Shown piece by piece: positions 1-15,175 of a DNA stretch of 15,175 nucleotides. The first letter of the stretch is position 1, and the number at the start of each line of letters is the position of its first letter. The stretch covers positions 1 through 15,175 of the forward strand of contig JACRGM010000034.1 of NCBI GenBank assembly GCA_016212345.1, read 5' to 3'. The notes under the pieces were generated by a model. That model saw nothing but the letters and a program-made list of their open reading frames with translations, ran no database searches and was not told the DNA's origin. This stretch comes from Nitrospinota bacterium. GTDB taxonomy: Bacteria > Nitrospinota > Nitrospinia > SZUA-224. The translations under genes and the position numbers were made by a program.

Positions 1-34
1 AGAATTCCAAACAAGGAAAGGAGGTGTATATAGA

Positions 35-241
35 ATGGCAGTAGAAAAGGCAATTGGTTCGTCCAGTCTGATTGAGGTTATTGACCGAATCCTGGATAAG
101 GGTGTTGTGGTTGATGCCTGGATAAGGGTCTCTTTAGTGGGTATTGAAATACTCGCCATAGAGGCCAGGGTAGTGGTGGCATCAGTAGAGACCTACCTGA
201 AGTACGCTGAGGCAATAGGTTTGACTGCAACAGCAGCCTAA
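35..241 (+). CDS. gvpA: Gas vesicle major structural protein GvpA (68 aa)
   Basis: Translation [64 protein letters not shown] is near-identical to the conserved GvpA core ([35 protein letters not shown]). GGAGGTG RBS lies 8 nt upstream of the ATG. Confidence 0.95.
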
Positions 242-333
242 GGATGGTCAACGACCAAGGAGGATTCTTGCCGAATTATCCTTATGCCTCGATATATGGA
301 GGGGAAAGAGTATAATTCGCCAAGAATTCCTTC

Positions 334-340
334 TTTTTTT
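334..340 (+). terminator. Oligo-T tract (T7) about 95 nt downstream of gvpA, preceded by a weak AGAA/TTCT mini-stem; possible archaeal-type or weak intrinsic terminator
   Basis: ttccttcttttttt is seen directly. No strong GC stem precedes it, so this is tentative. A run of Ts alone suffices for archaeal termination. Confidence 0.25.
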
Positions 341-354
341 AAAGAGGAAAATTT

Positions 355-447
355 AATCACCCCCACCTGGCCTCACCCCTCAATTTAGGTTATAGGTTAT
401 AGGGATTTGGGCAATTACCTAACACCTAACACCCAAAGGGGGTGGGT
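355..447. repeat. G/C-tract structured element: outer inverted repeat CACCCCCACC / GGGGGTGGGTG enclosing tandem heptamers (GGTTATA x2 and CCTAACA x2)
   Basis: Seen directly. C-runs at 362-371 pair with G-runs at 437-447. Similar C-run/G-run elements are at 7615-7705 and 9656-9732. Confidence 0.4.
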
Positions 448-494
448 GGCATGGACAAACTTGTTTGTCCGTGCCTTTGTGGTAGGGTGAAAGG
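444..494 (+). promoter_or_regulatory. Module B copy 1: GGGTGGCATGGACAAACTTGTTTGTCCGTGCCTTTGTGG, with the perfect 18-bp palindrome GGACAAAC-TT-GTTTGTCC at 453-470
   Basis: The perfect 8-2-8 palindrome is seen directly. The same module recurs at 3751-3811, 4408-4450 and 7698-7738. Candidate operator or transcription-factor site. Confidence 0.5.
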
Positions 495-510
495 TATTTT
501 TAGAGGAAAT

Positions 511-560
511 CCTCATACCGACCATAGTCGGCACAAAGTAGGGATGAAAATTTGATCACA
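511..560 (+). repeat. Module A copy 1: CCTCATACCGACCATAGTCGGCACAAAGTAGGGATGAAAATTTGATCACAC, with a CCGAC/GTCGG hairpin
   Basis: Related copies at 4371-4407, 7563-7619 and 9621-9662. Carries a GGAGG-like site followed by ATGAAAAT. Confidence 0.5.
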
Positions 561-570
561 CTCACTAGTC

Positions 571-620
571 CCCTCTCCCCTTTGGGGAGAGGGCAAGGGT
601 GAGGGGCTATTTTCAGAGGA
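571..620 (+). promoter_or_regulatory. Module C copy 1: 10-bp stem CCCTCTCCCC-TTT-GGGGAGAGGG, then a G-run tract GGGCAAGGGTGAGGGG, then the GGCTATTTTCAGAGGA leader
   Basis: Seen directly. Near-identical copy at 9831-9880 upstream of gvpG. Lies immediately upstream of the 626 ATG. Confidence 0.5.
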
Positions 621-625
621 AGGTA

Positions 626-1228
626 ATGCCTTTATCAGAAGATATGAAAGATATTGTCGAGGATATGATTTCTTCTTATGATATGAGGATCCAGAGTATC
701 GGGGCCATCTTTGATACTACTTACCAACTCCTCGAAGGTCTTCAGGATTCCTTTCTTGATACAAAACAAGAACAAGAAAGGATTAATGCAGAATTACGGG
801 AGAATCTTGCCAAAAACGGGTCTTTAAGGAGGAAGGATTTTGACAATATGATGCAGGGCATCCTTTTAACACAGGAGGAAAGGGAAAGGGAGGTAAGGAA
901 TCTGTTAAAGACCTACCTTAATGAACAAAAGAAGATGATACATGCCTTAAGAGAGAATCTGGCTAAGATCAAAGATGCTATTGCCAAAGGTGATATTCAA
1001 AGGGTCAAGGATTTCCGTGGCATGATTATTGAAAAAATATTTGCCAAACCAGAAGAAAGAAAGGAAGATCTTACCTCTAATCTAAAGAGGTTTCAAAGAG
1101 AACAAAAGGCCTTGTCAAAAAGACTTAAACGACTTTTAGCAAAAGGGGATGAACTTCAGATAAAGGATATCAAATTAATGCTCAAGGAATTCAAAAACAA
1201 ACATAATAAAGAGCGAATAGCTCACTAG
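626..1228 (+). CDS. Charged alpha-helical repeat protein, paralog 1 (N-terminal EDMISSYDMR motif; internal repeats LRENLAK...KDF..M). Candidate GvpC-like gas-vesicle shell-associated protein
   Basis: The tool ORF starts at GTG 599 inside module C. ATG at 626 with AGAGGAAGG RBS is preferred. Position right after gvpA, K/E/R-rich repeat structure, and paralogy with the next ORF. Not recognisably cyanobacterial GvpC. Confidence 0.75.
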   Translation: MPLSEDMKDIVEDMISSYDMRIQSIGAIFDTTYQLLEGLQDSFLDTKQEQERINAELRENLAKNGSLRRKDFDNMMQGILLTQEEREREVRNLLKTYLNEQKKMIHALRENLAKIKDAIAKGDIQRVKDFRGMIIEKIFAKPEERKEDLTSNLKRFQREQKALSKRLKRLLAKGDELQIKDIKLMLKEFKNKHNKERIAH

Positions 1229-1242
1229 GGAAGGAGGTAAAT

Positions 1243-2031
1243 ATGGGAATGGGAATAGCTACTGATATTAAAAGGCTTGGTGAAGACATTATTACTTCTT
1301 ATGATATGCGAGTAAAGGCCATGGGAGAGCGAGTAAAGGTGGTAGGAGAATTAGTAAGAGATACTCACAATATGGTTAAAGGGTTTCAGGCAAGGGATAA
1401 AGAGAGAAGGGATAATCTCAAGGCATATCTTACAAAGTCCGAAGAAGATAGACTTAAGGATTTCAAGATAACGATGGATGATCTTGTAAGGTGTAAAGAA
1501 GATAGAGGTAAGGATTTGAAAATAATGATAGCCGAGATTAAAAGATTTATAGTGGAGACGAGGCAGGCGAATGCAAAATTAATGAAACAGAGTAGAGAAG
1601 ATAGAAATAAGGAAGTAGCAGAACTCTTAGAAAGATTTGCAAAGGATCATGAGGCCATGGCATCTGAACTTGAGAAAGGCCTTGAGAAAGGAGAGAGAGA
1701 GAGACTTAGAGACTTCGGGTCAATGATGAGTAGTATTCAAAAATCTATTCAGGATGTAATTAACGATACCAAGGGATTAATTGAGGGAGTTCGGGAAAAA
1801 CTGAGAAATAAAAAATTCCTTGCCTTCTTAGAGGATTTCAAGACCGAAAGGGAAAAGATGGCTGCTAATTGGCAGAAACTCTCTGAGGAGATGTATAAGA
1901 GGAGAGGCGGAAAGATATCGAGGGTAAAGGTAGAAGCTGATGAAGAGGTAAAGACCGTTGAAGAGGTAGTAGAAGCAAGGTCAAACAAAAAGCTAAAGCT
2001 AAACAAAAAAAGAGGAGTGAAGAAGATATGA
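1243..2031 (+). CDS. Charged repeat protein, paralog 2 (GEDIITSYDMR motif; RLKDF/RLRDF repeats; Lys-rich C-terminal tail)
   Basis: GGAAGGAGGT RBS 6 nt upstream. N-terminus and the KDF..M repeats align with the previous ORF. Confidence 0.75.
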   Translation: MGMGIATDIKRLGEDIITSYDMRVKAMGERVKVVGELVRDTHNMVKGFQARDKERRDNLKAYLTKSEEDRLKDFKITMDDLVRCKEDRGKDLKIMIAEIKRFIVETRQANAKLMKQSREDRNKEVAELLERFAKDHEAMASELEKGLEKGERERLRDFGSMMSSIQKSIQDVINDTKGLIEGVREKLRNKKFLAFLEDFKTEREKMAANWQKLSEEMYKRRGGKISRVKVEADEEVKTVEEVVEARSNKKLKLNKKRGVKKI

Positions 2032-2969
2032 TAGAAGAGATGACAACAGTCCTTGAACCGAGTCCTCTACCAGATTTTGTAGAAACAAAGTATATTAAGG
2101 ATATTGTCAATAGGGCACTCTCTTATATTAAGGCTGGTTTTCCGGTCCATTTTAGAGGAGGCTCAGGTACTGGCAAGACAACACTCGCTATGCATATAGC
2201 AAGTAAGCTTAAAAAGCCTGTGGTAATGATTCACGGGGATGAAGAGCTCACAACCTCTGATCTAACAGGTGGAGAACATGGCTACAGATTTAGGAAGGTT
2301 GTTGATCGCTTTGTCTCTCGAGTTTTAAAGCTAGAAGAGGATATGGTCAAACATTGGGTTGACAATCGTTTAACTCTGGCCTGTAGATATGGATTTACCC
2401 TTATCTATGATGAATTCACCCGCTCAAAACCAGAGGCGAATAATATCCTTCTTTCTGTCTTCCAGGAGAAGATGATGGATTTGCCTATGGGAAGAGGTGG
2501 GGAGGAGTCATATTTAAAGGTTGATCCAGAGTTTACAGCTATCTTCACCAGCAACCCTGAGGAATATGCCGGGGTTCACAAGAGTCAGGATGCCTTAAGG
2601 GATAGGATGATAACTATGGATCTAGACTACTTTGACTATGATACAGAGGTAGCAATCACTCAGGGGAAATCCAAACTCTCTAGATCAGATGCTGAGATGA
2701 TAGTTAATATTGTTCGTGGTCTGAGAGAATCTGGAAAGTGTGAGTTTGCCCCAACTGTTCGGGGCTGCATTATGATTGCCAAGACACTTAAGACTCAAGG
2801 TATTACTCCTGCCAAATCCAACGGCGCCTTTATGGCGATCTGCCATGATATTCTATCCTCTGAAACGAGTCGAATTGGCTCTAAAACAAATCAAAATAGG
2901 GTCAAGAAGGTAGTTAAAGGGATTATCGAGAAGGAACTTGGCATGGGAAAGACGAGGAACTTGGCATGA
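2028..2969 (+). CDS. gvpN: Gas vesicle AAA+ ATPase GvpN
   Basis: Walker A FRGGSGTGKTTLAMHIA and Walker B-like LIYDEF, typical MoxR-like GvpN length of 313 aa. ATG overlaps the upstream stop (ATGA), suggesting translational coupling. Confidence 0.92.
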   Translation: MIEEMTTVLEPSPLPDFVETKYIKDIVNRALSYIKAGFPVHFRGGSGTGKTTLAMHIASKLKKPVVMIHGDEELTTSDLTGGEHGYRFRKVVDRFVSRVLKLEEDMVKHWVDNRLTLACRYGFTLIYDEFTRSKPEANNILLSVFQEKMMDLPMGRGGEESYLKVDPEFTAIFTSNPEEYAGVHKSQDALRDRMITMDLDYFDYDTEVAITQGKSKLSRSDAEMIVNIVRGLRESGKCEFAPTVRGCIMIAKTLKTQGITPAKSNGAFMAICHDILSSETSRIGSKTNQNRVKKVVKGIIEKELGMGKTRNLA

Positions 2970-2999
2970 GGAGAAAGAAGAAGTAGAAGGAGGACGACA

Positions 3000-3341
3000 A
3001 TGAGAGGAATTAATAACCTTAAAGGGCTCCATGCATTAAGGACTATGGATAGCACAAAGAGACGTTCCATACCGAGGATTCAAACCTCGATTTATTTAGA
3101 TATGTATATGTTGAATACAGAGAAGACAAGACTCTTAAGAGAAGACGAAAGACTAGGGGCAAGGAGATATGCTATTAGAAAGCGACTAGAAGAAATAGAG
3201 CAAGAGATGAATAAGTTACAAGAGGCTGAGACCGATGAGAGCACAGTTAAGGCCAGGACAAACAGAATCCTTTCAAAACATCCTTACATTCAGAAAGATG
3301 GGGGTAAAAAAGAGTGGAAGAAGATACCTTTAAATTATTAG
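3000..3341 (+). CDS. Hypothetical basic coiled-coil protein (113 aa) inside the gvp operon
   Basis: AGGAGG RBS 7 nt upstream. K/R/E-rich, no recognisable family. Position between gvpN and gvpJ. Confidence 0.6.
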   Translation: MRGINNLKGLHALRTMDSTKRRSIPRIQTSIYLDMYMLNTEKTRLLREDERLGARRYAIRKRLEEIEQEMNKLQEAETDESTVKARTNRILSKHPYIQKDGGKKEWKKIPLNY

Positions 3342-3372
3342 GGAAGAAGAATAAAGAGCAAGGGAGATTAAA

Positions 3373-3672
3373 ATGGCTGATCAAATAGTGCATGCGGTTC
3401 AGACAACAAACCTTGCGGATATCTTAGAGAGGGTCTTAGAGAAAGGTATAGTTATTGCTGGAGATATTAAGATTCAGATCGCTGATGTAGATCTACTTAA
3501 TATTAAGATCCGTCTTTTAATTTCCTCTGTGGATAAGGCTATGGAGATGGGGATAAATTGGTGGCAAAGCGATTCTTATCTTTCTTCAGAAAGAGAAGAG
3601 AGAGAATTAGAGAAAGAAAATAAAACCTTAAAGAAGAGATTAAGGCAGTTAGAGGCAAAGACAAAAATTTAA
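3373..3672 (+). CDS. gvpJ: Gas vesicle protein GvpJ (GvpA/J/M family)
   Basis: LADILERVLEKGIVIAGDIKIQIADVDLLNIKIRLLISSVDKAMEMGINWW matches the GvpJ pattern, including the WW. Charged C-terminal tail. Confidence 0.9.
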   Translation: MADQIVHAVQTTNLADILERVLEKGIVIAGDIKIQIADVDLLNIKIRLLISSVDKAMEMGINWWQSDSYLSSEREERELEKENKTLKKRLRQLEAKTKI

Positions 3673-3729
3673 AATTCAAAACATTCTGTATGCAATGCTT
3701 GTTTAGAATTTAGATATTAGGATTTAGAA

Positions 3730-3739
3730 TTTATATAAA
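3730..3739 (+). promoter_or_regulatory. TTTATATAAA: archaeal TATA-box-like element (or a bacterial -10-like AT box), 21 nt upstream of the module B palindrome
   Basis: Seen directly. The identical 10-mer is at 7684-7693 in the same relative context (gatttaRaatTTATATAAA). Confidence 0.35.
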
Positions 3740-3750
3740 GCTGGGTGGCT

Positions 3751-3831
3751 GGGTGGCATGGACAAACTTGTTTGTCCGTGCTTGTTTGTCCGTGCCTTTG
3801 TTGGAGGCTGAAAGGCTATTTTCAGAGGAAG
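3751..3831 (+). promoter_or_regulatory. Module B copy 2 (palindrome 3760-3777) with an internal duplication of the half-site TTGTTTGTCCGTGC (3768-3781 and 3782-3795), followed by the GGCTATTTTCAGAGGAA leader
   Basis: Seen directly. Immediately upstream of the Hsp20/gvpH-like ATG at 3836. Confidence 0.5.
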
Positions 3832-3835
3832 AAAT

Positions 3836-4384
3836 ATGGCAAAAGAAAAGAAAAAAAAGGAAGAAGAGAATTTAGATATTGATTTTGGTATAGGAAAGAT
3901 CAGTTTAGGAGGGTTATTTAAAGGTATAGAGAAATTAGTTGACCTGGCTGCAGATCTAAAAGAGGCTGGTGGTGAGATCAAGAAAGAAGGTGAAATAGAT
4001 CTAGGTCATCTTAAAGATGGTATGAAAGGGGTGTTTGGCTTTTCTATAAAGACAAGTATAGGGGGAAGGCCAATAGTTGAGTCATTTGGCAATATTAAGA
4101 AGAGCCCTAAAGGGCCTACAGTCAAGGAGGAGAGAGAGCCTATTACAGATATCTTTGACGAAAAAGAGGAGGTTCGTGTCTACGCTGAGATGCCAGGCGT
4201 GAATGAAGGGGATATAAGATTAGATCTAAAGGGGGATATATTAGATATCTCAGCCCAAAGCGGAGAGAGAAAGTATCATAAAGAGGTTTTACTTCCAGAA
4301 AAGGTAAATCCTGAGACCCTTACATCGAGTTATAAAAATGGTGTATTAGAGGTAAAGATGAAGAAACCCTCATGCCCATCATAG
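3836..4384 (+). CDS. Small heat-shock (Hsp20/alpha-crystallin domain) protein in the GvpH position, with a Gly/Lys-rich N-terminal region
   Basis: C-terminal VRVYAEMPGVNEGDIRLDLKGDILDISAQ...KYHKEVLLPEKVNPETLTSSYKNGVLEVKMKK fits the alpha-crystallin domain pattern (PGV..EDI, I.LP, NGVL.V). Confidence 0.85.
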   Translation: MAKEKKKKEEENLDIDFGIGKISLGGLFKGIEKLVDLAADLKEAGGEIKKEGEIDLGHLKDGMKGVFGFSIKTSIGGRPIVESFGNIKKSPKGPTVKEEREPITDIFDEKEEVRVYAEMPGVNEGDIRLDLKGDILDISAQSGERKYHKEVLLPEKVNPETLTSSYKNGVLEVKMKKPSCPS

Positions 4385-4407
4385 TCAGCACAAAGAGGGA
4401 TGAAAAT

Positions 4408-4473
4408 GGGTGGCATGGACAAACTTGTTTGTCCGTGTCTTTGTGGTAGGGTGAAAGGCTATTTTCTGAGGAA
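4408..4473 (+). promoter_or_regulatory. Module B copy 3 (palindrome 4417-4434) plus GGCTATTTTCTGAGGAA leader abutting the 4474 ATG. A partial module A (4371-4407) precedes it and overlaps the Hsp20 gene 3' end
   Basis: Seen directly. Confidence 0.5.
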
Positions 4474-5412
4474 ATGGGATTAACAGGATTAAGAGATGAT
4501 CCGCTAAAGCTGATATTATTTGGTGGCAAAGGGGGGGTAGGAAAGACAACCTGTGCCTCAAGTACAGCCCTTTACTGTTTATCATTGGATTTTAAGACAC
4601 TAATCTTTTCAACAGACCCAGCACATTCACTTTCTGATAGTTTGGGCCAGAAGATCGGCGATGAAATAAAAGAGGTACAAGGGATAAAAAATTTAAGTGC
4701 CCTTGAAATAAACTCAAAAAAGGCCTTTTCTAGATTTAAGATACAATATGAAGACCAAATAAGAAAGATATTAGATACCTCTACCTATTTAGATCAGGAA
4801 GATATCAACTCTATCTTTGCCTTACCCATCCCTGGTATAGATGAGATAATGGGATTTAAGACCATGGTTGACCTCATTGAGGAGGCAAGGTTTGACAAAT
4901 TCATTGGGGATACAGCACCTACGGGCCATGCCTTAAGACTTTTAACCTTACCTGAATTATTAGATGACTGGATTAAGGTGATGGCAAAGTTGAGGTGGAA
5001 ATATAGGTATATGGTAGAAAGATTTTCTGGGGGATATAAACCTGATGAAGGTGATGACTTTCTATTAAGTATGAAAAGGAGTGTAAAGAGGATTGAAGGT
5101 CTACTCCGGGATGATCAAAGGTGTGAATTTATCGTGGTAACAGTACCGGAGGATATGGCGATCTTAGAGACAGAGAGATTAATAGAAACATTAGGTAGAT
5201 ATGGGATAAAGGTAAGGCAGTTAGTGGTAAATAATGTATTAGAGTCAAATGGTTGTCCATTTTGTAGAGAAAGAAGAAAAGAACAGGAGAGATATATAGA
5301 TCGAATAAGGACAAGATTCAGTAATTTAAGGCTGACAATTACCTTTTTACAGCCTCGAGAGGTTAAAGGGGTAGAGGCCTTGAATAATTTTAAGGATATT
5401 TTATTTCAATAA
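4474..5412 (+). CDS. ArsA/Get3-family (anion-transporting / tail-anchored-protein targeting type) P-loop ATPase
   Basis: Deviant Walker [11 protein letters not shown], ArsA/Get3 signature [13 protein letters not shown], and a CPFC (CxxC) motif near the C-terminus as in Get3 zinc-binding dimers. Confidence 0.88.
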
Positions 5413-7586
5413 TGAAAAAAGAGAACACAATCTTAACCCTAAGAGTCAAGGAGGCCTTATCAAAGGATGTAGGTAGGGCAGTTGCAAGGATTGACCCTGA
5501 AGATATGAAGACCCTGGGATTAGAGGTTGGTGAGATTATAGAGATTGAAGGTAAAAGGAAGACCCCTGCTAAGGTGATGCCCTGTTATGCTGAAGATAGA
5601 GGGAAAGGGATTATCCAAATGGATGGGATATCCAGAGAAAATTCACAGGTTGGACTGGACGAAAAGGTAACGATCCATAGAATCGGTTATAAAGTCGCAA
5701 AGAAGATTATACTCTCTCCTTTGACTGTATCCAGTTTATCTACAAGAGACAAAGACACTAAATATATCGGCTCACTTATAGAGGGATTGCCTGTAACTAT
5801 TGGAGATAGGGTAAGGGCTACACTCTTTGGGTCAAGGTCTTGTGACTTTAAGGTACAGGATACTCTTCCTCCTGATAGTGTAGTCTTGATAAGCCCAACT
5901 ACCTTAATAGAGATGAAGACAAAAGGGTTAGAGGAGACTATACAAGCCAAGGTTTCATACGAAGATATCGGTGGACTTACCCCACAGATCCAAAGGATTA
6001 GGGAAACGATTGAACTACCATTAAGATATCCTCAAGTATTTGAGAGATTAGGGATCGATGCGCCCAAAGGTGTCTTTCTTTATGGACCACCTGGGACAGG
6101 AAAGACCTTGATTGCTCGGGCAGTGGCTAATGAAACAGATGCCTATTTTACCAGTATAAGTGGGCCTGAGATTATGGGTAAATTCTACGGTGAGAGCGAG
6201 GGACGACTACGTTCGATCTTTCAGGAGGCTCAGGCAAATGCCCCTGCTATTATATTTTTAGATGAGATTGAGGCTATTGCCCCAAAGAGGGAAGATATGG
6301 GTGCTGAAAAACAGGTTGAGCGCAGAGTAGTAGCCCAACTCTTGGCATTAATGGATGGATTAGAGTCCAGGGGTAATGTTATTGTCGTCGCTGCAACCAA
6401 CCTCCCTAATATAGTAGATCCAGCCCTGAGGAGGCCAGGCCGATTTGATAGAGAGATCGCTATCCCTATCCCTGACAAAAATGGGAGATTAGAGATATTA
6501 CAGATTCACACAAGGGGTATGCCTCTATCAGAGGATGTTAGCTTAGGAAAATTAGCCGAAATTACCCATGGATTTGTAGGTGCGGATTTAGAGGCACTGG
6601 CAAGGGAATCTGCGATGTCTGCTTTAAGAAAGATATTACCGAAGATCGACTTTGAGATGGCTGATATCCCTTATGAGACACTAATGAAGATAGAGGTGAC
6701 AATGGATAATTTCTTGGAGGCAATGAAAGAGGTTGAGCCGTCAGCAATACGGGAGGTCTTTGTTGAGGTCCCAGATGTCAAATGGGAAGATGTGGGGGGC
6801 TTAGAGGATATAAAAGAAGAGCTGAAAGAGGCGATAGAGTGGCCACTTAAGCATTCAGAGATCTTTAAGATGGCAAATACAAATCCACCTAAAGGTATAC
6901 TCCTTTATGGGGCCCCAGGGACAGGGAAGACATTCTTGGCCAAGGCAGTAGCTAATGAAAGTGGGGTAAACTTTATTTCGGTAAAAGGCCCTTCTCTTAT
7001 CTCAAAATATGTGGGAGAAAGTGAAAAGGCAATCCGTGAGGTATTTAAGACAGCAAAACATGCCTCACCTAGTATCTTATTTTTTGATGAAATAGATAGT
7101 CTTGTCCCTCGAAGGGGTTCAAGTAGCACAGACGCACATGTAACAGAGAGGGTGATAAGTCAATTCTTAACAGAGATGGATGGGATTGAGGAACTTAAAG
7201 GGGTAGTAGTCTTGGCCGCTACCAATAGATTGGATTTAGTCGATCCAGCATTATTGAGAAGTGGGAGATTTGACCTTTTGCTTGAGTTACATAAACCAGA
7301 TGATAAAACCAGACAAGAGATATTCAAGATACATACTAAAGATAAACCGCTTGCTAAGGATGTCAATTTAATAGACTTAGCAAAAGAGACTGAAGGTTGG
7401 GTGGGGTCGGATATTGAGTTTATCTGCCGAAGGGCCTCTATGTTGGCGATAAGGGAATTCATCAACCAGAGAGGGAAGGGCACAAGTCAAGGCACAGGGC
7501 TTAAGATTTCAAATAGGCATTTTGAAGAGGCGATTAAGTTGATCCACAACCAAAAAGGAGATCCTCATACCGAATACCGACCTTAG
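5412..7586 (+). CDS. CDC48/VAT/p97-type double-AAA unfoldase (N domain + D1 + D2)
   Basis: N-domain [33 protein letters not shown]1 has [17 protein letters not shown] and IIFLDEIE. D2 has [17 protein letters not shown] and [11 protein letters not shown] overlaps the upstream TAA (taATG). Last codons lie inside module A copy 3. Confidence 0.93.
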
Positions 7587-7619
7587 TCGGCACAAAGGAG
7601 GATGAAAATTGGATCACAC
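7563..7619 (+). repeat. Module A copy 3: CCTCATACCGAATACCGACCTTAGTCGGCACAAAGGAGGATGAAAATTGGATCACAC
   Basis: Overlaps the last about 8 codons and stop of the CDC48 gene. Confidence 0.5.
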
Positions 7620-7705
7620 CCCCACCCAGCCTCCCCCCTCAAGGGGATTGAGGGGGTATTTTTATTAGATATTAGGATTTAAAATTTATATAAAACTGGG
7701 GTGGC
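7620..7705. repeat. C-run/G-run structured element: hairpin CCCCCTCAA-GGGGA-TTGAGGGGG (7637-7659) nested between CCCCCACCC (7619-7629) and TGGGGTGG (7698-7705)
   Basis: Seen directly. Includes TTTATATAAA at 7684-7693. Confidence 0.4.
7684..7693 (+). promoter_or_regulatory. TTTATATAAA TATA-box-like element, 14 nt upstream of the module B palindrome
   Basis: Identical to 3730-3739. The flanking sequence gatttaaaatTTATATAAAactgggg parallels copy 2. Confidence 0.35.
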
Positions 7706-7738
7706 ATGGACAAACTTGTTTGTCCGTGCTTTTGTGGA
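7698..7738 (+). promoter_or_regulatory. Module B copy 4 (palindrome 7707-7724)
   Basis: The tool ORF start at 7706 (MDKLVCPC...) is simply the ATGGACAAACTTG of the repeat. Confidence 0.5.
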
Positions 7739-7759
7739 ATGGGTGTAGGGATCTACATT

Positions 7760-8860
7760 ATGGGTAAGCAAGGAAAATATATCTATGGAATTATAAATTC
7801 TAATGGAGAAGGGTCTTTCATGCCTTATAGAGCCACTGACTGTGAGGAGGTTTATCCTGTCAGAGATATGGAATCTGGCCAGGAATCGAGGATCTCTAAC
7901 ATGGTTTATACTATCCCTTATCGGGATATCTCAGCAGTAGTAAGTGACTCAGATATAGTTGATTATACCTATATGCATAGAGATGCCCTAGCAAGACTTT
8001 TAGTTAAACATCAAAAGGTTAATGAAAGGATTATGGGTTTAGGTCTTGCAATCATCCCTATGAGATTAGGGACATTTGCCGTTGATGAAACTGAGGTTAG
8101 GGATGTCTTAAATAAGGGATATAGTCTTATAAAAGAGATAGCTGAAGAGGTACAGGACAAGATAGAGATCGATATTGTTGCCACATGGGCTGATTTCCCT
8201 TCAGTACTTAAAGAAGTTGGAGAGGAGAAAGAGATTAGGGAATTTAAAGAAAGGGTATTAGATAGTCCTAATGGTGTATCTATAGACGATCAGATGAGGG
8301 TAGGGGTTATGGTTAAAGAGGCACTAGATGAAAAGAGAAAGAGATATGCCGAAGGGATACAAAATACCCTAAACCCTATTTATCAGGATAGTAAGATCCA
8401 TGAACTTATGGATGATAAGATGGTTATTAATGCAGCCTTTCTTATAGAAAGATCTAAACAAAGGTATCTTTATGGAAAGATAGAAGGGCTAAATGTTGAA
8501 TTTAGAGAGAGATTAAATTTTAGGTGTGTAGGTCCACTTCCTACCTATAGTTTTTATACACTTGAGGTAAAAAAGATGCGATTTGAGGAGATAGATTGGG
8601 CAAGGAAGAGATTTGGCCTAAATTACGCTACCAATAAAGATGAGATTAAGAAGACCTATTATCGCTTAGCCTCTTATCTTCACCCTGATAAAAATCCGAA
8701 TCTCCCTAATATAGAGAGGGAATTCGATGATGTAACTAAGGCCTATAAGATACTCATTGACTATTGCCTATCCTGCGAAAGGTCAGGTCAAGGAGTAGGT
8801 TATTCCTTCAATAAGGAGGAATTTAATAAGAATGTAATATTAGTTAAGATAAGGGAGTGA
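7760..8860 (+). CDS. GvpF/GvpL-family protein fused to a C-terminal J-domain (DnaJ-like, HPD at 8681-8689)
   Basis: GvpF/L hallmarks MVINAAFLIERSKQ and GPLPTYSFY. C-terminal EIKKTYYRLASYLHPDKNPNLPNIEREFDDVTKAYKIL is a J-domain with the HPD motif. Preferred start is ATG 7760 (MGKQGKYIYGIINS, matching the M..YIYG N-termini of the other GvpF paralogs). The start is uncertain; the tool start at 7706 lies in the repeat. Confidence 0.82.
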   Translation: MGKQGKYIYGIINSNGEGSFMPYRATDCEEVYPVRDMESGQESRISNMVYTIPYRDISAVVSDSDIVDYTYMHRDALARLLVKHQKVNERIMGLGLAIIPMRLGTFAVDETEVRDVLNKGYSLIKEIAEEVQDKIEIDIVATWADFPSVLKEVGEEKEIREFKERVLDSPNGVSIDDQMRVGVMVKEALDEKRKRYAEGIQNTLNPIYQDSKIHELMDDKMVINAAFLIERSKQRYLYGKIEGLNVEFRERLNFRCVGPLPTYSFYTLEVKKMRFEEIDWARKRFGLNYATNKDEIKKTYYRLASYLHPDKNPNLPNIEREFDDVTKAYKILIDYCLSCERSGQGVGYSFNKEEFNKNVILVKIRE

Positions 8861-8862
8861 TT

Positions 8863-9636
8863 ATGGAAAAGGAAGGAAGGTATATATATTGCATAATAGC
8901 TGATAGAGAACCTAAGACCTTTGGTAGACTGGGGATTGGTGGTAGGCAAGATGAATTGTATACAATCTGCCTTGACGATATCGCAATGGTAGTGAGCAAT
9001 TCTCCAATAATAGAATATTCAGTATCAAGAGAAAATCTACTTGCCCATGAAAGGGCAATTGAGGAGGTAATGAAGGAATATACTGTTTTACCAGTCCGGT
9101 TTGGTACAATTGTTGAGAATGAAGAGAAGATTAAAAAGATTTCAGAAAAGGAATATGACAGATTTAAGGGGTTACTTAATAAGTTTGAAGGCAAAAGAGA
9201 ACTAGGGCTGAAGGCAATATTTAAAGAGGATGCGATTTTTATGGATATCTTAGAGAGATATGAAGAGATAAGGGTCTTAAAAGAGAAGATTGCGAAGTTG
9301 CCTTCCAATGTCTCATATTATCAATCTATAGATATAGGAAGGTTGGTGGAGCAGGCATTAGAAAAGGAAAAGGGAAGATGTAAAGAAGAGATATGGGATA
9401 TCTTAATGCCCATGGCAGAGGATATAAAGATTAATCCCACCTACGGTGAAAGGATGATCATAAATGCTGCATTTTTAGTAAATAAAGATAAAGAAGGAGA
9501 GTTTGACCAGAATGTTCAGAAACTTGATGCAAGATATGGTGATAAGATCAAATTTAAATATATAGGGACAGTCCCGCCATTTAATTTTGTTAATTTGGTA
9601 ATTAATACAGAGGAAATCCTTATGCCGATAAAGTAG
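8863..9636 (+). CDS. GvpF/GvpL-family gas vesicle protein, paralog 2
   Basis: RYIYCII N-terminus, MIINAAFLVNKDKEGEFD, and GTVPPFNFVNL. ATG 8863 with AAGGGAG RBS (the tool GTG 8857 is less likely). Overlaps the upstream stop. Confidence 0.88.
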   Translation: MEKEGRYIYCIIADREPKTFGRLGIGGRQDELYTICLDDIAMVVSNSPIIEYSVSRENLLAHERAIEEVMKEYTVLPVRFGTIVENEEKIKKISEKEYDRFKGLLNKFEGKRELGLKAIFKEDAIFMDILERYEEIRVLKEKIAKLPSNVSYYQSIDIGRLVEQALEKEKGRCKEEIWDILMPMAEDIKINPTYGERMIINAAFLVNKDKEGEFDQNVQKLDARYGDKIKFKYIGTVPPFNFVNLVINTEEILMPIK

Positions 9637-9662
9637 GCACAAAGGAGCATGAAAATACACAC
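9621..9662 (+). repeat. Module A copy 4 (partial): tATGCCGATAAAGTAGGCACAAAGGAGCATGAAAATACACAC, overlapping the 3' end of the GvpF gene
   Basis: Aligns with 531-560 and 7585-7619. Confidence 0.4.
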
Positions 9663-9732
9663 CCCTTAATCCCCTCTTTTTAGAGGGGAAACTTTAGAAC
9701 TCCCCTCTATTAAGAGGGGTTGGGGGTGTGTT
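9656..9732. repeat. Three-stem element: outer stem ACACACCCC / GGGGTGTGT enclosing two near-identical hairpins, CCCCTCT-TTTT-AGAGGGG and CCCCTCT-ATTA-AGAGGGG
   Basis: Seen directly. Candidate structured RNA or REP-like element. Confidence 0.45.
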
Positions 9733-9774
9733 ATAAAGGTATTTTCGTATGAAAAACCATAAATAGATATGTAG

Positions 9775-9795
9775 GGGCAGGCCTTGTGCCTGCCC
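9775..9795. other. GC hairpin GGGCAGGC-CTTGT-GCCTGCCC (8-bp perfect stem) with no downstream T-run
   Basis: Seen directly. Not a canonical intrinsic terminator on either strand. Confidence 0.4.
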
Positions 9796-9830
9796 TTGAA
9801 AAAAGGTATTTTCAGAGGAACCCTCAGCTC

Positions 9831-9880
9831 CCTCTCCCCTTTGGGGAGAGGGTAAGGGTGAGGGGGTATTTTCAGAGGAA
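9831..9880 (+). promoter_or_regulatory. Module C copy 2 (hairpin + G-run tract + GGTATTTTCAGAGGAA leader) immediately upstream of gvpG. An additional GGTATTTTCAGAGGAA lies at 9805-9820
   Basis: Near-identical to 571-620. Confidence 0.5.
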
Positions 9881-9888
9881 TATTAAAG

Positions 9889-10128
9889 ATGTTTTTGATT
9901 GATAATATATTACTTGCCCCATTAAAAGGTTTGGCTTGGTTAGGTGATAAGATTAATGATGTGGCAGAAAGGGAATTCTCAGATGAGGGGCGGATAAAAG
10001 AAGAATTTATGGAATTGCAGCTATGGTTTGAAATGGATGAAATAAGTGAGGAGGAATATGAGAAACAGGAGAAGGTACTTTTAGCACGATTAGAGGCTAT
10101 TAGGAAGGCAAAGGAGGAGGGGATATAG
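9889..10128 (+). CDS. gvpG: Gas vesicle protein GvpG
   Basis: MFLIDNILLAPLKGLAWLGDKINDVAERE...ISEEEYEKQEKVLLARLEAI matches the GvpG N-terminal LxPxKGLxW motif and the C-terminal EE..E..LL.RL pattern. Confidence 0.9.
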   Translation: MFLIDNILLAPLKGLAWLGDKINDVAEREFSDEGRIKEEFMELQLWFEMDEISEEEYEKQEKVLLARLEAIRKAKEEGI

Positions 10129-10130
10129 AA

Positions 10131-10394
10131 ATGATAGAAAATATAGAGGAGGTCAGAGATGTGGTTACTGAGTTTTTAAAGAGGACCCTTAAAGTAGAGG
10201 ATGTAAAGGTGATTAAGGCTAGAAAGGTTGAGGATGGCTGGGAGACCGAGGTAGAGGCATATGAGGAGAGTTCCTTTATAAAGTCCCTTGGCCTTCCTAC
10301 AAGGGTACAAGATAAGAATATCTATGCTGTTAAATTAAATAGCAACATAGTTGAATCCTATGAGCGCAAGGAATCATCAAAGACAACCAAATGA
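10131..10394 (+). CDS. gvpO: GvpO-like gas vesicle protein (short, 87 aa)
   Basis: VEDGWETEVEAYEESSFIKSLGLPTRVQDKNIYAVKL...VESYER parallels the GvpO C-terminal core (DGW..VVEVVE, PDTQD, YEVTLD, Y.R) as I recall it. GGAGGAGGGG RBS. Confidence 0.7.
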   Translation: MIENIEEVRDVVTEFLKRTLKVEDVKVIKARKVEDGWETEVEAYEESSFIKSLGLPTRVQDKNIYAVKLNSNIVESYERKESSKTTK

Positions 10395-10409
10395 TGGCGG
10401 CTAATTTAG

Positions 10410-11198
10410 ATGATCAAAGAGTTGATATATCTCTATTGTGTTAGCCAGAAGGGACCGAATCTTAAAGGTTTGGATGGGGGTAATATCTATTATGTCCACC
10501 ATCATGGCATTTATGCTGTAGTTAGTAAGGTCTCAGAGGATGAATTTAGCGAGGAGAATCTGAAGAAGAATCTATCTGATATAGAGTGGATTAAGGCAAA
10601 GGTAAAGATACACGAAAATGTAATAGAAAGGATTATACCATATAGCTCTGTTATTCCCTTTAAGTTTGGGACCATATTCAATACCGAAGATAATCTAAAA
10701 GGAATGCTTGAGGAATATATAGAGAGATTTAATGATAATCTAATGTATCTAGATAGTAAAGAGGAATGGGGAGTAAAGATCTATTGCGATATAGATAGGC
10801 TAAAAGAGCGAATTATTAAAGAAGATGGTGATATCCTAAAGATCAAAGAGGAGATCAATCTCTCCTCCCCTGGCAAGGGATATTTTCTAAAAAAAAAGAG
10901 AGATGAATTGATAAGAGAAGGTGTAAATAAGAGAATCAATGAATATAGCCAGGTGAGTTTTGAGATATTAAAGGAGCTTAGTTCTGATGAGCAGATAAAT
11001 AAGTTGTTACCCAAAGAGGTAACTGAGAGGAAAGAGGAGATGGTCTTAAATTCGGCATTCTTAGTTGAAAAAGAGAGGGTACTAGAGTTTGTCCAAGCAG
11101 TAGATGGCCTTAACACAAGATATAATAATAATGGCCTTAATCTTGATTATACTGGCCCCTGGCCACCTTATAATTTTGTTGGTGAGTTAATGAGTTAA
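10410..11198 (+). CDS. GvpF/GvpL-family gas vesicle protein, paralog 3
   Basis: LIYLYCV N-terminus, MVLNSAFLVEKERVLEF, and GPWPPYNFVGEL. Confidence 0.88.
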   Translation: MIKELIYLYCVSQKGPNLKGLDGGNIYYVHHHGIYAVVSKVSEDEFSEENLKKNLSDIEWIKAKVKIHENVIERIIPYSSVIPFKFGTIFNTEDNLKGMLEEYIERFNDNLMYLDSKEEWGVKIYCDIDRLKERIIKEDGDILKIKEEINLSSPGKGYFLKKKRDELIREGVNKRINEYSQVSFEILKELSSDEQINKLLPKEVTERKEEMVLNSAFLVEKERVLEFVQAVDGLNTRYNNNGLNLDYTGPWPPYNFVGELMS

Positions 11199-11419
11199 TG
11201 ACTATGAAAGATGTTGTTACAAGATCAAAAGATGTAACCCTCTTAGAGGTCTTAGATAGGGTTTTAAATAAAGGTGTGGTTATCGTCGGAGATATAACAA
11301 TCTCTGTTGCTGATGTCGATCTTATATATCTAGGGTTAAGGGTATTGCTTAGTTCAGTGGAGACTATTACGCACTTAAGAGGTGCTCCGATTGAAGGCCC
11401 AATGCAGGAGCCGACTTGA
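11198..11419 (+). CDS. Small GvpA/J/M-family hydrophobic protein (GvpM/GvpS-like)
   Basis: TLLEVLDRVLNKGVVIVGDITISVADVDLIYLGLRVLLSSVETI matches the GvpA-family core. 73 aa. ATG overlaps the upstream TAA. Confidence 0.85.
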   Translation: MTMKDVVTRSKDVTLLEVLDRVLNKGVVIVGDITISVADVDLIYLGLRVLLSSVETITHLRGAPIEGPMQEPT

Positions 11420-12144
11420 TGAGGGTATATCTCTACGCTATAATAGATTCGAATGATAAGATAAGGAAAGCGATCAAAGGATTAGAAAAGGCCTCTGTTT
11501 ATAATATACCTTATCGTGATATAGGTTTAATTGTAAGCAAACTTAATGGACAGGTTCAAGATATAAGCATAGACCGTGCTATAGAACATGAGGGGGTTGT
11601 AGAAACCTTGATGGAAGATTTTACTCTCTTGCCTGTCAGATTCCTTACCCTCTTTGACAAAGAGGAGGATCTCCTTTCTGTGATAAAAGGGTATTACAGT
11701 GACTTCATAGAGAATTTAGACCGACTTCGTAATAAGATAGAGTTTGGTATAAAGGTGATCTGGCCTGGCAATACGATAAGAGAGCGTATAATGAATAACT
11801 ATCCTAAAGACGATTATCCAGCATCTATATCGGGCGATTCGCCTGGGAAGGATTTTATAAAAGCGAGGTTTAAAAGGTATAAAATAACCAAGGGATTCGA
11901 AGATGAGGCAGAGAGATGCATTGCAGTTATAGATAATCTTTTTAGTCTATCTGTCACTGAAAAGAGGCTTGAAAGACTTAAAAGTGAAAATCTCCTTCTG
12001 AATGCCTATTATCTGGTTGAGAAAGAAAGGCAAGATGATTTTAGACGATCATTCGAACAATTAAAGAGTAGCTTCAACGACTTTAAATATCTATTCAGCG
12101 GTCCCTGGCCTCCTTACAATTTTATCATACCTAAGGTCATTTAA
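11419..12144 (+). CDS. GvpF/GvpL-family gas vesicle protein, paralog 4
   Basis: RVYLYAII N-terminus, LLLNAYYLVEKERQDDF, and GPWPPYNFIIP. ATG 11419 with AGGAG 8 nt upstream (the tool TTG 11416 is less likely). Confidence 0.85.
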   Translation: MRVYLYAIIDSNDKIRKAIKGLEKASVYNIPYRDIGLIVSKLNGQVQDISIDRAIEHEGVVETLMEDFTLLPVRFLTLFDKEEDLLSVIKGYYSDFIENLDRLRNKIEFGIKVIWPGNTIRERIMNNYPKDDYPASISGDSPGKDFIKARFKRYKITKGFEDEAERCIAVIDNLFSLSVTEKRLERLKSENLLLNAYYLVEKERQDDFRRSFEQLKSSFNDFKYLFSGPWPPYNFIIPKVI

Positions 12145-12155
12145 AGAAAAGAAGG

Positions 12156-12494
12156 ATGATGCATAAAAGGATCGAAACAGATTCCCCTGGGGTATTTATT
12201 GAAGAGCTAAAGAAGATAGATGATACCCTTCCCAAAAGGATTGATGCTAATCCCCAAAATGTAGAAAAGGGTCTAGCTAAGTTAGTCCTAACACTTATAG
12301 AGTTAATTAGAAGACTTTTGGAAAGACAGGCTATGAGAAGGGTAGAATCAGGCTCTCTCACCGATGAAGAGGTAGAAAGGATTGGTGAGACCTTGATGAA
12401 ATTAGAAGATAAGATGCAAGAACTTAAAGGGATATTTGGTCTTAAAGATGAAGAATTGAATCTAAGTTTAGGTCCTTTAGGGGATCTGATGTAA
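12156..12494 (+). CDS. gvpK: Gas vesicle protein GvpK
   Basis: GLAKLVLTLIELIRRLLERQAMRRVESGSLTDEEVERIGETLMKLE matches the GvpK conserved core. Confidence 0.9.
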   Translation: MMHKRIETDSPGVFIEELKKIDDTLPKRIDANPQNVEKGLAKLVLTLIELIRRLLERQAMRRVESGSLTDEEVERIGETLMKLEDKMQELKGIFGLKDEELNLSLGPLGDLM

Positions 12495-12495
12495 T

Positions 12496-13185
12496 ATGAA
12501 GAGACTGATTTATGTCCCCATTATACATTCGAGTACAGATCTTGGCTCTATAGCAAAGGATGTAAGTAAGATAGGTATAACAGACCTAGGTAAAGAGCTC
12601 TGGGAAAGACATATAAAGACAGTTGAAGGCTTTTGGGATGTTATATCACATTATTTTGATTCTGTAGATGTATCTGGGGTAAAGATATACCAGGATGGAA
12701 TGGTAGCAGAGGGAGAAGTGGGGGAGAAGATAGTTGAAGAAGGGGTAAAATCAGGAAGCAAAAATTATGAGTTAGTCTCAAATCTCCTTAAAAGAGGGGC
12801 TCATTTAGTTAAGACAGAGGATTTTAATCTTGTTAAGGAGGAGCGCGATAGGTTACTTGCCATAATCCGGTCCCGATCTATTACTCATAGGTTGATTGCA
12901 TTTATAAAATATAAGCTAATCAAAAATAGGCTCTTAGATAAAAGGGATAATTTTATTGCCAAAAGGATAGAGGAGACCTTAAATCCCAGCGAAAGAGGTA
13001 TCCTTTTTATTGGCGCCTATCACAATATAAAGAAGAGGCTTCCAAAAGATATCCATATTAAAGAGATAAAGGATTCAGATAAGATAAAAGAATATCAAAG
13101 ATTACTCCCTTTTTATAATAGAAAAAGAGAACGTTTTGAGGAACTAGGTAGATATCTGCTATCAGAGATTAACGAGCCCATTTAA
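12496..13185 (+). CDS. Hypothetical 229-aa protein, last gene of the gvp operon (start 2 nt after the gvpK stop)
   Basis: Long ORF tightly coupled to gvpK, with codon usage like its neighbours. No family recognised. Confidence 0.65.
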   Translation: MKRLIYVPIIHSSTDLGSIAKDVSKIGITDLGKELWERHIKTVEGFWDVISHYFDSVDVSGVKIYQDGMVAEGEVGEKIVEEGVKSGSKNYELVSNLLKRGAHLVKTEDFNLVKEERDRLLAIIRSRSITHRLIAFIKYKLIKNRLLDKRDNFIAKRIEETLNPSERGILFIGAYHNIKKRLPKDIHIKEIKDSDKIKEYQRLLPFYNRKRERFEELGRYLLSEINEPI

Positions 13186-13235
13186 ACCTAAATCACATCC
13201 TTGCGACCGTAAATACTTCAACAGATCATTGCGTT

Positions 13236-13448
13236 TCATATAGCAATTTTTTCTTCCGCATATCCCATTCCTACTGCAGCAAGCGCGTCTTTACGGTTGA
13301 ATTCAAGGGCCTCTTTCAGGGTAACCCGAAGGTTTTCCATTAACTCTTCATGAGTACGTTCTTGACAGTTCACCCCTGGAATTTCCTCTATCCATCCAAT
13401 CCACCACTCTCCCTCTTGCTTTACTACTGCGGTATATTCTGTATTCAT
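13236..13448 (-). CDS. HicB-like / UPF0150-family small protein (type II antitoxin-like), with no adjacent HicA
   Basis: EYTAVVKQEGEWWIGWIEEIPGVNCQERTHEELMENLRVTLKEALEF matches the UPF0150/HicB N-terminal fold pattern (YTAVIEKDGDWYVAYVPELPGC..QG.T.EEA..NL.EAI). AAGGGGG RBS. Confidence 0.7.
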   Translation of the reverse strand: MNTEYTAVVKQEGEWWIGWIEEIPGVNCQERTHEELMENLRVTLKEALEFNRKDALAAVGMGYAEEKIAI

Positions 13449-13513
13449 AATTTGCCCCCTTTCAGATAATGTGATTATACCTTAAAATCCACCAGTTATT
13501 TTTGACCCAGCCC

Positions 13514-14743
13514 TTATCTTGAGGAAATGTCCAAAATCTGTGAAAAGTGGTATAAAAAATGAATATCTGTATCGTTCATTTTGATTGTGTCAAAGATATC
13601 ATCATTGAATATAAAGGCATCTTTAGGGTGATATTTTTCTATAAAACTAAGAAGTGATTTTCCAATTACAGGTTTAGATAAGGTAGATTTTACCTCCACA
13701 GCTTTTTTATTATTGATAATAAAATCTACTTCTGCCTTTGACTTTGTCCTCCAGTAGTTTAAGGCAATATCCTTTTTGATCAGCTCTGTAAAGATGAAAT
13801 TTTCATATAAAACACCCTTATCCTGTCTCGAATCCAATCCTTTAAAATCACCAATTACAGTATTTCTTAATCCTGTATCATAAAAATAAACCTTTGGATT
13901 TTTAACAAGTTCTGTCCTCCTATTTGTAAAAAATGGCCTTAACAATTGGATAATATATGTCTTTTCTAGGAGGTTTAAATATTTTTTAAGAGACGGAAAG
14001 CCCTGTTGTGTAGTAGTTGAGAGCTCCTGATAAGAAATAACACTTCCAATCTGGAGTGACAATGCCTTAATAAGACTAAGTACCTTATAATCATCTGTTA
14101 ACCCGAGAATATCCCTTACATCTTTTAAAAGATAGATGTTTAAAATATTTTTTAAGACCTCCTCTCTTTCCTCATAATCATTTGAAATTACTACCCGAGG
14201 ATAACCCCCATAAACGATAAACCCTTCTAATAAGGAATGGAATTTCTCAATTAACACACCATCTAACTTCTTTTCTTTGCCAGTCTCCTTATAATAATGA
14301 TAAAGATTGGCGTCCTTATAACTTAGGTATTCCTGAAAAGTAAGTGGATATAAAGTAAAAGAAAAGATCCTTCCTACTAAATATTTTACTGTGCTTACAG
14401 TTAACTCAAGGACTGAAGAGCCTGAAATAAAGATCTTTTTATCTTTAACTGTATCATAGATAAATTTTAAAGACTGACCTCCATTTCTGGCATATTGAAA
14501 CTCATCAATAAAGATGTATTTGTAAGGATTAATATAAAGTTCAATGAAGGAGTTAATATCTCTGTTAAATAAGGCCCTTATCTGTGCATCTTCCAGGGTA
14601 ATAAATGTTGAGTTTTCAATATCTTTCTGAATATGCTTCAGAAGTGTTGTCTTTCCTACCTGTCGGGCTCCCACAACGGCTATGATTTCTGGAGTATAAA
14701 GGTATTTCTTTATCTTTTTTTCTAAATCCCTTTGGATATACAT
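13514..14743 (-). CDS. COG1373-type AAA ATPase (AAA_14 + DUF4143-like)
   Basis: Walker A IIAVVGARQVGKTTLLKHI near the N-terminus and FIDEFQY Walker B. Preferred start is MYIQRDLEKKIKK at 14743 (AAGGA RBS) rather than the tool start at 14803. Confidence 0.82.
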   Translation of the reverse strand: MYIQRDLEKKIKKYLYTPEIIAVVGARQVGKTTLLKHIQKDIENSTFITLEDAQIRALFNRDINSFIELYINPYKYIFIDEFQYARNGGQSLKFIYDTVKDKKIFISGSSVLELTVSTVKYLVGRIFSFTLYPLTFQEYLSYKDANLYHYYKETGKEKKLDGVLIEKFHSLLEGFIVYGGYPRVVISNDYEEREEVLKNILNIYLLKDVRDILGLTDDYKVLSLIKALSLQIGSVISYQELSTTTQQGFPSLKKYLNLLEKTYIIQLLRPFFTNRRTELVKNPKVYFYDTGLRNTVIGDFKGLDSRQDKGVLYENFIFTELIKKDIALNYWRTKSKAEVDFIINNKKAVEVKSTLSKPVIGKSLLSFIEKYHPKDAFIFNDDIFDTIKMNDTDIHFLYHFSQILDISSR

Positions 14744-15175
14744 AAATATCCTTACTAAAATATAATATATTTTAATAATAGTAGGGATATTATGATCTGT
14801 CAAGGGTTATAATACCCTGTCTATAACTCCGACATAAGATTAGCGAAAAAAATTAGGTCAACAGTAATTTAGAGGTCTCGGAAATTCTACAACCATTAGA
14901 ACGGTATCGGCAGACTTTATTTATTCCTCAAGCTTTCCTTCCAAATCTTTTTTCTCAAATTCCTCTCCTATTTCAGATAGATAATAGATAGGCAAAAAAT
15001 ACCTACCCGATGATAGAATTTCCTACCATCTTTTCACTATTGAATTAATACCTTTATCATAAATAGGTGTATTAATATAGATTTTATTAGGATTTATAGT
15101 GTATTAAAGAGAGCATTTGAAGTGGTATAGCTATTGCAAAGACATAACAGGTATAAAAGACCTAAACATAGGTGG

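Follow-up and report, generated by a model that had tools for sequence, protein, structure and literature searches.

A large unnamed family of paired, predicted helical repeat proteins in the gvpC position of gas-vesicle gene clusters

Two adjacent genes, X1 and X2, lie between gvpA and gvpN in the gas-vesicle cluster of a 'Nitrospinae' MAG. By profile comparison, their products belong to a large, unnamed and undescribed protein family. They are most likely a two-subunit functional analogue of GvpC, not homologous to it, that would coat the outer GvpA shell, a reading held with about even confidence. GvpC lies on the outer surface of the vesicle, can be stripped by washes with urea, SDS or water, and raises the critical collapse pressure. 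To our knowledge, it is the only protein known to tune gas-vesicle mechanics. The window, that is, the whole stretch of 15,175 nucleotides analysed, carries the complete and compact (~13 kb) cluster, comprising gvpA, gvpN, gvpJ/M-type, four gvpF/L, gvpG, gvpK, hsp20, arsA and cdc48. Chaperone and ATPase genes (hsp20, arsA, cdc48 and a gvpF/L-DnaJ fusion) are unusually many. A canonical gvpC is absent from the window, and none of its ORFs matched GvpC in Pfam and NCBIfam scans.

The four genes concerned are all on the forward strand. gvpA (35-241) encodes the 68 aa major shell protein (Pfam Gas_vesicle, E 4e-15; NCBIfam GvpA PRK09371, E 2e-38), the presumed binding partner of X1 and X2. X1 (626-1228) and X2 (1243-2031) follow, and X2 is adjoined downstream by gvpN (2028-2969), which encodes an AAA+ ATPase (TIGR02640, E 4.6e-102). 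The stop codon of X2 and the start codon of gvpN overlap in the sequence ATGA, and gvpN therefore appears to be translationally coupled to X2. The original prediction placed X1 immediately downstream of gvpA; gvpA is indeed the next gene upstream, but a 384-nt spacer (242-625) intervenes. This spacer is highly structured (RNA fold z-score -5.9 vs shuffles) and built from hairpin modules that also precede hsp20, arsA, gvpF/L-DnaJ and gvpG. Within it, a terminator-like hairpin at 448-475 leads into a T-rich tail, and this hairpin fits an expression of X1 and X2 that may be lower than that of gvpA. Its 3' end, TATTTTCAGAGGAAGG, is the source of the X1 ribosome-binding site. An Rfam search of the window gave no match.

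Across 66 related loci, all from uncultivated organisms and spread over more than 15 phyla, the genes run gvpA-X1-X2-gvpN with essentially no variation as far as flanking sequence reaches, and gvpA is the upstream neighbour of the X1/X2 genes in every one. All carriers are MAGs or SAGs. X1 and X2 genes have only gas-vesicle clusters as their surroundings, and not genes of lipid or PHA metabolism. Isolates whose gvp clusters are of the hsp20/arsA type have been catalogued (PMC2963123), among them Chlorobium luteolum, Geobacter uraniireducens and Polaribacter irgensii. The order gvpA-gvpC-gvpN was verified in the annotated records of Halobacterium pNRC100 and Nostoc sphaeroides p4, in agreement with the predicted position of gvpC downstream of gvpA in cyanobacteria and haloarchaea; X1 and X2 thus share the slot, from gvpA to gvpN, that gvpC occupies in Halobacterium and Nostoc. 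A tblastn search of 72,556 plasmids with X1 found no match. The gvpA on a Thiodictyon plasmid was considered as a comparison locus and set aside as an isolated, uninformative gene.

X1 (200 aa, net charge +6) and X2 (262 aa, net charge +13) are charged, predicted all-alpha repeat proteins, X1 representing the more conserved paralogue line and X2 the variable one. The X1 ATG at 626, which carries the ribosome-binding site AGAGGAAGG, is the Met at which the family alignment also begins; AAGGAGGT precedes the X2 start. The shared N-terminal opening (E)D(M/I)I(S/T)SYDMR is present as VEDMISSYDMRI and GEDIITSYDMRV, the motif being EDMISSYDMRI in X1 (659-691, aa 12-22) and EDIITSYDMRV in X2 (1282-1314, aa 14-24). 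S17 and Y18 of the X1 motif are invariant across the family. X1 and X2 are paralogues, as had been proposed. BLASTP aligns them at 25% identity with E 5e-12, and their family profiles match in hhalign with 99.8% probability and E 1.7e-30, a similarity well outside what chance would give. They form two distinct orthologue lines, each separately conserved, a division that the original prediction had not noted.

Three repeat units were found in X1: unit 1 at 788-937 (aa 55-104, LRRKDFDNMM; repeat-HMM E 1.7e-18), unit 2 at 941-1108 (aa 106-161, AKGDIQRVKDFRGMI; E 1.5e-13) and a truncated unit 3 at 1109-1204 (aa 162-193, AKGDELQIKDIKLML; E 3.3e-5), the last with a diagonal score of 43 at offset 52. 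The X2 units span 1402-1860 (aa 54-81, 80-139 and 138-206; repeat-HMM E 2.6e-6, 6.6e-9 and 1e-11) and hold DRLKDFKITM and ERLRDFGSMM, with diagonal scores of 44-46. All four signatures named beforehand (LRRKDFDNMM, RVKDFRGMI, RLKDFKITM and RLRDFGSMM) were located. Where 2-3 repeats per protein had been expected, X1 has three units, and X2 has three full units plus a degenerate N-terminal part-unit. The expected length of 45-50 aa has to be replaced by a unit of ~57 aa with a 51/58-residue spacing. In self-comparison, the X1 diagonals (scores 41-43) stood above 100 shuffles (null 26+/-4, maximum 38); fuller relatives scored 70-79 against a null of 29+/-4. Units are spaced 51-59 aa apart in X1 and 66-84 aa in X2, where the spacing is inflated by an 18-aa (54-nt) tandem duplication of 74% identity within repeat 1 (1427-1534). 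This insertion, at alignment columns 163-180, is seen in none of the 33 aligned relatives.

The structure predictions bear out the proposed amphipathic helix repeats. In AlphaFold2 models of only moderate confidence (pLDDT about 71-73; pTM 0.50 and 0.27), X1 is almost wholly helical and X2 likewise up to residue 220, with breaks at AK(G/N)x turns. One predicted X1 helix, 69-120, starts past the AKNGS turn, and another (124-176) is associated with unit 2. Every long helix has a periodicity of 3.58-3.66 residues, both in its hydrophobicity and in its conservation. The models thus have the GvpC-type pattern of an all-alpha amphipathic repeat helix with a single conserved face. A parallel hydrophobic-period comparison with Anabaena GvpC was dropped, since it used a single sequence dominated by harmonics of the 33-residue repeat. 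A fold search with the models returned generic antiparallel coiled coils, none significant. Because of these generic matches and the moderate model confidence, a self-contained soluble bundle is equally compatible with the predictions.

X2 carries the conserved motif EREKMAANW (1846-1872, aa 202-210), which also ends full-length X1 relatives, and terminates in the polybasic tail RSNKKLKLNKKRGVKKI (1978-2028). In 166 of 265 X2-type relatives, the tail is replaced by a winged-helix-like domain of ~57 aa, whose matches are to MarR_2 (E 1.3e-4, below threshold) and ADAR Z-alpha (E 0.03-0.09). Most of the remaining X2-type proteins, that of the window included, have a polybasic end, whose last 25 aa carry a median charge of +7. 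X1 proteins never have either the winged-helix-like domain or the polybasic tail. The X1 of the window is short at the C-terminus compared with its 240-270-aa relatives and lacks the terminal '...ERxEAAxNW'.

A profile search (E <= 1e-3) gathered at least 1,360 family clusters at 50% identity, which supports the proposal of a new family. Its members are annotated merely as 'hypothetical', and the published literature searched held no account of them. X1 homologues form 336 clusters at E <= 1e-3, the aligned ones 61-73% identical to X1, and X2 homologues form 151 clusters at E <= 1e-3 in a word-indexed search. The most divergent X1, from Marinimicrobia (L065), retrieved 19 metagenomic hypothetical proteins and no named or cultured relative. 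Family members start with (D/E)I(I/V)xSY(D/E)xR(I/V), continue with two to eight ~57-aa units that follow the pattern 'L..LAKGE..R.KDF..MM...ER..EV..LL..F', and close with a terminal ER..AANW motif, which the X1 of the window lacks. The window pair shares the motif, the repeat HMM matches and the gvpA/gvpN synteny by which the family is defined. Repeat number varies from two to eight per member, and unit spacing across the family is quantised at 44/51/58/65 residues, i.e., in seven-residue steps; one relative has four near-identical 44-aa repeats. Across the related loci, median identity is 54% for X1 and 29% for X2, compared with 93% for GvpA, 81% for GvpN and 72% for Hsp20. Divergence of X1 and X2 is thus far faster than that of GvpA and GvpN, as expected of a peripheral protein.

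The sequences had been described as unlike known GvpC repeats, and this proved correct. X1, X2 and nine relatives gave no match to PF01304 or TIGR02641 at E <= 1, while the positive control, Anabaena GvpC, matched the two profiles at 1.1e-75 and 2.6e-59. In hhalign, the X1 and X2 family alignments reached a probability of 0.1-0.5% against Anabaena GvpC, 0.1% against Halobacterium pNRC100 GvpC and 0.1-0.5% against a 97-aa hypothetical protein encoded between gvpA and gvpN in Spartinivicinus ruber. No Gvp family (GvpT/GvpP NF041669, GvpF/L, G, H, J, K, N) was matched by X1 or X2 in Pfam/NCBIfam at E <= 1; this comparison covered the families with a public profile, and Serratia GvpX/Y/Z have none. 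A match to a well-characterised unrelated family, which would have spoken against the original prediction, was not obtained at significant level in Pfam, NCBIfam, PDB or fold searches. Pfam and NCBIfam scans of X1, X2 and the nine relatives gave sub-threshold coiled-coil/apolipoprotein noise alone, and the best E in PDB sequence-profile searches with both family alignments was 0.03. The weak matches that recurred, all below threshold, were only to surface-binding amphipathic proteins: ApoLp-III, apolipoprotein A1/A4/E and PhaP. Those to ApoLp-III among relatives had E 5e-5 to 9e-6 (24-26 bits; PDB 1eq1, E 0.2). The best relative scored 26.4 bits against the Pfam cut-off of 36.3 for ApoLp-III; the other two best scores were 20.8 against 90 and 15.1 against 28.3. 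The X1 and X2 of the window matched none of PF07464, PF01442 and PF09602 even at E <= 1, so the suggested phasin-like check found nothing for them and only sub-threshold PhaP in relatives. Apolipoproteins, apolipophorin-III and phasins resemble the pair in their long amphipathic surface-coating helices, but the matches stay below the curated thresholds and X1/X2 occur in gas-vesicle clusters only.

Several features are shared with cyanobacterial GvpC. In both systems the gene lies between gvpA and gvpN, and the product is hydrophilic and charged, less conserved than GvpA, and made of all-alpha tandem amphipathic repeats that vary in number and have one conserved face. The GvpC repeat has a single conserved face (PMC9994262), and its number varies among relatives (PMC9501494). 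Cyanobacterial GvpC, however, is one Q/A/E-rich protein with a 33-aa unit, whereas X1 and X2 are a pair of distinct K/R/E/D-rich paralogues with a unit of about 57 aa (spacing 51/58), and the family has a conserved N-terminal SY(D/E)xR that is not repeat-like and a C-terminal ERxxAANW. Each 33 aa of cyanobacterial GvpC corresponds to roughly 4 GvpA (PMC10185304); a similar match of the 51- and 58-aa units to about 6.2 and 7.0 subunits was considered and rejected as too uncertain. Haloarchaeal GvpC (Halobacterium salinarum pNRC100) shares the order gvpA-gvpC-gvpN. It has less regular N-terminal helical repeats and then a distinct C-terminal module, a layout comparable to that of most X2 relatives with their winged-helix-like domain. 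It differs in being a single acidic protein, whereas X1 and X2 are net-basic, and in having repeats of 32-40 aa rather than 51/58. Its globular, zinc-finger-containing C-terminal domain binds other Gvp proteins (PMC9501494); the winged-helix-like domain of X2 relatives is of a different fold class, and the X2 of the window ends in a basic tail with no globular domain.

As GvpC analogues, X1 and X2 would be minor structural proteins outside the GvpA shell. Each would consist of successive long amphipathic alpha-helices that measure about 50 residues (7-8 nm), are linked by the conserved 'LAKG(E/D)' turn and restart at 'R(L/V)KDFxxMM'. The conserved hydrophobic stripe, with its period of about 3.6 residues, and the positive net charge would be set against the acidic outer face of GvpA, at helix alpha2 and the C-terminus, which differ hardly at all between this GvpA and the cyanobacterial one. 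The helices may bridge several GvpA subunits and so stiffen the shell. X1 would be the conserved component and X2 the variable one, whose repeat number and unit length may tune strength or width, and the polybasic tail of X2 (the winged-helix-like domain in most relatives) may make a second contact, with a polyanion or another protein. Shell binding and reinforcement are inferred from gene position and architecture, and orientation on the shell and cooperation of X1 with X2 are likewise proposed. The reading is favoured by the slot conserved in the 66 loci of a cluster type that, in the window, has no canonical gvpC, by the predicted helical repeat architecture, by the fast divergence, by the net positive charges, by the terminator-like hairpin between gvpA and X1 and by the weak resemblance to surface-binding amphipathic proteins. 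Variable repeat number (PMC9501494) and one-faced helix periodicity (PMC9994262) add support by analogy with GvpC. Against it stand the lack of detectable homology to either GvpC type, which would fit convergence or divergence beyond recognition alike, and a 51/58-aa unit that differs from those of cyanobacteria (33 aa) and haloarchaea (32-40 aa). Two separately conserved paralogues with a strongly conserved N-terminal motif also suggest specific partner contacts, for which a plain lattice binder would have no use. A role in assembly or regulation accounts equally well or better for the ATGA overlap and the winged-helix-like domain, and the winged-helix-like or polybasic C-terminus of most X2 relatives points to more than plain reinforcement.

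The main rival, possible though distinctly less probable, is that X1 and X2 are assembly factors: amphipathic helical chaperones that act on GvpA monomers or oligomers during vesicle nucleation or growth, keep GvpA soluble, pass it to GvpN, GvpF/L or CDC48/Hsp20/ArsA, and are then released. The overlap with gvpN suggests coupled synthesis, the cluster is rich in hsp20, arsA, cdc48 and the gvpF/L-DnaJ fusion, and two non-redundant paralogue lines with a conserved N-terminal motif suggest defined partners. The AlphaFold2 models also allow a closed bundle that could open up around a hydrophobic client in the manner of exchangeable apolipoproteins, and haloarchaeal GvpC, GvpN and GvpO are reported to suppress unspecific GvpA aggregation (PMC9501494). 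But variable repeat number and heptad-quantised units typify lattice-matching or spacer proteins rather than chaperones, the core assembly proteins of the cluster diverge far more slowly than X1 and X2, and the location of the pair is exactly that of a structural gene, gvpC.

A bolder reading, of low probability, is a two-component outer scaffold with an origin independent of GvpC, which would have spread horizontally with one highly conserved gvp cluster through anaerobic, uncultivated bacteria of more than 15 phyla. In it, X1 would form a conserved layer on the ribs and X2 an adjustable ruler or strut, its winged-helix-like or polybasic end tethering one vesicle to another or to nucleic acid. 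It is improbable that binding to the shell serves organisation in place of reinforcement, i.e., spacing, clustering, or a tethering of vesicles either to one another or to the nucleoid, with the X2 C-terminus as the tether. The division of C-termini fits such a role, the winged-helix-like end in 166/265 X2-type proteins and the polybasic end in most others being confined to X2, and haloarchaeal GvpC also joins helical repeats to a Gvp-binding globular C-terminal domain (PMC9501494). The winged-helix assignment, however, is below threshold, which leaves nucleic-acid binding only putative, and the basic tail could simply touch the acidic GvpA C-terminus; the data do not separate organisation from reinforcement, and the two roles are compatible. 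Least probable, with a rather small chance, is transcriptional regulation of the gvp operon by X2, perhaps jointly with X1, which would resemble GvpE/GvpD in role but not in sequence and use the repeats as a sensor or dimerisation region: the gene lies inside the operon and most X2 relatives have the winged-helix-like domain, but the X2 of the window and all X1 proteins lack it, 200-300 residues of variable-number amphipathic repeats are no regulator architecture, and neither protein significantly matched any transcription-factor family in Pfam or NCBIfam.

The strict linkage to gvpA makes the X1/X2 family a ready metagenome marker for this type of cluster, in which it is at present an annotation gap. 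Acoustic biosensors are engineered chiefly through GvpC, which has been modified for ultrasound (PMC9501494, PMC10344784). If X1 and X2 are indeed GvpC analogues, they would represent a second, unrelated modular shell-binding system and a source of new parts for acoustic biosensor engineering. The two-component tethering scaffold, if true, would join the nucleoid to the buoyancy organelles and give acoustic reporter vesicles a second, orthogonal handle for their engineering. The GvpC-analogue reading, if correct, would explain vesicle reinforcement in the many lineages without GvpC.

X1 (626-1228, + strand, 200 aa) and X2 (1243-2031, + strand, 262 aa) are charged repeat proteins encoded between gvpA and gvpN, at the positions given in the original prediction. 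Both are real ORFs, each with a good ribosome-binding site, and the N-terminal motifs and all four "KDF..M" signatures ascribed to them are present in the sequences. Their presumed paralogy was confirmed by BLASTP (E 5e-12, 25% identity). In a profile-profile comparison the two families match with 99.8% probability (E 1.7e-30), and the alignment spans the N-terminus, the repeats and a common C-terminal "ER..AANW" motif. The X2 ORF matches NCBI protein HY999_00955 at 100% identity. The NCBI record of X1 uses a GTG start at 599 (209 aa), but the start is most likely ATG 626, because this Met is the first position of the family alignment. X1 stops ~40-70 aa earlier than most of its relatives do and so has no ER..AANW motif at its C-terminus; no leftover frame-shifted sequence follows it, and only 14 nt separate X1 from X2. 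The X2 stop overlaps the gvpN start in an ATGA (2028-2031), thus suggesting that X2 and GvpN are translationally coupled.

Internal repeats score 41-43 in X1 against a null of 26+/-4, and 70-79 in relatives against 29+/-4 (100 shuffles). An iterated repeat HMM defined a 57-residue unit, with the consensus KALKEMAAELKEDLAKGEADRLKDFKKMMKEIQKEQEERKKEVANLLKEFQKEHKEM and common spacings of 51 and 58; the 45-50 aa claimed earlier was an underestimate. X1 has three units and X2 has three plus a degenerate N-terminal part-unit. The spacing in X2 is inflated because a tandem duplication (nt 1427-1534; 54 nt at 74% identity) adds 18 aa to repeat 1. This duplication, found in none of 33 aligned relatives, is a snapshot of repeat-length change in the family. 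Across 389 family proteins the repeat count is 1 to 8 (mode 3) and the spacing between units takes the discrete values 44, 51, 58 and 65 residues, seven-residue steps that preserve the helical phase.

AlphaFold2 models built with the family alignments predict almost entirely helical proteins: X1 (pLDDT 70.7, pTM 0.50) with helices at 3-64, 69-120, 124-176 and 179-199, and X2 (pLDDT 72.7, pTM 0.27) with helices at 5-64, 67-115, 118-182, 189-220 and 239-257. A conserved "AK(G/N)x" turn forms the helix breaks in X1 and the first break of X2; therefore each unit would be one helix of ~50 residues. Hydrophobicity averaged over the family is sharply periodic (3.58-3.66 residues) in every long helix, and most of these helices show that period in column conservation too. 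The helices are thus predicted to be straight and amphipathic with one conserved face. The share of charged residues is 39% in X1 and 44% in X2, and the net charges are +6 and +13, respectively.

Homologues of X1 and X2 fall into 336 and 151 clusters at 90% identity, respectively (E <= 1e-3), all "hypothetical" or with arbitrary automatic names. When the X2 alignment was used as the query of an exhaustive profile search, 1,360 representatives at 50% identity were recovered (E <= 1e-3), 105 to 519 aa long among the matches listed. X1 and X2 belong to a large, unnamed, gvpA-linked family, of which no description was found in the literature searched.

Sixty loci from GTDB species genomes and six metagenomic contigs were compared. 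The carrier genomes, all MAGs or SAGs, come from Nitrospirota, Planctomycetota, Thermodesulfobacteriota, Bacteroidota, Ignavibacteria, Omnitrophota, Actinomycetota, Latescibacterota, Cloacimonadota, KSB1, Marinimicrobia, Elusimicrobiota, Spirochaetota, Armatimonadota, Desantisbacteria, Saganbacteria, Sumerlaeota and one Methanobacteriota bin (L059). Every locus with a long enough contig has the order gvpA, X1-type, X2-type, gvpN, the sole exception being L050, where X2 was not detectable; the X2-type gene is sometimes present in two or three copies. After gvpN, nearly all loci that are long enough continue with a conserved small ORF and hsp20, and arsA or cdc48 lies beyond. Median identity to the window proteins over the 66 loci is 93% for GvpA, 81% for GvpN and 72% for Hsp20, and 54% for X1, 38% for the small ORF and 29% for X2. 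Thus X1 and X2 are among the fastest-evolving members of an otherwise extremely conserved cluster. Such conservation of GvpA, GvpN and Hsp20 over >15 phyla suggests that the whole cluster spread horizontally in recent times, or that some of the bins are wrongly assembled (mis-binning).

Pfam and NCBIfam scans show that the window carries a complete gvp cluster of ~13 kb on the + strand, with no GvpC match among its ORFs. It comprises gvpA (35-241), gvpN (2028-2969), the small ORF (3000-3341; 113 aa, coiled-coil, no Pfam or NCBIfam family), a gvpJ-type gene (3373-3672), hsp20 (3836-4384), an arsA-type ATPase (4474-5412), a CDC48-type double AAA+ ATPase (5412-7586), four gvpF/L genes, gvpG, a gvpJ/M-type gene and gvpK. 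ArsA and Hsp20 were previously noted in gvp clusters (PMC2963123). The small ORF, retained immediately after gvpN in almost all of the related loci, matches gvpO of Halobacterium in position. A different ORF of ~108-113 aa lies between X2 and gvpN in several gene-called loci (L001-L005), and a gap of comparable size occurs in many others; the window has no such ORF. Two further ORFs on the + strand (10131-10394, 87 aa; 12496-13185, 229 aa), lying within the cluster or at its end, have no Pfam family. Beyond it, on the - strand, are genes of 70 aa (13236-13448) and 429 aa (13514-14803; P-loop motif).

Three types of short hairpin-containing module are repeated across the intergenic spacers: the first at 443-501, 3750-3822, 4407-4465 and 7698-7756, the second at 502-553, 4359-4410, 7554-7612 and 9609-9656, and the third at 571-621 and 9830-9880. 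They precede X1, hsp20, arsA, gvpF/L-DnaJ and gvpG, and most terminate in TATTTTCAGAGGAA, which provides the ribosome-binding site of the next gene. The gvpA-X1 spacer (folding z = -5.9) contains a terminator-like hairpin (448-475). Nothing in Rfam matches the modules, which may represent REP/MITE-like insertions, or else processing or attenuation elements setting expression ratios. The first gvpF/L gene (7706-8860) is fused to a C-terminal DnaJ domain, as in L001, L002 and L005. Its listed ATG (7706) falls within a hairpin module and the Pfam GvpL/GvpF match starts only at residue 23; the real start is probably an ATG near 7763 (MGKQGKYIYG...).

A feature not foreseen by the original prediction is a C-terminal module confined to X2-type proteins. 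A ~57-aa winged-helix-like domain (consensus from X2 family alignment columns 497-561; e.g., P0020, P0092 and P0038) ends 166 of 265, with similarity to MarR_2 (E 1.3e-4, below threshold) and, weakly, to ADAR Z-alpha (E 0.03-0.09). The remainder, including X2 of the window (nt 1978-2028), mostly end in a polybasic tail. Neither is present in X1-type proteins. The module suggests an extra tethering or organising contact; regulation is much less likely. An expanded version of the locus occurs in a Marinimicrobia MAG (L065, 3707-7672). There, gvpA and X1 come first, and the X2 after them has 415 aa and combines four near-identical 44-aa repeats with an E/R/K-rich stretch and a winged-helix-like end. 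Next come an 89-aa ORF, a CxxC zinc-ribbon protein (114 aa), a "mini" member of the family (81 aa) and, last, gvpN.

X1 and X2 have no significant match in Pfam or NCBIfam, nor have their profiles among PDB sequences. As positive control we used an Anabaena GvpC sequence, validated by its matches to PF01304 (E 1.1e-75) and TIGR02641 (E 2.6e-59). It also agrees with the published repeat consensus (PMC9994262). Against the X1 and X2 profiles this control reached a probability of just 0.1-0.5%, and Halobacterium GvpC (from pNRC100) 0.1%. Judged by sequence, X1 and X2 are outside the GvpC family, as had been proposed. The suggested comparison with phasin-like families also gave nothing significant; recurrent weak signals, all below threshold, were limited to amphipathic surface binders of the ApoLp-III, apolipoprotein and PhaP type.

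The gene for GvpC sits between gvpA and gvpN, and its product is built of amphipathic helical repeats. GvpC runs on helix alpha2 along the GvpA ribs, with its conserved hydrophobic side facing them; each 33-residue repeat covers about four GvpA, and the protein increases the collapse pressure (PMC10185304, PMC9994262, PMC9501494). Like GvpC, X1 and X2 occupy the gvpA-gvpN slot, are predicted to be all-helical amphipathic repeats with one conserved face, vary in repeat number and diverge fast relative to GvpA. The window GvpA is 81% identical to a GvpA of Nostoc sphaeroides, and by reading its helix alpha2 appears nearly the same. Because of these shared features and the apparent likeness of the helix, the most likely function, which we hold with about even confidence, is an outer-shell scaffold of two parts, in which X1 would be the conserved and X2 the variable component; binding to the shell, orientation on it and its reinforcement we infer. 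The main rival, that X1 and X2 are assembly chaperones, draws on the X2-gvpN overlap, the many chaperone genes in the cluster and the retention of two paralogues that are not redundant, and we consider it rather improbable. The original idea of a new shell-binding family in the role of GvpC is partly supported: the architecture and position of the X1/X2 family fit a GvpC-like role.

Follow-up and report, generated by a model that had tools for sequence, protein, structure and literature searches.

A Get3/ArsA-like ATPase and a CDC48-type unfoldase lie in conserved order within bacterial gas-vesicle gene clusters

The locus

The window, the whole stretch of 15,175 nucleotides analysed here, is filled by a gas-vesicle (gvp) gene cluster, which takes up the entire 15-kb contig. 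Within it, the gene for a Get3/ArsA-like ATPase overlaps that for a CDC48 homologue. The pair and the features discussed with it are as follows.

3836–4384, + strand: hsp20, small heat-shock protein (alpha-crystallin domain); first gene of a conserved trio
4385–4473, + strand: 89-nt spacer of repeat modules (repeat families D1, D2, D4)
4474–5412, + strand: single-domain Get3/ArsA-fold ATPase, 312 aa, assigned to a gvp-linked clade by profiles, alignment and tree
5410–5414, + strand: TAATG stop/start overlap of the arsA-like gene and cdc48 (TAA 5410–5412, ATG 5412–5414; 1-nt overlap)
5412–7586, + strand: CDC48/VAT-type double-ring AAA+ unfoldase, 724 aa, N domain, D1 and D2 (profiles, structure match)
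7760–8860, + strand: GvpF/L with a C-terminal J domain (HPD present); after cdc48 in most relatives
12496–13185, + strand: orf229, TraB/ChaN/TIKI-like fold protein; possible CDC48 partner (weak link)

By family profile matches, the rest of the window holds gvpA, gvpN, a gvpJ/S-like gene, four gvpF/L genes, gvpG and gvpK. The hsp20 product matches Pfam HSP20 (E=2.6e-9) and passes the cut-offs of ArsA_HSP20 (PF17886; 23.6 bits, cut-off 22.5) and NCBIfam NF041800 Hsp20 (149.8 bits, cut-off 140); a match to GvpH is faint (17 bits, cut-off 22). The product of the gene downstream of cdc48 joins Pfam GvpL_GvpF (3.4e-48) to DnaJ (2.3e-12). Its start is likely the ATG at 7760, because the listed ORF start at 7706 falls within a repeat.

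A Get3/ArsA-fold ATPase with a candidate zinc site

The first gene of the pair had been predicted to carry the ArsA/Get3 signature, and profile searches bear this out. Pfam ArsA_ATPase matches with E=3.3e-79 over model positions 2–304 of 305 in a single stretch, and NCBIfam TIGR00345 (GET3_arsA_TRC40) scores 266.8 bits against a cut-off of 135; there are also weak Pfam matches to ParA, CbiA and AAA_31. The start at 4474 is correct, with the N-terminal MxLTGL kept in homologues. Three motifs were located.

4525–4551, + strand: deviant Walker A/P-loop GKGGVGKTT, residues 18–26; invariant in aligned homologues and in Get3/ArsA references
4909–4929, + strand: switch II DTAPTGH, residues 146–152 (alignment)
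5254–5265, + strand: CPFC, residues 261–264; aligned with the zinc-binding CxxC of Get3

The P-loop and both switch regions (I and II) do not vary across the family and align with Get3 of M. jannaschii, M. thermautotrophicus, S. pombe and A. fumigatus. The resemblance of CPFC to the Get3 CxxC, noted in the original prediction, extends to the alignment, where the same column holds CDFC, CEFC, CPQC and CEQC in these four solved Get3 proteins. In Get3, the CxxC binds Zn2+ where the two monomers of the dimer meet (PMC10248533). Of the gvp-linked single-domain homologues, 22/22 carry a CxFC, as does each half of the tandem relatives; it is missing from ArsA, CrARSA1 and non-gvp paralogues. The shared column makes CPFC a candidate zinc site.

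After switch II, a family-specific helix occupies the position of the Get3 motif/TRC40 insert. Between switch II and the following strand lie 64 residues in the ATPase, compared with 68–73 in Get3 and 37–50 in the halves of ArsA, which are without such an insert. The insert (7–9 F/W/Y, 13–14 K/R and 3–5 Met) and with it the helical subdomain are aromatic and basic, not Met-rich as in Get3. An AlphaFold (AF2) model of the ATPase reached a pLDDT of only 64, too low to show a groove, from a shallow alignment in which all sequences were at least 73% identical.

In a neighbour-joining tree (200 bootstraps; a simple method and a small reference set), the ATPase groups with tandem-domain relatives in a bacterial gvp-type clade at 69% support, and archaeal and fungal Get3 form a separate branch at 58%. 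The tree moderately supports placement in the gvp-type clade. For the family question this gives a divided answer: the Get3/ArsA assignment stands on profiles and alignment, but in this tree the ATPase lies outside the archaeal/eukaryotic Get3 clade. Its nearest 50%-cluster relatives are tandem-domain ArsA-like proteins (P0121–P0128, 35–44% identical). ArsA-like matches at loci L040–L046 (at most 52% identity) proved to be another paralogue that is without the CxxC and adjoins sbtA and P-II genes; these loci were left out of the synteny count below.

Similarity to arsenite pumps is low. The ATPase shares only 25–29% identity with plasmid ArsA of arsRDABC operons, and the ArsA equivalog models TIGR04291 and NF041417 give 129 and 174 bits against cut-offs of 650 and 800. 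The tandem A1–A2 architecture of the ArsA pump (~580 aa) is absent from the 312-aa ATPase, for which we found a single half followed by cdc48 as the next gene. In an alignment with Klebsiella ArsA (arsRDABC operon), the columns of Cys113, Cys172 and Cys422 (GAC, ASC, SPC), which we take to be the As(III)/Sb(III)-binding cysteines of E. coli ArsA, contain no Cys in the gvp-linked proteins. Searches for arsB, acr3, arsR and arsD found none in the window or in the 20-kb flanks of loci L001–L006. Thus, the combination named beforehand as fatal to the prediction, a grouping with ArsA together with nearby arsB/arsR, was not observed: the ATPase falls in a gvp-type clade of its own, and the window and these flanks hold no ars genes. 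From its single domain, the missing As-binding cysteines, the lack of ars genes nearby and equivalog scores well short of those set for ArsA, we conclude that the ATPase is, to judge by its sequence, not an arsenite pump.

A CDC48/VAT-type unfoldase and its junction with the ATPase gene

The second gene encodes the predicted CDC48 homologue at full length. Pfam finds CDC48_N (1e-27), CDC48_2 (5e-8), two AAA domains (1e-91) and two AAA_lid_3 domains, and the TIGR01243 (CDC48) score of 946 bits exceeds the cut-off of 802.65. Among solved structures, Thermoplasma VAT (5g4f) matches best, with 754 bits over query residues 5–683. Both pore loops align with those of VAT.

6177–6200, + strand: D1 pore loop GKFYGESE, aromatic as in VAT; aligns with VAT SKYYGQSE
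7002–7025, + strand: D2 pore loop SKYVGESE, conserved; aligns with VAT SKWVGESE

The Walker A and B motifs, arginine fingers and pore loops are intact in D1 and D2 and kept among 30 gvp-linked homologues, with aromatic pore loops invariant in 30/30. The protein is complete in its catalytic motifs in both rings. Archaeal Cdc48 carries a C-terminal HbYX for docking to the 20S proteasome. At the C-termini of the gvp-linked CDC48s, which are variable and mostly basic, we found neither HbYX nor any other conserved protease-docking motif; the last residues of the window CDC48 are ...TEYRP, and their coding sequence is part of a DNA repeat.

The stop codon of the ATPase gene overlaps the cdc48 ATG, as originally described. 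By itself, this TAATG is ordinary operon packing, since such overlaps are frequent in the cluster (further ones at 2028, 8857, 11198 and 11416), and the stoichiometric co-expression that had been read from it is not implied by a stop/start overlap. The overlap is meaningful because the junction is kept in other genomes.

Conservation of the gene order

Among 37 distinct, assessable related loci, 36 keep the order hsp20 – arsA-like – cdc48 within a gvp cluster. These loci come from more than 10 bacterial phyla, including Omnitrophota, Nitrospirota, Nitrospinota, Planctomycetota, Desulfobacterota-type lineages, Lentisphaerota, Chlorobi, Elusimicrobiota, Latescibacteria and Thermodesulfovibrionales. 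The arsA/cdc48 junction is -1 or -4 nt in 16 of them and +2 to +3 nt in 6 more, so that it is no wider than 3 nt in ~60% of loci. In nearly all loci hsp20 precedes the arsA-like gene, with a gap of 0–1 nt in ~15, and the GvpF::J-domain fusion usually comes next after the trio. In the one exception (L037), the arsA-like gene is followed directly by gvpF::DnaJ, without cdc48. In relatives, a sigma-54 activator, a PAS kinase and response regulators lie just upstream of gvpA.

The association extends to clusters that are organised differently. Four of the five tandem-domain relatives looked up sit in gvp clusters, and CDC48 is also present in the tandem-ArsA clusters L051 and L052. A third, L054, has tandem ArsA – GvpF::DnaJ – Hsp70 – CDC48, plus Hsp20; its GvpF carries the same J-domain fusion and is followed by the Hsp70 gene.

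The original prediction would have fallen had the pair been absent from related gvp clusters; our survey found it conserved. Because the order of the trio is kept in 36/37 loci and more than 10 phyla, the pair is evidently not a chance insertion. The functional unit appears to be larger than the pair, taking in hsp20 upstream and the GvpF::J-domain gene downstream.

A repeat upstream of the ATPase gene

The repeat said to lie directly upstream of the ATPase gene exists. It spans 4407–4473, with further copies at 443, 3750 and 7698; identity is 80–93% except for the copy at 3750, which has an internal duplication. The spacer holds a 12-bp hairpin (4412–4439), then TTTGTGG, and the leader AGGCTATTTTCTGAGGAA immediately 5' of the ATG. 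Its RNA fold has a free energy of -21.2 kcal/mol (z -2.5), and the hairpin scored as terminator-like.

The role proposed for this element, a regulatory scheme common to the pair and the gvp genes, did not survive comparison. None of the 51 other loci compared carries a matching copy, no Rfam family matches, many relatives leave a gap of only 0–1 nt between hsp20 and arsA, and the core is the terminator-like hairpin. We therefore rejected the repeat as a conserved regulatory leader; it is real but specific to the source genome. A sigma-54 promoter within the repeat was likewise rejected: the pattern TGGCAC-N5-TTGCW (up to 2 mismatches) gave 4 matches against 3.4 expected, with 0 at the repeat.

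A possible protein-handling module for gas-vesicle assembly

Judged from gene context, the reading we favour over the others, at even odds, is that the pair forms the core of a dedicated protein-handling module (hsp20, the Get3/ArsA-fold ATPase, CDC48 and GvpF::J-domain) for gas-vesicle assembly. By profile matches, the added genes all belong to chaperone or unfoldase families. In such a module, the small heat-shock protein and a zinc-linked dimer of the Get3-like ATPase would act as holdases that keep hydrophobic GvpA-family monomers (GvpA, GvpJ/S-like) soluble. ATP binding and hydrolysis would open and close the helical client-binding subdomain, and the monomers would be passed to a GvpF/L–G–K assembly complex. 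The CDC48 hexamer would thread polypeptides through its aromatic pore loops, dissolving off-pathway Gvp aggregates or mis-assembled shell so that subunits can be reused, and the J domain on GvpF would bring Hsp70 to the same client. We infer the GvpA family as the client, the order in which monomers are handed on and any contact of one ATPase with the other.

Several observations count for the module: conservation of the trio, co-occurrence in differently organised clusters, the Get3-type features, a catalytically complete CDC48, and the precedent of a fusion. In Get3d, a Get3 fold is fused to the alpha-crystallin domain PF17886 (PMC10248533), a precedent for the separate Hsp20, which passes the PF17886 cut-off, abutting the Get3-like gene. 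As background, without chaperones GvpA/J/M end in inclusion bodies, GvpF binds monomeric GvpA, and the Hsp20-like GvpH stops GvpM from aggregating (PMC9501494).

Counted against the module are the locus without cdc48 (L037), the aromatic and basic rather than Met-rich helical subdomain, and the 69% support for the gvp-type clade. Counted with these is the lack of an obvious client: no tail-anchored or transmembrane-like protein is encoded in the window, where the highest 19-residue hydropathy (KD19) is 1.93, in GvpA. To our knowledge, the best-studied gas-vesicle clusters (Halobacterium, Anabaena, B. megaterium and Serratia) function without CDC48, and the module is thus not intrinsically required for gas vesicles.

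Other readings of the pair

The pair might serve disassembly or turnover. CDC48 would then extract GvpA from vesicles, finished or collapsed, or strip them of outer coiled-coil proteins of the GvpC type, perhaps with orf229 as hydrolase; the hydrophobic subunits so released would pass to the Get3-like ATPase and Hsp20, and the outcome would be lower buoyancy or subunit recycling. CDC48 and VAT, as segregases, thread substrates through pore loops, and the window CDC48 has kept both aromatic loops. Engineered ClpXP can take GvpC off vesicles (PMC9501494). Fold comparison places orf229 in a superfamily that includes proteases and esterases; in L051 it forms one protein with CDC48, and in L017 the two genes are neighbours. 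However, a hydrolase role for orf229 is putative and assigned by fold; a profile search against PDB sequences returned nothing significant, so that the fold comparison alone was informative. The fusion is a single case: a protein search with the fused L051 domain gave only stand-alone proteins of ~194 aa, its 120 nearest homologues all standing alone, and we rejected a CDC48::orf229 fusion as a general rule. It could reflect a lost stop codon, with a Met retained at the junction. In addition, Methanothrix has an orf229-type gene in a gvp cluster with no CDC48 nearby, the CDC48 C-termini are without HbYX or another conserved protease-docking motif, and the module sits amid assembly genes in the same orientation. 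Weighing these points, we regard disassembly as possible but unlikely.

Less likely again is a combined scheme in which the two ATPases, perhaps with orf229, make up an ATP-driven insertion/extraction system for a lipid-free protein shell, the Get3-like dimer delivering GvpA-family subunits and CDC48 pulling subunits out. If this were true, the gas vesicle would be the first non-membrane 'target' of a Get3-type factor, and extraction by CDC48 would give enzymatic control of vesicle disassembly and hence of buoyancy.

The ATPases could also act on a regulator of gvp expression rather than on shell proteins, by proteolysis or remodelling, analogous to the lowering of GvpE levels by haloarchaeal GvpD. 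P-loop NTPases with regulatory roles are known in haloarchaeal gvp clusters (PMC9501494), and the regulatory genes just upstream of gvpA in relatives fit this idea. Yet the conserved partners of the pair are Hsp20 and GvpF::J-domain, not regulators, and the module also occurs where the regulators differ, as with the PadR/HTH types of L051 and L054; we consider a regulatory role improbable.

A role in positioning is more doubtful still. Here an ArsA-like dimer with a deviant Walker A (SIMIBI) would space or tether gas vesicles like ParA/MinD-type ATPases, and CDC48 would be unrelated. The weak ParA, CbiA and AAA_31 matches are the sign of it, but they are limited to the P-loop region and lie near or below cut-offs, whereas the full-length match is to ArsA/Get3 (267 bits), with a helical subdomain and CxxC, and the tight conserved link to Hsp20 and CDC48 would be left unexplained.

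Finally, although 'arsenite-transporting ATPase' is the label given by the Pfam family name and by source annotations, an ordinary arsenite-efflux ArsA, or unrelated genes inserted by chance into the operon, is excluded as far as sequence allows and has a negligible chance of being correct, given the single domain, the low identity and equivalog score, the cysteine-free columns, the lack of ars genes and the synteny kept in 36/37 loci.

Significance

A central question of gas-vesicle assembly is what keeps the extremely hydrophobic GvpA soluble and feeds it into the growing gas-filled shell; the candidates known from the model clusters studied so far are limited to GvpN, GvpF and a few small proteins. 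Under the module reading, a widespread class of clusters has recruited well-understood machines (a small heat-shock protein, the Get3 fold, CDC48 and an Hsp70-recruiting J domain), and the question becomes testable with standard tools. Gas-vesicle expression in foreign hosts is reported to cause proteotoxic stress (PMC12848028), which parts of the module might ease. For the Get3/ArsA field, our analysis marks out a bacterial clade that carries the CxxC and whose gene neighbourhood suggests a client that is neither arsenite nor a tail-anchored membrane protein.

Comparison with known systems

The association of ArsA, hsp20 and gvp genes has been known since 2010, when Castillo and Saier described an ArsA-family ATPase in gvp clusters with hsp20 and without ars genes (clusters 4 and 6), in phyla including Chlorobi and deltaproteobacteria, and proposed that it energises a step of vesicle biogenesis (PMC2963123). 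The window ATPase shares this setting. Their proteins have two domains (~637 aa), whereas the window ATPase has one domain of 312 aa and would need to form a homodimer; such tandem forms, likewise gvp-linked, are its nearest relatives. That report does not mention CDC48 (0 occurrences), a Get3-type CxxC or a J-domain fusion (PMC2963123). In the literature covered, with most subscription journals outside it, we found no published account of a gvp-linked CDC48 partner, Get3-type CxxC or J-domain/Hsp70 neighbours.

Archaeal Get3 from M. jannaschii (3ug6) and M. thermautotrophicus (3zq6) are the best single-domain solved relatives of the ATPase (186 and 183 bits), and share with it the P-loop, switch I/II, a C-terminal A-loop-like segment, the CxxC column and an insert after switch II. 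In contrast, the window ATPase branches outside the archaeal and fungal Get3 group, its insert is ~5–10 residues shorter and aromatic/basic rather than Met-rich, no tail-anchored client or receptor is evident in the window, and its setting is a lipid-free protein organelle. The top PDB match is Chlamydomonas ARSA1 (5zme), with 265 bits summed over its two halves. Get3d combines the Get3 fold with an alpha-crystallin domain, as a C-terminal fusion; in the window, the alpha-crystallin protein is encoded by a separate gene adjacent upstream. Unlike Get3d/ARSA1, which are associated with photosynthesis and without CxxC (PMC10248533), the gvp-linked ATPases are not tied to photosynthesis and keep the CxxC invariantly.

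The window CDC48 resembles VAT, CDC48 and p97 in its N–D1–D2 architecture, matches VAT with 754 bits over its full length, and has the Walker A/B motifs, arginine fingers and aromatic pore loops of both rings as in VAT. It differs in being bacterial, in lying in an organelle operon paired with a Get3-like ATPase and, from archaeal Cdc48, in its variable C-terminus without HbYX. Haloarchaeal GvpH (Hsp20-like) and GvpF offer a likeness in concept, as accessory proteins that keep the GvpA/J/M family soluble (PMC9501494); to this, the window operon adds general-purpose ATP-driven machines, namely a Get3 fold, CDC48 and Hsp70 recruitment by a J domain.

A gas-vesicle cluster encodes the ATPase and CDC48

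ORF calls and family searches identify nearly all of the window as one co-oriented gas-vesicle (gvp) cluster.

Genes of the gvp cluster, all on the forward strand
35-241: gvpA
599-1228 and 1243-2031: two coiled-coil ORFs, no family match
2028-2969: gvpN (TIGR02640, 341 bits)
3000-3341: small ORF
3373-3672: GvpA-family ORF
3836-4384: hsp20
4474-5412: ArsA/Get3-like ORF (the ATPase)
5412-7586: cdc48
7760-8860: GvpF/L::DnaJ fusion
8857-9636: gvpF/L
9889-10128: gvpG
10131-10394: ORF
10410-11198: gvpF/L
11198-11419: GvpA-family ORF
11416-12144: gvpF/L
12156-12494: gvpK
12496-13185: orf229, TraB/ChaN/TIKI-like fold protein

The two coiled-coil ORFs have similar N-termini (DNA repeat family D12), and the second contains a 54-nt tandem repeat (1427-1534); placed as they are after gvpA, they may be GvpC-like outer-surface proteins. 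The GvpF/L::DnaJ product ends in a J domain whose HPD motif is intact, and its likely start is the ATG at 7760, since the listed start at 7706 sits in a repeat. Past the end of the cluster, the opposite strand carries a small UPF0150/HicB-like ORF (13236-13448) and a DUF4143/AAA_14 ATPase (13514-14803), both unrelated to gvp genes. In related clusters (L001 497-4571, L003/L004 1314-4599, L005 1-3270) a sigma-54-dependent response regulator, a PAS histidine kinase and single-domain response regulators are found just upstream of gvpA; the window contig begins at gvpA, so this region is missing from it.

Both ORFs of the original prediction, its three motifs and the TAATG junction are at the positions it gave. 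The match of the ATPase to Pfam ArsA_ATPase is full-length (E=3.3e-79), and that to NCBIfam GET3_arsA_TRC40 scores 266.8 bits (cut-off 135); the protein has one ArsA domain, not two, as had been noticed. The CDC48 homologue is complete (TIGR01243, 946 bits; cut-off 803).

The ATPase belongs to a gvp-type group

The predicted resemblance of CPFC to the Get3 zinc motif is borne out: its alignment columns are those of the CxxC in four Get3 proteins of solved structure, a motif described as the Zn2+-site signature of the Get3 dimer interface (PMC10248533), and none of the 22 gvp-linked single-domain proteins aligned departs from CxFC. Among single-domain PDB entries, archaeal Get3 comes closest (3ug6, 186 bits; 3zq6, 183 bits), followed by fungal Get3; E. 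coli ArsA reaches 145 bits. After switch II the ATPase has an insert that ArsA is without (64 residues, versus 37-50 in ArsA and 68-73 in Get3), and the helix within it is aromatic, basic and family-specific, whereas that of Get3 is Met-rich.

In an exhaustive search of 50%-identity cluster representatives, tandem two-domain proteins (640-690 aa, 35-44% identity, CxxC in both halves) predominated among the nearest relatives. A neighbour-joining tree places single-domain gvp proteins, tandem halves and a few non-gvp single-domain paralogues in one bacterial group (69% bootstrap), apart from archaeal and fungal Get3 (58%) and from ArsA halves. Because the resolution of this tree is modest, we assign the protein to a distinct gvp-type clade of Get3/ArsA-fold ATPases rather than naming it a Get3 orthologue. 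The closest non-gvp paralogues (L040 8595-10846, also L041-L043 and L046; L045 9577-10903) are about 50% identical and share the family-specific helix without the CxxC; in Chloroherpetonaceae the paralogue gene lies directly 3' of genes for an SbtA-type bicarbonate transporter and P-II.

The trio is conserved across genomes

A homologue search with the ATPase returned 7,859 proteins at E<=1e-20, the best 120 of which are 73-80% identical. We read the gene tables around three homologues and then examined 41 genome loci, mapping all window proteins onto each by tblastn. Every locus of this set whose ATPase is at least 56% identical is in a gvp cluster. The gene after the arsA-like gene is cdc48 in 36 of 37 distinct loci with downstream sequence; in the sole exception, L037, gvpF::DnaJ follows directly. 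The pair is thus no chance insertion, a possibility raised with the prediction. Nearly all loci with upstream sequence have hsp20 before the arsA-like gene, and a GvpF::J-domain gene follows cdc48 in most lineages, though not in the Chlorobi loci. Host labels comprise Omnitrophota, Nitrospirota, Nitrospinota, Pirellulales, Sedimentisphaerales, Syntrophaceae and other 'delta' lineages, Thermodesulfobacteriota, Thermodesulfovibrionales, Lentisphaerae/Victivallis, Chlorobium/Prosthecochloris, Elusimicrobiota and Latescibacteria.

The original prediction took the taATG overlap to imply stoichiometric co-expression. Stop/start overlaps are common in the window operon, and this one is informative only because it is conserved in other genomes. 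The arsA-cdc48 spacing is -1 or -4 nt at 16 loci, +2 to +3 nt at 6, 14-63 nt at about 11 and >100 nt at 4; hsp20 and arsA are 0-1 nt apart at about 15. Given such tight junctions in many loci, translational coupling of the pair can reasonably be inferred for the family; 1:1 stoichiometry is not implied.

Tandem relatives extend this pattern. Four of the five looked up (L050, L051, L052, L054) are in gvp clusters, the fifth contig being too short to judge. L052 has cdc48 - gvpF::DnaJ, with tandem ArsA after gvpG; L051 has tandem ArsA, CDC48 and two Hsp20-like ORFs; and L054 has Hsp20, then tandem ArsA - GvpF::DnaJ - Hsp70 (12942-14651) - CDC48. That ArsA-fold ATPases, CDC48, sHsp, J domains and even Hsp70 recur together in differently laid-out gvp clusters argues more strongly than any other observation for a common role in handling proteins of the vesicle.

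A genome-specific hairpin repeat and other repeats of the window

A 59-66-nt element (443-508, 3750-3830, 4407-4473, 7698-7756) opens with a perfect 12-bp hairpin, GGCATGGACAAAC / GTTTGTCCGTGCC, and closes with a AGGCTATTTTCAGAGGAA leader that immediately precedes start codons; within the 3750 copy, 14 nt are duplicated. The hairpin folds better than shuffles (z -2.4 to -4.8), and the element was flagged terminator-like for its TTTGTGG tail. It matched no Rfam family, and a sigma-54 promoter was rejected on a consensus search. The original prediction had the leader tie the pair into the regulatory scheme of the gvp genes. The element is absent from all 51 other loci compared, in many of which hsp20 and arsA abut; it is therefore a genome-specific repeat and does not attest a conserved regulatory scheme. 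Attenuating read-through or stabilising a processed 5' end would be possible functions.

The window has other repeats too. One, ..GAAATCCTCATACCGA..TAG (502-550, 4359-4407, 7554-7609, 9609-9656), encodes the final few codons and stop of three unrelated genes, hsp20, cdc48 and gvpF/L (8857-9636), whose products' C-termini are therefore repeat-derived; an orphan copy without a gene also exists, and AGTCGGCACAAAGGAGGATGAAAAT follows each copy. A MITE-like element or recombination cassette could account for this. A 36-nt module (3710-3745 and 7665-7700, 94% identical) reads as -35 TTAGAT and -10 TATAAA with 18 nt between them, directly before the hairpin-leader copies upstream of hsp20 and gvpF::DnaJ; the copy before the arsA-like gene is without it. 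A 51-nt repeat (571-621 and 9830-9880, 96% identical; hairpin CCCTCTCCCC-TTT-GGGGAGAGGG) has one copy ahead of the first coiled-coil ORF and one ahead of gvpG.

A possible role in vesicle assembly

CDC48 comprises CDC48_N, CDC48_2, two AAA modules and two lids, and its closest solved relative, ahead of p97, is Thermoplasma VAT (5g4f, 754 bits, alignment spanning query residues 5-683). A set of 30 gvp-linked CDC48s keeps both Walker A/B pairs and the arginine-finger regions, and in it the D1 pore loop GKFYGESE is invariant, aromatic as in VAT (SKYYGQSE); the D2 loop is SKYVGESE. This conservation argues for a threading unfoldase in which both rings are active. The variable C-termini carry no HbYX-type motif and thus give no sign of docking on a 20S proteasome.

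Family membership, intact motifs and conserved order and junctions are established. The interpretation offered in the original prediction is partly supported. The sHsp and a zinc-linked Get3-like dimer would keep hydrophobic GvpA-family subunits bound and pass them, through an ATP-dependent cycle, to a GvpF/L-G-K complex; CDC48 would unfold off-pathway or mis-assembled Gvp, and the J domain on GvpF may bring in Hsp70. By hydropathy of the window proteins, the cluster encodes no tail-anchored client, and its most hydrophobic stretches are in GvpA and a GvpS-like protein.

The main rival is that CDC48 acts in vesicle turnover or disassembly. Regulatory or positioning roles are much less likely, as is an arsenic role. 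An arsenite pump was rejected as the identity of the ATPase: it has one domain, falls short of the ArsA equivalog model (129 bits versus 650), is 25-29% identical to plasmid ArsA of arsRDABC operons, and has no cysteine at the three metalloid-binding columns of aligned Klebsiella ArsA; the window is free of ars genes, and so are the flanks covered by the gene tables read.

Comparison with known systems

The ArsA-gvp link is already known. Castillo & Saier 2010 (PMC2963123) reported ArsA homologues with hsp20 in gvp clusters of Polaribacter, Pelodictyon, Geobacter uraniireducens, Anabaena/Nostoc and an acidobacterium, pointed out that ars genes are missing there and suggested that vesicle biogenesis draws its energy from the ATPase; their proteins are described as two-domain, and CDC48 is unmentioned. 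In a literature that could be searched only incompletely, so that absence is not proven, we found no paper that links gas vesicles with Get3 or reports gvp clusters with a set of CDC48, J-domain or Hsp70 genes. Nor did we find a description of what the sequences suggest here: a Get3-like form with one domain and a CxxC, its conserved coupling with a CDC48 unfoldase, and a broader set of chaperone genes.

A chaperone reading fits the background that GvpA, GvpJ and GvpM aggregate without chaperones, that GvpF binds monomeric GvpA and that GvpH prevents GvpM aggregation (PMC9501494). In Get3d the Get3 fold is fused to an alpha-crystallin domain, PF17886 (PMC10248533), whereas in the window the alpha-crystallin unit is a separate neighbouring Hsp20 gene, often abutting in relatives, whose product is barely above the PF17886 cut-off (23.6 versus 22.5 bits).
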